The notes beneath the pieces are model-generated. The model was not told where the DNA came from. It saw nothing but the letters and a program-made list of their open reading frames with translations, and ran no database searches. From Phototrophicaceae bacterium (GTDB lineage: Bacteria; Chloroflexota; Anaerolineae; Aggregatilineales; Phototrophicaceae): a stretch of 64,000 bases of DNA. The translations under genes and the position numbers were made by a program. The stretch is taken from NCBI GenBank assembly GCA_965207905.1, contig OZ242316.1, positions 4,163,848-4,227,847 on the forward strand, written 5' to 3'. The stretch's first letter is position 1; each line of letters starts with the position of its first letter. Positions 1-64,000 of this stretch are shown one piece after another.

Positions 1-630
1 CGCAGGCAGGATGAGATGCGACAGGGCGTCGCCGAAGGTATTCCAATCGCCGTTCAACAGGGCGTCGATGGTGTACATGCCGGTGACGGTCGGCGGCGGA
101 CGCATAATGATTTTGAGCCGGCCCGGCCCCGCGGCGATTCCCAATTGGGCATAGAAGACATTCAAGAGTACCAAGCCAATCAAGAAGACCGGAAAGCTGA
201 TACCGATCAAGGCGATCACGCGCGCGATATAATCTGCCCAACTGTCCTTCCAAATGGCGGAGACCAGCCCCAAACCCACACCCAAAGCCACGCCATAGAT
301 GATGCCGAGCGTGGCCAGTTCAATGGTGGCGGGCAAGCGTTTGGCGATGTCTTCTGATACCGGCCTGCGCCACTTGATGGAAACGCCCATATCGCCTTGC
401 AGTAAATTGCCGAGATAGGTCAGGTATTGTTCGTGCAGCGGTTTATCCAAGCCCCATTTCTTGCGGAAGGCGGCGATGGTGTCCTCGTCGTTCAGCGCGT
501 TGGGCGGTAGATTGGCGTTGATAGGATCGGCCGGGATGGCGTTGGCAATGATGAAGGCGACCACGGTGATGCCCAGCAGAATAGGAATCACCAGAATCAA
601 GCGGCGGACGAAATAGCGAATGAAACTCAT
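1..630 (-). CDS. ABC transporter permease, Dpp/Opp (peptide/nickel) type, DppB-like; C-terminus lies beyond the window start
   Basis: Not in the ORF track because there is no stop in the window. My minus-strand translation from ATG (628-630) reads MSFIRYFVRRLILVIPILLGITVVAFIIANAIPADPINA...GNLLQGDMGISI...ATIELATLGII, a typical DppB/OppB N-terminus. It lies directly downstream of the family-5 binding-protein gene. Confidence 0.8.
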   Translation of the reverse strand, partial: MSFIRYFVRRLILVIPILLGITVVAFIIANAIPADPINANLPPNALNDEDTIAAFRKKWGLDKPLHEQYLTYLGNLLQGDMGVSIKWRRPVSEDIAKRLPATIELATLGIIYGVALGVGLGLVSAIWKDSWADYIARVIALIGISFPVFLIGLVLLNVFYAQLGIAAGPGRLKIIMRPPPTVTGMYTIDALLNGDWNTFGDALSHLILPA

Positions 631-770
631 GGGCATCCGGTCGAATCTTGGCGAACGAATCTTAGTTTAACACATCAAGGCTGGGACGATAAAACATGCG
701 GCTCAACTAAAGAGGGGCGAGCCACCGACCCGCCCCCATTCGCAATCAGACTTGAGTTAGCGCAGCGAAG

Positions 771-2360
771 CTACTCCGCGCGGCTCAAAATCCCGACGTC
801 CAAGAGCCAGTGCGGGTGCCAAATATAGCCCTCAATGTCAGCCCCGTAGGCGGTGGCAACATCCGGCACGTTAAAGGGCGCGAATGGTCCGTACTGCATG
901 GTGTATTCTTGCAGCGTGGTGAATAGCGCCAGGCGCTCGTCCGGGTCGCTAGCGACCTTGGCGGCCGCGATCATATCCTGGATCTCTTGCGGCAAACTCT
1001 CCAGCTGCCAGTTATTGCGCTCTGTCGCGACCTTGCCGGGCGGCATGAAGCTGAGGAAGTCCAGCGAGTCAAGGATATCCGGACCCCAGAGCCAATAGCC
1101 GATGCCGTGCAGGCCGCTGCGGTACTTGTCAAGCGCCACTTGCAACTCGCCCGGCTGCAACGTCACGTTGATGCCAACTTCGGCCAGATCGGCCTGAATC
1201 TTTTGCGCGTTGGTGTTGAAGTCGACGCCGCCGGCGCCAAAGTCGGGGTATTCCAGCAGCATATCAAGCCCATCGGGGTATCCGGCTTCCGCCAGCAGCT
1301 CGCGGGCTTTGTCCAAATCGCGCGAAAAAGCGGCCTCTTCGCCGAGGTTGCCGAAGAAACCGGCCGTCATATTCGTCGCCGGCTTAACGCCGCCCCACAG
1401 GGTCTTGTAGCCTTCGTAATCCAGCGCGTAACGCACAGCCAGCTGAACAGTCGGGTTGGCGAAGGGACCACTATATTGTTCATCAGTGTTCATGATGATG
1501 AAGTGCGTCAAGACGCCGGGTCCCCTAAAGATATTGATGTCTTCATTACCTTCCAGGGTCGCGACTTGGTCAGGGCTAAGGTCGAGCGCCAGATCAATAT
1601 CGCCGGCTTCCAAGGCGGCCTTTTGCGTGGCGCCTTCCGGCATGTGGATGAAGATTACGCGATCGAAGTAGGGCTGCTCACCCCAGAAGTTGTCGTTGCG
1701 GACCAGCTCAGTGCGATTCTGCGGCTCCCACAGATCCAGCACGTAGGGCCCGGAACCGGCCGATGTGCTGTCCAGATAAGCGCCGGCGTCATCAGTCTCG
1801 GCCGCGTCCATGGCGTCTGTGCCGCCATTTGCCCGTACCACATCGGCATTGGTGACGCTGAAGACACCGGTGGTGATCTCCGACAAGAAGGAAGGACGCG
1901 GATCAACCAAGGTGATAGCCACGGTGTCATCATCAAGCGCTTCCAGCGAATCAATCGGGTTCGCCATGAAAGAAGGATTGCCGTCGCGATACTTCAGGCG
2001 GTTGAACGAGAAAACGACATCGTCAGCCGTCACGTCATCGCCATTGGCGAAGACGGCGTCCGGATTCAACGAGAAGGTGTAGACCTTTCCATCATCGGAA
2101 ATCTCCCAACTTTCGGCGAGCACCGGCACAATCCGGCTGGCGTCTTCATCGGGGAAGGTGACCAACTGGCTGTAGGTCACGTGATTGACGATATGCGTCG
2201 AATGGGTGAAGCCATTGGCCGGGTCGTAGGCGTCTGTCTGTTCCTTCCAACCCACGATCAGCGTTTTCTCGTCCTGCGCCAGGCCCGTAAAGGCACTGAG
2301 GGCGAGCGCCAGCAGCACCAGCAGGACAAACAAATACTTAGAGCGGTTCATTTTGTACAC
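771..2360 (-). CDS. ABC transporter substrate-binding protein, family 5 (peptide/nickel/oligosaccharide type), secreted
   Basis: 529-aa ORF with an N-terminal signal peptide (KYLFVLLVLLALALSAFTGLAQ). Its length and layout are typical of SBP_bac_5, and a DppB-like permease follows it. Confidence 0.85.
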   Translation of the reverse strand: MYKMNRSKYLFVLLVLLALALSAFTGLAQDEKTLIVGWKEQTDAYDPANGFTHSTHIVNHVTYSQLVTFPDEDASRIVPVLAESWEISDDGKVYTFSLNPDAVFANGDDVTADDVVFSFNRLKYRDGNPSFMANPIDSLEALDDDTVAITLVDPRPSFLSEITTGVFSVTNADVVRANGGTDAMDAAETDDAGAYLDSTSAGSGPYVLDLWEPQNRTELVRNDNFWGEQPYFDRVIFIHMPEGATQKAALEAGDIDLALDLSPDQVATLEGNEDINIFRGPGVLTHFIIMNTDEQYSGPFANPTVQLAVRYALDYEGYKTLWGGVKPATNMTAGFFGNLGEEAAFSRDLDKARELLAEAGYPDGLDMLLEYPDFGAGGVDFNTNAQKIQADLAEVGINVTLQPGELQVALDKYRSGLHGIGYWLWGPDILDSLDFLSFMPPGKVATERNNWQLESLPQEIQDMIAAAKVASDPDERLALFTTLQEYTMQYGPFAPFNVPDVATAYGADIEGYIWHPHWLLDVGILSRAE

Positions 2361-2449
2361 TCCTTCTAGAGTTTATAGAACGATACTTTGTAGCAGGGGG
2401 AGTATAACGAATCGCGCTGACCTGCGCAATCAGGTGGAGTGAGATAAGC

Positions 2450-3340
2450 TCATCCCTTGACGCCGCTCAAGACAAAGCCCTGGATGAAGTAGCGCTGCGC
2501 CAGAAAGAAGACGATCATTGGCGGCGCAAGCGCCATGCCCGATGCCGCCATCATCAAGGCGAAGTCGGAGCGGTACTCGGAGATAAATGCCGAAATGCCG
2601 ACCGAAATGGGGAATTTGCTCTGATCCTGAATGTAGATCAAGGGCAGCAAGAATTCATTCCAGTAAAAGAAGAAAGCGAAGATGGCCACGGTCGCCAGCG
2701 CCGGGCGCGAAAGCGGCAGCATGATATTGAGGAAGATCTGCAGCCGATTGGCGCCGTCGATGCGCGCCGCGTCTTCCAGGTCTTGGGGCACGGTCATGAA
2801 GAACTGCCGCAAGAGGAAAGTGTAGAAGGGCTGGGCGAAGAAAGCCGGCACCAAAATCGGCAAATAAGAATTCAGCCAGCCGAACCAGCGGAACATCAAA
2901 AACGACGGGATCAGCGTCACCCAAATCGGCACCATCATCGTCGACAGCATCAGCAGGAAAAGCGCGTCTTTGCCCGGAAAGCGAAAACGGGCGAAACCGT
3001 AAGCCGCCAGCGAACTGCCGACCAAGGTGCCCACGACGCCGATCACGGTGATAACGGCGGTGTTAATGGTGTAAGTCAGGAAGGGGACCTGGTTGAAGAC
3101 CTCGCCATAATTGGACCACATCCAGGTATGGGGGATCCATTCGATGGGGTAGGTGAAGATCTGATCCTTGGGCTTCACGCTGGTGGAGAGCATCCAGAGC
3201 AAGGGATAAAGAAAGAGCAGTGCGCCCGGGATCAGTATCAAATAGGTCACCAGGTGGTTCTGCAAGTGCAGCCGTTTGCGGCGCGACCAGAAGCCGCCGC
3301 TCTTACTCTTGCTGGTTGCTGATGCTGTCGCCGTGGCCAT
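2450..3340 (-). CDS. Carbohydrate ABC transporter permease (CUT1, MalG-like)
   Basis: The ORF track gives 2450-3388. I prefer ATG at 3340 (MATATAS...), which removes the overlap with the upstream gene. It has multiple TM segments and the EAA loop LEDAARIDGANRLQIFLNIMLP. Confidence 0.85.
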   Translation of the reverse strand: MATATASATSKSKSGGFWSRRKRLHLQNHLVTYLILIPGALLFLYPLLWMLSTSVKPKDQIFTYPIEWIPHTWMWSNYGEVFNQVPFLTYTINTAVITVIGVVGTLVGSSLAAYGFARFRFPGKDALFLLMLSTMMVPIWVTLIPSFLMFRWFGWLNSYLPILVPAFFAQPFYTFLLRQFFMTVPQDLEDAARIDGANRLQIFLNIMLPLSRPALATVAIFAFFFYWNEFLLPLIYIQDQSKFPISVGISAFISEYRSDFALMMAASGMALAPPMIVFFLAQRYFIQGFVLSGVKG

Positions 3341-3348
3341 GACGCGTC

Positions 3349-4236
3349 CTACACCAACTCGTAATTGACGCGATAACGCGAGACCCACAAGATGCAGAGC
3401 GTGACGATGAAAATAATGACAAAAAGTACGCCGGCCTGGGCTGAGGCGTAACCCAGCCGCAGCTCGCGGAAGGTCGTCTGATAGAGATTAATCGAATAGA
3501 AATAAGTGGCGTAATTAGGGCCGCCGCGCGTCATGATATAAGCCTGCGTGAAGACCTGCATCGAATTGATAAAGCCGACTATGAGCACAAAGAATATCGT
3601 TGGCGACATCAGCGGGATGGTGATGCTCCAAAGGCGCCAGCGCCGGTTGGCGCCATCGACCTCGGCCGCCTCGTAGAGCTCGGGCGGGATGCCCTGCAAG
3701 CCCGCGAGGAAGATGATGATGGTGCTGCCGACGCGCCAAAGCTCCATGATGATGATAGAGGGCAGCGCCCAACTCTCGGAGACGATCCAGCCGATCCGCT
3801 TGATGCCGAAGAAGCCCAGCAGCCAGTTCAACGAGCCGAATTCGCGGTGGAAGAGGAAGGACCACAAAACCGCCACCGCCACGCCGGAGAGCACCGCCGG
3901 CAGATAATAGATGGTGCGGAAGAGCCGCATCCCGCGCACGGGCTGATTCATCACTATGGCCAGGGCGAAGCCGATGATGAGATTCAATATCAAGTAAAAG
4001 AAGGTGAAAACCAGCGTGACCTTCAGCGATTGCCAGAAGCGCGAATCTCGCGAAAGCTGAATATAATTCTCGAAGCCGATAAACTCGATGGCGGAGACGC
4101 CATTCCAGTCGGTGAAGCTGAAACCGAGCGCGGCGGTCAAGGGGCCGGCGGTGAAAACCAGGAAGCCGATGAACCAGGGCAATATGAAGAGATAGCCTTG
4201 TATCGCCTCGCGGCGGAGCAGGTCGCTGCGGAACAT
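3349..4236 (-). CDS. Carbohydrate ABC transporter permease (CUT1, MalF-like)
   Basis: The ORF track gives 3349-4296; the likely start is MFRSDLLRREAIQGYLFILPWF at 4236. The EAA loop is EAAEVDGANRRWRLWSITIPLMSP. Confidence 0.85.
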   Translation of the reverse strand: MFRSDLLRREAIQGYLFILPWFIGFLVFTAGPLTAALGFSFTDWNGVSAIEFIGFENYIQLSRDSRFWQSLKVTLVFTFFYLILNLIIGFALAIVMNQPVRGMRLFRTIYYLPAVLSGVAVAVLWSFLFHREFGSLNWLLGFFGIKRIGWIVSESWALPSIIIMELWRVGSTIIIFLAGLQGIPPELYEAAEVDGANRRWRLWSITIPLMSPTIFFVLIVGFINSMQVFTQAYIMTRGGPNYATYFYSINLYQTTFRELRLGYASAQAGVLFVIIFIVTLCILWVSRYRVNYELV

Positions 4237-4369
4237 GGGTTTAGATATTCGCTCGAATGATGTCTGCGTACAAGAATTAACGGCGCGCAAAACCACAACC
4301 CGGGGCGCCCAGCTCAGCCAAGCGCCCCGATGTTGTCAATTCAAACCGCCAGTCCAAACACCGGCGACG

Positions 4370-5698
4370 TTATTCATCCTCGGCGTAGCGCGCGGCCGCG
4401 GCATTGGCTTCTTCTTCAATCTGGGCCAGCGCTTCTTCCGGATCGTTGCCTTCAAAGACGCCGATGATGCGCGCGTTCCAGGCCGCGTCATACTCGCCCA
4501 TGAAGACGGGATAGGACCAATTTATGGCGTCATTCAGCATCTGTTCGGGGAAGACCTGCACGTACCTGCCCTTCCAGATATCCGTGCCCGCCACCTCTTC
4601 CCAGCGCGGCACAGAGGAAAGCCGCCCCGGCACGCTGCGCAGGTTATTCGATATCAGGATATTGGTCGATTCCGTATTGGTGATGTACTTGCAGAATTCC
4701 CAAGCCACATCGAGGTCTTCGGTGTTGGTGGCGATGCCCCAGGCGCCGCCGGCGGCCGAAACGCTGGTCAAGCCGGTGGAGCCGCGCGGCAGCTTAACGA
4801 TATCCCATTCAAAGGAATCGCCGATGCCGTCCAGCATGTAAAATGCCGCCCAGGATCCCTGCACCTCCATCGCGATATTGCCGGTCAGGAATGGATCCAG
4901 CCCGGCGGGCGTCATGCCGCGGTGCACCGCATTGCCGGCCGCGATCTCATCCTGGATCCGCTTCAAGGTAGCGACATTCTCGGGATTATTGACGATGCAG
5001 CTGCGGTTGTCTTCACTGAAGGTGGCGCCGCCGCCGGCATGCAGCAAGCCCATCATCATCCAGCCCCAGGTCCACAGTTCCACGCCCCAACGGGTTTGGT
5101 CGCCCGGCTCGCCGTCTTTGAAGGCGGACGCGATCTCAAAGCAGTCGTCCCAGGTCCAGTCGTTGGTGGGGTAGGGTACACCCACTTCATCAAACATGGT
5201 CTTGTTGTAATACATGGCCACGTTGGAGAAATCGTAGGGCAGGGTCATCAACTGACCCTCGTAGGAATTCTGCGCCACTTGCGCCGGCCAGAAGTCCGAA
5301 AAGTCCATACCATCGCGCTCCATCAGCTCGTTCAGCGGCGTGATCCAGCCGCGCGCGCCGAAGGGAGCAGCGTCAAAGGAGCGGACGTAAAAGAGATCGG
5401 GCAAGGTCCCGCCAACGCCTGCAGTGTTGATCTGCGTGTAATAAAGCGAAGCATCGCCGCTATTGATGAGATTGATAGCAACATCGGGATACTCTTCATT
5501 GAAATTCTCGATGACGATTTTGAAGTCATTCACGCTCAATGTGTTGTGGTTCGTATTCCACTGAAGCGCGCCTGACATATCGCTCTGCGCGAGTGATGCC
5601 AAGGGCAAGGCGCTCGATGCCGCGAGCCCGCCCGCCATTGCGCCCGCTGACTTCAAGAAGTCCCGCCTGCTTAAGCCGCCAGAATTTCTTCTATACAT
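4370..5698 (-). CDS. Extracellular solute-binding protein family 1 (sugar ABC transporter), Tat-exported
   Basis: 442 aa with a twin-arginine signal (SRRDFLKSAGAMAGGLAASSALPLASLAQ). It sits upstream of two CUT1 permeases. Confidence 0.85.
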   Translation of the reverse strand: MYRRNSGGLSRRDFLKSAGAMAGGLAASSALPLASLAQSDMSGALQWNTNHNTLSVNDFKIVIENFNEEYPDVAINLINSGDASLYYTQINTAGVGGTLPDLFYVRSFDAAPFGARGWITPLNELMERDGMDFSDFWPAQVAQNSYEGQLMTLPYDFSNVAMYYNKTMFDEVGVPYPTNDWTWDDCFEIASAFKDGEPGDQTRWGVELWTWGWMMMGLLHAGGGATFSEDNRSCIVNNPENVATLKRIQDEIAAGNAVHRGMTPAGLDPFLTGNIAMEVQGSWAAFYMLDGIGDSFEWDIVKLPRGSTGLTSVSAAGGAWGIATNTEDLDVAWEFCKYITNTESTNILISNNLRSVPGRLSSVPRWEEVAGTDIWKGRYVQVFPEQMLNDAINWSYPVFMGEYDAAWNARIIGVFEGNDPEEALAQIEEEANAAAARYAEDE

Positions 5699-5756
5699 TG
5701 TTGCCTCCTTATAACTTCAGCAAAACCTGCAAATGTACAAGTTACACTCGAAGAAA

Positions 5757-5785
5757 AGCATAGCGAAGCTAGCGGCGCTTGTCAA
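5757..5785 (-). promoter_or_regulatory. Candidate sigma70-type promoter for the sugar ABC operon
   Basis: The minus strand reads TTGACA (5785-5780), a 17-nt spacer, then TATGCT (5762-5757). It lies about 55 nt upstream of ATG 5698, and the SD AAGGAGG precedes the start. Confidence 0.45.
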
Positions 5786-5810
5786 AAACACGCGTCAAGG
5801 GCGGCTAGCG

Positions 5811-6845
5811 CTAGAGCTCTACGCGCCGCCCCTCGCGCGCTGACTGATAGGCGCCCAGGATCATCTCAATGCACACTTTGCCGTCTTCGGCGGTCGCCAG
5901 CGGCGGACCATCGCCCTTGATGAAGTCGACTACCGGGCGGGCGACGCCGTGGATGCGGCTGCCGTGTGGCACGAAGGGGAAGTCGAAGCGCTCCCAATCC
6001 TCTGCGCCGGCGCGGAAGAGCTTCAGCGGCGTGGCATCGGGCGGCGGTATGGTGGAAGGCGCGTCGCCGAAGTTCTGATGGATCGTGCCGGCATCGCCGT
6101 AGATCTCGGTAGTGGCTTCGGCCGCCAGTTGGGTCGAGCTGTTGAAGAGGATGCCCATTTCGCCCTTGCTGAAGCGATAGATGGCGACGCCGTTGTCATC
6201 GGGCGCGACATCGGTGACGATGTTGTCGATCTCGGCCATAACGCTGACCGGGCGCCCCAACATCCAGTAGAACCAGTCGGCGGCGTGCGAGGCGTCGTCC
6301 ATGAACATGCCCATGTTCTGGGCAGGATCCATATGCCAGTTGCCGGAATCGGCGAAGCTAGGCATGAGCAGGGCGGGAATGGCGTGGCGGCGGCGAATCG
6401 CCGCGATATTGCCGACCGCGCCCTCGTCGATCAGCGCTTTCATCTTCTGATTGATGGGGTCGCCGCGCATCTGATAACACATGCTGAATTTGACGCCCGT
6501 CCGTTCCACCACTTCAATGATGGCGTCGCAGTCTTCCAGAGTCAGCGCCATCGGCTTCTGCAGCAAGACGCCCTTGCCTGCTTCGGCGGCGGCGATGACG
6601 TGCTCGGCGTGTCTGTTGGTCGGGCTGGTGACGAAGACGGCGTCGATGTCGGCGCGCGCCAGCAACTGATCGAGATCAGGCATCCAGTCCAAGCCGAATT
6701 CGGCGGCCTGCGTCTGGCCGCGTTCGTGGTCGTCATCCCAGGCGGCGACTATGTCGGCATCGTCGTAGTCGGCGATGACCTGGCAATAACGGATTACGTG
6801 GCCATGGGCGAAGCTGATGACGCCGAGGCGAATGGGATCGGGCAT
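5811..6845 (-). CDS. Gfo/Idh/MocA family oxidoreductase
   Basis: 344 aa. The N-terminal Rossmann segment (IRLGVISFAHGHV...VTSPTNRHAEHVIAAAEAGKGVLLQKP) is typical of the family. Confidence 0.85.
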   Translation of the reverse strand: MPDPIRLGVISFAHGHVIRYCQVIADYDDADIVAAWDDDHERGQTQAAEFGLDWMPDLDQLLARADIDAVFVTSPTNRHAEHVIAAAEAGKGVLLQKPMALTLEDCDAIIEVVERTGVKFSMCYQMRGDPINQKMKALIDEGAVGNIAAIRRRHAIPALLMPSFADSGNWHMDPAQNMGMFMDDASHAADWFYWMLGRPVSVMAEIDNIVTDVAPDDNGVAIYRFSKGEMGILFNSSTQLAAEATTEIYGDAGTIHQNFGDAPSTIPPPDATPLKLFRAGAEDWERFDFPFVPHGSRIHGVARPVVDFIKGDGPPLATAEDGKVCIEMILGAYQSAREGRRVEL

Positions 6846-6850
6846 TCTGT

Positions 6851-7249
6851 TTATCCTTCCTGTATAAAGTCGCTGACATCAACATCGACGATGAGGTCCT
6901 CGCCGTCGACGATTATCGGGTAGGTCTTGACGCGCACCGCCGGATCGACCAGGCACTGGCCGCTGGCGATGTCAAATTGCCAGGCATGCCAGGGGCAGCG
7001 GATGATCTCGCCCTCGCGCTCGTAGCCGACAAAGCCGTCCGTCAGCGATGGCGGCGCTTCTGTGCTGCTGCGCCCGGCCACTTCGCCGGTGCAGAGTGGT
7101 CCGCGCTTATGCGGGCAGATATTGCGCAAGGCGTAGTAGGCGCCCTTCACGTTGAAGATGCCGATGCCGGCGCGCCCGCGGAAGGGCACGATGATTTTGC
7201 GCCCGCCGTCCGGGATTTCCGCGACGTTGCCGACCACGATGCCGCTCAC
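6851..7249 (-). CDS. Stand-alone Rieske [2Fe-2S] domain protein
   Basis: 132 aa with CPH...CPWH cluster ligands (NICPHKRGPLCTG ... IIRCPWHAWQF). It overlaps the upstream amidohydrolase gene stop by 4 nt. Confidence 0.8.
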   Translation of the reverse strand: MSGIVVGNVAEIPDGGRKIIVPFRGRAGIGIFNVKGAYYALRNICPHKRGPLCTGEVAGRSSTEAPPSLTDGFVGYEREGEIIRCPWHAWQFDIASGQCLVDPAVRVKTYPIIVDGEDLIVDVDVSDFIQEG

Positions 7250-8430
7250 GCCACGACCGCCTCGATCATGTCGTCCGTAATGCGCAGCATGTCCAGCGCG
7301 TTCTCGGCGAAGATGCGCCGGTGCATGCGCTCGTCCAGCTTGGGCAGCACGGTCACCGGGTCATTCCAATCGAAATGCGGGAAGTCGGTGCAGAATATCA
7401 GCGTCTCATCGGCGTGTAACATCTCCAGCATTTGGTAGACCTGCTCGGTCCGCGGCGGCTCGTGCATGGGCTGGGAGCCGATGCGGATATGCTCGCGGAA
7501 GTATTCGCTGGGCGGGCGCTTCAGCCAGGGCGTCTGGTCGCCGATGGCTTTCCAGTCCGTGTCCATGTGCCACATCAGCGGCACGGCCCACATTTGCTGC
7601 ACTTCGATCAGCGCGACTTTGAAGTTGGGGAACTTCTCGAAGACGCCCTCGACGATCAGCGAAGCCGCCTGCGCGCTGGCCACGCTGGGGCGGGTCATGC
7701 GGTTTTCCATGTAATAGCTGGGGAAGCCGACCGGCGTGAGCGTCGAACCCGGGCTGCCGCCGCCGATATGCGAGACCACGGGCAAATCGTGCTCGGCGCA
7801 GGCCTCCCAGATGGGATGGTACCTGCGCTTGCCGAAAAGGTCCGGCGTCTGCATCGGCATCATGACGGCGGCCGTGTCTTTGCGATGCGCCAGGCGGTGA
7901 ATCTCCTTGACCGCCAGCGCCGGGTCGTTGGGCGCGACCAGGATGGCGTTGACCACGCGCGGGTCTTTGTCCAGCCAGTGCTCGATCGTCCAGTCGTTGA
8001 ATGCCGTGCAGAGCGCCGCCGCCCAATCGGGATCGGGCAAGCCGGCCACGGCCAGGAAGACAGGCGGGCCCGTCAGCAGGGCGAAGTCGATATTCCAGCG
8101 GTCCAGCAGCTCTTTCTGCGTGAATTCCAGCGAGAAGTTGAAGTCCCGCTCTTGCAGCGCCGGGTCCTTGATATCGGGGCGCGTACGGCGGAAGGGCGTA
8201 TTGGCATAGCCGCTGCCCGGCAGGTGCAGCCCCTGATCGAGCAGGTGCTCCTGATAGAACTTGGGCAAATAGGGCAGCAGCTGATGCGGATCGTGGAAGT
8301 TGTGGTGGACGTCGCAATCGACCAGCTTGACGCGGTCGGCGGGTTTGCCTGTCCAGCCCGGTGCGGCGATGGGCGCGGCGCCTTTCTTGCCGATGTGGAT
8401 CTGTGCGAGTTTATCGGCGGTTTGAGTCAT
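7246..8430 (-). CDS. Amidohydrolase family 2 (ACMSD-like metal-dependent hydrolase/decarboxylase)
   Basis: The ORF track starts at a TTG at 8442. I prefer ATG 8430 (MTQTADKLAQIHIG), which is preceded by GGAGGGA. It has the VDCDVHHNF metal-binding motif and a family-typical length. Confidence 0.75.
   Translation of the reverse strand: MTQTADKLAQIHIGKKGAAPIAAPGWTGKPADRVKLVDCDVHHNFHDPHQLLPYLPKFYQEHLLDQGLHLPGSGYANTPFRRTRPDIKDPALQERDFNFSLEFTQKELLDRWNIDFALLTGPPVFLAVAGLPDPDWAAALCTAFNDWTIEHWLDKDPRVVNAILVAPNDPALAVKEIHRLAHRKDTAAVMMPMQTPDLFGKRRYHPIWEACAEHDLPVVSHIGGGSPGSTLTPVGFPSYYMENRMTRPSVASAQAASLIVEGVFEKFPNFKVALIEVQQMWAVPLMWHMDTDWKAIGDQTPWLKRPPSEYFREHIRIGSQPMHEPPRTEQVYQMLEMLHADETLIFCTDFPHFDWNDPVTVLPKLDERMHRRIFAENALDMLRITDDMIEAVVA
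8375..8430. repeat. Direct repeat copy 1: the first ~55 nt of the amidohydrolase CDS, duplicated at 9103-9152
   Basis: gcggcgcc...gccgatgtggatctgtgcgagtttatcgg...cat recurs at 9103-9152. The shared blocks are gcggcgcc, gccgatgtggat and gcgagttt, about 80% identical by eye. Confidence 0.75.
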
Positions 8431-8626
8431 ATCTCCCTCCAATGTCTCCCCGCAGCCTGAGAGCAGGAGAGAATACTTGAACCGTGGCCTATGCCGTAAT
8501 TCAAAACAACCCAGGCCATCAGGCGCAAATCAGATGCGAGAGGGCCCAACACAGAACTTGATGAGAGCATATGGTGCGGTTATGTTGCCCGCCTTTCTGA
8601 TGTTGGGTTACCAGTTGCCGTGCCCC

Positions 8627-8983
8627 TTAGGCCGCGGAGTCGGCTTCGCTTTGGGACGCAAATCGATCCTCGCGACCTTCAAACCTGCCTTCCAGCCGCG
8701 CCAGGCGTTGGTTGCTGTCGTCAACTTTTGTCTCGACAGTTTCGATTCTTTTCTCCAACCTCTGAATGTCGTTTTTGAGTTCCTGGCGAGTCTCGGCGAT
8801 GTCGTTTTTGAGTTCCTGGCGAGATTCGGCGATGTCCCCTTTCAGTTCCCGGCGCAAGTCAGAAATATCGCCTTCGAGCTTGTCGCGCACTTCGGCGATT
8901 TTTCCGTCCAGACGCCAAACGGCGCCAAAGATTACCAGAATTGTAATGACAACGTCCAACGATAGCGATGTGTCCAGGGTCAT
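8627..8983 (-). CDS. Small membrane-anchored coiled-coil protein with 11-aa tandem repeats (function unknown)
   Basis: 118 aa. An N-terminal TM helix (LSLDVVITILVIFGAVW) is followed by DISDLRRELKG / DIAESRQELKN / DIAETRQELKN / DIQRLEKRIE repeats. The opposite-strand ORF 8477-8965 looks like a shadow of it. Confidence 0.55.
   Translation of the reverse strand: MTLDTSLSLDVVITILVIFGAVWRLDGKIAEVRDKLEGDISDLRRELKGDIAESRQELKNDIAETRQELKNDIQRLEKRIETVETKVDDSNQRLARLEGRFEGREDRFASQSEADSAA
8768..8899. repeat. 4 x 33-bp in-frame tandem repeat inside the coiled-coil gene
   Basis: The units are 8768-8800, 8801-8833, 8834-8866 and 8867-8899. The first two differ at only 2 of 33 positions. Confidence 0.85.
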
Positions 8984-9053
8984 TGGAATCCCTCTCCTTC
9001 ACGTGCCGCTAGTCTACAGCATTTGCGGCGGGTTGGCAAAGTTATCGCGCGGA

Positions 9054-9152
9054 CTACGACAGACGGTTGCTTTGAGGCAGCCAGGCATCAAGGCGAACTG
9101 AAGCGGCGCCTCTCATGCCGATGTGGATTTGAGCGAGTTTGTCGGGTTGCAT
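9054..9152 (-). pseudogene. Orphan 5-prime fragment copy of the amidohydrolase gene (direct repeat copy 2)
   Basis: The minus strand from ATG 9152 reads MQPDKLAQIHIGMRGAA..., against MTQTADKLAQIHIGKKGAA in the intact gene at 8430. It stops after 32 codons. Confidence 0.6.
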
Positions 9153-9205
9153 GGTTTGCCCCAGATTGCGCTAGCAGTCTCCGGATTACGAAACGCTCGT
9201 GTCAC

Positions 9206-10555
9206 TTAGCGACCCATTTTGCGGATTTCTTCTAGTTGCTCTTCGCCAAGCTCAAACCACCTGCCTTTTCGGCGCTGCTGACGGTAGCGCTTGTGCAGGA
9301 AGCTTTTGAAGGACTGAGCATGTGCCGCTCGAACTACGCATTTGAATCTAATTGGCATTGAGGAAGCACGCAACTCACGTGGGCTGTTCAACTTACGCGC
9401 GCGCCAACTGTATCTGGTCCAACGCTTGGGCTGTCGACTACTCCAGATCTTCCTGCGCTCACCGCACTGTACGCCTTGTACGCCTTGTACGACACAAATA
9501 TAGCCAGCGTCACCCTCCAAGCGAGGGTATTCGCGGAAGCCCTCTGTCGGCAAGGTCTCAAGCCCAAAATGCGTCTTAGGACCCACGTAGAGGCTGCCGT
9601 GAACAAAAGCCCCTTTAGCCGACTGCTTAAATTCTCCGAGCTCTTCCTGTGTCAGTTCAACCCATTCGGTTCCATTCTTGCGTTCTGACGGCGACAGTAG
9701 CGATTCCACTGCCTTTTTGATTTTGTCTACCTTCAAGATCAAGACGATCTCTAGCGGAAAACGAAGCGACGTTTCCAGAAATGCCGCCTCAATGGAATCC
9801 ACGGGATGATCGTCAAAAAAGATCTTGCTCCGCCGGGCATCGTTGTCTCGAATGATGCAAATGTATCCAGACTTGCCCTTCGCCTTTGGTAGGTCGCGGT
9901 AATTCTTGTCCAGAACGCTTTCCCACTCCCAATCCAATTCGGGAATAGTCGAAAAGTCATCGAATTCGGATTCAGGTTCAACAGGATCATCTACTTCGTC
10001 AGCTTGCGTTTGTTTGGACTGCACGTTGACAAACATTGTCTTTGCCAACGCCTTTGCATGTTTGAACAGCTGTTTCCCTAACTCGAGGATTTCTTCGCCG
10101 ACTGGCGCCATTCCAAGAGAGTCTCCTGTAACGGCAATTACTAGCGCGGCGATAACAGATATCTCACGGCTCCTACGCTGATTTAGGGTGAACCACTGGC
10201 CTCTTCTAGTGCCCCTTGCGTAAGCTTTCCGCAGCTTTTTCTCCAAGGCACTTGCGTCCTTCGCCGGAATGATTAATACAAAATCCTGAGACTCTCCCAT
10301 ATGTGAGCGCAGTTGACTATCACGCCAGGGTGGTCTAGCGCGGTAGCCAGACTTGAATCGCTCGCCATTTGACTTATCTTTGATTACATAGACAAAACCT
10401 GCGTTGCCAGACTGTTCGGGCCTGTTGTTGCTGTCAGCATTTGCCAATGAACCATCAAATTGTCTTAGAATTTCAAGGATAAAGCGGATTGCTGGAAAGT
10501 GAATGCGCGCCTCGTTGGCGATTGCGACAGCTTGTAAGAATGCTCTCCAATTCAT
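9206..10555 (-). CDS. Hypothetical protein with three tandem GIY-YIG-superfamily (T5orf172/MUG113-like) modules
   Basis: 449 aa. Three segments each begin G[FY][VI][YC][VI][IV] and end in a basic stretch plus (Q/E/R)W(F/V)(T/E)L. They are aa 53-126 (GFVYVIKDK...RGQWFTL), 230-305 (GYICIIRDN...GTEWVEL) and 351-440 (GYICVVQGV...KGRWFEL). Confidence 0.45.
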   Translation of the reverse strand: MNWRAFLQAVAIANEARIHFPAIRFILEILRQFDGSLANADSNNRPEQSGNAGFVYVIKDKSNGERFKSGYRARPPWRDSQLRSHMGESQDFVLIIPAKDASALEKKLRKAYARGTRRGQWFTLNQRRSREISVIAALVIAVTGDSLGMAPVGEEILELGKQLFKHAKALAKTMFVNVQSKQTQADEVDDPVEPESEFDDFSTIPELDWEWESVLDKNYRDLPKAKGKSGYICIIRDNDARRSKIFFDDHPVDSIEAAFLETSLRFPLEIVLILKVDKIKKAVESLLSPSERKNGTEWVELTQEELGEFKQSAKGAFVHGSLYVGPKTHFGLETLPTEGFREYPRLEGDAGYICVVQGVQGVQCGERRKIWSSRQPKRWTRYSWRARKLNSPRELRASSMPIRFKCVVRAAHAQSFKSFLHKRYRQQRRKGRWFELGEEQLEEIRKMGR

Positions 10556-10622
10556 CAGCTCCCCTCAGCTTACGACCAATACGCGCCTTCGAAATATGTT
10601 ATGCACTGACTTGGTTCTGGGA

Positions 10623-11624
10623 TTACCCCGGCCGCAGCTCGCCCAGCGACCGCTCGCCTTGCTGAATGTAGCCCGCCACCGGGCTCTCAATGCGTCCGTA
10701 GGCATTCCAGATTTTGAAGCCCAGAAGCGCCAGCAAGTCGTCGTCCGCTTCCGCCACTACCTCGGGCGCGGTGGCCATGGTGAAGTTGACCTGTGTGCGG
10801 AATTGCGGCGCCACAAAAGTCGTCAGCACACCCAGCCGCTGCTGATCGCTGACGTTGGCGCCGGTGCCGTGCCAGATGCGCCCGTCGAAGAGCATGGCGC
10901 TGCCGGCCACGCCTTCTGCCGGAATGCTGACCACATCCTTGTCGCGCTCGGCATCGGGGCGGCGGCCGTAGAGGTGGCTGCGCGGCACGATGCGGGTGGC
11001 GCCGATTTTCTCCGTGAAGTCGTTGAGCATCCACATGACGTTGACGACCACAGGCGGCGCGATCATGGGCGGGTGGTCATCGACGCGGTTGCTTAGCTCG
11101 CGCGTCAGTGAGCCGGCCGGCACCGGATTGGGGTTGCGATGGATCGGCTCGGGCATCCACCACTGGTCGGTGTGCAGGTTCATGGCGATGCCGCCCGGCT
11201 TGGCAATGTTGGCGCCGTAGCTGGAGAGCAGATAATCCGCGCCTAATACGTGCCCGACGACCGCGCGCATGGTCTTCTGCGCCAGCAGTTCGCGCCAGAT
11301 CGCGCCCTTGTTGATCAGCATCCAGACGCGCTGGTTGACGCCGCCGGCTTTGGCGGAGAAAGCCTCGCGCCGGACGCGCCCCTCGTCGTCGGTGAATTGG
11401 CCCCACTGTTGTTTGGCGCCGCCGTCTTCAAAGGCGTTGCCGCCTTCAAGTTCCGCCTGCGCCTGTTCCATCAAGCGTTGCTTTGCCGCGGAAAGCTGGT
11501 CGGGGGTGATCGCGTTTTTCATCAGGCAGTAGCCGAATTCGTCGATGTTGGATTGCAAGGTGGCGACGTCGGTCGTCGGTTGTGGTAGTTCTTCGTGTGT
11601 CCAGTTGAACATAGAGTATTGCAC
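10623..11624 (-). CDS. Phytanoyl-CoA dioxygenase (PhyH) family Fe(II)/2-oxoglutarate oxygenase
   Basis: 333 aa with an HxD motif (NLHTDQWW) and a distal His (DGRIWHGTGAN). Confidence 0.8.
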   Translation of the reverse strand: MQYSMFNWTHEELPQPTTDVATLQSNIDEFGYCLMKNAITPDQLSAAKQRLMEQAQAELEGGNAFEDGGAKQQWGQFTDDEGRVRREAFSAKAGGVNQRVWMLINKGAIWRELLAQKTMRAVVGHVLGADYLLSSYGANIAKPGGIAMNLHTDQWWMPEPIHRNPNPVPAGSLTRELSNRVDDHPPMIAPPVVVNVMWMLNDFTEKIGATRIVPRSHLYGRRPDAERDKDVVSIPAEGVAGSAMLFDGRIWHGTGANVSDQQRLGVLTTFVAPQFRTQVNFTMATAPEVVAEADDDLLALLGFKIWNAYGRIESPVAGYIQQGERSLGELRPG

Positions 11625-11772
11625 CTCTCATGATGATATCTGTTGCAGAGTAGACATTTCGACGTATAGGCTGAGAGAATACTCTCTATCCGCTAGCGTC
11701 GCAATCACGCAAATGAGAAATGTAGAATCGGAATTAAGCGCGAGCCGCCGAGCGAGGACAATATTTGAAGAA

Positions 11773-12108
11773 TCAGCGCAAAATCGAACGAATCACTTTG
11801 AGCGCTTCAGTAACAACATCGTCAGGCGCATTCACTATAAACTCAATGTTGCGCGTTCTCCAATCAAGAGACTTAACCTGATGAGTTAGAATCACGCCCT
11901 TCACGCGCAAATCATCTGGCAATGGAATTTCAAATCGATATCGCTTGGCGCGGCTTGTGATTGGACATACCAGCGCCAATCCCATCCGGTGGTTGAACGA
12001 TGTGGGAGAGACAATTAGCGCTGGCCGATGCCCCGCTTGCTCGTGCCCGGATTGGGGATCAAAGTTCATCCAAGCGATATCACCGCGCTTGGGAATATAA
12101 TTCACCAC
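11773..12108 (-). CDS. mazF: Type II toxin MazF/PemK family endoribonuclease
   Basis: 111 aa. IPKRGDIAWMNFDPQSGHEQAGHRPALIVSP...LALVCPITS is the canonical MazF/PemK pattern. It overlaps the upstream antitoxin gene by 7 nt. Confidence 0.9.
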   Translation of the reverse strand: MVNYIPKRGDIAWMNFDPQSGHEQAGHRPALIVSPTSFNHRMGLALVCPITSRAKRYRFEIPLPDDLRVKGVILTHQVKSLDWRTRNIEFIVNAPDDVVTEALKVIRSILR

Positions 12109-12350
12109 CAGACCTCTTTACCGACGGCCGGTCCTACGTCCCATTCCTCCGGCTCATAGTCGTCCGGGACGCTTGCCAGGAGCTCGTCCAGGTCGTAATG
12201 GTCCTCTTCTACGGGAACAATCCGCAGTTCTCCATCCACGGACATAATTTCTACCTTTGTGCCCAATTCCAGTCCAACTTCTACAGCCAACGCCTTCGGT
12301 ATACGCACGGCTCGACTATTGCCCCATTTCTGTATCGTCGTTAACATCAT
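12102..12350 (-). CDS. mazE: Type II antitoxin MazE (AbrB/SpoVT fold)
   Basis: 82 aa with IQKWGNSRAVRIPKALAVEVGL and a C-terminal acidic tail ending GKEVWW. Confidence 0.9.
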   Translation of the reverse strand: MMLTTIQKWGNSRAVRIPKALAVEVGLELGTKVEIMSVDGELRIVPVEEDHYDLDELLASVPDDYEPEEWDVGPAVGKEVWW

Positions 12351-12436
12351 TCACACTCCGTGTCTAAAGCGAAGTTTAATTCTACAATTTGTCTGCCTTG
12401 CTTTTCTAGCTCATGACAGCCGACTTTGCTCAGCGA

Positions 12437-12682
12437 TCACCAAACCTCATTGCCGACAGGAGGACCGAGGCCCCAGTCTTCCGGCTCAAAATCATCCGGT
12501 ACACTCTCCAGCATTTTATCCAAATCATAGCGCTTTTGCTTACGAGCGCGCTTGATGCGGATTTCCCCGTCCACCAATTGCATATCCACCGCTTGCCCAA
12601 AGTCGAGCCCTGCTTCTTCAGCCAGGGCTTTTGGGATGCGCAACGCTCGGCTGTTGCCCCATTTAGTAACCTTGGTTAACAT
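12437..12682 (-). CDS. Orphan MazE-like AbrB-fold antitoxin (no adjacent toxin)
   Basis: The ORF track gives 12437-12721; the likely start is MLTKVTKWGNSRALRIPKALAEEAGL at 12682. It ends PPVGNEVW like the cognate MazE. Confidence 0.8.
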   Translation of the reverse strand: MLTKVTKWGNSRALRIPKALAEEAGLDFGQAVDMQLVDGEIRIKRARKQKRYDLDKMLESVPDDFEPEDWGLGPPVGNEVW

Positions 12683-12695
12683 GATAGCTTCCGTT

Positions 12696-12708
12696 TCTAC
12701 ATTGTAGA
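12696..12708. promoter_or_regulatory. 13-bp palindrome TCTACATTGTAGA upstream of orphan mazE copy 2 (putative operator overlapping a TACAAT -10)
   Basis: It has perfect 6-bp arms. The 21-bp box atgtatctacaatgKagaaac is shared with copy 3 (13076-13088 region), and a TTCTACAAT half-site also lies upstream of mazE at about 12380. Confidence 0.4.
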
Positions 12709-12789
12709 TACATACTAACACGGACAGATGTCATTTACAAATTTTGGCGTCTTTTGCCGACTGATAGATGATTGAACGTAGTTCGTGCA

Positions 12790-13059
12790 TTAAGGTTGTG
12801 ATCTGGTATATAGGCCACTACCAGACCTCGTTGCCAATAGGTGGACCCCAGTCAATTTTCCGTGCCGATTTTCCGGCGTAATTTGAGCGACCAGTTCCTC
12901 AAGCGTATAGTGAGGTTTATGCTGATGAACGACGTGCAAGCGCCCATCCTCTGCGCGAAGTTCAACCTCGATGCCGACTTCGAGCCCGGCTTCTTCCGCC
13001 AATGCCTTCGGGATACGCACTGCCAGGCTGCTTCCCCATTTCTGAACTTTAACTAGCAT
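12790..13059 (-). CDS. Third MazE-like antitoxin copy with a frameshifted C-terminus
   Basis: The likely start is MLVKVQKWGSSLAVRIPKALAEEAGL (13059). After ...ENRHG the frame reads KLTGVHLLATRSG..., while the neighbouring frame encodes KIDWGPPIGNEVW-stop (stop at 12828-12830). That second reading is the family-typical tail, so a 1-nt indel near 12855-12860 is implied. Confidence 0.6.
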   Translation of the reverse strand: MLVKVQKWGSSLAVRIPKALAEEAGLEVGIEVELRAEDGRLHVVHQHKPHYTLEELVAQITPENRHGKLTGVHLLATRSGSGLYTRSQP

Positions 13060-13075
13060 TTCAACCCTCGATGTT

Positions 13076-13088
13076 TCTCCATTGTAGA
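13076..13088. promoter_or_regulatory. Near-palindrome TCTCCATTGTAGA upstream of mazE copy 3 (same box as 12696-12708)
   Basis: It has one arm mismatch relative to the copy-2 palindrome and sits at the same distance from the start codon. Confidence 0.35.
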
Positions 13089-13221
13089 TACATGCTACCA
13101 TTGCTTTATCTTGCGCTGCAGAATAATGTGTCGCGCTCAGCGACAGTTGCTCGCGACCGGGCAATATATACGCTAAAATAGATTCATATTGTAAATACTT
13201 ATTGCTAGCGAGGCCCTAGAG

Positions 13222-14040
13222 ATGACCGTACCCGCCACAAGCAAATCCGAATTCGCCGAGCAAGGCTATACGCTCGCGCGTGGACTTTTCTCCTCACATG
13301 AGGTCGAGGCCCTGCGAGCGCATTTCCACCGCGTCAACCGCGACCATCATCGCGCTTCCGACAATATCACTGACGCCAGCGACCCGCTCGCGCGCTATCC
13401 GCGTGTCATGCAGCCGCACCGTTGGGACGAAACCAGCTTGAATTGGATGATCGATCCGCGGCTTAACCAATGGATGAGGGCAATCCTGGGCTGCGAACCC
13501 TACGCCGTCCAGACCATGTTCTATTTCAAGCCGCCCGGCGCGCGCGGACAAGCTCTGCATCAAGACCAGTTCTATCTGCGCGTCGACCCCGGCACCTGCG
13601 TCGCCGCCTGGCTGGCAATCGACCGCTGTGAAGAAGCCAACGGCTGTTTGCGCATCGTGCCCGGGACGCACGATATACCGGTGCTGTGTACGATGGATGC
13701 CGATACCGAAGTTAGCTTCACCGCCGATACGGTGGAACTGCCGCCCGGCTACGAACCGATTCCGCTGATTATGGAGCCGGGTGATGTGCTCTTCTTCAAC
13801 GGGCAGCTTGTACATGGCAGCTACCCCAACAGCACTGCCGACCGCTTCCGCCGCGCCATGATCGGCCACTACATCGTCGGAGAAGCCGAGGCGGTGGCCG
13901 AATGGTATCACCCGGTTCTGCGCATGGATGGCAGCGAAATTGACTTCGGCGTCAGCGAGCAGGGCGGGCCCTGTGGCGTCTGGGTCGAGCGCGATGGCGA
14001 GCAAGTCGCCGTCCTCGAAGGCCTGGAGACACGTCAATAG
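13222..14040 (+). CDS. Phytanoyl-CoA dioxygenase (PhyH) family oxygenase
   Basis: 272 aa with HQDQFY (HxD) and NGQLVHGSYPN motifs. Confidence 0.8.
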   Translation: MTVPATSKSEFAEQGYTLARGLFSSHEVEALRAHFHRVNRDHHRASDNITDASDPLARYPRVMQPHRWDETSLNWMIDPRLNQWMRAILGCEPYAVQTMFYFKPPGARGQALHQDQFYLRVDPGTCVAAWLAIDRCEEANGCLRIVPGTHDIPVLCTMDADTEVSFTADTVELPPGYEPIPLIMEPGDVLFFNGQLVHGSYPNSTADRFRRAMIGHYIVGEAEAVAEWYHPVLRMDGSEIDFGVSEQGGPCGVWVERDGEQVAVLEGLETRQ

Positions 14041-14219
14041 CACCGCTCCCGCCGACGCGCCAGAGCGATTGGCATCCCCAATACTACGACAATCGGCGCG
14101 CCTCTGATTGTCGGCGATTTTCTGCCCTCTAAATTGGATTAGCCTTTTGTCTTCGCATTGGATACAATCCCGCGCATTGTATTTTTGTACGCCTTTTACG
14201 AGACCTTAAGAGAGTTGAT

Positions 14220-15215
14220 ATGAGTACCAGAACTGCCTTGATCGGTGCGGGCGGCATGGCGCGTTACCATCTGCCTTTGATGGTCGAAACCGGCGCCGAT
14301 ATCCGCGTCATCTGCGAGCCTTCTTCGAACAACTACGAGCTGGCGCTGGCCTGGCTGGAGGAGCTGGGCGGGCCATCCCCACCTAACGAGCCGGTGCTGG
14401 CGGAACTGCTGGAAAAGCACGCCTCTGAGCTGGATGCCGCCTTCATCATCACGCCGCACAATCTGCATCACGACCATGCCAAGATGTGCATGGAGGCGGG
14501 CTTGGATGTGCTGCTGGAAAAGCCCATGGTGATGAACGCCGCCGAAGCGCTCAGCCTGATGGAAACGCGAGACCGCACTGGCCGTCATTTAGTAGTGGCC
14601 TTTCAAGGCGGCCTGTCGCCACAGATCCGCCATGCCGCGGAGTTGATCGCTTCCGGCGAACTGGGCGAATTGCAGACGGTGACCGGCATGGTCTGGCAGG
14701 GCTGGAAGGACCTGACCGGCGGCACCTGGCGGCAAATCCCCGAGACCGCGGGCGGCGGCTTCCTCTTCGATTCCGGCGCGCACATGATGAATACCGTCTG
14801 CACGCTCGTAGGCGAGGACTTCGCGAGCGTGGCCGCCTGGACGGACAATCGCGGTACGCCGGTTGATATCAATGGCGTGGTGATGGGCCGGCTGGGTTCG
14901 GGCGCGCTGGTCACGCTGAACGGCTGCGGCGATTGCATCCCCGGCCTGGAGAACGAGATATTCGTCAACTTGACCGGCGGCGTTATCCGTACCGGCATTT
15001 ACGGCGAGCGCTTGTTCGTCCGCCGCGCTGGCGAGGCCGAAGCGACAGAAGCCGAATTACCCAAGATGCGCGGCGCCTGGCAGCAGTTCACGCAGGTGCG
15101 CGCCGGCGAGATCGAGAATCCCTGCCCGCCGGAGGTGGGTTTGCGCATGGCCCGGCTCTGGGACGCCATCGTCCTATCGGCGAGCAAAGACGGGCAGCCG
15201 GTCAGCTGCGCATAG
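14220..15215 (+). CDS. Gfo/Idh/MocA family oxidoreductase
   Basis: 331 aa with TALIGAGGMARYH and ITPHNLHHDHAKMCMEAGLDVLLEKP. Confidence 0.85.
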   Translation: MSTRTALIGAGGMARYHLPLMVETGADIRVICEPSSNNYELALAWLEELGGPSPPNEPVLAELLEKHASELDAAFIITPHNLHHDHAKMCMEAGLDVLLEKPMVMNAAEALSLMETRDRTGRHLVVAFQGGLSPQIRHAAELIASGELGELQTVTGMVWQGWKDLTGGTWRQIPETAGGGFLFDSGAHMMNTVCTLVGEDFASVAAWTDNRGTPVDINGVVMGRLGSGALVTLNGCGDCIPGLENEIFVNLTGGVIRTGIYGERLFVRRAGEAEATEAELPKMRGAWQQFTQVRAGEIENPCPPEVGLRMARLWDAIVLSASKDGQPVSCA

Positions 15216-15295
15216 TCAAAACGAGCGCCGTGAGTAAAATGCTGGCGTAACAATCAACCATCACTTCAACTGTCATTCAACATAGGAGAGTACGC

Positions 15296-16165
15296 ATGAA
15301 GACTGCAACTGGCAATTTCCCGCTGGGCTGGCGGCGGCGCAACTTCGCCTGGGAGCAAGACCTGGACGGCATGATCGCCTGGGCGCTGGAAAACGACCTG
15401 GAAGTCATCGACTTGGGGCGGGATGCCGATGAGATCACCAAGACGGTGGCGGACGCCGGGCTGCGCGTCGGCTCGGCTGACTTGACCGTCTGGACTGAAA
15501 TGATGTCGCCCGACGCGGGCGCGCGCCGTGATGCCGTGGCGCGCAATGCCGAGTACATCCGCGATTGCGCGGCCGTCGGCGCCAAGACCTTCTTCATCTG
15601 CATGGTCCCGGAAGACCCGTCCCGCAGCCGCGCCGAGAACTTCGGTTACATGGTCGAAAGCTACAGCGCGCTGCGCTCAGCCTTTGAAGACAACGACGCC
15701 TATCTGGTGATCGAAGGCTGGCCGGGGCCGGGCTCCCTGGTCTGCACCCCGGAGACCTACCGCGCCTTCATCGAGCAGGTGGGCTCGCCCAATATGGGCG
15801 TCAACTACGACCCGTCTCATCTGGTGCGCATGGGCATCGACCCGATACGTTTTCTCAAGGAATTTGTCGGCCATGTCTTCCACGTCCACGGCAAGGACTG
15901 CATGATCATCGACGAAAACCTGTATCAATACGGCAACCTGCAAGAGGCGACCTTCGCCGCGCCCTACAAGTACGGCGGTATGAACTGGCGCTATACCATC
16001 CCGGGTCACGGCATTTCCGATTGGAAGATCATCCTCGGTATCCTGCAAGACAGCGGCTACGACGGCTGCGTCAGCATCGAGCTGGAAGATCACTACTATG
16101 ACGACACGGAATACGAGCAAAAACAGGGCATTTTGCAGGGCGTGAAATTCCTCGCCGGTTCATAA
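15296..16165 (+). CDS. Sugar phosphate isomerase/epimerase (xylose isomerase-like TIM barrel)
   Basis: 289 aa. YDPSHL, HVHGKD and SIELED are motifs typical of AP_endonuc_2 / TIM-barrel family proteins. Confidence 0.8.
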   Translation: MKTATGNFPLGWRRRNFAWEQDLDGMIAWALENDLEVIDLGRDADEITKTVADAGLRVGSADLTVWTEMMSPDAGARRDAVARNAEYIRDCAAVGAKTFFICMVPEDPSRSRAENFGYMVESYSALRSAFEDNDAYLVIEGWPGPGSLVCTPETYRAFIEQVGSPNMGVNYDPSHLVRMGIDPIRFLKEFVGHVFHVHGKDCMIIDENLYQYGNLQEATFAAPYKYGGMNWRYTIPGHGISDWKIILGILQDSGYDGCVSIELEDHYYDDTEYEQKQGILQGVKFLAGS

Positions 16166-16180
16166 TCCGGTCAAGTAATG

Positions 16181-16340
16181 CGTCGGGGCGAGCAGATGCT
16201 CGCCCGCAACCAACCCAAATAGTGTGTAAGGGCGAGCGGGAGGCTCAGCCACAACCAAGCCAAATAGTGCGAATGGGCGAGCAGGTGTCTCGCCCGCAAC
16301 CAAGCCAAATAGTGTGTAAGGGCGAGCCGGTGGCTCGCCC
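16181..16340. repeat. Array of four ~45-bp tandem units, each carrying a GGGCGAGC-loop-GCTCGCCC hairpin (REP-like)
   Basis: The hairpins are at 16186-16205, 16230-16250 (degenerate), 16275-16295 and 16320-16340. The inter-hairpin segment gcaaccaaSccaaatagtgNNNaWg is conserved while the loops differ. Solo hairpins of the same type lie at 17304-17324 and 49263-49282. Confidence 0.85.
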
Positions 16341-16364
16341 AAAGAAAAAAGAGGACTTCATACA

Positions 16365-17246
16365 ATGACCAAGGTAGCGGTAGTTGGTTTGGGAAATATG
16401 GGCTTGGGCATGGCGCGAAACTTGCTCAGCGCCGGGTTTGAAGTGACCGGCTTCGACCTGCGCCCTGAGCGCGCGCGGAAGCTGGCGGAACAGGGCGGCC
16501 AGGCGGCGGATTCGCTGGGCGACCTGGCGCATGCCGATGTCGTTTTCGTCATGGTCATGACCGGCGCGCAAGTCATGGATGTGGCGGGCGAATTGCGAGA
16601 TACGCTGCAAAGCGGCGCGACCGTCATCGTTACCGCCACCATCGAGCCGGCGGAGATGCGCGCGGTTGAAGCAGCGCTGACCGGGTCCGGGCTGCGCTTG
16701 ATCGACAGCCCGGTCAGCGGCGGCCAGTCCGGCGCTGAAGCCGGCACGTTGACGATGATGGTCGCGGCGCATGATGACGACTTCGCCGCCAATCAAGTTG
16801 CGCTCAATGCGGTCGGCGGGCAGATCTTCCACGTCGGCGACAGCATCGGCATGGGGCAGACGGTCAAGGCGGCCTTGCAAGCCTACATCGGCGTGACCTT
16901 CGTCGGCATCTTCGAATCGCTGGCGTTGGGCGCGGCCGCCGGCGTCAAAGGCGAGACGCTCTACAAGGTCTTCAGCAGCACGCACGTCGGCAATACGCCC
17001 TTCTTCAAGAGTTGCGCCGAGTTGATCATGGCGCGCAAGTTCGAGGACACCGGCAGTCACATCGCCACGATGGCCAAAGATCTGGGCATCAGCATGGCAA
17101 TGGCGCACGAGAAAGGCATGCCCCTCTTCGCCACCAGCGCCGCCAATGAGCTGTTCCAGGCCGGCATTTCACGCTTTCCCGAAGGCGACAACTGGGCCAT
17201 CGTCAAGCTGCTGGAAGGATTCTCCGGCGTGGAAGTGAAGTGGTAA
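16365..17246 (+). CDS. NAD(P)-dependent beta-hydroxyacid dehydrogenase (3-hydroxyisobutyrate dehydrogenase family)
   Basis: 293 aa with the N-terminal VAVVGLGNMGLGMARNLL dinucleotide fold. Confidence 0.85.
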   Translation: MTKVAVVGLGNMGLGMARNLLSAGFEVTGFDLRPERARKLAEQGGQAADSLGDLAHADVVFVMVMTGAQVMDVAGELRDTLQSGATVIVTATIEPAEMRAVEAALTGSGLRLIDSPVSGGQSGAEAGTLTMMVAAHDDDFAANQVALNAVGGQIFHVGDSIGMGQTVKAALQAYIGVTFVGIFESLALGAAAGVKGETLYKVFSSTHVGNTPFFKSCAELIMARKFEDTGSHIATMAKDLGISMAMAHEKGMPLFATSAANELFQAGISRFPEGDNWAIVKLLEGFSGVEVKW

Positions 17247-17303
17247 GGGGATTCAAAGGGCGCGCTACGTAGACTTCCGCTCTTCACACTCAACTAATCG
17301 TAG

Positions 17304-17330
17304 GGGCGACCCGGTGGGTCGCCCACTTTT
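17304..17330 (+). terminator. Candidate intrinsic terminator / REP-like hairpin
   Basis: A 9-bp GC stem gggcgaccc (17304-17312) pairs with gggtcgccc (17316-17324) across a 3-nt loop. ACTTTT follows, and it lies 58 nt after the stop at 17246. Confidence 0.45.
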
Positions 17331-17347
17331 CGAGGAACGGTCAAACT

Positions 17348-18214
17348 ATGGCAAAACTAGGCGTCATCACCGACGGCATCAGCCGCGAATTCGAGCATGC
17401 GCTGTCGGTGATGAACGAATTCGACCTGACGCAAGCCGAGCTGCAATTCCTCTGGGATAAAGAAGTCGGCGACCTTTCGGACGCGCAGCTGAACCGCGTG
17501 CAGCAGCTTGTACATGCTCACGAAGTTGAGGTCTCCTGCATCTCCCGGCATGTCTTCGGCGGGCTAGCGCTGAGCGATATTTCGCCGACCGCGCCCGCCT
17601 ACCTGGCGCATCTGGACGCGTTGGGCCGCTGCATTGATATGGCGCAGGCGCTGGATTGTGGCCTGGTTCGCATCATGAGCTTCAAGAAAGAGATGATCCT
17701 CTTCGGCAGCCACGGCGCGGAAGAATGGAATGTGGCGAGCGGCGCCTGGGACAAGGCGCGGGAATTGATCGCCGGCGCCGTGCAAATTGCTGAAGACCGC
17801 GGCATCACGCTGGTGGTCGAAACCGGCAACAACGCCATCACCAACTCCGCCTTCCTGGCATGCAAGCTGATTGATGAGTTGGGCTCCGAGCGGTTGAAGC
17901 TGCTCTGGGATCCGGCCAACGCGCTGTATTCTACGGAAGTCGCTTACCCCGACGGCTATAGCGCGCTGCGCGGCGGTTACCTGGGGCATGTTCATCTAAA
18001 AGATGTGGTGGTGGACATTGCCCGAGCGACTGTGACTTGCCGCCAACTGGGCAGCGGGCAGATGGCGCCCTACCTTACAGACTTGGCGACCGCCCTGGCC
18101 GCCGACGGCTATGAAGGATCTATTTCGCTGGAATCGGTATATCGTCCGCTGGGCGGCACATTCGAGGACGGCTTCCGCGCTTCGGTGGGGGTATTGAAGG
18201 AGTTGTTTGGCTAG
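17348..18214 (+). CDS. Sugar phosphate isomerase/epimerase (TIM barrel)
   Basis: 288 aa with VVETGN, WDPANA, HVHLKD and SLESVY motifs. Confidence 0.8.
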   Translation: MAKLGVITDGISREFEHALSVMNEFDLTQAELQFLWDKEVGDLSDAQLNRVQQLVHAHEVEVSCISRHVFGGLALSDISPTAPAYLAHLDALGRCIDMAQALDCGLVRIMSFKKEMILFGSHGAEEWNVASGAWDKARELIAGAVQIAEDRGITLVVETGNNAITNSAFLACKLIDELGSERLKLLWDPANALYSTEVAYPDGYSALRGGYLGHVHLKDVVVDIARATVTCRQLGSGQMAPYLTDLATALAADGYEGSISLESVYRPLGGTFEDGFRASVGVLKELFG

Positions 18215-18265
18215 TCTAGCTCGCCTCCATCTACTGCACATAGTCAAATCTTATATACTTAGCGT

Positions 18266-20521
18266 GTGAGCACCGAACAGAAATCGCGTATGCGCGCTTG
18301 GATTAGCCTGCGTTGGCGGCAGGGCCGCCTCCCCCTGCTGCTGTACCTGATCACTTTCATCGTGATGACCTACCCGTTATTCTTCCGTATGCACGACTCG
18401 CTGCCGATGGACAATCCCGACACTCATACGGCGCTCTGGCAGAATTGGTGGATTCGGGAATCGCTCCTGGAAGGCAAGGCCGTAAGCCATAGCGAGTTGC
18501 TCTTCCATCCATCGGGCTTGGACGTCAGCTTACAGCCGCGCCGCTGGACGACGTTTCCGCTTTGGACCGCGCTTTACTCGATATTTGGCGATCCGCTGGC
18601 TTTCAATCTGGTTGCGACGATTGGCATCTTGTTCAAAGCCTATGGCATGTACTTGTTCGGCTTGACGCTGTTCAAACGACGGATTCCCGCCTGGGTTTGC
18701 GGCGGATTCTATGCATTTGCCGCGCCGGCCTTAGCGCATGCCTTGCAGCAGCCGAACACTGGAGCGACCGAGTGGATTCCTTGGTTTATGCTGGCTTTTG
18801 CTTCGGGCTTGGCGCTCAGCAGAGAATCAGACAACCCTCGTCGATGCCTTGCAGTTATGGTGCTGGCAGGCCTGCTCTTTTCCCTTAATGCGTACAACAA
18901 TCGAAAGATAGGCATATTTGCAATGCTGCTTGGTGGCAGTTACCTCCTCTGCCAAGCAATCATATATCGGTTATGGCGGCGGCAACGGTTTTGGCTGTCA
19001 ACAGCGGCTTTTGCCGGGTCTGCAATCGTCTTTACTGCGCCGCTTCTGGTCAGCTCGCTGTCATCCGACGGGCTTCAACACGCTATTCAAATGAGTTTTC
19101 CCCAAAATGCATACAACAGCGTAGATCTCTTATCGTACGTCAAAGCGGACTACTCGAAACCTTTGCTTTACATGCAAAGCATAGCCAGTCTCGACGGCTC
19201 GCAGTTGCCTGTTGGAGTTGCGGCGAGGGATTTGTTGCACTTGGGCGTCGTCAGCATCGCCTTCGCGTTTTCGGGCGCACTGTACACCCTGAGAGTTTAC
19301 CGCAAAGCGATCACATGGCTGCTTATCGCCCTTGTGTTTTGGCTGCTGAGTTTTGGCACGCAGGTCTATCTCGCGGGCGAATTGCTTGAAGGCATCGGTT
19401 GGACGCCATTCCGCCTAGTGGAAAACATCGTGTTTTTCAGGGTGCTGCGCGAGCCCTGGCGCATGACATTTGTGTGGTTATTCGCCTATTCTGTGCTCAT
19501 CGGCTACGGACTGGACTGCAAACTGCGGTCAATTGAACTTGATCGCCAGCAGACAATATTGCTTGTTGTCTCCGTGCTTATTCTGTTCTACGGTACCAGC
19601 CTATTCCCAATTCCCGTTCGAGCAGCGCAGCGCCCACATTATGTTTCAGCGTTAGCCGGCTTGCCGGAAGGCGCAGTTATTGATGCGCCCTTGGGTCGCC
19701 AAGAGTCCAAATACTACATGTCCGTGCAGCGCTTCCATCGTCGGCCGATTGTCGAAGGCATGATTGCGCGTATGCCCCCCGACGCATACGACTACATCGA
19801 CTCGAATCTGCTGCTGACTAGCCTAAAAGATCCGTGGGGGCTATCGACCGCTTCTGTCTCAGGCGAGAAGTGGCGAGCTGCTATTGAGTCGCTAAAGCAA
19901 GACGGCTTCCGCTACCTGATACTGCATGAACGCGTCCCCGTATCGCACTCAATTCGCGCCAGCCTCCCCGACTCCATCGCCGATGACCTCGCCGCCTGGC
20001 CCGCCGTTTATCAAGACGAAGACGTCCGCATCTATGATCTCAGGCACTGGGACGGGGCAATTCCGGTAGCTTTCAGGGGCGGATTCACTCACCTGCCTGA
20101 CGATGGTGGCATCAGCATCAACATCGGCGAGAATTTTACCATGCACAGCTGGTTCTTGCTCGATTCCGTTGATGTGCGCCCTTGCCAAGCCGTAACGGTC
20201 GAAAGCTGGTGGTCAGTCGACGAAACTGACGCCGTCCCGCATTCGCTCCTGCTCATCCTGGCCGATTCGGACGGCGACGGCCAGCTGGCGCTCGTGGACA
20301 AAGCGCCGGCGGACCGGTTTACGACTGAGTGGCATGAAGGCGTCTACTACAGAGACCAAAGCGCCATCACGATTCCCTGCGCGATAGCCAATGGCAATTA
20401 TCCGCTGCTGCTGGGATTGAAGGAGTCAATGAGCGGTGCATCCTTGCCTATTCTTCATGCGGATGGCAGCCCAGGTGGCTCGCATTACTACCTCACCACT
20501 CTCAAGGTCGCCGGGGACTAG
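18266..20521 (+). CDS. Large polytopic membrane protein with a soluble C-terminal domain (possibly glycosyltransferase-C-like; function uncertain)
   Basis: 751 aa with a GTG start. There are more than 10 hydrophobic segments in the first ~470 aa, followed by a ~280-aa hydrophilic tail. I found no motif I can name. Confidence 0.6.
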
Positions 20522-20604
20522 TCCCACCGTTTGAGAAGCGGGTAGTCTTGAGTATACTTGTGCGGCAAGCGCAGTTCGGCAACTCAGTTCAGAAAGGTCT
20601 CACG

Positions 20605-21465
20605 ATGCCTATCCCCAAGAAAGCCTTTGGACGCACCGGCCACATGAGTACGCGTACGCTCTTCGGCGCGGCCGCCTTCGGCGATGTCACGCAGGACGAA
20701 GCCGACCGCACGATGGAGCTGCTGCTCGCCCACGGCGTCAATCACATCGATACCGCCGCCAGCTACGGCGATTCGGAAGTGCGCCTCGGCCCCTGGATGG
20801 AGACGCATCGCGACCAATTCTTCCTCGCCACCAAGACGGGCGAACGCACTTACGACGCCGCCAAACGCCAATTCGAGCGCTCGCTGCAACGCCTGCGCGT
20901 CAGCCAAATCGACCTGATCCAACTGCACTATCTCGTCGGCGAAGACGAGTGGGAAGTGGCGATGGGGCCCGGCGGCGTACTGGAATATCTGCAGGAAGCG
21001 CGCGAGCAGGGCTTGGTCAAATACATCGGCGTGACCGGCCACGATGTCGCCATCGCGCGCATGCACCAGCGCAGCCTGGAGCGCTTCGACTTCGACTCGG
21101 TGCTGCTGCCTTACAACTACCTGATGATGCAGAACCCGATTTATCGTGCCGGCTTTAATGAAGTGGTCGAGATCTGCAGAGCCCGCGACTGCGCGGTGCA
21201 GACGATCAAAGGCATCACCCGCCGGCCCTATCTGGGCGAGCAGCGCAGCCACGCCACCTGGTACGAGCCGCTCACCGACCAAGCCAGCATCGACAAAGCC
21301 GTGCACTGGATCCTGGGCAATGACGACGTCTTCCTGAATACCGTCGGCGATATCCACGTCTTGCCGCTGGTGCTGGACGCCGCCGAACGTTACCAGGAAC
21401 GCACGCCGGACGCTGTCATGCAGGAGATGGCGGCCGATTGGGAGATGGCGCCGCTGTTTGTGTAG
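20605..21465 (+). CDS. Aldo/keto reductase
   Basis: The ORF track starts at 20548. I prefer ATG 20605 ([16 protein letters not shown]), which has AAAGG 8 nt upstream. It has [12 protein letters not shown] and IDLIQLH motifs. Confidence 0.85.
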
Positions 21466-21485
21466 TAAGGGACACGGCTTTATGA

Positions 21486-21510
21486 GAGCGTCTCTAAAAA
21501 GTAGACGCTC
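21486..21510 (+). terminator. Weak candidate terminator hairpin after the aldo/keto reductase gene
   Basis: gagcgtct (21486-21493) pairs with agacgctc (21503-21510) across a 9-nt loop. The following T tract (cctttgcg) is poor. Confidence 0.3.
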
Positions 21511-21552
21511 CTTTGCGCGTTCATTCTATTTGCTCCGCGAGACCTCAAGTTA

Positions 21553-21993
21553 ATGACCGACGCTACCAATACATCGTTTGACTGGATAAAGGTAACTAGA
21601 TGGGTTGTCTTTTCTATCCTGCTGCCTCTTTTTCCGATGCTTTTGGCATTGCTAGTGTTGATAGGGCAGGGAAGATCGGTGCACTATGAGAGCCTATTGG
21701 GTGGTACGGAGATTTACATTTTGTCGGTGACAGTTCTGGCCTCTACGAAGAATGATCTAGATAATTCGGGAGCAAATTTCTCTCGATCCCGGATTTACTC
21801 GCTTCTAACGATTTTTTTGCTTCCATATGCTATCTTTATAAGTATGGTATTTGGGGTCGTTTACATCAACGAATACGTAAATGACTTCGGATTGGCTGAA
21901 TCATTTATCGCCAATGTAGGGATTCTATTGGGTATCATAGCCTCGGTAATCTGCGTTTCGCTCCAAATAATGCTTTCTGTTGCGGAAGGCTAG
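21553..21993 (+). CDS. Hypothetical integral membrane protein (about 4 TM)
   Basis: 146 aa, hydrophobic throughout, AT-rich coding sequence, no recognisable motif. Confidence 0.5.
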   Translation: MTDATNTSFDWIKVTRWVVFSILLPLFPMLLALLVLIGQGRSVHYESLLGGTEIYILSVTVLASTKNDLDNSGANFSRSRIYSLLTIFLLPYAIFISMVFGVVYINEYVNDFGLAESFIANVGILLGIIASVICVSLQIMLSVAEG

Positions 21994-22011
21994 TAGAGAA
22001 AGAACATAATC

Positions 22012-22203
22012 ATGGAAACACTGCTAATAGTTGCGCTTATTGTCTCGTTTATATATGCGGCTGCTCTCGTTTCGACTCTGGCCATTGATCTGGTCACTGG
22101 CCGCTTTGAACGTCTGAAGTCTCTGCGAAGAGATTTGGATGAGGCTCAAAGCGACCTCCAAGGTCGACGAAACCGAAGCGACAAATTCTGGGAGTCTGTG
22201 TAA
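22012..22203 (+). CDS. Hypothetical small single-pass membrane protein with a charged tail
   Basis: 63 aa. A TM helix (LLIVALIVSFIYAAALVSTLAI) is followed by RFERLKSLRRDLDEAQSDLQGRRNRSDKF. It starts 18 nt after the preceding gene. Confidence 0.4.
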   Translation: METLLIVALIVSFIYAAALVSTLAIDLVTGRFERLKSLRRDLDEAQSDLQGRRNRSDKFWESV

Positions 22204-22295
22204 GCAGGTATAAACATTTCAAATGCAGATTTCGAAGAATACCTGATGCTATCTTCTATTGCAGCAACGTGTATTGCTAATCCGCAAGCGAAATA

Positions 22296-23033
22296 TCACG
22301 ACGTCAACGCTGCGATGATCCCCCGTATCCGCTGCGCCGAGGCGTAACTCCGCGCATACTCCGAGTCTTGATCTCCCAGCCTCAGTCGCGGACTGCGATA
22401 TTCCATCGGGCCATCCACCATCTGCTTGCCCGAAAAGTGAAAGGTTTGCGCGCCGGTTGCCTCGGCGATGCGGCCGATATTGCCCGGATTGATGCCCGCG
22501 CCAGGCATGATCTCGATTTTGCCTGCCGCCCGCGCCACCAGCTCGGCGATCAAGGGGATGCCTTCCGCGGCAGTTTCCGCCTGACCCGATGTGAGCAGTG
22601 TATCCACGCCCATATCGATCAGCTGCGACAGCGCGGCGCGCGGATCACGGCACATGTCGAATGCGCGATGGAAGGTGACGCTCAGTGGACGCGCCGTCTC
22701 GACCAAAGTGCTCGTTCGCTCAATGTCTACTCCGCCGTCCGCCAGCAGAATGCCGAAGACGACGCCATGCGCGCCGGCCGATTTCACCAGCTCAATGTCG
22801 CGCCGCATCGCTTCAAATTCGGCGTCTGTATAGAGGAAGTCGCCTCGCCGCGGGCGGATCATTACATGGATCGGGATTTGCAGCCGCTCAAGGGCCAGTT
22901 GAACCGCGCCTAATGACGGCGTGATGCCGCCGCTGCCCAGGTCGGCACAGAATTCCACGCGGTCGGCGCCGCATTTCTGCGCGATCAACGCCGATTCCAG
23001 CGAGTCGACTGCGACTTCAAAGCGGTAGGCCAT
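22296..23033 (-). CDS. cutC: Copper homeostasis protein CutC family
   Basis: 245 aa. FEVAVDSLESALIAQKCGADRVEFCADLGSGGITPSLG is the typical CutC N-terminus. Confidence 0.85.
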   Translation of the reverse strand: MAYRFEVAVDSLESALIAQKCGADRVEFCADLGSGGITPSLGAVQLALERLQIPIHVMIRPRRGDFLYTDAEFEAMRRDIELVKSAGAHGVVFGILLADGGVDIERTSTLVETARPLSVTFHRAFDMCRDPRAALSQLIDMGVDTLLTSGQAETAAEGIPLIAELVARAAGKIEIMPGAGINPGNIGRIAEATGAQTFHFSGKQMVDGPMEYRSPRLRLGDQDSEYARSYASAQRIRGIIAALTS

Positions 23034-23968
23034 CAGTTGGGGTAGGGGATCAGCTCAACCTGCGGCAGGAAGCGCTGCATATCGGCGATGTCATAGGCCG
23101 CCGTGCCCGGTTGCAGGCACACCGCCGTCGCCGCCGCGACGCCCAGGCGCAGGCCCGCTTCCAGCGGCTGCTCGTGATGTATGGCGTGCGCCATTCCAGC
23201 CAGCACCGCATCACCGGCGCCCGCTGGGCTGCTGACCTCGACCGCTATCGGCGGGATGCGATAGCTGCGTTCCCGCAAGACTGCCAGCGCGCCGTCCTTG
23301 CCCATGGTGATGACCACCTGCGTGCCGTAGCGCTCCAATATTTCGCGCCCGGCCTCATACAGCTCGGCATCGCTCTTCAGCTTGCGGCCGACCAAGGCGG
23401 ACAGCTCGTGCTCGTTCGGCTTGATGAAGTCGGGGCGGGCGCGTAATCCGGCGTCGAGATTCGGCTCAGACGCATCAAAAATGACCGGCACATCGTGAGC
23501 GCGCGCCAGCTCAATCGCCTCAAAGTAGAAGTCGGGCCTCATGCCGGGCGGCAGCGAGCCACCCGTGATCACCACCGTGGCGCCATCCAGCGCCTCCAGG
23601 TAGCGCTCGCGCAGTAGGTAGAGGTGCGCGGGCCGCACCATCATCGACGCTGATGTGATGGTGGTGTGCTCGCCGCTGCTCTCGTCAATGATGACTGTAT
23701 TGATGCGCGTCTCGCCCTCGGCGGCCACAAATTCGGTTTGTACGCCAAAGTCTTCCAGCAGCGCCTTCACTTTCTCGCCGATAGCGCCGGCCGCCAATCC
23801 CAGCGCCAGGCTGCCCAGTCCCATGCGGCCCAGAATCCAGGCGGCGTCGGTCGGCTTGCCGCCCAAGCTGTAGACAGTACGCGTGGCGCGGATGGTGGTA
23901 TTGGTCTGCAGGCGGTCTACAAATACCGTGAGGTCAATGGTGGTATTCGGCGTCAGGGAGACGATCAT
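23033..23968 (-). CDS. PfkB-family hexose-phosphate kinase (1-phosphofructokinase / tagatose-6-phosphate kinase type)
   Basis: 311 aa. It has an N-terminus like IVSLTPNTTIDLTVFV and the C-terminal GAGDAVLAG anion-hole motif. Confidence 0.8.
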   Translation of the reverse strand: MIVSLTPNTTIDLTVFVDRLQTNTTIRATRTVYSLGGKPTDAAWILGRMGLGSLALGLAAGAIGEKVKALLEDFGVQTEFVAAEGETRINTVIIDESSGEHTTITSASMMVRPAHLYLLRERYLEALDGATVVITGGSLPPGMRPDFYFEAIELARAHDVPVIFDASEPNLDAGLRARPDFIKPNEHELSALVGRKLKSDAELYEAGREILERYGTQVVITMGKDGALAVLRERSYRIPPIAVEVSSPAGAGDAVLAGMAHAIHHEQPLEAGLRLGVAAATAVCLQPGTAAYDIADMQRFLPQVELIPYPN

Positions 23969-24672
23969 CGCGCTTCGGTGTGACTGAAGTCAGCGATGGC
24001 GGATTCCATGGCGGCGCTCTCGTCGCGCAGCAGCGGGCTGGCGCCCAACTGGCGCGACATCAAAATCACGTAGGCGTTGGTATCGAGGCGCTCGACCGCG
24101 TCCATGGCAGCCGGCAGGTTCTTGCCAATTAGAAACAGTCCGTGCCAGGGGGCGATTGTGCCGGCGGCGTGTTTGGCGATTATCGCTTCACGCCCGCGCA
24201 TGGTGGCGACGATGCGCTGGCCGAGTTTGGGGCTGTGCGCCGGCGCGTAGTCGATCACGGGCGTCGTGCCGAATTTGCGCGTGGCTTCCATCACCGGTGG
24301 CAGCGGCTGGTTGGCGCAAGCGAAGACCATCAGATTGCGCGGATGAGCGTGAATCACCGCAGTGCCGAATTCGCTGAAATTCTCATGCAGGCCGAAATGC
24401 ACCGAGATCTCGCGCGTCAGGCCGCCGTCGCCTGCCAGGATCTCGCCGCGGCCATCGACCACAAGTACATCCTCCGGCGTCAATTGCCACTGCTTGTTCT
24501 GCCCGGCCAGCGTAGGGGACATGCAGAAGACATCGCCGACGCGCAGGCTGATGTTGCCGCCGCCGGCATCGGTCAAGTGACGGTCGAACAAGAAGCGGCC
24601 GATACGCGCCACCTGCTCGCGCCCGGCTTGCACTTCATCCGTCAGCACCGATTCGATTTGCAGCATTGGCAT
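23965..24672 (-). CDS. Class II aldolase/adducin family protein
   Basis: 235 aa with GGGNISLR and VIHAHP motifs. It overlaps the kinase gene by 4 nt. Confidence 0.8.
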   Translation of the reverse strand: MPMLQIESVLTDEVQAGREQVARIGRFLFDRHLTDAGGGNISLRVGDVFCMSPTLAGQNKQWQLTPEDVLVVDGRGEILAGDGGLTREISVHFGLHENFSEFGTAVIHAHPRNLMVFACANQPLPPVMEATRKFGTTPVIDYAPAHSPKLGQRIVATMRGREAIIAKHAAGTIAPWHGLFLIGKNLPAAMDAVERLDTNAYVILMSRQLGASPLLRDESAAMESAIADFSHTEAR

Positions 24673-24760
24673 TTATCTCCTATTTTCGACATAATGCGAC
24701 AATACTGGCACAGTCCAGGATCGTATTCAAGGTTTGCGAATAATCGGCATGTATGAAGGT

Positions 24761-24792
24761 TTTTTACCACAGAGACACAGAGACACAGAGAA
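24761..24792. repeat. CACAGAG-family repeat, left-end type (TTTTTACCACAGAGACACAGAGACACAGAGAA)
   Basis: 24773-24792 is the exact reverse complement of 25201-25220. 24761-24774 is the exact reverse complement of 26737-26750. Confidence 0.9.
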
Positions 24793-24815
24793 TTGAGGGG
24801 AGTTCGCTTCAAGAA

Positions 24816-25196
24816 ATGAGCCCAACTGATACACGTGACCCATTAACATACAGAATTATCGGCGCCGCCATAGAAGTACATCAGATCTTGGGAGCAGGAC
24901 TACTTGAAAACATTTATGAGGACGCGCTGTGTATCGAATTGGCAGAGCGCGGGCTCAGTTTCGAGCGTCAGAAACACCTTGAAATCAATTACAAGGGCCA
25001 TGATATTGGTGATCTTTTTGTAGATATCATTGTCGAGGATCGAGTGATCGTAGAATTGAAGTCGGTAAGAGAACTGGCGCCGATCCATAAGGCTCAGTTG
25101 ATGACATACCTTCGTGTGTCGAACATGGGGTTGGGGCTGCTGATCAATTTCAATGTTCCAAACTTGACGCAAGGAATACAGAGAGTTGTGCTTTGA
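24816..25196 (+). CDS. GxxExxY protein (PD-(D/E)XK nuclease superfamily)
   Basis: The ORF track starts at 24753 inside the repeat (HRDTETQR). The likely start is MSPTDTRDPLTYRIIGAAIEVHQILGAGLLENIYEDAL; the GxxExxY motif is GLLENIY, followed by VELKSV. Confidence 0.85.
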   Translation: MSPTDTRDPLTYRIIGAAIEVHQILGAGLLENIYEDALCIELAERGLSFERQKHLEINYKGHDIGDLFVDIIVEDRVIVELKSVRELAPIHKAQLMTYLRVSNMGLGLLINFNVPNLTQGIQRVVL

Positions 25197-25200
25197 GCAT

Positions 25201-25238
25201 TTCTCTGTGTCTCTGTGTCTACTTTCACAACCCCTCAA
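25201..25238. repeat. CACAGAG-family repeat, inverted copy (TTCTCTGTGTCTCTGTGTCT ... CCCCTCAA)
   Basis: It forms a perfect 20-bp inverted repeat with 24773-24792. CCCCTCAA (25231-25238) is complementary to TTGAGGGG (24793-24800). Confidence 0.9.
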
Positions 25239-25447
25239 TGAATCAAAGCAGAAACTAGCACAACTTGCAGTTTTTTTGTAGAATTTTGGTGCGGTGCGCG
25301 ATCCCCGTGTGTCTTTGGCAGAAAGTATGCCCTACAGAGTTTGGGACGGAGGCGAACTGACGAGCCGCTTGGCACTTAATTGATGCCCAAAAGTAGAGTA
25401 GGTCTTAGAACCTCAAAGCGCCTCTGCACCGCGGTATTACTGGCTCA
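25239..25447 (+). ncRNA. Possible IS110 bridge-RNA-encoding non-coding end (hypothesis)
   Basis: A ~200-nt ORF-free segment lies directly upstream of the IS110 recombinase gene. That is where IS110-group elements are reported to encode a structured guide (bridge) RNA. I did not verify any structure here. Confidence 0.3.
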
Positions 25448-26677
25448 ATGGTACAACCTACGAAACATAACCGCGTTCGCATCTCGCAAGGCGATTTCGC
25501 TGTAGCGGGTCGCTATGATTGCACAGCAGGTTGCGATGTAGACGCAGACTATGTCGTTGTCTCGCTTTTGAACTTCAAATCACAGACAAACGAAATTCGG
25601 CAAATACCTCAGACTCAGGCAAAAGCGAATGCAGCTGCAAAGTGGCTCAAACAGAACAAAGTAGAGTTCATAGTTCTAGAATCGACCGCAAATTATCATT
25701 TGACTTTTTATCACGCTTGCCGAAAACTTGGTCTGAATGTACACATCATCAATCCCGCTCAAGTCACGGCGCTACTTCGAATAGAGGGCAAGTCGGATAA
25801 GGCGGATGCGACAAATCTAGCCATGCTAGCCGCTACTTTTCCCCTAAGAACTTCCAATGTTCCAGATGCCCAACAAATAGAGATTCGTAGCAACTTGCGG
25901 AATTATGACCGCGACAGAAAAGCATTAACTAAAGTTAAGCAACGGGTTCATCAAGAACTTGCGCAGTTTGGAATAAATATCTTCCGGGAAACTACGTTGA
26001 GAACCCAATCAGGCCGGGCGTTTCTGGAAGCGCTTTCTCAGACAGAGGACGCGGCGGAAATGATTGTTCAGAATCACTGGAAAGGTTCACCTAGCAGCCG
26101 CCCAAGATTGATAGAGGCAATGGGGAAGACGGAAGAACTCCCAACTTGGCTTCGTCAGGAACTTGAAGTGCTAAGAATTGACCTACTTGTTCAAGAGCAA
26201 AGAATTAGAAACCGAGAACAACAAGCGCTAAATCATATCGAACATTTTGAGCTAGCGCCTCAGATCGCTTGGATGTCCACGACACCAGGAGTAAACTGGC
26301 TCGTAGCTTTACGACTAATTGGTGAAATGGGATCGGACTTTTGGCAACGATATTCAACATCAAGAGCCTGGTGTAAGGCTTTAGGGGTCGCCCCGAACAC
26401 TCTTGTTTCTGCCGGGAAAGTCCTTAAAACCTCGAAAGCCTTAGGAAATAATCATGCCAAGCGACATCTCCTCATGCAAATGCGTAATTGGTTATTGCGA
26501 AACCATGAGCACCCATTGAAACAGTGGCAAGTACAATATAGAGCTAAAGCAGGCTTTCGCAAATCAGTATCCGCGTGCTGCAATAAAGCCATGACCAGTT
26601 TATATCATCAAGGCCGGCACGGCGGTTTACCGTATAATCCGAGTCGGATGAAGTTACGATTCCCTGAAACTATCTAG
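25448..26677 (+). CDS. IS110 family transposase (DEDD recombinase)
   Basis: 409 aa. VEFIVLESTANYHLTFYHACRKLGLNVHIINPAQV...KSDKADATNLA is the typical N-terminal DEDD_Tnp_IS110 region. The C-terminal Transposase_20-like region includes PGVNWLVALRLIGEMG. Confidence 0.9.
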   Translation: MVQPTKHNRVRISQGDFAVAGRYDCTAGCDVDADYVVVSLLNFKSQTNEIRQIPQTQAKANAAAKWLKQNKVEFIVLESTANYHLTFYHACRKLGLNVHIINPAQVTALLRIEGKSDKADATNLAMLAATFPLRTSNVPDAQQIEIRSNLRNYDRDRKALTKVKQRVHQELAQFGINIFRETTLRTQSGRAFLEALSQTEDAAEMIVQNHWKGSPSSRPRLIEAMGKTEELPTWLRQELEVLRIDLLVQEQRIRNREQQALNHIEHFELAPQIAWMSTTPGVNWLVALRLIGEMGSDFWQRYSTSRAWCKALGVAPNTLVSAGKVLKTSKALGNNHAKRHLLMQMRNWLLRNHEHPLKQWQVQYRAKAGFRKSVSACCNKAMTSLYHQGRHGGLPYNPSRMKLRFPETI

Positions 26678-26736
26678 ACGCACGCATTCGCGACATGGTT
26701 GTGTTTTTGTGGCTGCCCCGAATTACGGGCGAGCAA

Positions 26737-26750
26737 CTCTGTGGTAAAAA
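26737..26750. repeat. CACAGAG-family right-end motif CTCTGTGGTAAAAA
   Basis: It is the exact reverse complement of TTTTTACCACAGAG at 24761-24774. Together they bracket GxxExxY plus IS110. Confidence 0.8.
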
Positions 26751-26773
26751 TTCTTCAAAGTTAAGGAATCGCC

Positions 26774-27931
26774 ATGCAATTTGAATTCGCCACCGCAGCC
26801 CGCATTATCTTCGGCGATGGCAGCGCCGCGCAACTGCCGCAACTGGCCCATGAGCTAGGCAGCCACGCCTTGCTCGTCACCGACAGCTTTCAGCCCGAGC
26901 CCGTGACGCAGCTGATCGACGCCCTGCGCGACTCCGAGCTGAAGCTGACTCACTTTCCTGTCAGCGGCGAGCCTGCTGTCGAGGTGATCGACGAGGCGAA
27001 AGCAATCGCCACGGAAGCAGGCTGCGACCTGGTGATCAGCATCGGCGGCGGCAGCGTCATCGACAGCGGCAAGGCGGGCGCCGCCCTCATCCCAAACGAG
27101 GGCGCGGTGCTGGACTACCTGGAAGTCATCGGCGCGGGCAAGAAGCTTTCGGCTGATCCGCTGCCCTTCATCGCCATGCCCACCACAGCCGGCGCCGGCG
27201 CCGAAGTCTCCAAAAACGCCGTGCTCGGCTCGAAAGCGCATCGCGTCAAAGTCAGCCTGCGCGACAACCGCATGTTGGCCGATATCGCCCTGGTCGATCC
27301 GCTGCTGACCCACTCCGTGCCGCCTGCCGTCACCGCCAGCACTGGCATGGACGCGCTGACGCAAGTGCTCGAACCCTTCGTCTCGCACCAGGCCACGCCG
27401 CTAACCGACGGCATGTGCAGCGAGGGTTTGCGCCGGGCGGGGCGTTCCTTGCGCAGCGTCTACCAGCAGCCGGATGATGCCGCCGCCCGCTGCGATATGG
27501 CCCTGGTCAGCTTGCTGGGCGGCTTGGCGCTGGCCAATGCCAAGCTAGGTGCGGTGCACGGTTTCGCCAGCGTTCTGGGCGGCATGTACGGCGCGCCCCA
27601 CGGCGCCATCTGCGCTGCGTTGTTGCCACCCGTGATGGCCGCCAATATCAAAGCGCTGGCTGAACGCGAAAGCGAGAATCCCGCACTAAAGCGCTACGAG
27701 TACGCCGCGCAATTTTTGCTCTTCGACCGCTCGGCGACGGCGCAGGACGCAATGGACTGGATCGGCGATACCAGCCAGCAATTCGGCATTCCCGGGCTGG
27801 GCGCCTATGGCGTGCGCGCCGAGGACTTCGACGAAATCGTCGCCAAGTCCAGCGTCTCCAGCAGCATGAAAGGCAACCCGATTGTGCTTGGCGCTGACGA
27901 GTTGACCGCGATTCTTCAGGCGGCGCTCTGA
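26774..27931 (+). CDS. Iron-containing (group III) alcohol dehydrogenase
   Basis: 385 aa with GGGSVIDSGKA and conserved His-rich C-terminal half motifs (GAVHGFASVLGGMYGAPHG). Confidence 0.85.
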   Translation: MQFEFATAARIIFGDGSAAQLPQLAHELGSHALLVTDSFQPEPVTQLIDALRDSELKLTHFPVSGEPAVEVIDEAKAIATEAGCDLVISIGGGSVIDSGKAGAALIPNEGAVLDYLEVIGAGKKLSADPLPFIAMPTTAGAGAEVSKNAVLGSKAHRVKVSLRDNRMLADIALVDPLLTHSVPPAVTASTGMDALTQVLEPFVSHQATPLTDGMCSEGLRRAGRSLRSVYQQPDDAAARCDMALVSLLGGLALANAKLGAVHGFASVLGGMYGAPHGAICAALLPPVMAANIKALAERESENPALKRYEYAAQFLLFDRSATAQDAMDWIGDTSQQFGIPGLGAYGVRAEDFDEIVAKSSVSSSMKGNPIVLGADELTAILQAAL

Positions 27932-27948
27932 GCATAGGAGGGCAGGGC

Positions 27949-28935
27949 ATGATCAGCAGAGGGCGCTCCCGCCGGACGACCATCATCACCGTCTACGTTA
28001 TGGTGGTCGTCCTGCTCTTTCTCGGGCGGCAGTTGGCGGCGCCGATGGTCTCACCCGTCCGCGAAACGGTCAATGACGCGCTGATCTTCATCTCGGACAC
28101 CGACTCGATCGACGCCGGGCGCGACTCTAATTCGGTTTACCGCATCGGGCTGGACGGGCGCGGATTGAAACGCATCGCCGGCTCCATATCGCATGGCGAG
28201 GGCTACCTGCGCACAACAGACATCGATTGTCACCCGGCGTCGCAGCAGCTGGTTATCGCCAGCCATCGGCGCGATCTAAACGGCTTCCACCACGCCCTGC
28301 TCGATGGCTCCGGGCTGCATCTGGACAAGCCGGCTACCGGAGACATGCTGTCTGCTACGCGGCAAATCGCCATAGCACCGGACGGCAGGGGCATCGTCGT
28401 CTCGCGCCAATTCGAAGACTTTGAAGAACCGCGCTTCGGCCTGGTCGCCGGCGATCTGATTAACCGCGATTTCGACATTGTCAAAGCGCCAACCTTGGAT
28501 CAGTCGTATATCTCGCCGAGCTTTTCACCCTCTGGGCGCCTGCTCGCCTACATCGTCAAGCGCTATGATGCTGCTGCCAGCTGGACCTCCCGGCTGGTCA
28601 TCGCCGTTCCCGCCGGGCGTACGGAGTGGGTCATCGCCGAGACGCGCCTGCAGATAAGCGATATAGACTGGTCGCCGACGGGCGAGTGGCTGGCGCTGGT
28701 GGCGGATGGGCAAATCTACCGCATTCACGGCACAGGCGGAGAGTTCACGCGGCTGACCGACCACCTCGGCGGCGCGACCTCGCCGCGCTGGTCGCCGGAT
28801 GGCGGGCGGATCAGCTACGTGACGGCTTCGACCTTCCCCGGCGTTCAGCAGATCATGATCATGAATGCCGATGGCTCGGGCAAGCGCCAAGTGACCACAA
28901 TCCGCGGCGATGTGACGAATGGCTGCTGGGTGTGA
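27949..28935 (+). CDS. TolB-like PD40/WD40 beta-propeller repeat protein, membrane-anchored or secreted
   Basis: 328 aa. An N-terminal hydrophobic segment is followed by PD40-type repeats (SPSFSPSGRLLAYIV, DWSPTGEWLALV, SPRWSPDGGRISYV). It ends ...IRGDVTNGCWV. Confidence 0.75.
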   Translation: MISRGRSRRTTIITVYVMVVVLLFLGRQLAAPMVSPVRETVNDALIFISDTDSIDAGRDSNSVYRIGLDGRGLKRIAGSISHGEGYLRTTDIDCHPASQQLVIASHRRDLNGFHHALLDGSGLHLDKPATGDMLSATRQIAIAPDGRGIVVSRQFEDFEEPRFGLVAGDLINRDFDIVKAPTLDQSYISPSFSPSGRLLAYIVKRYDAAASWTSRLVIAVPAGRTEWVIAETRLQISDIDWSPTGEWLALVADGQIYRIHGTGGEFTRLTDHLGGATSPRWSPDGGRISYVTASTFPGVQQIMIMNADGSGKRQVTTIRGDVTNGCWV

Positions 28936-28936
28936 G
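28900..28936. repeat. 37-bp direct repeat DR1 (the 3-prime end of the PD40 gene)
   Basis: atccgcggcgatgtgacgaatggctgctgggtgtgag matches 30061-30097 at 34 of 37 positions. Confidence 0.9.
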
Positions 28937-28964
28937 ATTGTCGAGTCCCTTGCTTGGGCCCGCC

Positions 28965-29369
28965 TTATTCGACTTCCCAATCTTCGACGTTCAAGCCGGG
29001 AATCCGCTCAAACTCGCTGATGTTATGTGTAACTACGATTAATCCCCTGGCGCGAGCAATGGCGGCTATCAGCATGTCGTGTTTGCCAATAGGAGAGCCG
29101 CGCTTTTCCAGAAAAGCGCGAATGCCGCCATACTCTTCCGCGGCGTCGTCATCAAAGGGTATACTTTCGAATTGCCGCAGAAAGTCGTCTTGTTTGGCGC
29201 GCGAACGTTCCGGCGTCTGACTCTTGCTGGAACCATAATACATTTCGCCCTTCGTAATCGCGCTTATGACGATGTCTGAAGAGGACTTGCTGTTAACTTG
29301 ATCGCGAACGCGGGGTGCTCTGCCATTGATATAATTTATGCAAGCATTGGTATCAAGCAAGTATTTCAT
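28965..29369 (-). CDS. vapC: PIN-domain toxin VapC
   Basis: 134 aa with MKYLLDTNACINYI...ISAITKGEMYYG...HDMLIAAIARARGLIVVTHNISEF, which includes the PIN acidic residues. Confidence 0.9.
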   Translation of the reverse strand: MKYLLDTNACINYINGRAPRVRDQVNSKSSSDIVISAITKGEMYYGSSKSQTPERSRAKQDDFLRQFESIPFDDDAAEEYGGIRAFLEKRGSPIGKHDMLIAAIARARGLIVVTHNISEFERIPGLNVEDWEVE

Positions 29370-30043
29370 TCACGCCGATCTTCATTCTCTACATATTCCG
29401 GCGGATGCCATTCAATCGGGTCGTCAGCCAGGCTGCCATAAGTCCGCTCGACGAAATCCGCCCAAGACATCTCGTGATCGTCTGTCGCGCCTTCCCGTCC
29501 CGCAGCGGGAATTGCTTCATGGTCGGTGGCTTCGATCGCCCTCAGCGTTGCCGCGAACGCGGGATTCTGCGTATCCGTAAAGCGTTCAAGGCAAGCGTCG
29601 TCCCGAAATAGCGCCCCGTCGGGCAGGATGGCGCCTGCGAAATCAGCATCGACAACGTCTGCGTCAGCCAGCCGCGCTCCCAACAAGTTTGCCCGATGCA
29701 GATTCACATGAGTCAGATTCGCTCCCTCCAGGCAGGCAAAACGCAAGTCCGCCATACCCAAGTTTGCTCGGCGCAGGTCTGCGCTATTGAGACTTGCGCC
29801 ATACAGGCGCGCTTGCCTCAAATTTGCGCCTTGCAGGTCACTTTCGCGGAGATTTGCGCCATCAAGAACAGCTCCGGCCAAATTCGCCCGGCGCAGGCTG
29901 GCGCCCGCCAAGTTCGCGTCCCGCAAATCGGCGACCGGTGCATCCTCGTGGCGGTCACCAACCGCAATGGTCTGTTGCTGCGTGTTTATCACAATCAGTC
30001 TGCTCAGCGAATCTAGGCCATGTCGTTGAACTGAGTGTATCAC
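29366..30043 (-). CDS. Pentapeptide-repeat protein in the antitoxin position of the VapC module
   Basis: 225 aa with a GTG start. About 20 consecutive A(D/N)LxG-type pentapeptides are present (ANLAGASLRRANLAGAVLDGANLRESDLQGANLRQARLYGASL...). The C-terminal tail is MSWADFVERTYGSLADDPIEWHPPEYVENEDRRE. There is a 4-nt ATGA overlap with vapC. Confidence 0.75.
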   Translation of the reverse strand: MIHSVQRHGLDSLSRLIVINTQQQTIAVGDRHEDAPVADLRDANLAGASLRRANLAGAVLDGANLRESDLQGANLRQARLYGASLNSADLRRANLGMADLRFACLEGANLTHVNLHRANLLGARLADADVVDADFAGAILPDGALFRDDACLERFTDTQNPAFAATLRAIEATDHEAIPAAGREGATDDHEMSWADFVERTYGSLADDPIEWHPPEYVENEDRRE

Positions 30044-30060
30044 AGGTGGATTACGATTTC

Positions 30061-30097
30061 ATCCGCGGCGCAGTGACGAATGGCTGTTGGGTGTGAG
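30061..30097. repeat. 37-bp direct repeat DR2 (orphan copy of the PD40 gene 3-prime end)
   Basis: atccgcggcgcagtgacgaatggctgttgggtgtgag encodes IRGAVTNGCWV-stop, with no gene body in front of it. Confidence 0.9.
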
Positions 30098-30101
30098 TCG
30101 C

Positions 30102-31286
30102 CTAGCGCGTGGAGCGGCTCAGCTTGCGCGGCGCGAACAGGCCCCAGATGAGGACCGTGCCAGTCGCCAGTAGGGCGCTGAGCAAGAGCAGCGTTGAGGC
30201 ATAACCCAGCGCGGCTATCGCCAGGCCGCCCAGCACCGGGCCGGCCACCTTGCCGAAATTCTGCAGCATGCCGATCAAACCCATGCCCGCGCCCAGGTGC
30301 TCGGCGCTGATGCGATTCGACACCAGCGCTTTCGCCGCCGGGAAGATCAGCGCTTGAGCCAGGCCCATCAGCGCCGCCGGCAGCAGGAAGAGCGCTCCCT
30401 GATCCAGTAGGCGAACCAGGGGCAGCGATAGCGCCAGAATCAGCATGCCCAGGCTGATGCTCGACAGGTAGCCCCAGCGATCGCCCAGCCGGCCGCAAAA
30501 GGGCTTGCAGAGCACGTGCACGGCTTCGTTCAAGCTGAAGAAGAGGCCGATCAGCGCCACGCTGACGCCCGCCTCCAGCGCGAAGATGGGCAGGAAGGCT
30601 TTGAGCGTGTAGAGCGCGATAAAGGTGACGGCTTCCAAAGCGCCGGTCAGCCAGACGGCTGAGGTCCGCCCGCCATCGCGGATCGCGCTGATGATATGCT
30701 GCCAAACGGGCATGCGCTTGCGTTTTGTAACCGCTCGCGGTTCGGGCAAGCTCAATACCGGCAGGAATACGCCGCAGCTGATGACGCCGATGATGGTGAA
30801 GACCGTCGCTGGGTCAAAGGAGAGCAGCAGCCAGCCGGCCAGCAGAGGGCCAAATACATAGCCGCCGCTGCGCGCCATCTCGAACCAGCCGATGTCTTCG
30901 GCTACACTTTCGCCTTTGGCCAGCTCGGCGATAAAAGCCAGCGTCACCGGGCCGTAAATCGCTGTCGCCAAGCCGTGTGCCAGCCGGATGACGAGCAGCT
31001 GTTCCGGCGTCTGGATGAAGCGGTACAAGAAGGGCATGAAGGCGAAAAAGCAGGCGCCAATCAGCAGCCAGACGCGCCGCCCCCAGCGGTCGGACAAAAT
31101 GCCGAAGAGTGGCTTGAGGAAGAGCCCGGTAACGGTCGATACGGTGACGATCAAGCCCAGGAATGCGCCCGATGCCCCCAAAGCCGCGGCGAAAATGGGC
31201 AGCAGCGGCGTCTTGCCCATCTGATAGGCGGAGCGCGCGATGAAGTCCGCCAGCATGAGATTGAGGAAGGGTCTAGAGCGTTTCAT
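30102..31286 (-). CDS. MFS transporter
   Basis: 394 aa with about 12 TM segments and the loop motif GILSDRWGRR between TM2 and TM3. Confidence 0.85.
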   Translation of the reverse strand: MKRSRPFLNLMLADFIARSAYQMGKTPLLPIFAAALGASGAFLGLIVTVSTVTGLFLKPLFGILSDRWGRRVWLLIGACFFAFMPFLYRFIQTPEQLLVIRLAHGLATAIYGPVTLAFIAELAKGESVAEDIGWFEMARSGGYVFGPLLAGWLLLSFDPATVFTIIGVISCGVFLPVLSLPEPRAVTKRKRMPVWQHIISAIRDGGRTSAVWLTGALEAVTFIALYTLKAFLPIFALEAGVSVALIGLFFSLNEAVHVLCKPFCGRLGDRWGYLSSISLGMLILALSLPLVRLLDQGALFLLPAALMGLAQALIFPAAKALVSNRISAEHLGAGMGLIGMLQNFGKVAGPVLGGLAIAALGYASTLLLLSALLATGTVLIWGLFAPRKLSRSTR

Positions 31287-31304
31287 CGGGGTTGGCTGAC
31301 AAAT

Positions 31305-34300
31305 CTATTCCACCTTCAGCGCGACCACCCCGAAGCCGGCGTTGCTCAGCATGGTGTTGAACTCCGCCAGATTGCCATCGACGATGTCGCTGAACTTGTC
31401 GGCCACGCCGTCAATATCAGACGCGATTTCGGCCAAAGCCTCGTGTTCGTAGTCGGTCGGCTTGTAATCGCCCAGATTGACGTTGAAGCTCAAATTGCTG
31501 AGCTGAGCCGCCAGCCGGTCGCCGTGATTCATGGCATCGGGCCAGCCGGCGCGCGTTTCCGGGATCATCAGCTCTTTCTCGACTTCCAGCACCTGTTCTT
31601 CCAGCGCCTTAGCCCCGTCGATGATGCCGGCCGCCGATTCCAGTCCGGCCAGCCGTTCGCGCCAGCCTTTGAGCTGCGCCCGCACATCGCGCATCTGGTT
31701 GACAACCTTGTGCGTCGAAGAGACCTTGTCGCGGATGCTCAGCAGCAAGTCGAATTGCGCCTGTAAATCGGCTTGGCTGGCTGCGACGCCGGCTTCCTTA
31801 ACGATCTCCAGCGGTTGGCTGAGTTCTTCCTCGCCAACGGTCAGCGTGACGCGGTAGCTGCCCGGCACGGCATGCGGCCCCTTGATGAAGCCCTGCTGAT
31901 TGTCGTCGTGCGGCGCGACCTTGTGCGCGTCCGGGTATCGCATGTCCCAGACAAAGCGATTCCAGCCGGCGTTTGACGGGATGCGCAGCTCTTTGGGCGA
32001 GTCGTCCGTGCGCGTCCCCGCAGCCTTCTCTTCCTCATCGGCGTGCAGGCTCTTGAAAGTCTTGACCTCATTGCCGTCGGCGTCTTCAATGCGCAGCGTG
32101 ATGGTCGACTCCGGCGCTTCGAACAGATTGTAAGTGATGACCGCGCCTTTGGGTGGGTTCGTGCCGCTGTCGAGGTAGGTGTGCTTGACGCCGTGCTCGG
32201 GCGTCTCCTCCTTGACGTAAGCGGCCACCATGCCCAGCGTGCTCATATACTGTTTGCCGTCACCGCTGTCGAAGAGGCCTTCGAAGACCTTGGGCAAATG
32301 CCGTTCCACCGCGCCCGGCTTGAGCAGGTGGGCCGCTGTACCTACCCCATCCCCCGGCCCCTTCCCCGAATCATCAGGGAAGGGGAGCGTCGCGTCGCTC
32401 GAATCTGCCGCATCCATGCTGCTACCTTCCCCCCGTTGATACGGGGGGACCGAGGGGGGTAGACCCGCAACCTGGTGAAGCGCGCCGACGTCATCAAGCA
32501 CCCAGAATGAGCGCCCGTGCGTGGCCACGACCAGGTCCGCGCCCTTGAGCTTGAGATCGTAGATCGGCGATACGGGCAAGTTCAGCTGGAAGCGCTGCCA
32601 GTTGGCGCCGGCGTCGAAGGAGACGTACAAGCCGAACTCGGTACCCAAATAGAGCAGCCCCTCGCGCTTCGGATCCTCGCGCACGACGCGGCAGAAATGA
32701 TCTTCGGCGATGCCGGCGATGATGGCTGTCCAGCTGGCGCCGTAATCAGTCGTCTTGTAGGCGTAGGGCGCGTAGTCGTCGTTCTTGTAGCGCGTGGCCG
32801 TGACGTAGGCGGTCGCCGGGTCATGCGGCGAGGGCTCGATCATCGTGAACATGACCCCCACCCCAAACCCCTCCCCCATAAAGAGGGAGGGGCTTTTTGC
32901 TCCCCTTCCCTCCCCTGTGGGGGAAGGGGCCGGGGGATGGGGGGTAATATCGCTCCAGTTTTCGCCGCCGTCGCGCGTGATATGCAGCAAGCCGTCATCG
33001 GAGCCGGCCCAGATCACGCCCGGCTCATGCGGCGACTCGGCCAGCGTGTAAACCGTAGCGTAATGCTCGGCACCGACCGCATCGCGATTGATCGGCCCGC
33101 CCGACGGCTTCAGGGTCTCGGGATCGGCATTGGTCAAATCGGGGCTGATCTCCTGCCAGCTCTGCCCCTCGTCAGTCGTCTTGAGTATCTGACTGCCGCC
33201 GATGTAAATCGTGTCGGAGTCATGCGGCGAGAAGACGATGGGGTAGGTCCAGGCGAAGCGGTATTTGTCGGCCTGCGCGCCCAAGCCGGTCGAGCTGCGC
33301 GGCCAGGTGGCGATGAGGCGAATCTGCTGCGTGCGATGGTCGTAGCGCTGCAAGCTGTTGCCGCCGCCCGGCGAGCTGCCGATGGCGCCGACATATACGA
33401 TATCCGGATCATCCGGATCCACGGCGATATAGCCGCTTTCGCCCGAGCCGATGATGTCGCAGTCCTCCCAGGTGATCGAGGAGTAGCGGCTGCGGCTGGG
33501 CACGCGCAAGCTGGAGTTGTCCTGCTGCGTGCCATAGACGTAGTAGGGTTCGCGGCTGTCGAAATCGAGATGATAAATTTGCGCCGTCGGCTGATTGTAA
33601 ATGCTCGACCAGGACAGCCCGCCATTCAACGAGACGCAGGCGCCGCCGTCGTTGCCGTGCACCATGATCTGGTTGTTGCTCGGATGAATCCACACATCGT
33701 GGTCATCGCCGTGCGGCGTGGTGATTTCGGTGAAATTATGCCCGCCATCGGTCGATTTCCAGAAGTTGAGATTGTTGATGTAAACCGTGTTGGGGTCGAC
33801 CGGGTCGGCGGTCAGGTGCATATAATACCAGGCGCGCGAGATGAAGCGGTTGTCTTTGCTGCCGACCACCCAGGTCTCGCCGTAATCATCGCTGCGATAG
33901 ATGCCGCCATCGGGCTGATTCTCAATGATGGCCCAGACGCGCCCGGGCTGCGCGGGAGAGGCGGCCAAGCCGATCTTGCCCAGCAAACCCTTCGGCAAGC
34001 CTACCCCCCTCGTTCCCCCCGACGAGTCAGGCGGATGATTTGACAGCTCCTTGACGCCTGTCAGGCATTGCCAGGTGTCGCCGCCGTCCATGCTGCGCCA
34101 GATGCCGCTGTCCTCGCCGCCGGAGCTAATCTGCCAGAAATTGCGATAAGCCTGCCAAAATGAGGCGTAGATAATACGCGGATTGTTCTTGTCGATAGTC
34201 AGGTCAATGGCGCCGGCTTGGTCGCTGACATGCAGCACATTCTCCCAGGTCTCGCCGCCATCTTTCGAGCGATAAACGCCGCGCTCGGGGTTGGGCCCGA

Positions 34301-34727
34301 AGGCGTGCCCGAAGACCGCCGCATACACCAAATCGGCATTCTGCGGATGGGTACGGATCTTGGCGATCTGGCGCGTTTCTTTCATGCCCAGGTGCTTCCA
34401 ACTGCGCCCGGCATCGGTCGATTTGTAGATGCCGTCGCCGATGGAGACATCAATGCGAATTGTCGTCTCGCCCGTGCCGGCGTAGATGACGTTGGGGTCG
34501 GCCGGCGCCACTTCCAGCGCGCCCACTGACGAAGCCGTGAAGTAGCCGTCGCTGATGTTCTCCCAATATTGGCCGGCGTCAGTCGTCTTCCAGACGCCGC
34601 CACAGACGCCGCCGAAGTAGAAGGTGTTCGCGTCGCGCGGGTCGCCGGCGACAGCGACAACGCGCCCGCCGCGGAAGGGCCCGATGCAGCGGAATTCCGC
34701 CAGCCCGGCGAATTTGGAGTCGGTCAT
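31305..34727 (-). CDS. Large BNR/Asp-box (VPS10/sortilin-like) beta-propeller repeat protein
   Basis: 1140 aa with many S/TxDxGxTW Asp-boxes (TTDAGQYW, STDAGRSW, SKDGGETW, SMDGGDTW, SDDYGETW, STDGGHNF, TTDEGQSW, TRDGGENW, TTDYGASW). It carries three extra G/P-rich segments that coincide with palindromic DNA elements. Confidence 0.85.
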   Translation of the reverse strand: MTDSKFAGLAEFRCIGPFRGGRVVAVAGDPRDANTFYFGGVCGGVWKTTDAGQYWENISDGYFTASSVGALEVAPADPNVIYAGTGETTIRIDVSIGDGIYKSTDAGRSWKHLGMKETRQIAKIRTHPQNADLVYAAVFGHAFGPNPERGVYRSKDGGETWENVLHVSDQAGAIDLTIDKNNPRIIYASFWQAYRNFWQISSGGEDSGIWRSMDGGDTWQCLTGVKELSNHPPDSSGGTRGVGLPKGLLGKIGLAASPAQPGRVWAIIENQPDGGIYRSDDYGETWVVGSKDNRFISRAWYYMHLTADPVDPNTVYINNLNFWKSTDGGHNFTEITTPHGDDHDVWIHPSNNQIMVHGNDGGACVSLNGGLSWSSIYNQPTAQIYHLDFDSREPYYVYGTQQDNSSLRVPSRSRYSSITWEDCDIIGSGESGYIAVDPDDPDIVYVGAIGSSPGGGNSLQRYDHRTQQIRLIATWPRSSTGLGAQADKYRFAWTYPIVFSPHDSDTIYIGGSQILKTTDEGQSWQEISPDLTNADPETLKPSGGPINRDAVGAEHYATVYTLAESPHEPGVIWAGSDDGLLHITRDGGENWSDITPHPPAPSPTGEGRGAKSPSLFMGEGFGVGVMFTMIEPSPHDPATAYVTATRYKNDDYAPYAYKTTDYGASWTAIIAGIAEDHFCRVVREDPKREGLLYLGTEFGLYVSFDAGANWQRFQLNLPVSPIYDLKLKGADLVVATHGRSFWVLDDVGALHQVAGLPPSVPPYQRGEGSSMDAADSSDATLPFPDDSGKGPGDGVGTAAHLLKPGAVERHLPKVFEGLFDSGDGKQYMSTLGMVAAYVKEETPEHGVKHTYLDSGTNPPKGAVITYNLFEAPESTITLRIEDADGNEVKTFKSLHADEEEKAAGTRTDDSPKELRIPSNAGWNRFVWDMRYPDAHKVAPHDDNQQGFIKGPHAVPGSYRVTLTVGEEELSQPLEIVKEAGVAASQADLQAQFDLLLSIRDKVSSTHKVVNQMRDVRAQLKGWRERLAGLESAAGIIDGAKALEEQVLEVEKELMIPETRAGWPDAMNHGDRLAAQLSNLSFNVNLGDYKPTDYEHEALAEIASDIDGVADKFSDIVDGNLAEFNTMLSNAGFGVVALKVE
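32342..32462. repeat. G/C-rich nested-palindrome element inserted in frame in the BNR gene (copy 1)
   Basis: The stem pairs are 32358-32366/32377-32385 (ccccttccc/gggaagggg), 32429-32435/32442-32448 (ccccccg/cgggggg) and an outer pair ctacccc/ggggtag (32342-32348/32456-32462). The element encodes ...LPPSVPPYQRGEGSSMDAADSSDATLPFPDDSGKGPGDGVG... Confidence 0.75.
32855..32944. repeat. G/C-rich palindromic element inserted in frame in the BNR gene (copy 2)
   Basis: The stem pairs are 32868-32875/32885-32892 (cccctccc/gggagggg) and 32902-32910/32921-32929 (ccccttccc/gggaagggg). The element encodes HPPAPSPTGEGRGAKSPSLFMGEGFGVGV. Confidence 0.75.
34000..34034. repeat. Short G/C-rich element in frame in the BNR gene (copy 3, smaller)
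   Basis: cctacccccctcgttccccccgacgag contains the ctcgt/acgag stem (34009-34013/34022-34026). It encodes the extra segment HPPDSSGGTRGVG just before the conserved LPKGLLGKIG. Confidence 0.5.
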
Positions 34728-34782
34728 GGTGTGGTCCTTTGGTCGGTTAAGAGTGGCGAGTATTGTAGCGCGGGGGATGCGA

Positions 34783-34857
34783 TTTCACCACAGAGGGCGG
34801 AGGTCACGGAGGTTTTTTCACCACAAAGGGCACAAAGACACGAAGGTCACAAAGGGG
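34783..34857. repeat. CACAGAG-family repeat cluster, left-end orientation
   Basis: tttcaccacagagggcggaggtcacggagg is followed by ttttttcaccacaaagggcacaaagacacgaaggtcacaaag. 34813-34829 is an inverted repeat of 36623-36639 (16/17). Confidence 0.85.
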
Positions 34858-34896
34858 GTCGGCGGGGGGAACGATGCAGAAATCGACTAACCTTTT

Positions 34897-35871
34897 TTAC
34901 TGCATAGCGCGTTCTTTCCAGCGAACCGGCCCTAACTCTATCGGCAATGCACGAACAATTTCGTACAAACCGTCAAGATCATGCTGGATATCTTTCCAGA
35001 CGTACGGCTTAAGTAGGGCCGGTATCTCGGCCGATTCGGAAAACTTAAGCGCAATGATGGCGAACTTTTCTCCATACTCTCTCTTACGGCTCTTAGCATA
35101 GTTGATCTCGTCAGCCAAGATTCGTTCGTCTTTGAAGTCTTCTGTGATGAAGAAAACGACGGCACAACTTTCAGAGATTCCCCCGAAAATCCCTCTGTCG
35201 AGTTCCATTCCAGCATACATAGCGGGATCATCTAGCCACGGGTCGAAGCCCAATTGTTTGAGAACTTTGTGATATTTCTTTACTAGTTGTTTGTTTTCGG
35301 ATTTGTGACTTAGGAATATCCTTGTTTCATTCGTAGCCGGAATTCTTTCGATGGGAACAGCCTGCAATTCACGCGCTTCTTGAGATGGCATACCGATCGC
35401 TGCCTCCATTCTATCTCCCAAACTTAGGCAGAACGGCCTCACGACCAGCGAAAGAAAAAGTGACTTGCTTCCATCCATATCGCTCCAACGTGTGCGGCGA
35501 TCCTGCAAGTCTATGAAGTTCTGATCATGTTGGTTTGCATAGCCGTGGAGCAACTGGTATTGGAAGCTAAACTCTTCGTCCGGGTCGTCGGGAAATATCC
35601 AGATGCTACCGGTCTCCTTATCGAGTTTATCGTATTCGCTGTTCAGCCACGTTGTGAATCGGGCGGGTCCAGCATTTCTCATCAGAGGCGCTATAACTGA
35701 TTGCGCGACAGGATCTCGCTCCAAGAAGTTCAGCAGCGGGTGAAAATGATGGTCGAACTGCTCTATATCCTCGTTTATCAGTGCGTCTCGTCGCCTTTTG
35801 AATTGTCGTAACGTGTTGATCTGGGCGTCTCGTGTTATTTCGCTCACTTGGTGTACCTCATAGCAATACAT
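34897..35871 (-). CDS. TIR-domain protein with an uncharacterised N-terminal domain
   Basis: 324 aa. Residues ~183-305 (nt 34957-35325) read RIFLSHKSENKQLVKKYHKVLKQLGFDPWLDDPAMYAGMELDRGIFGGISESCAVVFFITEDFKDERILADEINYA, a bacterial TIR_2-like pattern. I recognise no motif in the N-terminal 180 aa. Confidence 0.75.
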   Translation of the reverse strand: MYCYEVHQVSEITRDAQINTLRQFKRRRDALINEDIEQFDHHFHPLLNFLERDPVAQSVIAPLMRNAGPARFTTWLNSEYDKLDKETGSIWIFPDDPDEEFSFQYQLLHGYANQHDQNFIDLQDRRTRWSDMDGSKSLFLSLVVRPFCLSLGDRMEAAIGMPSQEARELQAVPIERIPATNETRIFLSHKSENKQLVKKYHKVLKQLGFDPWLDDPAMYAGMELDRGIFGGISESCAVVFFITEDFKDERILADEINYAKSRKREYGEKFAIIALKFSESAEIPALLKPYVWKDIQHDLDGLYEIVRALPIELGPVRWKERAMQ

Positions 35872-36415
35872 TCTTTCTTGCGCAATATGGACAGTAGATC
35901 AAATCTAGCCAGCACGAAATGATTTTTATCGTCTCAGCACAGCACAGGAGTCGCACGACTTGCATATCGGGAAGCTCAGGTCCAGCTATCGGTTGCACCG
36001 AGATGGGCGATGATTCATGCGTAATCCGGATGAAGTCGTTTCTCCCGAATGAATTTGAAAGTCCATCAAACATGTTTCGAATTGACGGTTCTATGATGTG
36101 CCGAAACATCCACCTGTGCATGTATTCAGTAAACTCATCAGTATGCATATCTTGCTGAGCATCTGTATGTCCACAATAAGGACATGTCAATTCATCAAGT
36201 GTGTCTTCATTAACGTCTGAAGTTGATGAGACTAACGAATTTCCAGTGGTCTCGGCAAATATGGGTGCAAGCAACGTAGATAATTGTGATGGTTCGGTCA
36301 CGAGCTTGAAATGGAGTCCGCACGAGGCGCAGCCGCGTCGCATGTAACGGTCGCCGTCGAGCGAATACTCAATCTGAAATGTCCTAATGTCTGAATCGTG
36401 TTCGGACTCATTCAT
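35858..36415 (-). CDS. Hypothetical zinc-ribbon protein (Cys-knuckle pairs), partner of the TIR protein
   Basis: 185 aa with CASC (aa ~29-32), CPYC (aa ~78-81), CC (aa ~160) and a terminal CPYC. It overlaps the TIR gene by 14 nt. Confidence 0.6.
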   Translation of the reverse strand: MNESEHDSDIRTFQIEYSLDGDRYMRRGCASCGLHFKLVTEPSQLSTLLAPIFAETTGNSLVSSTSDVNEDTLDELTCPYCGHTDAQQDMHTDEFTEYMHRWMFRHIIEPSIRNMFDGLSNSFGRNDFIRITHESSPISVQPIAGPELPDMQVVRLLCCAETIKIISCWLDLIYCPYCARKNVLL

Positions 36416-36604
36416 ATCGCGTGGTAGCTCGGATACCTCATCGGACGTAGTAGGTCTTGAGAACGGGCAAATGCTATACTATCGACGCCATTATATCAAT
36501 AGAATAATAGTAACTGTTACAACACTGCAGTGGGCGAATTGGGTAAATTGATGACCATGTACTCTGGCCTGCATTCGGGCAACCCGCTGGCCCATCCAGA
36601 CACT

Positions 36605-36689
36605 TTCTTTGTGCCCTTTGTGCCTTTGTGGTCAAAAAAACCAATCCCCTAACTCGGTGCCCTCGGTGTACTCGGTGGTAAAGAAAAAA
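36605..36689. repeat. CACAGAG-family repeat cluster, right-end orientation (two units ending GTGGTCAAAAAAA and GTGGTAAAGAAAAAA)
   Basis: ttctttgtgccctttgtgcctttgtggtcaaaaaaa ... ctcggtgccctcggtgtactcggtggtaaagaaaaaac. Confidence 0.85.
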
Positions 36690-36716
36690 CCCGCTTCAAC
36701 TTCGCCGCCAATGCAA

Positions 36717-36725
36717 TGGTATAAT
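36717..36725 (+). promoter_or_regulatory. Extended -10 promoter element TGGTATAAT upstream of vapB-like gene
   Basis: TGnTATAAT lies 24 nt upstream of ATG 36749, and the SD GGAGGA sits at 36735-36740. Confidence 0.45.
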
Positions 36726-36748
36726 CAGCCCAAGTGGAGGACCGACCC

Positions 36749-37024
36749 ATGACCATCGATATCGCGGAAGACGTCGCGCTGCGCCTTGAAGCGCTCGCAA
36801 AAGCAAAAGACGCCGACATCAGCGACTTGCTGCGCGACATGATCGAGAGCTACGAGGACAAGGGCGACGCCAAACAGAAGCGCTGGGCGACAGGTGCGGA
36901 CTTTGCCAGAAACGCCAAAGCCGCAGGGCTGGCATCGCCCGAGCCGGTGGATACTTCAGCGCGCAGCCGCGAGATTCTTAGCACAGAGTTCGCAGACTAC
37001 TTGATACGCCGCGCCAACCGATGA
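36749..37024 (+). CDS. Ribbon-helix-helix (CopG/VapB-like) antitoxin
   Basis: The ORF track starts at 36734; ATG 36749 follows GGAGGA. MTIDIAEDVALRLEALAKAKDADISDLLRDMIE has the RHH pattern. It overlaps the PIN gene by 4 nt. Confidence 0.75.
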   Translation: MTIDIAEDVALRLEALAKAKDADISDLLRDMIESYEDKGDAKQKRWATGADFARNAKAAGLASPEPVDTSARSREILSTEFADYLIRRANR

Positions 37025-37434
37025 CCTTCATCGCGGACAGCAACTTTGTCTATGCGCTGTACAACGCCAATGATATCCATCATCAAGACGGGATGAGTTT
37101 GCTGTCTCAAAACTCGGAAGTTATGCTCGTGCCTGATGTGGTCCTGCCAGAAGTCGGTTATCTCATTGCGCGCGACATTGGCCACAGCGGAATGCCAACT
37201 TTCCTAGAGCACTTTATGCAGTTAGATGTTCGGCTTGAAGCGGTTGGCATGGAAGACTTGGCAAGAGTTCGCGATATTGTAAGCACCTATGCGGACGCCC
37301 GATTCGACATCGTAGACTGCTGTATCATGGCTATCGCTGAACGCCTGAACATCACGAGAGTCGCGACTTTCGACCGGCGTGACTTTAATATATTTCGCCC
37401 GCGCCACTGCGATTATCTTGAATTGTTGCCCTAG
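37021..37434 (+). CDS. vapC: PIN-domain toxin VapC
   Basis: 137 aa with FIADSNFVYAL...VLPEVGYL...DIVDCCIMAIAERLNITRVATFDRRDF. Confidence 0.85.
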   Translation: MTFIADSNFVYALYNANDIHHQDGMSLLSQNSEVMLVPDVVLPEVGYLIARDIGHSGMPTFLEHFMQLDVRLEAVGMEDLARVRDIVSTYADARFDIVDCCIMAIAERLNITRVATFDRRDFNIFRPRHCDYLELLP

Positions 37435-37447
37435 CTTCGCCTCTACG

Positions 37448-37571
37448 TTTCTTTGTGCCTTCGTGCCTTCGTGCCTTTGTGATCCAAAACATACCCTCTG
37501 TGCCCTCTCATTAACTCTGTGCCCTCGGTGGCAAAAGAAAAACACCTCTGTGTCTCTGTGCCTCTGTGGCC
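37448..37571. repeat. CACAGAG-family repeat cluster, right-end orientation (3-4 units)
   Basis: tttctttgtgccttcgtgccttcgtgcctttgtgatcc ... ctctgtgccctcggtggcaaaagaaaaa ... cctctgtgtctctgtgcctctgtggcc. Confidence 0.85.
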
Positions 37572-37583
37572 AACACTCAAATC

Positions 37584-37613
37584 TTGACAACCCCGCCCCC
37601 CATCCGTTCTAAT
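37584..37613 (+). promoter_or_regulatory. Candidate promoter giving a leaderless or near-leaderless transcript for the MoaD-like gene
   Basis: TTGACA (37584-37589), an 18-nt spacer, then TCTAAT (37608-37613). ATG at 37621 is only 7 nt downstream of the -10, and no SD is visible. Confidence 0.35.
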
Positions 37614-37620
37614 CTGCAGC

Positions 37621-37893
37621 ATGGCTCACGTTAAATTCACGCCCAACCTGCAGCGCTTCTTCCCCGACCTCTGCGAGTGCGCGATCGACGCCGCCACCGT
37701 CGCCGATATCATCCCGGCTGTCGATGACCGCTGGCGCGGGCTGGCCGACTACATCGTCGACGAGCAGGGCGCCCTGCGCAAACACGTCAACATCTTCGTC
37801 GGCGGCGAGCTCCTGCGCGACAAGCAGACCCTCTCCGACCGCGTCTCCGCCGATACCCAGATCTTCATCGTCCAAGCTCTGTCAGGAGGGTAA
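37621..37893 (+). CDS. MoaD/ThiS-family ubiquitin-like beta-grasp protein with a C-terminal Gly-Gly
   Basis: 90 aa ending ...FIVQALSGG-stop. The size and the terminal GG are typical of sulfur-carrier / small-modifier proteins. Confidence 0.7.
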   Translation: MAHVKFTPNLQRFFPDLCECAIDAATVADIIPAVDDRWRGLADYIVDEQGALRKHVNIFVGGELLRDKQTLSDRVSADTQIFIVQALSGG

Positions 37894-37896
37894 ACC

Positions 37897-38985
37897 TTGC
37901 CCAACAAACTCCTAGTCGGCACCCGCAAGGGCCTGCTGATCATGAGCCGGAACGGCGCGTCAGACTGGCAGGTCGAATCGGCGCACTTCGAAGCCATCCC
38001 GGTGGTCTACGCCTTTCGCGACCCGCGCACGGACACCATCTGGGTCAGCCTCGATCACGGGCATTGGGGCGGCAAGCTGCACCGTTCGCGCGATGGCGGC
38101 GTCAGCTGGCAAGAGGTCGAAGCGCCCAAATACCCCGAAGGCGATACCGTCCCGCCTGATTTCAGCGTACCGGCCAAGACCAACTACATCTGGCTGATCG
38201 AGCCCGGCGGCGCCGATGAGCCGAATCGCCTCTATGTCGGCACCGACCCGGGCGGCCTCTTCGTCAGCGATGACGGCGGCGATTCCTTTCAGTTGGTCGA
38301 GACGCTCTGGAAGCACCACAGCAACCCGCACTGGTTCGGCGCCGGGCGCGATCATCCCGGCACAGTCGCTATCCAGGTCGACCCGCGCGACAGCCGTCAC
38401 ATCACCGTCGGCATCAGCGTGGGCGGCGTCTACGTCAGCGCGGACGGCGGCGAAACCTGGACGGCGCGCAATCGCGGCCTCTTCGCCGATTACCTGCCCG
38501 ACCCCCACCACGAGCACGGCCACGACCCGCATATCATCCTCGCCAGCCCCAGCAATCCCGATGTGCTCTGGCAGCAGAACCATTGCGGCACGTACCGCAG
38601 CGAGAACGGCGGCTTGCAATGGCAGGACATCTCCGACAAGAGCGGCGGACCGGCCGGCTTCGGCTTCGCGCTGGCGGTGGACGCGCAGGATGAGCGCGTC
38701 GCCTGGGTGGCGCCGGCTGTCAGCGCCGAGTATCGCGTGCCGGTCGAGCGCGCGCTGGTCATCTGCCGCACGGAAGACGGCGGCGCAACCTGGCAGGACC
38801 TGCGCAGCGGCTTGCCGCAAGAGCACTGCTACGATCTCATATTCCGCCACGCGCTGGATAACAAGGGCGATACGCTGGCTTTCGGCACGACCGCCGGCAA
38901 CTTCTACGTCTCCGATGACCGCGGCGACAACTGGCGCTGCCTGATGCACAACCTGGCGGTGGTCTACTCCTTGCGGTTTATGTAA
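37897..38985 (+). CDS. BNR/Asp-box repeat (sialidase-fold) beta-propeller protein
   Basis: 362 aa with a TTG start 3 nt after the MoaD-like stop. It has six Asp-boxes (SRDGGVSW, SDDGGDSF, SADGGETW, SENGGLQW, TEDGGATW, SDDRGDNW). Confidence 0.8.
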   Translation: MPNKLLVGTRKGLLIMSRNGASDWQVESAHFEAIPVVYAFRDPRTDTIWVSLDHGHWGGKLHRSRDGGVSWQEVEAPKYPEGDTVPPDFSVPAKTNYIWLIEPGGADEPNRLYVGTDPGGLFVSDDGGDSFQLVETLWKHHSNPHWFGAGRDHPGTVAIQVDPRDSRHITVGISVGGVYVSADGGETWTARNRGLFADYLPDPHHEHGHDPHIILASPSNPDVLWQQNHCGTYRSENGGLQWQDISDKSGGPAGFGFALAVDAQDERVAWVAPAVSAEYRVPVERALVICRTEDGGATWQDLRSGLPQEHCYDLIFRHALDNKGDTLAFGTTAGNFYVSDDRGDNWRCLMHNLAVVYSLRFM

Positions 38986-39029
38986 CTGAATTTGCTTATT
39001 CATCGAATCAAATAGACAAGGAATGAACA

Positions 39030-40151
39030 GTGACTGATATCTTGCAGAAGAAAATCCAAGGCTGCCTCTACGGTGGCGCAATCGGCGATGCCATGGGCGC
39101 GCCGGCTGAATGGCGCATGCCTGATGAGATTCGGGCGCGCTACGGCTATATCACCGACCTGGTCGAAGCCTGGGACGATGCCGATACGCGCGGGCGCGGT
39201 CACGGTCGTTACACCGACGACACGCACATGGTGCAGCTGCTCTGCGAGTGTTACCTCGAGCGCGGCGACCACCTGGACGCCCACGAATTCTTCCGCCGCA
39301 TCGTGCCCAAGATAGCGCTGGAAGATCGCTGGATCCCTGAGCGCGGCCGCGAGATGCCACTGGTTGAGCGGCTCTTCTATCCCGAGAAGTGGCTCTACAA
39401 TCGCTGGCTGGCCAATGCTGATCCGCGCATCGCCGGCGTCGGCAATATGGTCAACTGCGGCGCCGCCATGTACGCCGCGCCGGTCGGCATCGTCAACGCC
39501 TGCGATCCCGCGCGCGCCTACGCCGAAGCGGTCGATGTCTTCAGCGCCCACCAATACAGCTTCGGGCTGGAAGCGGCTGCCGTCATGGCCGCCTGCGTGG
39601 CCGAAGCCTTCAAGCCCGACGCCTCGGTCGCGTCGATCATCGACGCCGCGCTCACCGTCGCCAAAGAGGGCACCGCCGATTGCATCGCCGCCATCGCCGA
39701 TAAAGCCAGCACGCTGACCGACTGGCGCAGCGCCATCGCTCCCCTGCGCGATGTCATGCGCGAATACGACACCTCGCCCGATGACGCCAAGTCGCAGCGC
39801 GGCAACGGCAGCAACGACTGGACGCCCAGCCGCTCGCACAGCATTGAAGAGGTGCCCATCGCGCTCGGCTTCCTGGTGGTCACCGGCGGCGACTTCGAAG
39901 GCACGATCATGGGCGGGACTAACTACGGCCGCGATAACGACTCCATCGCCGGCATGGGCGGGGCCATCGCCGGGGCGCTGCACGGCATCGACACTCTGCG
40001 CGCCGACTGGGTCGAGCAGATCAATTCCGCCAACCGCATCGACTTGATGCCGCTCGCCGCCGACATGGCCGATCTGACGCGCGCGCTGCAGGCTGAGCAG
40101 CTGGCGTCTGCGCAGGCTCGGCGGGAGGCGTTTGCGGAGTTGGGCGGCTAA
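39030..40151 (+). CDS. ADP-ribosylglycohydrolase family protein
   Basis: 373 aa with a GTG start. The N-terminal GCLYGGAIGDAMGAPAEW and C-terminal DNDSIAGMGGAIAGALHG motifs are typical of the family. Confidence 0.85.
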   Translation: MTDILQKKIQGCLYGGAIGDAMGAPAEWRMPDEIRARYGYITDLVEAWDDADTRGRGHGRYTDDTHMVQLLCECYLERGDHLDAHEFFRRIVPKIALEDRWIPERGREMPLVERLFYPEKWLYNRWLANADPRIAGVGNMVNCGAAMYAAPVGIVNACDPARAYAEAVDVFSAHQYSFGLEAAAVMAACVAEAFKPDASVASIIDAALTVAKEGTADCIAAIADKASTLTDWRSAIAPLRDVMREYDTSPDDAKSQRGNGSNDWTPSRSHSIEEVPIALGFLVVTGGDFEGTIMGGTNYGRDNDSIAGMGGAIAGALHGIDTLRADWVEQINSANRIDLMPLAADMADLTRALQAEQLASAQARREAFAELGG

Positions 40152-40152
40152 C

Positions 40153-40181
40153 TCACCACAGAGGCACGAAGGGCATCGAGG
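40153..40181. repeat. CACAGAG-family repeat, left-end orientation (TCACCACAGAGGCACGAAGG...)
   Basis: It starts 2 nt after the ARH stop. tcaccacagag is the reverse complement of ctctgtggtga at 42528-42538. Confidence 0.8.
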
Positions 40182-40225
40182 AAAATGTAGGGTCGACATA
40201 TCATGTTGCCCGTATTCGCTTCTAG

Positions 40226-40376
40226 GAACTAGACAAAAGCCTTAGGTTGCCGCGATTGAAGGCCGTACAGCGCGGCCTGCTCGACCAGTTGATTGAAGCC
40301 GGTGGATCGGGAGATTGATGGGTTGGTGTACGCGTTGTATGGGTTGAGCGAGGAGGAGGCGGGGGTTGTGTCTGGG
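40226..40376 (+). pseudogene. Relic of the C-terminal tail of an RM/BREX-type N6-adenine DNA methyltransferase (two frames, no gene body)
   Basis: The frame from 40293 reads ...REIDGLVYALYGLSEEEAGVV. This matches the conserved EIDxLVYxLYGL(T/S)EEEIxxV tail I recall from type IIG / type I-like methyltransferases and PglX. A neighbouring frame reads ...RGLLDQLIEAGG and stops at 40316-40318. No upstream ORF exists. Confidence 0.4.
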
Positions 40377-40400
40377 GGGTGGTGTTGGGTAATTGAGTGT

Positions 40401-41558
40401 TCAGGTCGTATAGACGACAATTTTGAAGTCTTTGGGATCAACAAGTTGCCAGATTGAACCTTTCATCTGTAACATTCCAGTTACTGAAACGGTCTCCCAT
40501 TTCATATGCGCCCTATCTGCCTCAAAATAGTCATGCTTGTTAAGACGCATGCTTACCTTTCGACTGCGCTTTCTGCCAACAGTCCAATCAACAATAATCG
40601 CCCGGTCCTCCACAGTCTCGCTCAACGGGTCACCTGACGAGCTTAAGGCGATCACTCGGCCCTTGATCGTAACTCTTTGCTGAGGAACGAATCTGAGATA
40701 TTCTATGGCACTTTCTAGATACTTGAGGTGTTCACGCCCAAGACGAACGCGGTCAAAGTCTCTAACATCTGATGATGGCGGAAGCGTCTGAGACCAAGTG
40801 ATTGATAGTTCGTAAGGCGAGCTCAAGATGTAAATCATGTCACGAATTGCTTCGCACATTCTGGAATTGAATCCTTGCCCGTATTCCTTCTTCAGAAGCT
40901 CTTCATCCCGACCACTGAGTGCCTTAGCAGTGGCCTGCAGTCCGCGCGCGATCCTCTCTAACACACGACGTTCTAATGGTAGAATCCGAAAGTCCTCCCC
41001 GGGCAATTGATGTTGCTCGCGCTTGCTAATGTAACGCTTCTCTTGCCCCACAAGAGATTCAATCAATAGGCCGAAACTCCCCTCAAAAGTCTGGCCAAAC
41101 CGGAAGTGCTGTATCATTTTCGAACCAGTCGATAGCGGTTGCTTGAAATGGGCTTTGGCGTTACGCTCGGAACTCGCGGAATACTGAATAAGTTTCTTCA
41201 CATACCTCACATACTTCGAAGCTACATCATAAGGCAATGACGCATTGCTAGCGTTCTCCATAATGCGAACACGAAGTAAGTCACGGTCATGATAGCGGAT
41301 ATCGTTCGCAGTTGATTCCATTGTCTTGCGCTGTAGGGAAGAAAGTATCCTTATGGCGTGCTGAACATGCACGCGATAGTCTTCTTCTACGACATCTTTT
41401 GGCAATGCGATTTCAAAGTGCTTGCCCGACTTGCTCATTCGACCGTGAAAGACACGCCAACGCTCATTGTCAACTACGCGTTTCCAGCCATTCACCTCTA
41501 GGTAGGATGTCATGCGAGGAATCGCAAGATCCAGTTCCGCGATTTCTTTGTCAACCAT
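40401..41558 (-). CDS. Hypothetical 385-aa protein (possible HEPN-like RNAKAH motif), partner of the DUF4365-like gene
   Basis: No family recognised. A single Rx4H motif sits in SSERNAKAHF (nt 41148-41165). It overlaps the upstream gene by 8 nt (ATGGTTGA). Confidence 0.6.
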   Translation of the reverse strand: MVDKEIAELDLAIPRMTSYLEVNGWKRVVDNERWRVFHGRMSKSGKHFEIALPKDVVEEDYRVHVQHAIRILSSLQRKTMESTANDIRYHDRDLLRVRIMENASNASLPYDVASKYVRYVKKLIQYSASSERNAKAHFKQPLSTGSKMIQHFRFGQTFEGSFGLLIESLVGQEKRYISKREQHQLPGEDFRILPLERRVLERIARGLQATAKALSGRDEELLKKEYGQGFNSRMCEAIRDMIYILSSPYELSITWSQTLPPSSDVRDFDRVRLGREHLKYLESAIEYLRFVPQQRVTIKGRVIALSSSGDPLSETVEDRAIIVDWTVGRKRSRKVSMRLNKHDYFEADRAHMKWETVSVTGMLQMKGSIWQLVDPKDFKIVVYTT

Positions 41559-42078
41559 TAGGTCTGTACTCCGCCGCTTCCTCGAGTATCTGGTTCACAG
41601 CTGCTTGGTCGAAGACATTGCTTATTGGTATGCATACGCGTTTCGTCTCCTTGTTTGGAGATTTTGCTCCCAGGAGGCGGGCCCAATAGCAGCAGTTTCT
41701 AAGACACATGCAATCTCTACTAATCAGCAACCACTCTTTCTGGTCCTTTGGCATCGCAAACAGTACAAAAGCAACATAAGAACGCTTCGGATGTACCAAC
41801 TTGTTATAGGCATCTACTTTCATATCAAACTTTACGTGTGTTGGATTCTCCGCGTTTGGATAGAAAATGCAATCGGTTGATGCCTTCAGTTGGCATCGAA
41901 CGGGAGGGCCCGAGTCAGTAAAGGTCCCATTGTCATCCATGATTGCGCTTAGTGTGACATCTGTCCCATAGTCACTCGTGCCATCTATCTGCGATAATGT
42001 GGCTCCCGCTTGCGCAACAACGGCTCGGACATACGATAACTGTAGGTCTTGCATGATGTGTGTAAGTGGTCTGGGCAT
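41551..42078 (-). CDS. DUF4365-like restriction-endonuclease-fold (PD-(D/E)xK) protein
   Basis: 175 aa. LQLSYVRAVVAQAGATLSQIDGTSDYGTDVTLSAI...PVRCQLKAST matches my recollection of the DUF4365 pattern (D-Y-G-x-D ... Q-x-K). Not verified by HMM. Confidence 0.5.
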   Translation of the reverse strand: MPRPLTHIMQDLQLSYVRAVVAQAGATLSQIDGTSDYGTDVTLSAIMDDNGTFTDSGPPVRCQLKASTDCIFYPNAENPTHVKFDMKVDAYNKLVHPKRSYVAFVLFAMPKDQKEWLLISRDCMCLRNCCYWARLLGAKSPNKETKRVCIPISNVFDQAAVNQILEEAAEYRPNG

Positions 42079-42194
42079 TACCTTCTAGTCCCGCAAGAGA
42101 TTGGACAAGTATTGTGACATTAATATCGATCGCCGAAATTAGGCAGATGAACGAGCGGAGATGCGACAGATGATCGGTTACGCCCTCCGCCACC

Positions 42195-42440
42195 TCACTC
42201 CTTGAGGAAACCCGCCGGCGGCTTATAGGGCACGTCCAGGTGCTTGATGATGGCATCCACCTTATCATTGAGTTCAGCGAATTGTCGCTGGGACCACTCA
42301 TGGTTCGCCGCGACCGTTTCATTCAGTCCCAAAAGCGCCGCTTCGTACGTGTCAATTCTGTCCAGAATGTCGTCCTGTCCGTCACGAACGCTTTGATATT
42401 CCTTTTCGATCCGCTTCAAGCATATGTCGGTTGTCGCCAT
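42195..42440 (-). CDS. Small coiled-coil protein, paralogue of 54040-54402
   Basis: 81 aa. MATTDICLKRIEKEYQSVRDGQDDILDRI...IIKHLDVPYKPPAGFLKE aligns with MLTDDIRLGRIEQEYQTVRGTQDQLMDRM...IMDHLQVPKRRTGFLKTDD. Confidence 0.55.
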   Translation of the reverse strand: MATTDICLKRIEKEYQSVRDGQDDILDRIDTYEAALLGLNETVAANHEWSQRQFAELNDKVDAIIKHLDVPYKPPAGFLKE

Positions 42441-42495
42441 GTCGCCTCCTCGTGTTCACGCCCAGTATAAGGGGACTGCGTCAGCCTGTCAAAAT

Positions 42496-42549
42496 GCCTC
42501 TGTGCCCTCTGAGTGTCCTCGGTGTACTCTGTGGTGAAAAAAGAAAAGG
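42496..42549. repeat. CACAGAG-family repeat, right-end orientation (…CTCTGTGGTGAAAAAAGAAAAGG)
   Basis: gcctctgtgccctctgagtgtcctcggtgtactctgtggtgaaaaaagaaaagg lies immediately upstream of ATG 42557. Confidence 0.85.
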
Positions 42550-42556
42550 CAAACCC

Positions 42557-44275
42557 ATGTCCCAAACCGCCAAACGCAGCCAAGATTTCTTCAGCGCCGA
42601 GGGCGTCAGCGGCCTCATCCGCCGCGCCTTCACCGCCGCCTCGGGCTACGAAAGCGACGACATGTCCCGCCCGCTCATCGGCATCTGCAACACCTACAGC
42701 GAGCTCAACCATTGCAACAGCCACCTGCGCGCCGTCAGCGAAGCGGTCAAACGCGGCGTGCTGCAGGCCGGCGGCTTCCCGCTCGAATTCCCCACTATCT
42801 CGCTGGGCGAGGTCTACCTCAGCCCGACCTCCATGCTCTGCCGCAACCTGGCCGCCATGGACACCGAGGAGATGATCCGCGGCAATCCGCTCAGCGGCGT
42901 CGTGCTGCTGACCAACTGCGACAAGACCACGCCCGCCGCGCTGATGGGGGCCGCCAGCGCCGACCTGCCGACCATCATGGTCAGCGGCGGGCCCATGCTC
43001 AACGGCCACTTCCAGGGCGAAATCCTGGGCGCTTGCACCGATTGCCGCCGCTACTCGGCCGAGTACCAGGCGGGTACGATCAGCGCCGAGACCTACCAGG
43101 GCGTCGAGAAGAATCTGGTGCGCAGCGCCGGTCACTGCATGGTGATGGGCACGGCATCGACAATGAACTCGCTGATGGAGGCGCTGGGCATGGCGCTGCC
43201 AGGCAATGGCGCCATTCCCGCGTCAGACTCGCGCCGTCTGCAATTGGCGCAGGCGGCCGGGCGGCAGATCGTCCGCCTGGTCGAGGCCGATATCCGCCCC
43301 TCGCAGATCCTGACCGCCGCTGCCTTCGACAATGCCATCACGCTGCTGAACGCGGTCGGCGGCAGCACCAACGCCATCGTGCACCTGCCCGCGATCGCCG
43401 GCCGGGCCGGCGTCGACCTGCCGCTCTCGCGCTTTGACGAGATCAGCCGCCGCACGCCGCTGATCGCCAATATGCGCCCGACGGGCGACTACCAAATGGA
43501 AGACCTCTTCTACGCCGGCGGCATCCCGGCCGTGCTGAAAGAGCTGCTGCCCCTGCTGCACGGCGACGCCCTGACCGTGACCGGCCGGACCATGGCCGAA
43601 AATGTCGCTGACGCCGACATCAGCAATAGCGATATCATCCGCTCGCTGGACAACCCGCTGCAGCCGGAGGGTGGCTTGAGCATCTTGCGCGGCAACCTGG
43701 CGCCCGATGGCGCGGTCATCAAACACGCCGCCGCCACGCCCGCGCTCTGCAATCATCGCGGCCCTGCCCTCGTCTTCAAAGATGCCGCTGATGTTGCGGC
43801 GCGCATTCACGATCCCGCCCTGGACGTCACGCCCGATCACGTGCTGGTGCTGCAGAACGCCGGGCCCATCGGCGGCCCGGGCATGCCCGAAATCGGCAAC
43901 CTGCCCATCCCACAGAAGCTGCTGGAAGCGGGCGTGCGCGATATGGTTCGCATCTCCGACGCCCGCATGAGCGGCACGTCATACGGCGCCATCGTCCTGC
44001 ATGTCGCGCCGGAAGCTGCGCTGGGCGGGCCGCTGGCGCTCGTGCGTGATGGCGATGAGATCGAGCTGAATGTGGCCGAGCGGCGTTTGCAGCTGCACGT
44101 CTCCGAGGCCGAGCTGGCGCAGCGCCGGGCCGAGTGGTCGCCGCCCCCGCCGGCCTACTCGCGCGGTTACGGCCAACTCTACTTGCGCAGCGTCAACCAG
44201 GCGCCGCAGGGCTGCGACTTCGATTTCCTGCGCGGCAGCGACCCGGCCGGCCCCGTCTGGCAGCCGAAGTTTTAG
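42557..44275 (+). CDS. IlvD/Edd family dehydratase (dihydroxy-acid or sugar-acid dehydratase)
   Basis: The ORF track starts at 42431 inside the repeat. The likely start is MSQTAKRSQDFFSAEGVSG (42557). It has CNSHL, TNCDKTTP and MVMGTASTMN motifs. Whether it is IlvD proper or a sugar-acid dehydratase cannot be told from the sequence alone. Confidence 0.85.
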   Translation: MSQTAKRSQDFFSAEGVSGLIRRAFTAASGYESDDMSRPLIGICNTYSELNHCNSHLRAVSEAVKRGVLQAGGFPLEFPTISLGEVYLSPTSMLCRNLAAMDTEEMIRGNPLSGVVLLTNCDKTTPAALMGAASADLPTIMVSGGPMLNGHFQGEILGACTDCRRYSAEYQAGTISAETYQGVEKNLVRSAGHCMVMGTASTMNSLMEALGMALPGNGAIPASDSRRLQLAQAAGRQIVRLVEADIRPSQILTAAAFDNAITLLNAVGGSTNAIVHLPAIAGRAGVDLPLSRFDEISRRTPLIANMRPTGDYQMEDLFYAGGIPAVLKELLPLLHGDALTVTGRTMAENVADADISNSDIIRSLDNPLQPEGGLSILRGNLAPDGAVIKHAAATPALCNHRGPALVFKDAADVAARIHDPALDVTPDHVLVLQNAGPIGGPGMPEIGNLPIPQKLLEAGVRDMVRISDARMSGTSYGAIVLHVAPEAALGGPLALVRDGDEIELNVAERRLQLHVSEAELAQRRAEWSPPPPAYSRGYGQLYLRSVNQAPQGCDFDFLRGSDPAGPVWQPKF

Positions 44276-44844
44276 CTGGGGAAGAGGCGCTGCAAGTCCA
44301 GCGTGAAACCGGGCAAGACGTTCTCGCCGCTCACGCTGCCGTCTTGCGCGACAAACTCGCTGACGGGCTGTCCTTCGGCGTCCGCGCGCCACACCTCGAC
44401 GCCCGCCCGCTCCGGCAAAACGAGCCACACCAGTTCGGTTCCGTTTGCCAGGTAGACCGCGGCTTTGCGGCGCTGTTCAGTCAGCGTGTTGCTTGGGGAT
44501 GAGATTTCGACCGCCAAGTCCGGCATGCGGGGGACGAACTTTTCGTGTTCGTCATGCGGCGCAGCCTGCTTTCGCAGAAAGGCGACATCGGGCGCAAGCA
44601 GTGTCTGGCGATCATCGGCGGGATAATAGGCGGATTCGACAGTGCCTTCGCCCAAGTCATGCGCTTCGGCGTAGTTCAAAAGAAAGCGGAAGATATGTCC
44701 TGCAAGTCGTCCATGTCTGTATCCCGGCGCCATATCCCAGAACAGCTCCCCATCAATGAGATAATAATGCTTGAGTTCATTTTCCGGCAGCTGCGCAAGC
44801 CGCCAGACGTCGTCAACTGTGTAGAGCCGCTCCTGAATCGCCAT
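44272..44844 (-). CDS. Uma2 family (DUF820) PD-(D/E)xK endonuclease, copy 1
   Basis: The likely start is MAIQERLYTVDDVWRL (44844). PDVAFL...PDLAVEISSPSN...K...Y is the Uma2 core. Its stop overlaps the convergent dehydratase stop (44272-44275). Confidence 0.85.
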   Translation of the reverse strand: MAIQERLYTVDDVWRLAQLPENELKHYYLIDGELFWDMAPGYRHGRLAGHIFRFLLNYAEAHDLGEGTVESAYYPADDRQTLLAPDVAFLRKQAAPHDEHEKFVPRMPDLAVEISSPSNTLTEQRRKAAVYLANGTELVWLVLPERAGVEVWRADAEGQPVSEFVAQDGSVSGENVLPGFTLDLQRLFPS

Positions 44845-44983
44845 GCTTGCCTCGCGACAATCTCTGAGTAAAGACAATTATAGCGCAATCCTCGCCCCGT
44901 CGGCAGAAGGGTCGGGTGCGCCAATGCGGCATTCATTTCCTGCGCGGGCGCGACCCGGCCGGCCCCGTCTGGCAGCCGAAGTC

Positions 44984-45556
44984 TTAGCTGGGGAAGAGGC
45001 GCTGCAAGTCCAGCGTGAAACCGGGCAAGACATTCTCGCCGCTCACGCTGCCGTCTTGCGCGACAAACTCGCTGACCGGCTGACCGTCGGCGTCCGCGCG
45101 CCACACTTCGACGCCTGCCCGCTCCGGCAAAACGAGCCACACCAGCTCGGTTCCGTTTGCCAAGTAGACCGCGGCTTTGCGACGCAGTTCAGTCAGCGTG
45201 TTGCTTGGGGATGAGATTTCGACTGCCAAATCCGGCATTCGGGGGACAAACTTCTCGTGTTCGTCAGGCGGCGCAGCCTGCTTGCGCAGAAAGGGGACAT
45301 CGGGCGCAAGCAGCGTCTGGCGATCATCAGCGGGATAATAGCCGACTTCGCCGGTGACTTCGCCCAAATCATGTTGTTCGGAGTAGATCAACAAGTAATG
45401 TCCGATGAGAATTTCGAGTCGTCCATGCCTGTATCCCGGCGCCATATCCCAGAACAGCTCCCCATCAATGAGATAATAATGCTTGAGTTCATTTTCTGGC
45501 AGCTGCGCAAGCCGCCAGACGTCGTCAACTGTGTAAAGCCGCTCCTGAATCGCCAT
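44984..45556 (-). CDS. Uma2 family (DUF820) endonuclease, copy 2
   Basis: It has the same N- and C-terminal sequence as copy 1. The patch RLEILIGHYLLIYSEQHDLGEVTGEVGY diverges from RLAGHIFRFLLNYAEAHDLGEGTVESAY in copy 1. Confidence 0.85.
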   Translation of the reverse strand: MAIQERLYTVDDVWRLAQLPENELKHYYLIDGELFWDMAPGYRHGRLEILIGHYLLIYSEQHDLGEVTGEVGYYPADDRQTLLAPDVPFLRKQAAPPDEHEKFVPRMPDLAVEISSPSNTLTELRRKAAVYLANGTELVWLVLPERAGVEVWRADADGQPVSEFVAQDGSVSGENVLPGFTLDLQRLFPS

Positions 45557-45646
45557 GCTTGCCTCGCGACAATCTCTGAGTAAAGACAATTATAGCGCAA
45601 TCCTCGCCCCGTCGGCAGAAGGGTCGGGTGCGCCAATGCGGCATTC

Positions 45647-45692
45647 ATATCCTGCGCGACAACGACCCGGCCAGCCTCTCTGGCAGCTGAAG
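45647..45692. repeat. Third, degenerate copy of the cassette boundary / dehydratase 3-prime end
   Basis: atatcctgcgcgacaacgacccggccagcctctctggcagctgaag compares with atttcctgcgcggcagcgacccggccggccccgtctggcagccgaag at 44223, about 75% identical by eye. Confidence 0.7.
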
Positions 45693-45697
45693 CACTC

Positions 45698-45767
45698 GCC
45701 ACAGACCGATTCAGCGCGATCGAGGGTTTTCTCTGTGCGCTCTGCGCCTCTGTGGTTTATCAAAAAA
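45698..45767. repeat. CACAGAG-family element without cargo (left GCCACAGAC, right TTCTCTGTGCGCTCTGCGCCTCTGTGGTTTATCAAAAAAG)
   Basis: Both end types lie within 70 bp. The element overlaps the last ~19 codons of the FAD oxidoreductase ORF. Confidence 0.75.
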
Positions 45768-46886
45768 GCGCCCATACCCAAACGGCGTCAGCAGCCCCGG
45801 CCGCTGCCCGCTGAGCGCCCACTCGGCCAGCAGCCGCGCCACCGCCGGCGCGATCGCCCAGCCATGCCCCGACCAGCCCACGCCCACCAGCATATTGTCC
45901 GCGCCGGGCAGCGCGTCGATGATAGGAATCCCGTCTATCGAGACCATCTCGGCGCGGTCGGTAGTGACCTCGTCCACCGCCAGGTCCGCCAGCGCCGGGT
46001 AGACCGCCACCGCTTCCAGCCGATTGCCCTCGACCTGTTCGGCGACCGGCTCGCCGCGCGCGGTCGTCTCGTCCCAGCGGCCGCGCCAGCCACCGGAGAC
46101 CATGACCCGCCCGTCCGGCAGCGGCTTGATCGCCAGCGTGCGATGCGCGTGCCCGATGAGGCGCCTCATCGGCGGCGGGATGTCCGCCCGCAGCGCCATC
46201 ACCTGCGGCAGCATGCGCCATATCGGCAGCTCTAGGCCCAGATACTCAGCGACAAAGGCGCCGACATGCGCGTTGGACAGCAAGATGAGCCGTTCGCCGA
46301 CCGGCACGTCAACCGTTTCGCCGTCAATTTCTACGCTGAGGCTGACGACGCGCTCTCCTCGCCGCGCCATGCCTGTGACGCGGGCATTCTCCTGTATGAA
46401 TGCGCCTTGCGCCTGCGCGGCCTTCGCCATTGAGCGCGTGGTGGCGCTGTGGTCGGCCACGCCATCGTTGGGGCAATATATCGCCGCGATGACGTCTTCG
46501 CTCAGTTGTGGCTCCAGTTCGCGGGTTTGGGCCGCGTCCAGGAGCTGCGATTCGATGCCCTGCTGATTCTGCAGCCAGACTTGCGCCGGCGCCCGCGCCA
46601 GGTCTTCTTCGCGCTCAATCAGGTCTAGATGACCCAAGCGCCGATAACCGGTGAAGCCGCCGATCTGCTCATGCAGGGTAGGCCAGATATCATAGGCCAG
46701 CCGCATCAGGGGCAGTTCGCGCAGATCGCGTCCGTTGGCGCGCACGCCGCGTTCGCCCAAGCCGCCGGATGCGCCGCTGGCGATGGTCTTCGCCTCCAGC
46801 AGCTGCACATCCGCGCCGCGTTTCGCCAGCTGCCAGGCGACCGCGCAACCGTAAATCCCGCCGCCGACGACGACAAATTCCGCCAT
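45711..46886 (-). CDS. FAD-dependent oxidoreductase (DAO / sarcosine-oxidase-beta-like)
   Basis: 391 aa with the N-terminal FVVVGGGIYGCAVAWQLAKRGADVQLLE dinucleotide-binding motif. The C-terminal tail ...FDKPQRRRAHRENPRSR is encoded by the CACAGAG repeat. Confidence 0.85.
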   Translation of the reverse strand: MAEFVVVGGGIYGCAVAWQLAKRGADVQLLEAKTIASGASGGLGERGVRANGRDLRELPLMRLAYDIWPTLHEQIGGFTGYRRLGHLDLIEREEDLARAPAQVWLQNQQGIESQLLDAAQTRELEPQLSEDVIAAIYCPNDGVADHSATTRSMAKAAQAQGAFIQENARVTGMARRGERVVSLSVEIDGETVDVPVGERLILLSNAHVGAFVAEYLGLELPIWRMLPQVMALRADIPPPMRRLIGHAHRTLAIKPLPDGRVMVSGGWRGRWDETTARGEPVAEQVEGNRLEAVAVYPALADLAVDEVTTDRAEMVSIDGIPIIDALPGADNMLVGVGWSGHGWAIAPAVARLLAEWALSGQRPGLLTPFGYGRFFDKPQRRRAHRENPRSR

Positions 46887-47048
46887 TGCTCAACTCGCTC
46901 TCATCTTTGTGCCGGGCTGATTATAGAAGAAGCGCCGGCGGCCGGGCAGGCTGTTTCCACGCCGCAATAGCCGGATTTGTCGGGATCGCCATGGAGTTGA
47001 CAGCGCTTGACAAACTCGCCCGCTTCGCCTGCGCATGCTGATATGGAC

Positions 47049-47077
47049 TTGCAACATTAGAATCTGGTTCTTATATA
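47049..47077 (+). promoter_or_regulatory. Candidate sigma70-type promoter for the SH3-domain protein gene
   Basis: TTGCAA (47049-47054), a 17-nt spacer, then TATATA (47072-47077). The SD GGAG lies ~8 nt before ATG 47140. Confidence 0.45.
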
Positions 47078-47139
47078 GGTAAATCATGGTACTCTGTACT
47101 TTGATTTTGCTATTACTTATCTATAACGGAGAATTAAGC

Positions 47140-48072
47140 ATGCGGAGAATCGTGTTCATACTTCTCGCTGCCGGCCTGTGCATATTATTTGTCCACGCGC
47201 TGCAGGCGCAGAGTCATGTCTGCGTCTCTTACGGGTCTGGTCGATACCTTTCGGTTAGACCCAATGCGTTGATGAAAGGAACCTTGGCAATCTTTGATGA
47301 TGCGGATTGCCTTACACAAACTGACTCGGTTGAGCCCGGGTCGCGCGGATGGGCCTACGCAAGTACCCAATCCAGGGCTAAGGCGATCTGCCGCTCAGAC
47401 GTCGCGCAGTTGAGCGGCGCCAATCCGTCACTATGGCGCTGCATCGCGCGCAAAAGAGGCAAACTGAGCAGCAACCTTCTCCGACCCGCGCGGCCCACTG
47501 GCGAGACCATCAATAAAGAAACCCTGCTGCGCCTGTATGCCGACAACGGAATGGAAAGCGGGATTCAATTTCAACGGGTGCGCGAAATGGGCATCGGGCA
47601 GCCGGCGATCATCAATCTGGGCTGGCTGGACGCCGTTAATGTCTGGGGCAATGTCGGCGCTGGATACAAAGTCTGCTTCCCGCAGGCCGGACGACCAATC
47701 TTCCTGGACGCCGCCTACCCGCCGCGCATGCCACGGGAGGCGCCCTTTGAGATGGACGACGGCTATACCTGCGTGGCGCTGGACACGGCCGGAACGATCG
47801 TTCTGGTTGCGGATCCCGCCGCCAATACCGACAAGAGCCAAGCGATACCACTGGCAGGCTGTAGCGTCACTACTTTGAAGAATCTTTACTTGCGCGACCG
47901 ACCGGAGGGGACTGTACAGACTCGACAAATCCCGGGCGCGACGCGCTTGCCAAGCTGGTCACGTACAGCCGGCTGGTTCGCTATCCAGTATGATGGCCAT
48001 TACGGCTGGGTCGCCGAACGCTTTGTCACTGCGGAAGGAAATTGCGAATATTTCTCTCCCGCACAGGCGTGA
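47140..48072 (+). CDS. Secreted protein with a C-terminal bacterial SH3 domain
   Basis: The ORF track starts at 47086. The likely start is MRRIVFILLAAGLCILFVHALQAQ (signal peptide). The C-terminal LYLRDRPEGTVQTRQIPGATRLPSWSRTAGWFAIQYDGHYGWVAERFV is SH3_3-like. Confidence 0.65.
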   Translation: MRRIVFILLAAGLCILFVHALQAQSHVCVSYGSGRYLSVRPNALMKGTLAIFDDADCLTQTDSVEPGSRGWAYASTQSRAKAICRSDVAQLSGANPSLWRCIARKRGKLSSNLLRPARPTGETINKETLLRLYADNGMESGIQFQRVREMGIGQPAIINLGWLDAVNVWGNVGAGYKVCFPQAGRPIFLDAAYPPRMPREAPFEMDDGYTCVALDTAGTIVLVADPAANTDKSQAIPLAGCSVTTLKNLYLRDRPEGTVQTRQIPGATRLPSWSRTAGWFAIQYDGHYGWVAERFVTAEGNCEYFSPAQA

Positions 48073-48099
48073 TCAGGGGAGCGCGACAGGGGCGGATTG

Positions 48100-49197
48100 C
48101 TACGCGTCCAGTTCGCCGTCGGGCAGCCCGGCTGGCAGCGCCGCCGGCTGATCGACTGCGCTTCTGAGCGTGACATGCTGGCCCAGCGCCGCCGATTCTT
48201 CCAGCGACAGCATGATATCCAGCACATGGAAGGCCAGGTCGCCGCTGGCGCGATGCGGCCGCCCGGACTGGATGGCGTAAGCCATATCGGCCACGCCCGA
48301 CCCACGACCGATCGAGCTGGAATGCGCCTTGGCGACATCCGCCCAATCGCGCGACCCGCCTTGGACCACGCGCACGACGCCGTCAAAGTTATTGGGGTCG
48401 GGCACGCTGAGCGAGCCGTCCTCGCCGTGAATTTCGATCCAGGGCAAGTGATGCCCCCAGACGTCAAAGCTGGTGATGACGCTGGCGATGGCGCCGCTTT
48501 CGAATTCCAGCGTGCCGGCGATATGCGTGTTGACTTCGACCGGCAGGACTTGGCCCATCAGCGCCTCGCTGGTGGCGATGCGTTCCGGGAAGGTCCTGCG
48601 GGCCGAGGCGGCGACCCGCGCCACCGGCCCCATCAGAGTCACCAGCGCGGTTAAATAATAGGGCCCCATGTCGAATAGCGGTCCGGCGCCCTCCAGGTAG
48701 AAGATGCCCGGGTTGGGATGCCAACTTTCCGGGCCGTGCGCCATGAAGAAAGCGGTCGCGGCCACCGGCTTGCCGATGACGCCGTCGTCTATGGATTTAC
48801 GCGCGGTCTGCAATCCGCCGCCGAGGAAGGTATCCGGCGCGCAGCCCAGACGCAAGCCCGCCGCCGCCGCGGCCCGAAGGACGCTTTCGCCATCCGCGCG
48901 GTTGATCGCCAGCGGCTTTTCGCTATAGGCATGTTTGCCCGCGTCGATGATTTTGAGCGAGATCTCGGCGTGCGCCGCCGGGATGGTCAGGTTGACCACG
49001 ATGTCGATATCAGCGCGCGCCAGCAGGTCGTCCACGCTATAAGCGGCGATGCCGTGCTCGGCAGCGAAGGCCTGGGCGCGGTCAGCCAATATATCGGCGC
49101 AGGCGACGATCTTGATTACGTCAAATGGCGCGCAGCCGCGGATATATGCCGGCGCGATATTGCCGACGCCGATGATTCCAACATTTAGTGTCTGCAC
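48100..49197 (-). CDS. Gfo/Idh/MocA family oxidoreductase (tandem paralogue A)
   Basis: The ORF track extends to 49410 through a REP hairpin. A GTG at 49197 gives VQTLNVGIIGVGNIAPAYIRG and 365 aa, the same length and start as the paralogue 49310-50407. Confidence 0.85.
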   Translation of the reverse strand: MQTLNVGIIGVGNIAPAYIRGCAPFDVIKIVACADILADRAQAFAAEHGIAAYSVDDLLARADIDIVVNLTIPAAHAEISLKIIDAGKHAYSEKPLAINRADGESVLRAAAAAGLRLGCAPDTFLGGGLQTARKSIDDGVIGKPVAATAFFMAHGPESWHPNPGIFYLEGAGPLFDMGPYYLTALVTLMGPVARVAASARRTFPERIATSEALMGQVLPVEVNTHIAGTLEFESGAIASVITSFDVWGHHLPWIEIHGEDGSLSVPDPNNFDGVVRVVQGGSRDWADVAKAHSSSIGRGSGVADMAYAIQSGRPHRASGDLAFHVLDIMLSLEESAALGQHVTLRSAVDQPAALPAGLPDGELDA

Positions 49198-49262
49198 GGT
49201 AGCTCCTTTGGTCAGCTGCTGCTTGGCAACGGGCGACTCCCTACGGTTTCCGTCATCCATGT

Positions 49263-49282
49263 GGGCGAGCCAAGGCTCGCCC
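49263..49282. repeat. REP-like hairpin GGGCGAGCC-AA-GGCTCGCCC followed by CTACG
   Basis: It has the same stem family as the 16181-16340 array and 17304-17324. It lies between the two tandem Gfo/Idh/MocA genes. Confidence 0.8.
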
Positions 49283-49309
49283 CTACGAAATCTCCAATAG
49301 GCTATTCGT

Positions 49310-50407
49310 CTAAGTATCCAGCACGCCGTCAGCCATGCCGGCAGGCAGCGCAGCAGGCTGATCAAGCGTGCTTTTGATTTCGATATGCCGCCCTTGTTCC
49401 GCCGATTCATCCAGCGCGCTCATGATATCCAGCACATGGAAAGCCAAGTCGCCGCTGGCGCGATGCGGGCGGCCCGACTGAATCGCATAAGCCATATCGG
49501 CTACGCCGGCCCCGCGCCCGATATTGGTGGAATGCGTCAACGGAATGTCGAGCCAGTCGCTGGCGCCGCCCTCGAGCAGCCGCACGTCGCCGTCGAAGCG
49601 ATTGGGATCCGGCACGCTTAGCGAACCCTTTTCACCGTGAATCTCGATTTCGGGCAAGTTATTGCCCCAGATATCGAAACTCAATATGACCGTGGCGATG
49701 GCGCCGCTCTCAAATTCGAGCGTGCCGGCGACATGAGTGTTGACCTCGACCGGCAAGACCTGTCCCAACAGCGCTTCGCTGGTGGCGATTCGCTCTGGGA
49801 AAGTCCGCTGCGCCGAACTGGACACCCGCGCCACTGGTCCCATCAAATTGACGAGGGCGGTCAAATAGTAAGGTCCCATATCGAAGTGAGGTCCGCCGCC
49901 CTTGAGATAGTAGAAGCCGGCGTTGGGGTGCCAGCGCTCGTGGCCGCGGCTCAGCCAGAACGCCGTGGCCGCCACCGGTTTGCCGATCAGGCCATCGTCG
50001 ATGACTTTGCGCGCGGTCTGGCCGCCGCCGCCCAGGAAGGTATCAGGAGCGCAGCCGATGCGTAGTCCAGCCGCCCGGGCCTCGCTGACGACTCGCGCGC
50101 CGTCGTCGCGGTCGACGGCCAAGGGCTTTTCGCAATATACATGCTTGCCGGCTTCGATGACCTGCAGTGAGACATCGGCATGAGCGAGCGGGATGGTTAA
50201 GTTGATGACGATGTCGATATCGTCGCGCGCCAACAGGTCGTCCACACTATAGGCGGCGAGGCCGTGCTCGGCGGCGAAGGCCCCGGCGCGGTCGGTCAGG
50301 ATGTCCGCGCAGGCAGAGAGCTCGATCACGTCGAAGGGCGCGCAGCCGCGAATATACGCCGGCGCGATATTACCGGTTCCGATGATGCCGACATTTAGCG
50401 TTTGCAT
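49310..50407 (-). CDS. Gfo/Idh/MocA family oxidoreductase (tandem paralogue B)
   Basis: 365 aa starting MQTLNVGIIGTGNIAPAYIRG. It is roughly three-quarters identical to paralogue A by eye. Confidence 0.9.
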   Translation of the reverse strand: MQTLNVGIIGTGNIAPAYIRGCAPFDVIELSACADILTDRAGAFAAEHGLAAYSVDDLLARDDIDIVINLTIPLAHADVSLQVIEAGKHVYCEKPLAVDRDDGARVVSEARAAGLRIGCAPDTFLGGGGQTARKVIDDGLIGKPVAATAFWLSRGHERWHPNAGFYYLKGGGPHFDMGPYYLTALVNLMGPVARVSSSAQRTFPERIATSEALLGQVLPVEVNTHVAGTLEFESGAIATVILSFDIWGNNLPEIEIHGEKGSLSVPDPNRFDGDVRLLEGGASDWLDIPLTHSTNIGRGAGVADMAYAIQSGRPHRASGDLAFHVLDIMSALDESAEQGRHIEIKSTLDQPAALPAGMADGVLDT

Positions 50408-50427
50408 TTGACATCCTTTGTATTATC

Positions 50428-50486
50428 CCACCCCCGGCCCCTCTCGCCATCTCTATGGCGAGCATCCGAAGAATCAGGGAGGGGTG
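50428..50486. repeat. Intergenic copy of the G/C-rich palindromic element family seen inside the BNR gene
   Basis: cccacccccggcccctctcgccatctctatggcgagcatccgaagaatcagggaggggtg shares cccccggcccct and gaa(tc/ga)atcaggga(a)gggg with 32351-32386. It has an inner hairpin ctcgccat/atggcgag. Confidence 0.7.
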
Positions 50487-50538
50487 ATGCGATGTATACG
50501 GCCAGCGATGCTCTCGGTTTGGCGCCTGTGAGATGCAT

Positions 50539-51255
<717 letters not shown>

Positions 51256-51402
51256 CGTATTCCTCTCGCAACCAGTCGATTTCAACAGCCCCGAATTATG
51301 CCCCGCTGGCAAACGATTTACAATTGAAATCTGCTGATGTAGTGGATGTGATTTCGTACAGCCGTGGAGTTACGCGGCTCAGTTCGCGTGCGCGATCTCG
51401 CC

Positions 51403-52002
51403 TTAGGCTATTTCATCCGGCTCAAACTGCACTTTGCTGTAGATGAAATCGAGCGGAATTTCGTCGTCGAGGGAGGCGATGCGCAGGCTGGATTCCAGCC
51501 CGGTGCATGTGCTGTAAGCCCATTCGTCGCCCGAGCGCGTATAGGCTTCGATCAGAGGCTTGTCCTGTGAAACCAGGAAATACCCCTCTAGAGAAGGAAT
51601 TTTCAAGTATTGCTCAAGCTTGCGCGTGCGGTCGATCTTTTCTGTGGAAGGCGACGAGACTTCAAACAGCAGCGTGGGATTCTCCAAGGGACCTGCCTTG
51701 GCGCCGCCGTGGAATACGGGCTCAGCGCATACAACCGTGACATCGGGGTAGGTATATGTGGCGAGGGCGTCGACCATTACCTGCATCCCGGCATACACGT
51801 CGCCATCTCGGTCCATTAGCGCAAAGTAAAACCAACTGACAAGCGCGGCAATTATAATTTCGTGTGTACGACTGCCACCTGCCATGGGGTATATCCTGTT
51901 GTCTATGAGCTCATTTTTATAAGGCTGCTCGCTTTCCCAGAGCAGGAACTCTTCCGCGCTCATCAGGCGTTCCGCTGTTTCCGTCGCCATCATTTGCTCC
52001 AA
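51403..52002 (-). CDS. Uma2 family (DUF820) endonuclease
   Basis: 199 aa with YKNELIDNRIYPMAGGSRTHE...PDVTVV...LLFEVSSPSTEKIDRTRKLEQY. Confidence 0.85.
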   Translation of the reverse strand: MEQMMATETAERLMSAEEFLLWESEQPYKNELIDNRIYPMAGGSRTHEIIIAALVSWFYFALMDRDGDVYAGMQVMVDALATYTYPDVTVVCAEPVFHGGAKAGPLENPTLLFEVSSPSTEKIDRTRKLEQYLKIPSLEGYFLVSQDKPLIEAYTRSGDEWAYSTCTGLESSLRIASLDDEIPLDFIYSKVQFEPDEIA

Positions 52003-52060
52003 AGGCTTTGTCTATACCTCAATAGAGTAACACATCCGAGCAAGGATTTGCCGTAATCGC

Positions 52061-52648
52061 CTAAGCCTGCGCGAAGCTTACGCGACGATAGATCTCGCTG
52101 AGCGGAATCTCGCAGTCGAGCGCCGGGATGACCAAATCGGCTTCAAGCCCGGCGAACGATTCGCATAGCCACTCGTCGCCGGTGCGCTGGTGAGCTTCAA
52201 TCAGCGGTTTGTCTTGCGCGACGAGGTAGTAAGCGCTTACAGACGGGATTTGCAGGTACAGCTCACGCTTGCGATTGCGGTCGATCGATTCCGTCGATGG
52301 CGAGTAGATTTCGATAATGTGGGTCGGGTTGTCGAATGTATGCTGATTGAAGCGGCAACTCATATTCGGCTCGCCGCGAACGATGGTCATGTCCGGATAG
52401 ACGAAGGTTGAATTGCGGTCAACTTCAAGGCACATCCGGCTGCCGAGCAGCTCATAGCCTTGTTCTTCAACCAGGGGATGCAAGGCTAACATCAAGTTGA
52501 CGCTGATTTGATTGTGTCGAGCGTTCGCGCCGCACATGATCCAGACGCGATTGTCTATGAGTTCATTCTTGTATTCTTGCTGGCTCTCCCAGGCAAGATA
52601 CTCGTCCGCGTTCCATAGTCTATCGGGCGAATAAGGTTTCACCAGCAT
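52061..52648 (-). CDS. Uma2 family (DUF820) endonuclease
   Basis: 195 aa with YKNELIDNRVWIMCGANARHN...PDMTIV...HIIEIYSPSTESIDRNRKRELY. Confidence 0.85.
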   Translation of the reverse strand: MLVKPYSPDRLWNADEYLAWESQQEYKNELIDNRVWIMCGANARHNQISVNLMLALHPLVEEQGYELLGSRMCLEVDRNSTFVYPDMTIVRGEPNMSCRFNQHTFDNPTHIIEIYSPSTESIDRNRKRELYLQIPSVSAYYLVAQDKPLIEAHQRTGDEWLCESFAGLEADLVIPALDCEIPLSEIYRRVSFAQA

Positions 52649-52716
52649 ACTGAGGCGCCTCCAACCCTTGAGGTGACAGAAGCATCGTCCATTCTATTCG
52701 TTCCCAGCCTGTCCCA

Positions 52717-53607
52717 CTACATCCGCGCTTCTATGCCCGCTATTGCTTCCAGCGCCTTGATAATGCTGTGATTGCCATCGCCGCCCATGCCCTGCGCTTG
52801 CAGTGTGCGATAGAGATTGAAGCAGAGCGCGGTGGCGATCACCGGGATGCCCATTTCATCAGCCGCGCCCAGCACCAGGCGCAGATCCTTCTGCTGCAAA
52901 TCGATGGAGAAACCTGGCTCCCAGTAATCGTTGATGACCTGTGGTCCGCGGTTGGCCAGCATCCAGCTGCCGGCCGCGCCGCCGGTCACCGCTTGCAGCA
53001 TCTTGTCCAGGTCGACGCCGCCCGCCTGCGCGAAAAGCAGCGCTTCGCTGGCCGCCAGCATATTCACGACGCAAAGAATCTGATTCGACAGTTTGACCGT
53101 TTGGCCGGCGCCACTCTCGCCGACATGCGTGATGGTGCTGCCCATCGCTTCGAAGCAGGGCGTCGCGCGCTGCACATCGTCCGCGCCCCCGCCGATCATG
53201 ATGCTGAGCGTGCCATTGGCCGCGCCCTCGCTGCCGCCGCTGATAGGCGCGTCCAGCATGGCCACGCCCTTGGCCTTGAGCTGCGCCGCCATCTCGACCG
53301 TGTTGACCGGATTGATCGTGCTCATGTCGATGACCAGGTCGCCCGCCGAGGCGCCGTGGATGACGCCCTCATCGCCCAGGATGACGGCTTCGACATCGGG
53401 CGTGTCGCTGACGCAGATGATGATGATGTCGCTGTTCTCGGCGACGGCGCGGGGTGAATCGGCGGCCGTTGCGCCCCTGGCCACGAAGGGCGCCATGCGG
53501 CTGGCAGTGCGGTTCCAGACGGTCAGGTCGAAGCCGGCTTTCATGAGATTGTCGACCATGCCGCGGCCCATGATGCCCAGCCCGATGAATCCGATTTTCT
53601 CGCTCAT
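52717..53607 (-). CDS. NAD(P)-dependent beta-hydroxyacid dehydrogenase (3-hydroxyisobutyrate / tartronate semialdehyde reductase family)
   Basis: 296 aa with IGFIGLGIMGRGMVDNLMKAGFDLTVWNRT. Confidence 0.85.
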   Translation of the reverse strand: MSEKIGFIGLGIMGRGMVDNLMKAGFDLTVWNRTASRMAPFVARGATAADSPRAVAENSDIIIICVSDTPDVEAVILGDEGVIHGASAGDLVIDMSTINPVNTVEMAAQLKAKGVAMLDAPISGGSEGAANGTLSIMIGGGADDVQRATPCFEAMGSTITHVGESGAGQTVKLSNQILCVVNMLAASEALLFAQAGGVDLDKMLQAVTGGAAGSWMLANRGPQVINDYWEPGFSIDLQQKDLRLVLGAADEMGIPVIATALCFNLYRTLQAQGMGGDGNHSIIKALEAIAGIEARM

Positions 53608-53789
53608 TTTGAGTTGTCCTCGCTTATGCAGTAATAGGTATTAGCGCAATGGTAACGTGAAAGGATGGTGGGGTACAGATGGAGCGGGCTGGAGCGAAGG
53701 CACTATTAGCATCGCCAGAGCGATTGACTGCTTAGAATCACAAGTTATGTTACTATCACGGAACTGAAGTTAGTTTGCGGAGGCGGATT

Positions 53790-53969
53790 ATGGCCAGTTT
53801 GGGAGGCCCAGAACTCTTACTCATCGTCATATACCTGATTTTCTTGCTTATTCCGCTGGCTGTGCTGTACTTGATTATACGCCAGGCAGTGCTATCCGCC
53901 TTGCGGAAGTTTTATCGCGAGCTTGATGACCCGGGGAAGAAGAAAATTCAGGCGCATGGCAATCTTTGA
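53790..53969 (+). CDS. Hypothetical small single-pass membrane protein
   Basis: ATG 53790 lies 6 nt after GGAGG. The product is 59 aa: a TM helix (LLLIVIYLIFLLIPLAVLYLII) then a charged tail. Coding status is uncertain. Confidence 0.35.
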   Translation: MASLGGPELLLIVIYLIFLLIPLAVLYLIIRQAVLSALRKFYRELDDPGKKKIQAHGNL

Positions 53970-54039
53970 TCTTGCGCAACGGTCTATCGTGGAGCCCGTG
54001 ATATAATCGACGCTACACAGACAAGCAGGAGCTAGAGAG

Positions 54040-54402
54040 ATGTTGACGGACGACATTCGGCTCGGGCGGATTGAACAAGAATACCAAACCGTGCGTGGCA
54101 CACAAGATCAGCTGATGGATCGCATGAACGGGACAGGCGATGTTTTGCAGAGCCTGTTCGATCAAGTGGCCGCCAACGCGAGGTTGATAGAAGCGAATCG
54201 AGACGCCAGCCGGCAAGCGACAGAAGCGAACCGCAAAGCGATAGAAGCGAACCGAAAGGCGATAGAAGCGAACCGAGAAGAGATCGTGCTCCTTCGCCAA
54301 GCGGTTGCGGAAAACAGCCAAATGCTTATGGATATCATGGATCACTTGCAAGTGCCTAAGAGACGGACAGGTTTCTTGAAGACTGATGACAGCCCGAGCT
54401 AA
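54040..54402 (+). CDS. Small coiled-coil protein with IEANRKA heptad repeats, paralogue of 42195-42440
   Basis: 120 aa. 21-bp tandem units lie at 54187-54207 (degenerate), 54220-54240, 54241-54261 and 54262-54282. The N- and C-termini match the 81-aa paralogue. Confidence 0.55.
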   Translation: MLTDDIRLGRIEQEYQTVRGTQDQLMDRMNGTGDVLQSLFDQVAANARLIEANRDASRQATEANRKAIEANRKAIEANREEIVLLRQAVAENSQMLMDIMDHLQVPKRRTGFLKTDDSPS

Positions 54403-54410
54403 TCGCCAAA

Positions 54411-57400
54411 CTACGAAAACCCCAGCCCCCGCACTCTCTCCCAAAACCGCTCCACATTACCCAGCTTGACCTCGTCGTAGCCGCGGATCATATCCGGCAG
54501 TTGCGCCAGTTCTACCGCCTGCTCGTAGTTGTCCGCGCTGAGGTCCTCAATCGCCGCGAAGACCAGCCGGCGGTACTGCGCGATGAGGTCGCGCTCGACG
54601 CGCCGCACGCGATCGTAGCCGAAGGGGTCAAAGGCCGTCCCGCGCAAGAATCGCATTTGCCGCAGCGCGCGGTAGACGACATCAAACCAGCGACCGACCT
54701 GTAGCTTGCGTTTCAAGCCCAGCGCTTTGAGCAGCGGCGGCTGCAAGTGATACTGGACCCGCGCCCGCGCCCCAAATTGCGCGCTGAGCGTCTCGCGCGC
54801 TTCCGGCTTCAGGCTCAGCCGCGCGACTTCGTACTCGTCTTTGTAAGCCATCAGCTTGAAGAGGTAGCGAGCGACGGCTTGGCTCAAGTCGGTCTGGCCG
54901 GGGCAAGCGGCCTGCTCCGTGGCGTATACGCGTTGGACATCGTCGACGTATCGGCGCGCATAGGCTTGGTTTTGATAGGCGATCAATTCCGGCACGCGAA
55001 CTTCGATCAGCCGCTTCAATTCGCCCTCGGCCGGCAGCGAGTCAATCAAGGCTTGCGCTGCTGCCGAGCGCTCGACCTGCGGCTCTACCTCGCCGACGCG
55101 CTTGACATCCAGCCCCGCCAGCCAGTCGCGGTCGGCCACGGCCAATCTGCCCGCGCGAAAGGCGTGCTGATTGTCTTCGACCTTGACGCCGTTCAATTCG
55201 ATGGCGCGCTCGATGGCGTCGGCGGACATGGGCAGGGTACCGGCTTGGTAGGCGGCGCCGATGACGATGAAATTCGCCATCATGTGGTCGCCAAAGAGCG
55301 TCTCCGCCAGTCCCAGCGCGTCGAAGAAGACGTTGTCGCCGGCTCTGGTCGCCCGGTTGATGATCTCCAGCAGATGATCGGCTTGGGGATATTCGACGGT
55401 GGTATCGCGCACCATAGCGCCGGTCGGCACTTTGCTGGTGCTGACGATGGCGACGCTGCGCTGCGGATTGGCGCGCGCCAGATTCTTGCTCGCGGTCGCC
55501 GTCAGCACGTCAAATGCCAGGAAGGCGTCGGTCGCGCTGGCGCCGATCTTGGGCGCGATGTCGATAGGCTCCGCCGTGATCTTGAGATTGGAGACGACCG
55601 GCCCGCCTTTCTGGCTGAGCCCGGTCTGGTCCAGCGAACGGACGTGATAGCCATCCAGCGCCGCGGCTGTGCCCAGCACCTGATTGGCGGTGACGACACC
55701 CGTACCGCCGATGCCCATCATCAAGATATTCGCCGTGCCGTTTACCCGTTGCCGCGGCGCCGCAATCGCCTGCTCGACGCGATAGCTCGGCTTGGCTTGC
55801 CGCTGCGGCAGCTCGGATGGGATAACGCTCATGAATGCCGGGCAGTTGCCCTCGAGGCAGCTGTAGTCCTTGTTGCAAGACGATTGATGAATCTGGGTTT
55901 TGCGGCCGAACTCGGTCTCGACCGGCTGCACACTGAGGCAATTGGAGACGGCGCCGCAATCGCCACAGCCTTCGCAGACCGCCTCGTTGATGACGATGCG
56001 CAGCGTGGGGTCGGCCGCCAGGCCGCGCCGCCGCTTGCGCCGCAAGTTGGCCGCGCATTCCTGGTCGTAGATCAAGGCGGTCACGCCGGGCGTATCGCGC
56101 AGGAGCAGCTGCGCCTCTTCCATGCGCTCGCGCTCCCAGACTTCGGCGCCCGGCGCCCAATGCGCATCCGGCGCGAACTTGCCCGGATCGTCCGAGATGA
56201 CGATGGTCTTCTTCACCCCTTCGGCGTAAAGCAGGTGGGTCATCTCCGGCACGGGCATCAAGCCATCGGCCGCTTGCCCGCCGGTCATGGCCACGGCCGA
56301 ATTGTAGAGGATCTTGTAAGTCACTTTCGTTCCGGCGGCGACCGCCTGACGCACGGAGAGCGAGCCGCTATGGGCGAAGGTGCCGTCGCCGATATTCTGG
56401 AAAATGTGGTCGATATTGGTGAAGGTTTCCGCGCCGACCCAATTGGCGCCCTCGCCGCCCATCTGCGTGACGCCGGCGGTATTGCGATCCATCATGATCG
56501 CCAGGGTGTGGCAGCCGATGCCCGCCCCGGCCATCGAACCGTCGGGCACCTTGGTGGAGCGATTATGCGGGCAGCCGGAGCAGAAATAGGGCGAGCGCGC
56601 GGCGATGGGAATCACGCCCAGGTCGGGCTGGCGTTTGATCGCGCGCAAGCGGCGCTCCAGCAGGGGCGCGTCTACCCGCCCGTTCAGACGCCGCGCCAGC
56701 ACCAGCGTGATCTCGTCGGCGTCCAGCTCGTTGTCGGCTTTGACCAGCTTGGCCCCCGTCTCGTCTTTCTTGCCGACGATTAGCGGAGTATGCGCGCTGC
56801 CGTAGAGCGCTTCCTTGCAGAAGATTTCGATGAAAGCGCGCTTCTCTTCAATCACGAGGATTTCGTCCAGGCCGGCGGCGAATTCGCTTAAGATTTCGCG
56901 CTCGAGCGGGAAGATCATGCCCAGCTTGAGCAGGCGGATGCCGGCGCGTTGCAGCGCTTCGTCGTCCAGGCCGATGTCGTTGAGCGCCCCGCGCAAGTCG
57001 TACCAGGTCTTGCCGGCGGCGATAATGCCCAGCCAGGCATCTTCCGTCGGCACGGCAATTTCGTTGATGTGATTGGCGCGCGCGAAAGCCAGGGCCGCGT
57101 CAAGCCGCTCGTCGTGAATTTCTTTCTCCTGCTGCAAGCTGTAAGGCGAGAGCAGGGCGGTATTCTGCCTTGGGCGCCAGGGCTGCCCGTTCAGCTGGAA
57201 ATCCGGCTCGCTGATGCTGACCCGCCCTGTGCCGACCTCGACGCTGCTGTATTCATCGGCGACATCGGTGACGATTTTGAAGCCGACCCAAAGCCCGCTG
57301 AAGCGCGACAAGCTGAAACCGAGCAATCCCATATCGAGGATTTCCTGCGCGCTGCCCGGGTAGAGGATGGGCATCAGCGCATCATAGAGCGCGACTTCGG

Positions 57401-57917
57401 AGTGCGACGGGATGGTCGAGGACTTGCATGAGGGGTCATCGCCGGCCAGGGCCAGCACGCCGCCGTATTGCCCTACGCCGGCCAGGTTGGCATGTTTGAA
57501 GGCATCGCCGCTGCGATCGACGCCGGGCCCTTTGCCGTACCAGATGCCGCAGACGCCGTCGAACTTCGGGTCGGGCAGCAGATTGACCGTTTGGCTGCCC
57601 ATGATGGCGGTAGCGGCCAAGTCTTCGTTCACGGCCGGGATGAAGCGGATATGATGCTCCTCCAGCAGATGCGGGATGCCTTCCAGCACGAAATCTAGCA
57701 CACCGATGGGCGAGCCGCGATAACCGGTGATCAAGCCGGCGGTATGCAGCCCGCGCGCTAGATCCGCTCGGTGCTGGTCCAGCGGCAGGCGCGCCAGCGC
57801 TTGAATGCCGCTCATGATGACCCGGCCGTCTTCGGCGGTATAACGGTCTTCCAGCGTGAAAGTCTTGATGTCGCGTGGCTCGGCGATAGCTGCGGGCGGC
57901 GCTTTGATCTTGAGCAT
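54411..57917 (-). CDS. Indolepyruvate ferredoxin oxidoreductase family protein (fused alpha/beta, 2-oxoacid:ferredoxin oxidoreductase)
   Basis: 1168 aa. The N-terminus reads TLEDRYTAEDGRVIMSGIQALARLPLDQHRADLARGLHTAGLITGYRGSPIG. It has a TPP region and a CxxCxxC...C ferredoxin-like cluster (CEGCGDCGAVSNC). Confidence 0.9.
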   Translation of the reverse strand: MLKIKAPPAAIAEPRDIKTFTLEDRYTAEDGRVIMSGIQALARLPLDQHRADLARGLHTAGLITGYRGSPIGVLDFVLEGIPHLLEEHHIRFIPAVNEDLAATAIMGSQTVNLLPDPKFDGVCGIWYGKGPGVDRSGDAFKHANLAGVGQYGGVLALAGDDPSCKSSTIPSHSEVALYDALMPILYPGSAQEILDMGLLGFSLSRFSGLWVGFKIVTDVADEYSSVEVGTGRVSISEPDFQLNGQPWRPRQNTALLSPYSLQQEKEIHDERLDAALAFARANHINEIAVPTEDAWLGIIAAGKTWYDLRGALNDIGLDDEALQRAGIRLLKLGMIFPLEREILSEFAAGLDEILVIEEKRAFIEIFCKEALYGSAHTPLIVGKKDETGAKLVKADNELDADEITLVLARRLNGRVDAPLLERRLRAIKRQPDLGVIPIAARSPYFCSGCPHNRSTKVPDGSMAGAGIGCHTLAIMMDRNTAGVTQMGGEGANWVGAETFTNIDHIFQNIGDGTFAHSGSLSVRQAVAAGTKVTYKILYNSAVAMTGGQAADGLMPVPEMTHLLYAEGVKKTIVISDDPGKFAPDAHWAPGAEVWERERMEEAQLLLRDTPGVTALIYDQECAANLRRKRRRGLAADPTLRIVINEAVCEGCGDCGAVSNCLSVQPVETEFGRKTQIHQSSCNKDYSCLEGNCPAFMSVIPSELPQRQAKPSYRVEQAIAAPRQRVNGTANILMMGIGGTGVVTANQVLGTAAALDGYHVRSLDQTGLSQKGGPVVSNLKITAEPIDIAPKIGASATDAFLAFDVLTATASKNLARANPQRSVAIVSTSKVPTGAMVRDTTVEYPQADHLLEIINRATRAGDNVFFDALGLAETLFGDHMMANFIVIGAAYQAGTLPMSADAIERAIELNGVKVEDNQHAFRAGRLAVADRDWLAGLDVKRVGEVEPQVERSAAAQALIDSLPAEGELKRLIEVRVPELIAYQNQAYARRYVDDVQRVYATEQAACPGQTDLSQAVARYLFKLMAYKDEYEVARLSLKPEARETLSAQFGARARVQYHLQPPLLKALGLKRKLQVGRWFDVVYRALRQMRFLRGTAFDPFGYDRVRRVERDLIAQYRRLVFAAIEDLSADNYEQAVELAQLPDMIRGYDEVKLGNVERFWERVRGLGFS

Positions 57918-58030
57918 AATCGACCTAATCTCTACTTGGCCTCACCTTCATTTATAACAGATTACGCCTGCGATAGCACCCGGCGCGGGGCGTACGACAG
58001 AGCAATCGCTTCAAATAAGTTTCAACAAAG

Positions 58031-58197
58031 AGAGCGCAGAGGGCACAGAGTTCGTAGGAGTTTAGACGACTATTCTACTAAATCTGCGGCCTGGGTTAGG
58101 CAACAGTCACTAGCGAAACGTGAACCACAAATCACAGTTCAAATAAGACATGAACACATATTCTTTGTTTTTCTCTGTGTTCTCTGCGCCCTCTGTA
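58031..58197. repeat. CACAGAG-family element without protein cargo (~165 bp between inverted ends)
   Basis: The left end is agagcgcagagggcacagag (58031-58050) and the right end is ttctctgtgttctctgcgccctctgtag (58171-58197). They are imperfect inverted repeats sharing the gcgcagag and cacagag blocks. Confidence 0.7.
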
Positions 58198-58308
58198 GTT
58201 GATTTTCAGTTTAGATTCCCACCTTTTCAGCCGCTATCGTTTTGATGCAATTGCCCAGGGCGGCTAATCTGATAGTCTGCTTCTTCGAAGTTAGGCAGTT
58301 GCGCCAAT

Positions 58309-58815
58309 CTATATGGCGGTCAGCCAGGCGCTTGTCGCCAGAATTGAAACAGCGAGAAGCGCGATCAAGAGGGTAAGCCGTCTCTCTCGTCCCCGCAGCC
58401 GGCGCCACTCATCTGTATCGCCCTGGCCCCGCTCCAGCAGCAAGCTGGTCCGCTCCAGCGCCGGCGCCACGGCAATTTGAAGCAACAGGCCGGCTGCCGC
58501 CATGACGATGAGCAGCAAGTGCTTGAGCAGCAGCACTTGGCTCCAGCGATTGCTGAAGCTGAGCAAGCCTTCGTAATTGGGGTCGGTCGACATCTGCAGC
58601 AGACCGGTGACGATGAGCGCGGCCAGCGATAGATTGCCCAGGGGCGTGAAGCGCTTGCGCAGGCGGCGCAGCAATTTATGGAGCGTGGGCTGGTCCGCCA
58701 GGGCGCGGTTCAACTCGGGAACGACCAGGAAGGTCACCAGCAGGATGCCGCCGATCCAGATGACAGTCGCCCCGATATGCAAGAACAGGCTGAGCGCCAG
58801 CGCCGCTTCGGACAT
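58309..58815 (-). CDS. CopD-like integral membrane protein (4 TM)
   Basis: 168 aa. The N-terminal LFLHIGATVIWIGGILLVTFLV resembles CopD/DUF-type copper-resistance membrane domains. The assignment is tentative. Confidence 0.45.
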   Translation of the reverse strand: MSEAALALSLFLHIGATVIWIGGILLVTFLVVPELNRALADQPTLHKLLRRLRKRFTPLGNLSLAALIVTGLLQMSTDPNYEGLLSFSNRWSQVLLLKHLLLIVMAAAGLLLQIAVAPALERTSLLLERGQGDTDEWRRLRGRERRLTLLIALLAVSILATSAWLTAI

Positions 58816-58819
58816 GAGT

Positions 58820-59557
58820 CTACGACTGCTCGCGCAGCCAGGCCTCGTATTCCTCCTGCGCCTCGGCGTTCAGGGGATAGTATTTCTCCAGCGGCTCGCC
58901 TTCCTCCAGTTTCATGCGCGAGAAGACTTCCCAGGCGGCTTTCTCGGTCGCAAGCTGGGCGATTTCAGCAGCCAGCGCGATGGGCACAAGGACCGCGCCA
59001 TCGTCATCGGCCACGATCACATCGCCGGGTATTACGAATACGCCGGCGCAGGCGATGGGCGCGTTGACTGCGTGCGGGAAAATATCCGTCTGCGTATGGA
59101 AATTGGGCGTCACGCCGCGCAACCACAAGCCGAGGTCGATCTGCTGCACTTCGGGAAAGTCGCGGATGCAGCCGTCGATGACCACGCCCTGGCCGCCGCG
59201 CGCCTTAAAAGACGTCAGCATCATCTCGCCGAAGACGCCGCTGGACAGGCTGCCGCGCGCGTCGACCACCACGATATCACCCGGCTCGCAAGCGATGATG
59301 GCTTTGCGATGCAGTTCACGCTCGGGCGAGGCAGCGTATTCATCGCCCCAGTGCAGGTCTTCGCGCTTGGGCATGAATTGCAGCGTGACCGCCTGGCCGG
59401 CGACTGACTTTCCCGGATTAAAAGGCGTCAAGCCTGCCATGTGCGGATTGCGGATGCCTTTTTTCGCCAGCGTCCCGGCGATGTTGGCTGTGCCGATTTC
59501 GCGCAGGCGCTCAATCAGTCCCTGATCAATGCGTTCGAAAGTTGGAATCTCAGTCAT
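58820..59557 (-). CDS. RraA family protein (RraA / 4-hydroxy-4-methyl-2-oxoglutarate aldolase-like)
   Basis: 245 aa with GDIVVVDARG...GEMM...GVVIDGCIRD motifs typical of RraA-like proteins. Confidence 0.75.
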   Translation of the reverse strand: MTEIPTFERIDQGLIERLREIGTANIAGTLAKKGIRNPHMAGLTPFNPGKSVAGQAVTLQFMPKREDLHWGDEYAASPERELHRKAIIACEPGDIVVVDARGSLSSGVFGEMMLTSFKARGGQGVVIDGCIRDFPEVQQIDLGLWLRGVTPNFHTQTDIFPHAVNAPIACAGVFVIPGDVIVADDDGAVLVPIALAAEIAQLATEKAAWEVFSRMKLEEGEPLEKYYPLNAEAQEEYEAWLREQS

Positions 59558-59702
59558 ATCGTCAATTCGTATAGTGTAGGTAGTCCATTGGGATAGATTA
59601 TATCACTAGCGCCGCGGGCGACAGGGCGGCTGAAATTGGACCTGTGGTAAGATAATTTTATCGCCGTTGCATCGCCGCTCCGGTAGGAGTCGAGGAGGCG
59701 CC

Positions 59703-61958
59703 ATGCAAGACGTTTCGCCTTTTGCCTCTCCCGATTTAGGCTTCCGCGAGGCAATCAGAATCGCGCTGCGGCCTTCGTCGCTATTGAGGAGCGTATTCAC
59801 GAGCGCTATTATTTGGCTGCTGATAGCCAGCGCCGTGCCGTCATACGCCAAGTTGATTTTCCACGGCAAAATGGCGGACTACTTCGCCGCCGGCTTGGGC
59901 ATCACCCTGGTAAGCCAAATCGTCATGCTTGCGGTCACTTCCTTGACGAGTTCCGACCATGCGACGATTGTCATCCCGCAGAGCCCGACAGCGGTCATCC
60001 AAGGCTTTATCGCCAGCAGCGCGGTTGCGGCGGCGCCGGCCGATATGTCGCCTGAGGCGCTGTTTCCGATGGTGTACTGGATAATCGTGCTGTCGTCGGT
60101 CCTTACCGGGTGCTTCATTATGCTGCTGGGCATCACGCGCGCCGGGGACGTGGTGCGATACATCCCCTATCCCATTGTCGGCGGTTTCCTGGCGGGTTTG
60201 GGTTGGCTGATCTTCAACGCCGGATTCGCCTTTGTCGTTGACCATCGGGTCGCGGCAGAGACTTTGCCCATTCTCATGGCGGGCGATGTCTTCGCGCGCT
60301 GGCTGCCAGCGCTGATTTTTGCGGTCTGCGTGCTCGTGCTGCAGGAGCGCATGAGAAACGTGATGATCATGCCGGCCATGATTATTGTGGCTGTTGTATT
60401 GTTCTATGCTTGGGCCTACCTTGTCATTGGGGACGTGGACGCCGTGGCGGAAGCCGGCTGGTTCCTGCCCAAAGTGCCGGAGTCGATCGTCTGGCCCCCG
60501 CTTGATCTGGCTGCTATCGCTCGGATTGATCCTGCCATGATCGGCGCGAGCGCGGGCGGCATCCTGACCTTGATAATCGTTTGCACGCTCAACGTGTTCT
60601 TCAGAGCCAGCGCGCAGGAGCTGGTCAGCAGCCGTGAGCTGGACTTCAACCGTGAATGCACGGTCAACGGCGCGGCAAACATCGCCTCTGGCATAGCGGG
60701 CGGGGGTGTCCTGGGTTATCACGGCCCGGCCTCGACCGCGCTGGTTGAACTGATGGGGGTTTACGGTCGGCTGGTGGGCATCATTCTCGCGCTGATGTTC
60801 TGGCTGACGCTGATGTTCGGCAGCGCGCTGTTTTCGCTGATCCCGCGCTTTCTGCCGGCCGGATTGCTGATGTATTTTGGTCTGCAATTCATGAAAGAGT
60901 GGCTGCTGGAAAGCTGGTTCAAGCTGCCAAGACAGGACTACGTTATTGTGGTAGTCATAGCGCTCGCTACCGCGCTGTTTGGGCTGCTAACCGGCATCGG
61001 CCTGGGGCTGGTGCTGGCGATGTCGTTCTTCGTCCTGGAATACAGCCGGATGAATGTGATCAAACACGAGTTGTCGGCTGATGTGCATGGCAGCAATCTC
61101 GATCGTTCCTTTGCCGAAAATCAGTTCCTGCAGCAAGAGGGCGAGAAGATCTTGATCTTTCGCTTGCAGGGCTATCTGTTTTTCGGCACAGCCTATCGAT
61201 TCTACGAACATGTCAAGCGCGTCGTTTCCGCTGAGGCGGACATTCAATTCAGGTATATCGTCCTCGATTTCAAAGCTGTTAGCGGCTTTGATGTGTCGAC
61301 GATCAACGACTTTAGAAAGCTGAAGCAATTGCTTGACAGGTATGGAATCGAGTTGCTGTTCTCCAGCGTCTTGCCGCATTTGCAGCCGCTTTTGGCAGAT
61401 GGCGGCATTGTGGGGCGCATTTCCGGCGGGCCTCAGTTTTTCGACGATCTCGATCATGCGCTGGAATGGTGTGAGAACGCGCTGCTGGCGGGCGCAGACT
61501 TGCATACGCAGCGTCAAGTCACGGTCGAAGAGCAGCTTTCGCAGCATGCGATGATCGACAGTCGCGATGCGAGCGCCCTGCAAAGATATCTCGACCGGGT
61601 CGAGACCAAGGCGGGGGATATGGTTGTCCGCCAAGGCGACGTATCGGATGCGATGTATTTCATTGAGTCCGGCCGCGTTGATGTCTTGCTGCAGGGAGAG
61701 GGGCCGGAAGTCCTGCGATTGCGCAGTATGACCGCCGGAACGGTGATTGGCGAGGTGGGTTTTTACCTCAAGAAAGCTCGCACAGCTTCAATTGTCGTTA
61801 CCGAGCCCGGCGTCTTGCAGCGCTTGAGCCTGGAGGCGCTGCAGCAAATGGAAGCCTCGGACCCGCGCACGGCCTCGGCATTACACATGTTTATTACCTG
61901 CGCGCTGTCGGATCGGCTGTCGACCACCAATCGGGTAATACAAGAATTGATGGACTGA
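59703..61958 (+). CDS. SulP-family anion transporter with C-terminal STAS and cyclic-nucleotide-binding domains
   Basis: The ORF track starts at a TTG at 59667. ATG 59703 follows GGAGG. A ~450-aa polytopic region is followed by a STAS-like segment (ILIFRLQGYLFFGTA...IVLDFKAVSGFDVS). A cNMP-binding segment then follows (GDMVVRQGDVSDAMYFIESGRVDVLL...GTVIGEVGF...RTASIVV). Confidence 0.8.
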   Translation: MQDVSPFASPDLGFREAIRIALRPSSLLRSVFTSAIIWLLIASAVPSYAKLIFHGKMADYFAAGLGITLVSQIVMLAVTSLTSSDHATIVIPQSPTAVIQGFIASSAVAAAPADMSPEALFPMVYWIIVLSSVLTGCFIMLLGITRAGDVVRYIPYPIVGGFLAGLGWLIFNAGFAFVVDHRVAAETLPILMAGDVFARWLPALIFAVCVLVLQERMRNVMIMPAMIIVAVVLFYAWAYLVIGDVDAVAEAGWFLPKVPESIVWPPLDLAAIARIDPAMIGASAGGILTLIIVCTLNVFFRASAQELVSSRELDFNRECTVNGAANIASGIAGGGVLGYHGPASTALVELMGVYGRLVGIILALMFWLTLMFGSALFSLIPRFLPAGLLMYFGLQFMKEWLLESWFKLPRQDYVIVVVIALATALFGLLTGIGLGLVLAMSFFVLEYSRMNVIKHELSADVHGSNLDRSFAENQFLQQEGEKILIFRLQGYLFFGTAYRFYEHVKRVVSAEADIQFRYIVLDFKAVSGFDVSTINDFRKLKQLLDRYGIELLFSSVLPHLQPLLADGGIVGRISGGPQFFDDLDHALEWCENALLAGADLHTQRQVTVEEQLSQHAMIDSRDASALQRYLDRVETKAGDMVVRQGDVSDAMYFIESGRVDVLLQGEGPEVLRLRSMTAGTVIGEVGFYLKKARTASIVVTEPGVLQRLSLEALQQMEASDPRTASALHMFITCALSDRLSTTNRVIQELMD

Positions 61959-62017
61959 GGCTGCGGATTCCCTCGTGTCGATTAGCGGAACGGACCCGAA
62001 ACGAGACGCCCTGATCG

Positions 62018-63040
62018 CTAGTTTGGTATGTGATCTATCGTTTCGCCGCGCCGGTGGGCCAGGGCCGTCTCCACCATCTTGTCGAACGTAAATTGCGGAT
62101 TGTATCCCAGCATTGAACGCGCCTTTTCATTTGAGACATGCGGGCCCCAGTAGAAGGGCATCTTGACGTCGATGTAGGGCCGCGCGGTGTTATCGGCGAT
62201 CAGACGAGCAGCGGCGGTATACGCGACCGGTACGGGCCCTACCATGTTGAAGGCTTCGCCGATCGCCGTATCGCTCTCCAGCGCCAGCAGCGTGCCCGCC
62301 ACCACATCGCGTACATCGGTGAATGCCAGGGCCCATGATTTCCCATTCGCATCCGTCACGGCGCAGACGGCATCCGGCGTCTGCAGCAAGTCCGCGATGA
62401 TCGCCTGGGCTTCATCCACATGCTCCGCGCCGAACCAGGGGACGCGATTCTTGGCCACGGCGAGTTCGACAAAGTAATTCAGCCAGATCGGGTTGAGCAC
62501 GCCGAGTACCTCGTTGGCTGCCAGGATTGAACTGTAACGCAAGATCGTCACCGGCAGGCCGTACTCGGCCATGTAGGCGCGGCAGACATTTTCGGAAAGC
62601 AGCTTGGTCAGCGCGTAAATGTCGGCGGGCTGCTGTGGCGAGTGTTCAGTAAAAGTGACCTGATGGGTGACGAAGGGATTGTAAGTCTGGTCTGTGCTGG
62701 CGAGCAGGAAGCGTTTGACCGGCGTACTGGATGCCAGCGCGCCTTCCAGCAGACTGATGGTGGACTGCGTATTGATTTCGAGCATGCGCTCTGACGGATA
62801 AATGCCTTCCAGAATCTGCGCCGCCTGATGAATCACGATGTCGACGCCGTCGGCCGCGGCCCGCACGCGCTCAGCATCGGCAATATCCGCCTCTACGATC
62901 TCCACGCCTAAATTCACCGCCTTGTCTGTTTTGGGGTCGCCGGGCATCACCAGCCCGCGGATTGCATAACCGCGACCCATTAGCAGCTGCGCCAGATTCG
63001 ACCCGACGCGTCCCGTGACGCCGGAAATTAGTGCCTTCAT
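62018..63040 (-). CDS. NAD-dependent epimerase/dehydratase (extended SDR)
   Basis: 340 aa with MKALISGVTGRVGSNL (GxxGxxG) and YxxxK (YALTK). Confidence 0.85.
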   Translation of the reverse strand: MKALISGVTGRVGSNLAQLLMGRGYAIRGLVMPGDPKTDKAVNLGVEIVEADIADAERVRAAADGVDIVIHQAAQILEGIYPSERMLEINTQSTISLLEGALASSTPVKRFLLASTDQTYNPFVTHQVTFTEHSPQQPADIYALTKLLSENVCRAYMAEYGLPVTILRYSSILAANEVLGVLNPIWLNYFVELAVAKNRVPWFGAEHVDEAQAIIADLLQTPDAVCAVTDANGKSWALAFTDVRDVVAGTLLALESDTAIGEAFNMVGPVPVAYTAAARLIADNTARPYIDVKMPFYWGPHVSNEKARSMLGYNPQFTFDKMVETALAHRRGETIDHIPN

Positions 63041-63090
63041 GATTTGTCGCTCCCTACGAGTAATTTGCTAAGCCGTTCCTTGCCCTGCTG

Positions 63091-63948
63091 TTACTTGCCA
63101 GCGCCACGCGGGCGCGTCGTTGGATCGATGACATCACGCAAGCCGTCGCCCAGAACGTTCAATGAGAACACGGCGAGGAATATCGCCATGCCGGGAAACA
63201 CCGTGAACCACCAGAATCCGGTGAAGACATAATCGCGTCCGGCGCTGAGGATACCGCCCCATGTCGGCGTCGGCGGTCGCACCCCGATGCCCAGAAAGCT
63301 CAGCGACGCCTCGATGAGAATGGCGTCGGCTAGCAGCACGGTGACTTGCACCGCCAGCGGCGGAAAGGCGTTGACCAGCAGGTGCCGGCGTAGCACCGCC
63401 GCAGTCGACGAGCCCATCGCCCGGGCGGCCAGCACATAATCCTGGTTGCGTTCGCTGATGGCGACGCTGCGCGCGATGCGCGTGAATTGCGGAATGGTAA
63501 CCAGCGCGACCACGATGACTACATTAAGCAAGCTCGGTCCCAATGTCGCCATCAAGAATATCGCCAGCACAATCGGCGGAAAGGCGAAGAAGATGTCGAT
63601 CACCCGCATGATGATCTCATCGACGCGACCGCCGATATAACCGGCCGCCAAGCCGATTGTGGTGCCAACGGTGACTGCCAGGATCACCGCCAGCGAACCC
63701 AGGCCGAGAGAAATCTGCGTACCGTGGATGACTCGGCTTAGAATGTCGCGCCCGAATTGATCGGTGCCGAAACGGTAGATCTCGTTAGGTGGTTTCAGGG
63801 TGTCAGACAGATGCTGCGCAGTAGGATCAAAGGGCGAGATTTGGCCGGCGAATACCGCGCTGACGGACAGGATGAGCAGGACGATCAGCCCGATCATAGC
63901 CAGCGGGTCGTTCCTCAGCCACCACAATCTATCTACTGCGCGCTTCAT
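63091..63948 (-). CDS. ABC transporter permease, Dpp/Opp type (DppC-like)
   Basis: 285 aa. It has N-terminal RLWWLRNDPLAMIGLIVLLILS, then FGTDQFGRDILSRVIHG, and an EAA-like loop AARAMGSSTAAVLRRHLLVNA. Confidence 0.85.
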   Translation of the reverse strand: MKRAVDRLWWLRNDPLAMIGLIVLLILSVSAVFAGQISPFDPTAQHLSDTLKPPNEIYRFGTDQFGRDILSRVIHGTQISLGLGSLAVILAVTVGTTIGLAAGYIGGRVDEIIMRVIDIFFAFPPIVLAIFLMATLGPSLLNVVIVVALVTIPQFTRIARSVAISERNQDYVLAARAMGSSTAAVLRRHLLVNAFPPLAVQVTVLLADAILIEASLSFLGIGVRPPTPTWGGILSAGRDYVFTGFWWFTVFPGMAIFLAVFSLNVLGDGLRDVIDPTTRPRGAGK

Positions 63949-64000
63949 GGCTGGGTATCCCGAATGCGTGGGTCGATCAGTGTATAAAGAAAATCAATCG
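63945..64000 (-). CDS. C-terminal end of a DppB-like ABC permease (gene body beyond the window end)
   Basis: My minus-strand translation reads ...DFLYTLIDPRIRDTQP-stop, the conserved DppB/OppB tail. The stop overlaps the downstream ATG (ATGA). Confidence 0.7.
   Translation of the reverse strand, partial: IDFLYTLIDPRIRDTQP

Follow-up and report, generated by a model that had tools for sequence, protein, structure and literature searches.

The 64-kb stretch of DNA analyzed here (the window) carries on its minus strand two adjacent, co-oriented genes: gene A, which comes first and encodes a zinc-ribbon protein, and gene B, which encodes an adaptor-TIR protein (Table 1). Both open reading frames were found exactly as a sequence-only reading of this DNA had placed them, at 35858-36415 (185 aa) and 34897-35871 (324 aa). 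On the other hand, the 14-nt overlap described in that reading depends on the in-frame ATG at 35871, which is a doubtful start. The 316-aa form of gene B is present in public gene calls, from which the 324-aa form is absent, and the closer homologues start at the position of GTG 35847, indicating that this GTG is probably the start codon. The two genes would then be 10 nt apart, without overlap and still tightly coupled. A Shine-Dalgarno-like GAGG overlaps the gene A stop codon, suggesting translational coupling of the two genes. The TATAAT hexamer previously pointed out upstream of gene A is present, but promoter-like matches are at chance level (2 found against 2.7 expected from shuffled sequence).

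Table 1. Features of the two-gene cassette and its surroundings (positions in the window)
Feature	Position	Strand	Description
Gene A	35858..36415	-	ORF, 185 aa; double zinc-ribbon, long form of PDC-M14A
Gene B	34897..35847	-	ORF, adaptor-TIR; 316 aa from the probable GTG 35847, 324 aa if from ATG 35871
N-terminal all-alpha adaptor domain of gene B	35338..35847	-	About 170 aa, 8 helices; conserved motif FPDDPDEEFSFQYQLL
TIR domain of gene B	34948..35322	-	aa 184-308 in the 324-aa numbering; Pfam TIR_2, Foldseek
Candidate catalytic Glu codon	35107..35109	-	E255 in the 324-aa numbering, E247 in the 316-aa numbering
GAGG, Shine-Dalgarno-like	35856..35859	-	Read from the sequence; 8 nt before GTG 35847
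TATAAT, possible -10 box	36490..36495	-	75 nt upstream of gene A
Left repeat copy	34813..34856	-	Dispersed tandem-octamer element; GCACAAAG-type units and a T-run
Right repeat copy	36604..36640	+	Same tandem-octamer element, inverted relative to the left copy
VapB-like gene	36734-37024	+	96-aa ORF; in the low-GC islet shared with the cassette
VapC PIN toxin gene	37021-37434	+	PIN domain, E=6.6e-10; start overlaps the upstream 96-aa ORF

The cassette is AT-richer than its flanks, as had been judged by eye: GC content is 44-50% over 34800-36600 compared with 60-68% in the surrounding core genes (below 34600 and above 37600), and the adjoining VapBC stretch is intermediate (51-57%). The neighbouring VapBC module was also recognized correctly, VapC having a PIN domain, and the low-GC locus is a variable hot spot. 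In related genomes this hot spot contains homologous VapBC pairs, and its TIR proteins are only 44-47% identical compared with 74-88% for the flanking genes. VapBC shares the low-GC islet with the cassette, yet is outside the two-gene system. The core genes immediately neighbouring the islet are of BNR/Sortilin type and ThiS-like.

The inverted repeats that were thought to bound the cassette do exist, matching at 16 of 17 positions and extending to 33 nt at 76%, but they are not specific to it. They are one pair from a dispersed octamer family with the core CTNYGTG every 8 nt, which has 11 matches at seven sites within the window against 0.01 expected; such repeats are also found on either side of VapBC and of an unrelated small gene (24.7-25.2 kb). 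This dispersal ruled out the repeats as transposon or cassette ends.

The cysteine knuckles of gene A were assessed in alignments of 12, 29 and 90 sequences. C29, C32, C78 and C81 make up zinc-ribbon site 1, and C158, C159, C175 and C178 site 2; seven of the eight are invariant and C158 is present in at least 90% of sequences, which supports the knuckles proposed from the single sequence. The linker between the two sites, PIxGPExPDM, is also conserved. The AlphaFold2 model (pLDDT 77.9) shows two beta-hairpin ribbon units together with helices 42-57 and 93-122. Foldseek searches of this model against PDB and BFVD gave no significant neighbour (best E values of 5 and 1), and the fold thus gave no basis for assigning a function. 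The product is acidic (pI 4.8). It matched the PADLOC profile PDC-M14A with E=1.1e-21 and 75.8 bits in two stretches, the better of which aligns aa 64-180 with profile positions 32-149 of 152; for comparison, canonical members reach E values of 3e-27 and 2e-20 on the same profile. In public data this zinc-ribbon family amounts to about 1,600 clusters when grouped at 50% identity.

The TIR pattern reported for the C-terminal region of gene B was confirmed by Pfam, where TIR_2 matched aa 185-297 with E=4.4e-13 and 50 bits against a cut-off of 28. In the AlphaFold2 model of gene B (pLDDT 83.5) the TIR domain matched many TIR structures with a Foldseek probability of 1.0 and superposed on those of SPARTA TIR-APAZ, Cat1, SARM1 and AbTir with an rmsd of 2.1-2.3 Å over about 133 residues, the tightest superpositions being with SPARTA (2.1-2.3 Å). 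The domain contains the FLSHK motif and is followed by a conserved C-terminal tail, LDGLYEIVRALPxxxGPxxW. E255, already singled out as the candidate catalytic Glu, is invariant in 121 of 121 homologues, and in a phmmer alignment it falls on the Glu of the W..xE motif in PDB TIR chains (7uxr, Cat1), which we take to be catalytic. The active-site pattern and the structural neighbours together predict a TIR of the NAD-cleaving type.

The N-terminal domain of gene B, described earlier as an unknown domain of 180 aa, turned out to be homologous to the N-terminal half of PDC-M14B. Comparison with canonical PDC-M14B partners by hhalign gave a probability of 96.5% and E=8.9e-10 over 129 columns, and an HMM built from the domain matched canonical B proteins at 4e-21, 7e-12 and 2e-7. 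The match of gene B to the PADLOC PDC-M14B profile was weak (E=0.006 and 0.012) and limited to positions 13-134 of the 267 in the profile. In the AlphaFold2 model the helices of the domain lie within residues 14-168. A relationship to the ARM repeats of SARM1/TIR-1 was considered and rejected, the Foldseek alignment being meaningless (rmsd 15-24 Å). Full-length homologues of gene B number more than 420 and are about 305-320 aa long.

Since gene A matches PDC-M14A and the N-domain of gene B is homologous to PDC-M14B, the cassette is, by sequence homology, a TIR-carrying variant of the catalogued defence candidate PDC-M14. The view that it is an undescribed TIR defence system holds in so far as it fits no validated TIR system, but is too strong for gene A and the N-domain of gene B, which belong to a family already catalogued. 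PDC-M14 is a computational phage-defence candidate of Payne et al. 2024 (bioRxiv 10.1101/2024.01.29.577857), whose cassette table gives it as FAM_02625>>FAM_00494 with the number 247; we read this number in the table as homologous cassettes in a RefSeq v209 search. Payne et al. also pair FAM_02625 with FAM_00644, in 14 instances, and FAM_00644 may correspond to the adaptor-TIR family. A full-text search for the name PDC-M14 gave no paper and no validation was found in the literature, and PDC systems are termed unvalidated in a 2025 preprint.

Canonical PDC-M14 and the present cassette both consist of two co-oriented, tightly coupled genes tied to defence loci, with a first gene of the same double zinc-ribbon family (E=1e-21) and a second gene homologous over its N-terminal 150 aa or so, including the motif LPxDxxEExSFxYQLL. 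They differ in the length of gene A, 185 aa here (the long form) compared with about 150 aa in the canonical protein, owing to an insertion of about 35 aa, a helix plus linker, between the halves of ribbon 1. They also differ at the end of gene B, which is a TIR domain here and a tail of about 120 aa without a Pfam domain in canonical PDC-M14B. The PDC-M14B profile consequently does not extend over most of gene B, the TIR replacing the C-terminal half, and the locus would probably be missed by PADLOC v2.0.0, judging from the E-value and coverage thresholds that this program usually applies.

A profile search of genome contigs with an alignment of the TIR protein yielded the loci used for comparison, whereas a zinc-ribbon alignment gave no confirmed loci in the same kind of search. 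The gene pair proved to be syntenic elsewhere, a zinc-ribbon gene directly preceding the adaptor-TIR gene at 24 of the 25 assessable genome loci, which belong to Chloroflexota, Acidobacteriota, Thermodesulfobacteriota, Bacteroidota, Armatimonadota, Patescibacteria, Myxococcota and Omnitrophota. The pair thus spans at least eight phyla, with a patchy phyletic distribution, and metagenome loci L003-L006 and L084 share the arrangement. Searches of phage, plasmid and IMG/VR collections detected no homologue of the complete pair: tblastn gave no match of the zinc-ribbon in plasmids or of the TIR protein in phages, the TIR protein matched plasmids in the TIR domain only, and alignment A2 gave just three matches in viral contigs, all confined to the TIR domain. 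Mobility of the cassette is therefore deduced solely from GC content and hot-spot turnover.

Several rearrangements connect the parts of the two proteins. The zinc-ribbon is fused directly to a TIR of the gene B subfamily in L036, L040, L058, P0250, P0252, P0357 and P0268, and to a PDC-M14B-like N-domain in P0278 (433 aa), P0332 and P0360. In the zinc-ribbon-TIR fusions the N-domain is missing, so that this domain is not indispensable for coupling. The zinc-ribbon family is also paired with PDC-M14B proteins that have no TIR (L081, the B. cereus plasmid pAH820_272 and a Lysinibacillus plasmid) and stands beside a CAP12/Pycsar-type TIR on an Arthrobacter plasmid. Distances between zinc-ribbons and between N-domains are correlated (Mantel r=0.87, p=2e-4), shared phylogeny being a partial confounder. 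The zinc-ribbon and the N-domain have mean divergences of 0.59 and 0.56, compared with 0.32 for the TIR domain, a pattern that, at the sequence level, fits a fast-evolving sensor and a conserved effector.

The pair was also found near defence genes in other genomes. Of the ten largest flanking genes that were tested (nine immediately upstream in the same orientation, one downstream), eight are known defence genes: DISARM DrmD (L016 and L024), a SIR2-APAZ-pAgo fusion (L007), a DrmMI/type IIG methyltransferase (L009), a type III REase (L027), type IIG RM (L019 and L022) and an OLD/Gabija-like ATPase (L031). In the window, the cassette has VapBC and a complete PDC-M02 candidate no more than 6 kb away. 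In agreement with what had been noted for this locus, neither ThsA, SAVED, Argonaute, reverse transcriptase nor cyclase is conserved as a partner of the pair. No ThsA-type effector (SIR2-SLOG, Macro/TM) was present among the neighbours of 21 loci, considering the best 25 of 340 PADLOC families, or among those window genes that were compared with Pfam, and no cyclase was seen among the window genes checked, the PADLOC matches considered being those of the top 25 families.

Taken together, these results favour, with a probability of about 0.6, a two-gene abortive-infection-type anti-phage module of the PDC-M14 family. The zinc-ribbon protein would dock on the N-domain of gene B to form a quiescent sensor-effector complex; this docking is proposed because of the fusions and the co-divergence alone. 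A phage-derived cue, more likely a protein than a nucleic acid because both proteins are acidic, would then release or oligomerize the TIR domains. Once assembled, these could make composite active sites and hydrolyze NAD+, and the loss of NAD+ would starve the infected cell and stop phage replication. No dedicated downstream effector is encoded, and for this reason the TIR is taken as the effector itself. The C-terminus of gene B would be an exchangeable effector slot, occupied by a TIR here and by the different tail of about 120 aa in canonical PDC-M14B.

In such a design the cassette would resemble SPARTA, in which a TIR effector is likewise tethered via a non-catalytic adaptor to a sensor subunit from the adjacent gene, and the proposed passage from a quiescent heterodimer through trigger-induced oligomerization to NAD+ depletion is also shared. 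The sensor, however, would be a 185-aa zinc-ribbon protein instead of an Argonaute, the adaptor is all-alpha and N-terminal to the TIR whereas APAZ is C-terminal to it, and there is no sign here of guide or target nucleic-acid binding, both proteins being acidic. The TIR-APAZ profile Aga_TIR-PNTD covered the TIR part only (aa 183-296, positions 4-118 of 430), and gene B has neither an APAZ fused to its TIR nor a short pAgo as partner, that partner being the zinc-ribbon. Likewise, the SAVED-TIR profile matched in the TIR part only (positions 12-105 of 404), and the SAVED or cNMP-binding sensor with a cyclase that marks CBASS/Pycsar TIR effectors is missing from the pair. The TIR-I to TIR-IX systems of E. 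coli are similarly small TIR-centred operons; both of their genes are needed, the TIR catalytic residues are essential, the outcome is abortive infection and the triggers are diverse phage proteins (2024, PMC11350192). Compared by description, their partners are TM, AAA, TPR and DUF4238 proteins with no zinc-ribbon among them (PMC11350192). Single-protein TIR NADases such as SpbK are also close in kind.

Four other explanations were weighed. The first, which we consider unlikely, is a toxin-antitoxin or addiction pair in which the TIR is a constitutively toxic NADase and the zinc-ribbon a labile antitoxin, so that the pair stabilizes the islet instead of sensing phage. The layout is typical, a small protein first and an enzyme second in tight coupling, a VapBC module adjoins the cassette, and the gene fusions show that both parts interact. 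However, intact and catalytically complete adaptor-TIR genes without a zinc-ribbon gene occur at L001/L002 and L029, in the same hot spot of related genomes, and tblastn detected no zinc-ribbon remnant at these loci. An essential antitoxin could not be lost without lethality, and the survival of these orphans thus argues that the zinc-ribbon is not one; a type II toxin cannot persist without its cognate antitoxin gene, whereas the gene content at these loci indirectly suggests that the adaptor-TIR gene can. Single-chain zinc-ribbon-TIR fusions are common and hard to square with a degradable antitoxin, and the embedding of the pair in DISARM and restriction-modification operons points to defence. 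The orphan genes also weigh against the preferred sensor-effector reading, as they may mean that TIR proteins of this family act alone.

Equally doubtful is a Thoeris-like mechanism, in which the TIR would make a cyclic-ADPR-type or related messenger read by an effector encoded elsewhere or by the zinc-ribbon. Many bacterial TIRs are signal generators, as known from Thoeris, and some produce signalling nucleotides instead of depleting NAD+. Thoeris also shares with the cassette a TIR_2-type domain with a catalytic Glu (a candidate here) in a small defence operon. Gene B has weak matches to ThsB (best E=6.3e-6, 23.8 bits, PADLOC) and to NCBIfam ThcB4 of Thoeris type III (E=6e-5, 22 bits against a cut-off of 220), but these are far below cut-off and do not place it in the ThsB family. 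Across 21 genomes the pair has no conserved neighbour of the ThsA, SLOG, Macro, SIR2 or transmembrane effector kind, and the sole constant partner is a zinc-ribbon protein without a recognizable effector or nucleotide-binding fold. In addition, the closest structural matches are the TIRs of SPARTA, Cat1 and SARM1, which are effector-type and NAD-consuming; the TIR here is accordingly the presumed effector, whereas ThsB generates a signal.

Still less probable is a substrate other than free NAD+ for the TIR, which might, for instance, act on nucleic acids by cleavage or modification, or ADP-ribosylate a target, with specificity coming from the zinc-ribbon/N-domain module. Some plant TIRs have 2',3'-cNMP synthetase or nuclease-like activities, and an ADP-ribosylglycohydrolase gene (39030-40151) lies 2.6 kb from the cassette. 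This gene was rejected as a part of the system because it is in high-GC core DNA and because the gene calls next to the TIR gene at the corresponding locus L001 do not include it. The acidity of both proteins disfavours nucleic-acid binding, and the active-site pattern is that of NADase TIRs.

Finally, a conserved regulatory or housekeeping pair hitch-hiking in variable regions is highly improbable: the defence role proposed here comes from sequence and context and the immediate neighbours in the window are core genes, but the distribution is patchy, the cassette has a GC content 15% below its flanks, its hot-spot TIR proteins diverge far more than the flanking genes, the pair recurs among DISARM, restriction-modification, pAgo and OLD genes, and the effector is predicted to be of the TIR NADase type.

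A further proposal can be made tentatively, at somewhat less than even odds: the zinc-ribbon may be a phage-sensing module of a new kind that stands alone and can be connected to killing domains that are interchangeable, the TIR version killing by NAD+ depletion. The wiring would take three routes, a dedicated helical adaptor, direct fusion or simple adjacency, and the killing domains would comprise two unrelated TIR lineages and a non-enzymatic tail. If true, the logic of this sensor platform would be comparable to that of Avs, CapRel and pAgo-APAZ.

Because two-gene TIR abortive-infection systems are already numerous, the cassette opens no long-standing question. If the pair protects against phage, on the other hand, it would provide the first functional handle on the PDC-M14 family, with its roughly 1,600 zinc-ribbon clusters, and the second gene of PDC-M14 would be an adaptor with a swappable effector. 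Control of a TIR NADase by a small double zinc-ribbon protein with a novel fold would also be new. The split pair, the zinc-ribbon-TIR fusion, the zinc-ribbon-adaptor fusion and the orphan TIR would then form a natural series for the study of sensor-effector coupling.

Both open reading frames described by the sequence-only reading are present, and the TIR domain that it assigned to gene B, the adaptor-TIR gene, is genuine, matching Pfam TIR_2 over aa 185-297 (E=4.4e-13; 50 bits, cut-off 28). An AlphaFold2 model of the gene B product, made with 121 homologues (mean pLDDT 83.5), showed an all-alpha N-terminal domain (N-domain), whose eight helices occupy aa 14-168, and behind it a flavodoxin-like TIR fold. 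In Foldseek searches the TIR part matched SPARTA TIR-APAZ (rmsd 2.1-2.3 A, about 133 residues) and also Cat1, SARM1/TIR-1, MyD88 and AbTir. The glutamate proposed as catalytic, E255 in the 324-aa numbering, is invariant across 121 sequences, and phmmer against PDB TIR chains (7uxr, Cat1) aligned it to the Glu of the W..xE motif, which we take to be the catalytic residue. The TIR domain has all the features expected of an NADase; a rival reading is a TIR acting on a non-NAD substrate. The proposed 14-nt overlap of the two genes rests on an ATG that is probably unused. The likelier start is GTG 35847, which has GAGG 8 nt upstream, overlapping the stop codon of gene A, and lies at the position where closer homologues begin; public gene calls contain the resulting 316-aa product but not the 324-aa form. 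With this start the genes are 10 nt apart, and their tight coupling holds.

The cysteine knuckles noted in gene A, which encodes the zinc-ribbon protein, fall into two sets (C29/C32/C78/C81 and C158/C159/C175/C178). C158 is conserved in at least 90% of sequences, and every other one of these cysteines is invariant, across alignments of 12, 29 and 90 sequences. Neither the PDB nor predicted viral proteomes yielded a structural neighbour of the protein. An exhaustive profile search (E<=1e-3) placed it in a family of 1,589 clusters at 50% identity, whose members are either about 150 or about 180-200 aa long, apart from some longer fusions.

The pair is syntenic elsewhere, as the sequence-only reading would have it. 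Full-length relatives of the TIR protein number more than 420, with lengths of about 305-320 aa and identities of about 45%. In a scan of one genome per species, 27 loci carried the complete N-domain-plus-TIR architecture, and by an ORF profile search 23 of these have a zinc-ribbon gene as the next gene upstream, in the same orientation; in a 24th its final 16 codons are visible at the contig edge, one (L029, a Phototrophicaceae MAG) has no such gene, and two are too short for its presence to be judged. The hosts belong to Chloroflexota, Acidobacteriota, Thermodesulfobacteriota, Bacteroidota (Balneolaceae), Armatimonadota, Patescibacteria, Myxococcota and Omnitrophota. Metagenome loci hold the same pair, for example L003, where the zinc-ribbon protein is 37% identical (E=1e-42) and its gene lies 13 nt upstream of the TIR gene. 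No other gene conserved with the pair was found. Genes A and B are co-inherited. The distance matrices of the zinc-ribbon and the N-domain are correlated (r=0.87, Mantel p=2e-4), and by mean distance the zinc-ribbon (0.59) and the N-domain (0.56) diverge at about double the rate of the TIR domain (0.32).

That the zinc-ribbon, N-domain and TIR parts act as one unit is shown by fusions, which come in two configurations. The zinc-ribbon is fused directly to the gene B TIR subfamily in L036, L040, L058, P0250, P0252, P0268, P0357 and others, and to the N-domain or a B-type protein in P0278 (433 aa), P0332 and P0360. The first three direct fusions, which are single chains, share a conserved additional C-terminal domain of about 100 aa (...PRTVAKWxGGLEDLRRRRFIKDxGHKGEVFEVTxEGYDAADQL) that has no significant Pfam match and could be placed in no family. 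On the Arthrobacter plasmid pNtRootA2-1 (L086) the gene of a CAP12/Pycsar-type TIR protein (PF10137, E=9e-27) immediately precedes a PDC-M14A-family zinc-ribbon ORF, the reverse of the PDC-M14 order; this ORF is missing from the plasmid gene table.

The claim that the system is undescribed was only partly upheld. Gene A matches PADLOC PDC-M14A (E=1.1e-21) and the N-domain, which had been considered unknown, gives a weak match to PDC-M14B (E=0.006) that covers profile positions 13-134 of 267. Payne et al. arrived at 145 'phage defence candidates' by guilt-by-embedding; PDC-M14 is among them, listed as cassette FAM_02625>>FAM_00494 with the figure 247, which we read as the count from their search of RefSeq v209 for homologues. 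Another pairing, FAM_02625>>FAM_00644, had 14 instances and fell under the cut-off. PDC systems are termed unvalidated in a 2025 preprint, and a full-text literature search found no mention of PDC-M14 by name. Canonical pairs occur at L081 (153-aa A, E=3e-27; 306-aa B, E=6e-17, no Pfam domain found) and, with lengths of about 150 aa for A and about 270 aa for B, on the B. cereus plasmid pAH820_272 and one Lysinibacillus plasmid. Comparison of the N-domain with the N-half of canonical B proteins gave an hhalign probability of 96.5% (E=8.9e-10, 129 columns), its HMM matched these proteins at 4e-21, 7e-12 and 2e-7, and both share a motif (FPDDPDEEFSFQYQLL in the window gene B, IPIDNNEEISFIYQLL in the Bacillus protein); the two are genuinely homologous. 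PDC-M14 is the closest relative, sharing gene A and the gene order, but the C-terminal half of gene B does not fit the PDC-M14B profile, so the cassette is a variant rather than a member in the PADLOC sense.

As the earlier reading held, the cassette lies outside the known TIR layouts. SPARTA is nearest in logic, with an adaptor-tethered TIR NADase and a separately encoded sensor, but APAZ and Argonaute are both absent here. The defining features of CBASS/Pycsar effectors and retron-TIR are likewise lacking, as are those of Thoeris; Thoeris-like signalling is a further rival.

The cassette is AT-richer than its surroundings, as had been judged by eye (GC 44-50% versus 60-68% in the core genes flanking the islet), and the adjoining VapBC module was borne out: a 137-aa ORF is a PIN-domain VapC (E=6.6e-10) whose start overlaps a VapB-like ORF of 96 aa. 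Two BNR/Sortilin-type genes enclose the locus. In related Chloroflexota (L001/L002 and L029) the flanking genes are 74-88% identical to those of the window, and the TIR proteins at the same site are 44-47% identical to the window's and to each other. These genomes carry an intact adaptor-TIR gene at this hot spot, where no zinc-ribbon gene or remnant was found; VapBC content varies among them, and in L001 the site also contains an IS3 element, a RelE-type pair and a VapB remnant.

The inverted repeat said to bound the cassette exists (16/17, extendable to 33 nt at 76%) and belongs to a dispersed family rather than to the cassette. This tandem-octamer family, with the core CTNYGTG every 8 nt (for example CTTTGTGCCTTTGTG or CTCTGTGTCTCTGTG), gave 11 matches in the window against 0.01 expected, and its copies also lie on both sides of VapBC and of a small, unrelated gene (24.7-25.2 kb). 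Copies border accessory modules, often in inverted pairs; one such pair brackets a 147-aa ORF, which may resemble GxxExxY / PD-(D/E)XK-like small proteins, which is followed by a transposase-like ORF. ORF translations suggest similar repeats around the TIR genes of L001 and L029, and members of the family may mark places where small cassettes recombine or insert. The TATAAT upstream of gene A is present, with promoter-like sites no commoner than in shuffled sequence.

Features of the window and of homologous loci
Feature	Sequence	Position	Strand
Gene A, 185 aa	window	35858-36415	-
Gene B, 324-aa form	window	34897-35871	-
TATAAT	window	36495-36490	
Octamer repeat	window	24768-24790	
Octamer repeat	window	25203-25217	
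Octamer repeat	window	34831-34845	
Octamer repeat	window	36616-36630	
Octamer repeat	window	37451-37481	
Octamer repeat	window	37546-37568	
Octamer repeat	window	40157-40171	
147-aa ORF	window	24753-25196	+
Transposase-like ORF, 409 aa	window	25448-26677	+
ADP-ribosylglycohydrolase gene	window	39030-40151	+
Second low-GC islet, PDC-M02	window	40401-42078	-
Adaptor-TIR gene	L001/L002	6001-6966	
Adaptor-TIR gene	L029	4914-5858	
Zinc-ribbon-TIR fusion	L036	4401-5765	
Zinc-ribbon-TIR fusion	L040	4554-5732	
Zinc-ribbon-TIR fusion	L058	4584-5762	
Pair with AbiTii and second TIR	L084	2415-6517	
TIR and zinc-ribbon ORF	L086	3094-4450	

A role outside defence has to be weighed against the neighbourhoods of the pair. 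Among the ten largest flanking genes that were tested, nine sit directly upstream in the orientation of the pair and one sits downstream in the opposite orientation; eight of the ten are known defence genes: DISARM DrmD (L016, L024), a SIR2-APAZ-pAgo fusion (L007), a DrmMI/type IIG methyltransferase (L009), a type III restriction enzyme (L027), type IIG RM (L019, L022) and an OLD/Gabija-like ATPase (L031). A pooled scan of 125 neighbours agrees with this picture. On the metagenome contig L084 the pair adjoins an AbiTii-domain gene and a second, unrelated TIR/bSEFIR-like protein. In the window itself, a second low-GC islet (about 47-49% GC) holds a complete PADLOC candidate, PDC-M02: a 385-aa protein matches PDC-M02B (E=1.5e-85), and one other gene of the pooled scan matches PDC-M02A (E=3.7e-41), presumably that of the adjoining 175-aa DUF4365 protein (Pfam E=5.5e-17). 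PDC-M02, VapBC and the TIR cassette form a small stretch rich in defence genes. Three window proteins also match PDC-S03 (PADLOC; best E=1.7e-16, pooled scan of the genes at 18-52 kb). An ADP-ribosylglycohydrolase gene (Pfam E=1.8e-43) 2.6 kb from the cassette draws attention by its position near a predicted ADPR-producing enzyme; since it lies in high-GC DNA and is not among the genes called at L001, the corresponding locus, it is probably unrelated.

We propose that the zinc-ribbon protein would bind the helical N-domain of gene B in a quiescent complex, and that a phage cue would lead to TIR-TIR assembly, NAD+ hydrolysis and abortive infection. Because both proteins are acidic (gene A pI 4.8; family median 5.3), a protein seems more likely than nucleic acid as the trigger. 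A TA-type addiction module, with the zinc-ribbon protein as labile antitoxin, is opposed by the intact orphan TIR genes and by the stable zinc-ribbon-TIR fusions. The cassette is real and intact, and its link to defence is almost certain. The best description is a variant, carrying a TIR effector, of PDC-M14, a candidate family already catalogued, in which the C-terminal half of gene B may be an exchangeable effector slot. The cassette does not amount to a system of a categorically new kind, and it is worth experimental follow-up.

Follow-up and report, generated by a model that had tools for sequence, protein, structure and literature searches.

In the SPARDA systems, the isolated DREN nuclease is monomeric and inactive until the filament formed by its partner assembles DREN tetramers, and its topology has been described by the SPARDA authors as resembling that of the Hjc resolvase. 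The catalytic residues of DREN in NbaSPARDA are D41, Q60, and K62, the triple mutant of which is dead; Q62 and K64 are the Q-x-K equivalents in TmuRE, and nuclease activity is abolished by mutation of the Q-x-K in both NbaSPARDA and TmuRE. Divona, a single-gene defence carried in Vibrio integron cassettes, is a DUF4365 protein with reported anti-phage activity (bioRxiv 10.1101/2024.07.02.601686). A much larger set of systems was presented by Payne, Hughes, Fineran and Jackson as candidates on the basis of prediction only, comprising 145 PDC systems obtained through 'guilt-by-embedding' (bioRxiv 10.1101/2024.01.29.577857). One of the 145 is PDC-M02, which was drawn from cassettes found inside BREX, DISARM, or Type I restriction-modification (R-M) loci, has 894 RefSeq instances, and is defined in supplement file 8 as the cassette FAM_01850>>FAM_00842 (bioRxiv 10.1101/2024.01.29.577857). 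Our literature search found no experiment on PDC-M02, the experimental papers having covered other PDC systems only.

Here, we show that a pair of minus-strand genes in a 64-kb window (the whole stretch of DNA that was analysed, 64,000 nucleotides from a Phototrophicaceae bacterium) is an intact copy of the two-gene module PDC-M02 (Table 1). A first-pass annotation, made from the sequence alone, had singled out these genes as a candidate defence pair, and both open reading frames (gene A, 175 amino acids; gene B, 385 amino acids) and their 8-nt overlap, which reads TCAACCAT on the plus strand, were confirmed. Abutting or overlapping A-B junctions were seen repeatedly in relatives and phages, and the overlap suggests translational coupling of the two genes. 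Protein A matched the PADLOC model PDLC04290 (E=3.7e-41; residues 6-170 on profile positions 5-165 of 170) and 23 PDC-M02A models in all, while protein B matched PDLC04333 (E=1.5e-85; residues 11-380 on profile positions 13-376 of 379) and 31 PDC-M02B models in all; within PADLOC, the pair matched PDC-M02 models only. The window genes also follow the PDC-M02 order, A then B, adjacent and on one strand, with this chloroflexotal copy 23-49% identical to other PDC-M02 members. The pair is not uncatalogued, having already appeared among the candidates of Payne et al.

Table 1. Features of the PDC-M02 islet, in coordinates of the 64-kb window
Feature	Position	Strand	Basis or remark
Left boundary: 11-nt inverted-repeat arm and CACAGAG-type heptad array	40153..40182	+	
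Relic of Type IIG restriction-modification enzyme C-terminus	40244..40379	+	40293-40379 firm; 40244-40292 weak, frameshifted
Gene B: PDC-M02B, predicted sensor/regulator partner	40401..41558	-	PADLOC PDLC04333, full length
OB-fold-like C-terminal domain of B (about residues 291-385)	40404..40688	-	AF2 model and Foldseek
R132-x4-H137 of B: chance match to HEPN motif	41148..41165	-	Poor conservation, low pLDDT
Gene A: PDC-M02A, free-standing DUF4365/DREN-type PD-(D/E)xK nuclease domain	41551..42078	-	Pfam PF14280 and PADLOC PDLC04290
A/B overlap ATGGTTGA (A stop, B start; coding strand)	41551..41558	-	Direct sequence reading
QLK motif of A (Q63-K65), predicted catalytic Q-x-K	41884..41892	-	Conservation in homologues
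DYGTD motif of A (D36-D40), D40 predicted metal-binding aspartate	41959..41973	-	Conservation in homologues
orf81: conserved small coiled-coil gene, neighbour outside PDC-M02	42195..42440	-	81 amino acids, homologues in Chloroflexota clade
Sigma-70-like promoter TTGACA-17-TATACT, 11/12 matches	42464..42492	-	Consensus scan only
Right boundary: inverted-repeat arm and heptad array	42497..42537	-	Conserved backbone feature in relatives

The 175-amino-acid protein had been read as a DUF4365 nuclease from its motifs, and a Pfam search bore this out, with a match to PF14280 (E=5.5e-17; 62.6 bits against a cutoff of 24.3) that spans profile positions 6-138 of 139 and leaves A as the nuclease domain alone. 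Across 36 homologues of A, conservation reaches at least 90% at D36 and G38 and is complete for the D...QxK signature, formed by D40 (in DYGTD) and by Q63 and K65 (in QLK). By motif and position, D40, Q63, and K65 are predicted to correspond to D41, Q60, and K62 of NbaSPARDA. Queried with A as a sequence and as a profile, the PDB gave no significant match.

Protein B belongs to a large family (3,613 cluster representatives at E<=1e-3) that has no counterpart outside PADLOC. B has no match in Pfam or NCBIfam, and its PADLOC match to PDC-M02B covers the full length. AF2 models of B, built from shallow alignments (16 and 12 sequences) and with a mean pLDDT of ~79, predict three domains in a mixed alpha/beta arrangement; no solved structure was matched by the first ~290 residues, and a PDB search with the B profile returned nothing significant. 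The model gives the last ~95 residues an OB-like topology (beta1-3, helix, beta4-5), with Foldseek matches to SSB, RPA, Stn1, and PolC-OB at probability ~1.0 that are modest by E value (4e-3 to 5e-2) and have target-normalised TM scores of 0.45-0.64; the matches were lost once residues 291-385 were removed. A single member of 97 in the B family matched Pfam tRNA_anti-codon (E=1e-3), and the best-conserved residues of the OB-like domain (Y344, A347, and H351) fall within the predicted helix and outside the strands of the model. Net charge was considered as a sign of nucleic-acid binding and is not supportive, the family being acidic on average (median pI 5.9). Nor did Foldseek or Pfam support an Argonaute- or APAZ-like identity for B. 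The residues that are truly conserved across the family are D93, E131, T157, G160-S161-F162, R197, R202, W255, Y344, and H351.

The conserved residues do not include R132 and H137 of the SSERNAKAHF segment, on which the first-pass annotation had based a reading of B as a possible HEPN RNase. Among 141 diverse homologues, R132 is found in 25 and H137 in 30, both occur together in 6, and position 137 is mostly Y or F; any Rx4-6H motif within the aligned segment was present in 8. In the AF2 model the stretch is a loop with pLDDT below 50, and the surrounding fold is not an all-alpha helical bundle. Foldseek searches of PDB and BFVD with the model found no HEPN structure and no other helical-bundle match, and HEPN families were matched by 0 of 97 family members in a Pfam scan. 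That B acts as a HEPN RNase through R132 and H137, alongside nuclease A, is already refuted as far as computation reaches; the R-N-A-K-A-H present in the window copy speaks for this reading, to which we give next to no credence. Given that the HEPN motif is dropped, D40, Q63, and K65 of A become the residues of interest for mutagenesis.

The two families are linked far beyond this genome. In 79 of 85 loci, the gene immediately upstream of B, in the same orientation, is A, a result that bears out the first-pass view that the two genes form a pair; of the six other loci, four are truncated by contig ends. Divergence in A tracks divergence in B across the family (rho 0.66, Mantel p ~0.001), and when the ORFs of 86 loci were clustered all against all, A and B alone recurred, with no third gene. 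There were no A-B fusion proteins among the best 150 homologues of B. The module passes between phyla, over many of which the family is patchily spread, and has temperate phages and plasmids among its carriers: 11 plasmids encode the pair, Leptospira phage LE1 has it beside an MmeI-type enzyme, and in Mycobacterium abscessus prophages it makes up genes 1-2. By crude gene calls and with no matched control, 11 of 135 immediate neighbour ORFs matched a DNA-methyltransferase model, with the methyltransferases varying in type (I, II, IIG, and III), and other neighbours carry Eco57I/MmeI, AAA_21/AAA_15, or Fic domains. At most loci, the two flanking genes include no methyltransferase.

Within the Chloroflexota clade to which the window belongs, PDC-M02 keeps to a single site, with replacement and reassortment of its alleles there. 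The same position beside the dihydroxy-acid-type dehydratase (ilvD-like) gene holds the pair in nine of nine related genomes, whose flanks are 79-96% identical; A and B are only 34-72% identical, in a pattern that is uncorrelated and incongruent with the flanks, and their alleles sometimes reassort among the nine. The presence of the pair in all nine close relatives is more constant than is usual for defence systems, which counts against a defence reading. Metagenome contigs with ilvD homologues of at most 76% identity carried neither the pair nor any other queried neighbour gene nearby, and so are uninformative on empty sites. The setting in the window is as it had first been drawn, an AT-rich islet (GC 0.46-0.54 versus 0.60-0.70 in the flanks) between an ADP-ribosylglycohydrolase gene and the dehydratase gene, and the low GC of the pair, 15-20 points below the host, recurs in the relatives.

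The islet was likewise correctly described as bounded by inverted ends of the CACAGAG family. A perfect 11-nt inverted repeat, TCACCACAGAG at 40153-40163 and CTCTGTGGTGA at 42527-42537, is part of a CACAGAG-type family of heptad arrays; the window has 11 such arrays (versus 1.1 expected), 10 of them at boundaries between high and low GC. The left boundary, repeat arm and array together, lies 2 nt after the stop codon of the ADP-ribosylglycohydrolase gene, in a gap that is occupied in relative L032 by an intact Type IIG gene; the relatives have no equivalent array on this side. The right boundary lies 20 nt upstream of the ATG of the ilvD-like gene, at a position where a T-run and a ACCACAGAG-like motif are found in eight of eight syntenic relatives, in degenerate form in L032 and L006. 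Other small islets of the window hold cargo of the toxin-antitoxin type (RHH-PIN).

The methyltransferase tail noted in the first-pass annotation is a real relic, of a Type IIG enzyme. The segment at 40293-40379 encodes LKPVDREIDGLVYALYGLSEEEAGVVSGG, which shares 62-69% identity with the C-terminal 26-29 residues of the Type IIG enzymes of L029 (948 amino acids) and L032 (998 amino acids), both with Eco57I, MmeI_Mtase, and TaqI_C domains and both convergent on B; it has a weak C-terminal match to the PADLOC model REase_MTase_IIG and may continue in weaker, frameshifted form from ~40244. L029 and L032 retain intact Type IIG genes next to the pair; only a relic is left in the window and in L001. 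A methyltransferase-HNH fusion of the N6_N4 type adjoins the pair in L001 and L003, and an origin of the relic from these genes was rejected, as they show no similarity to it and the Type IIG enzymes match instead. The neighbouring Type IIG gene has been deleted to its last ~30-45 codons, and the islet is a decayed defence islet. On the other side of the pair, the small coiled-coil gene orf81 is real, but it is no part of the two-gene module: it is clade-specific, with homologues upstream of A only in L013, L020 (three copies), L023 (two copies), and L029, and was not found at distant PDC-M02 loci. Its family has at least 182 members, the named ones all Chloroflexi, with lengths that step by 7 amino acids. 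The putative promoter upstream of orf81 possibly drives orf81, A, and B together; there is no terminator-like site between orf81 and B, no intrinsic terminators were found, and no Rfam families were detected in the islet.

We propose that the best explanation overall, and probably the right one, is an intact PDC-M02 in a decayed defence islet, in which A is the effector and B the sensor or regulator of an abortive-infection system. Most likely it is A that cuts and B that senses or regulates, with the role of B deduced rather than seen. Taking the isolated DREN of SPARDA as a model, A would be inactive alone; B would bind A, detect an infection cue (a nucleic acid or a protein, which may be bound through its OB-like domain), and release or assemble A. 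Activated A would then degrade DNA or RNA indiscriminately, stopping phage replication at the sacrifice of the cell. A more specific version, which we offer tentatively and regard as rather doubtful, is that PDC-M02 is an Argonaute-independent counterpart of SPARDA. Here B would be a new kind of sensor, with an N-terminal fold of ~290 residues matching none solved and an OB-like C-terminus, that oligomerises on phage nucleic acid or protein and so drives A into tetramers and collateral DNA or RNA degradation; in this Chloroflexota clade, alleles of sensor and effector would be swapped in cassette form at a constant position edged by CACAGAG-type heptad arrays, with similar arrays bracketing other small defence or toxin-antitoxin cassettes of the same genome.

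Several features of the locus would also suit a toxin-antitoxin or addiction module, in which A is a toxic nuclease and B its stoichiometric inhibitor; cells that lose the module would die, and protection against phage would be at most a side effect. The genes overlap, with translational coupling probable; the site is filled in all nine close relatives yet its alleles are swapped, as fits a module that is replaceable and not easily lost; RHH-PIN cargo lies in other small islets of the window; and the module is carried by plasmids and prophages. We nevertheless think this unlikely, as B, a large protein with three predicted domains, is conserved to about the same degree as A, whereas typical antitoxins are small and labile, the SPARDA DREN alone is inactive and not constitutively toxic, and the cassette is found within R-M, BREX, or DISARM loci. 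Abortive-infection systems often operate like toxin-antitoxin pairs, so the two readings overlap. An accessory role in R-M, where the pair works with the neighbouring methyltransferase or Type IIG enzyme, either as a Type IV-like nuclease on wrongly modified DNA or as a back-up upon inhibition of R-M, sits poorly with a window pair that is intact although its Type IIG neighbour has been deleted. In its favour are the Type IIG enzymes beside the pair in phage LE1, L029, and L032, their relics in the window and L001, the methyltransferase-HNH fusions of L001 and L003, and the methyltransferase matches among the neighbour ORFs. Given that a methyltransferase is missing from the two flanking genes at most loci, that no partner family recurs, and that the varied methyltransferase types better fit a general clustering in defence islands, we hold an R-M accessory to be quite unlikely.

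A housekeeping function in DNA repair or recombination, with A as an Hjc-like structure-specific nuclease and B as its OB-fold DNA-binding partner on host intermediates, would account for the resolvase-like topology ascribed to DREN, the OB-like domain, and the fixed chromosomal site in nine of nine relatives. Such a function is very unlikely for genes that are patchy across phyla and carried by phages and plasmids, that lie 15-20 GC points below their host, that are missing near the ilvD homologues of at most 76% identity, and whose alleles (34-72% identical) are incongruent with flanks that are 79-96% identical.

PDC-M02 is one of the commonest predicted multi-gene defence candidates, judging by its 894 RefSeq instances in the study of Payne et al. 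and by the 3,613 cluster representatives of the B family. Its predicted effector has the same nuclease domain that is activated by forced oligomerisation in SPARDA, here with a non-Argonaute partner, and the Chloroflexota hotspot provides natural swaps of A and B alleles that could show which protein sets specificity. Should the pair prove not to be anti-phage, it would serve as a useful caution on guilt-by-embedding predictions.

Set against PDC-M02 as defined, the window pair has the same gene order, strand, and adjacency and full-length matches, with no difference in kind. With SPARDA it shares the DUF4365/DREN effector family, the two-gene operon, and a D...QxK signature at nearly equal positions (D40/Q63/K65 here, D41/Q60/K62 in NbaSPARDA); it differs in that nuclease A is a separate protein without an APAZ domain, and in that B has no Argonaute, MID-PIWI, or APAZ match in Pfam or Foldseek, so that there is no evidence for guide-directed sensing. 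Divona shows that DUF4365 is put to defence use outside Argonaute systems, but does so as one protein, in which a RecB/Mrr-like nuclease region and a crr6 domain are joined to DUF4365, and without a PDC-M02B-like partner. Hachiman (HamA nuclease and HamB helicase), taken as an example of two-gene defences that combine a nuclease with a sensor, has no sequence relationship to the pair, and B has no helicase or ATPase motif or detectable enzymatic fold, yet the likeness lies in the arrangement we propose for A and B, a nuclease of the PD-(D/E)xK type restrained by a larger, infection-sensing partner.

The two overlapping minus-strand genes of the low-GC islet, judged from their sequences, represent a genuine and intact copy of PDC-M02, an already catalogued two-gene candidate module. 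Against PADLOC-DB, the upstream protein (A) matched PDC-M02A (E=3.7e-41) and the downstream protein (B) matched PDC-M02B (E=1.5e-85), both over their full length and together as one candidate system. PDC systems originate from Payne, Hughes, Fineran and Jackson (bioRxiv 10.1101/2024.01.29.577857), who gathered cassettes lying within BREX, DISARM and Type I R-M loci and arrived by curation at 145 'phage defence candidates', expressly termed untested by the authors. Our literature search found no paper naming or testing PDC-M02; one paper assaying PDC systems covered S01, S02, S05, S09, S27, S70, M05 and HEC-01. The two ORFs overlap by 8 nt (ATGGTTGA, read from the sequence), and GC is 0.46-0.54 over ~40200-42500 versus 0.60-0.70 on both sides; the overlapping ORFs, the AT-rich islet and the flanking genes named by the first-pass annotation are all present (see table). 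Just downstream of the ilvD-like gene lie two tandem Uma2-family (PF05685) putative endonuclease genes of ~200 aa each, kept in one to three copies in several relatives (loci L001, L010, L016 and L020).

Features of the islet and of other segments of the window
Feature	Position	Strand	Comment
PDDEXK_3 nuclease-family and transposase segment	24753-26677	+	PDDEXK_3 gene bracketed by inverted heptad arrays
CACAGAG-type heptad array	24768-24784	+	
CACAGAG-type heptad array	25201-25217	-	
IS110-family transposase gene	25448-26677		
CACAGAG-type heptad array	34822-34839	+	
TIR-domain/PDC-M14A gene pair	34897-36415	-	overlapping genes
CACAGAG-type heptad array	36605-36677	-	
RHH-PIN gene pair	36734-37434	+	4-nt overlap
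CACAGAG-type heptad array	37465-37568	-	
ADP-ribosylglycohydrolase gene	39030-40151		islet flank
Inverted repeat, TCACCACAGAG / CTCTGTGGTGA	40153-40163 and 42527-42537		perfect, 11 nt, both islet ends
CACAGAG-type heptad array	40157-40182	+	
Type IIG tail	40293-40379		
Gene B	40401-41558	-	ORF, 385 aa
Gene A	41551-42078	-	ORF, 175 aa
orf81	42195-42440	-	ORF, 81 aa
CACAGAG-type heptad array	42516-42533	-	
Dihydroxy-acid/6-phosphogluconate-type dehydratase (ilvD-like) gene	ATG at 42557		islet flank
Uma2-family genes	44272-44877 and 44984-45589	-	tandem
orf81 paralogue	~54040-54402	+	

Protein A matched Pfam DUF4365 at 62.6 bits (cutoff 24.3; E=5.5e-17), the 'DREN' effector of SPARDA short-Argonaute systems. 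D40, Q63 and K65 show no variation among 36 homologues from linked loci, and conservation of D36 and G38 reaches at least 90%. The catalytic residues of NbaSPARDA are D41, Q60 and K62, whose triple alanine mutant is without activity, and the TmuRE equivalents of Q-x-K are Q62 and K64; the isolated DREN domain (aa 1-146) is a monomer with no detectable activity, becoming active only once an Argonaute filament joins four copies. PDB sequence and profile searches with A returned no match, and the correspondence of its residues to those of DREN is by motif and position. Given the invariant residues and the equivalence of DUF4365 and DREN, the D-Y-G-x-D ... Q-L-K observation and the nuclease-fold assignment of the first reading were correct, and A is predicted to be a free-standing DREN-type nuclease with an intact catalytic signature.

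Protein B has no match in Pfam or NCBIfam, but belongs to a large family of 3,613 cluster representatives (E<=1e-3; 624 of them at E<=1e-30), with few lengths outside 370-400 aa. The most eye-catching element of the first reading, the interpretation of an Rx4H motif in B as HEPN, is wrong. R132 occurs in 25 of 141 diverse homologues, with E commoner at that position, and H137 in 30, where Y (61) and F (35) are more frequent, the two jointly in only six; residues ~131-140 form a loop with pLDDT <50 in both AlphaFold2 models (full-length, pLDDT 79.5, pTM 0.68; residues 1-290, pLDDT 79.4, pTM 0.79). Foldseek against the PDB gave neither a HEPN nor a full-length match, and a Pfam scan of 97 diverse family members gave no HEPN family and no recurrent family. 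On these grounds the HEPN identity was dropped, and we hold it to be almost certainly mistaken. Residues at least 90% conserved across the 141 homologues are W25, P53, D93, E131, F154, T157, G160-S161-F162-G163, P194, R197, R202, G206, G229, N231, C235, W255, G300, L339, Y344, A347, A350, H351 and G361.

The PDB matches of the full-length B model were almost all OB-fold proteins (SSB, RPA subunits, Stn1/Ten1, the PolC OB domain and RecG; probability ~1.0, E 4e-3 to 5e-2, ~90-110 columns, target-normalised TM 0.45-0.64). Because these matches were lost once residues 291-385 were cut off, and this segment has a predicted topology of three strands, a helix and two strands, the C-terminus of B is probably an OB-like barrel. 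Nucleic-acid binding by B is a hypothesis only, given the modest E-values, the location of the OB domain's best-conserved residues in the predicted helix and a family median pI of 5.9, the B of the window being unusually basic (pI 9.6). Residues 1-290 had no meaningful PDB match by Foldseek (best probability 0.14, RMSD ~18 Å). In BFVD, the model of this region matched a 101-aa Nodularia phage protein (A0A482MK90; ~85 residues, target-normalised TM 0.70) and, weakly over ~300 columns, a 370-aa phage DUF6575 protein (E=5e-4), which could be remote relatives of B, or else phage products that mimic one of its domains.

The linkage of the two genes holds widely. In 85 loci with a B homologue, from Chloroflexota, Chlorobiaceae, Chlamydiota, Cyanobacteria, Alphaproteobacteria, Thermodesulfobacteriota, Paenibacillus, Planctomycetota, Verrucomicrobiota, Acidobacteriota and Saccharimonadales, B is immediately preceded on the same strand by an A-like ORF in 79; of the six exceptions, four are truncated at a contig end. 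A median of 33 nt separates the end of the A ORF and the first B codon in the match, and clustering of all ORFs from these loci yielded no recurring gene besides A and B. Pairwise identities of A and B correlate (rho 0.66, Mantel p ~0.001, 65 loci); no A-B fusion was seen among the top 150 B homologues. The pair is also carried by mobile elements: it forms LE1-0038 and LE1-0037 of the Leptospira temperate phage LE1, directly after a 927-aa MmeI-family Type IIG enzyme, and the leftmost genes, 1 and 2, of the Mycobacterium abscessus prophages prophi102-2 and prophiGD54-1, all four phage proteins strongly matching PDC-M02A or PDC-M02B models and the A-like ones being DUF4365; B homologues occur on 11 plasmids. 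Among 135 ORFs flanking the pair (two each side, loci L001-L045; crude ORF calls, no matched control), 11 match a DNA-methyltransferase model, and Pfam counts were N6_Mtase 5, N6_N4_Mtase with HNH 4, Eco57I 3, MmeI_Mtase 3, TaqI_C 2, AAA_21 2, AAA_15 2 and Fic-like 3, a content that, with crude calls and no matched control, fits a defence-island setting. A fused N6_N4 DNA methyltransferase and HNH endonuclease gene (492-517 aa; L001:9035-10513, L003:3724-5277) lies near or directly upstream of the pair in two loci and is unrelated to the relic in the window.

In 9/9 close relatives (ilvD-like protein 82-91% identical to that of the window) the pair occupies the same site, in divergent orientation to the ilvD-like gene, and is low in GC there as well. 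Across eight genomes including the window, pairwise identities are 81-93% for the ilvD-like and 79-96% for the BNR protein versus 34-70% for A and 35-72% for B. Identities of the two flank proteins agree with one another (rho 0.55), whereas A (rho -0.04) and B (rho -0.11) are uncorrelated with them, values that are descriptive only given the small sample and non-independent pairs. The Phototrophicaceae MAG of locus L020 is the nearest genome by flanks, yet carries among the most distant alleles. Alleles of A and B also sometimes reassort between related Chloroflexota genomes (L001/L029, 84% in A versus 49% in B; L005/L016, 33% versus 71%; L017/L032, 70% versus 33%; also L005/L032), which implies recombination near the A/B junction and coexists with the family-wide co-divergence. 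The pattern resembles that of a fixed hotspot where recombination swaps alleles of one module.

Locus L032, from one of the relatives, reads ilvD(-), A, B, a 998-aa Type IIG enzyme (-; Eco57I, MmeI_Mtase and TaqI_C domains) and ADP-ribosylglycohydrolase(-); the window keeps only the enzyme's tail, with 62-69% identity to the C-terminal 26-29 residues of the enzymes in L029 and L032. This bears out the reported methyltransferase relic, which may continue, weak and frameshifted, from ~40244. The reported inverted CACAGAG-family ends are likewise real, a perfect inverted repeat belonging to a heptad-array family with 11 arrays in the window versus 1.1 expected (Markov-1 shuffles, maximum 6), or 0.17 per kb versus 0.02 in unrelated loci. 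The arrays, many of which consist of a T-run followed by ACCACAGAG and units of 8-9 nt, lie at high-GC/low-GC boundaries in 10 of 11 cases. They point inward, so that several small low-GC islets are enclosed by inverted pairs, and may serve as recombination boundaries, MITE-like ends or regulatory elements. A T-run with a ACCACAGAG-like motif is kept at the same position upstream of the ilvD-like gene in 8/8 syntenic relatives (degenerate in two) and thus belongs to the backbone bordering the variable segment; the ADP-ribosylglycohydrolase-side array is found in the window only, in the gap where L032 has its intact Type IIG gene.

Other islets between repeats hold a 324-aa TIR-domain protein (PF13676, E=4e-13) with a 185-aa partner matching PDC-M14A (PADLOC, E=1e-21), probably the 'first' candidate defence pair of the first-pass annotation; RHH (96 aa, weak match) and PIN-domain (137 aa, E=7e-10) genes, as is usual for a VapBC-type toxin-antitoxin module, in a low-GC stretch with heptad arrays on either side; and a 147-aa PDDEXK_3 protein (PF13366, E=2e-43), followed by the transposase gene. 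The small coiled-coil gene, orf81, does belong to a conserved coiled-coil family, which is confined to Chloroflexota and commonly 75-94% identical to the window's copy, but is a neighbour and not a PDC-M02 component, with copies upstream of A in few relatives only. A near-consensus promoter (TTGACA-17-TATACT) precedes it, and it may be co-transcribed with A and B. Homologue lengths step by 7 aa (81, 88, 95, 102, 109, 116), which suggests heptad gain and loss; other series are 64/71 and 77/84/91, and members are sometimes tandem (L020:4593-5326, L023:4695-5139).

The data show that the pair belongs to the PDC-M02 family, that the catalytic signature of A is intact, that the two genes are strictly linked and mobile, and that they are associated with R-M genes. 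That the pair is instead a toxin-antitoxin or addiction module strikes us as unlikely; functional coupling to the neighbouring R-M enzymes, such as the Type IIG enzymes of L032 and LE1, is less probable still, and a housekeeping repair factor, for a pair found on phages and plasmids, is very improbable. By analogy with SPARDA, we propose that A would be an effector nuclease, inactive by itself, which B would bind and control; an infection cue would cause B to release A or to assemble it into an active oligomer, and active A would degrade nucleic acid without sequence specificity, resulting in abortive infection.

The interest of PDC-M02 lies in its being a common candidate system that combines a SPARDA-type nuclease with a non-Argonaute partner. 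It shares with SPARDA the effector domain family (DUF4365/DREN) and its D...QxK signature, and differs in that the partner in SPARDA is an Argonaute, whereas A is paired with B.
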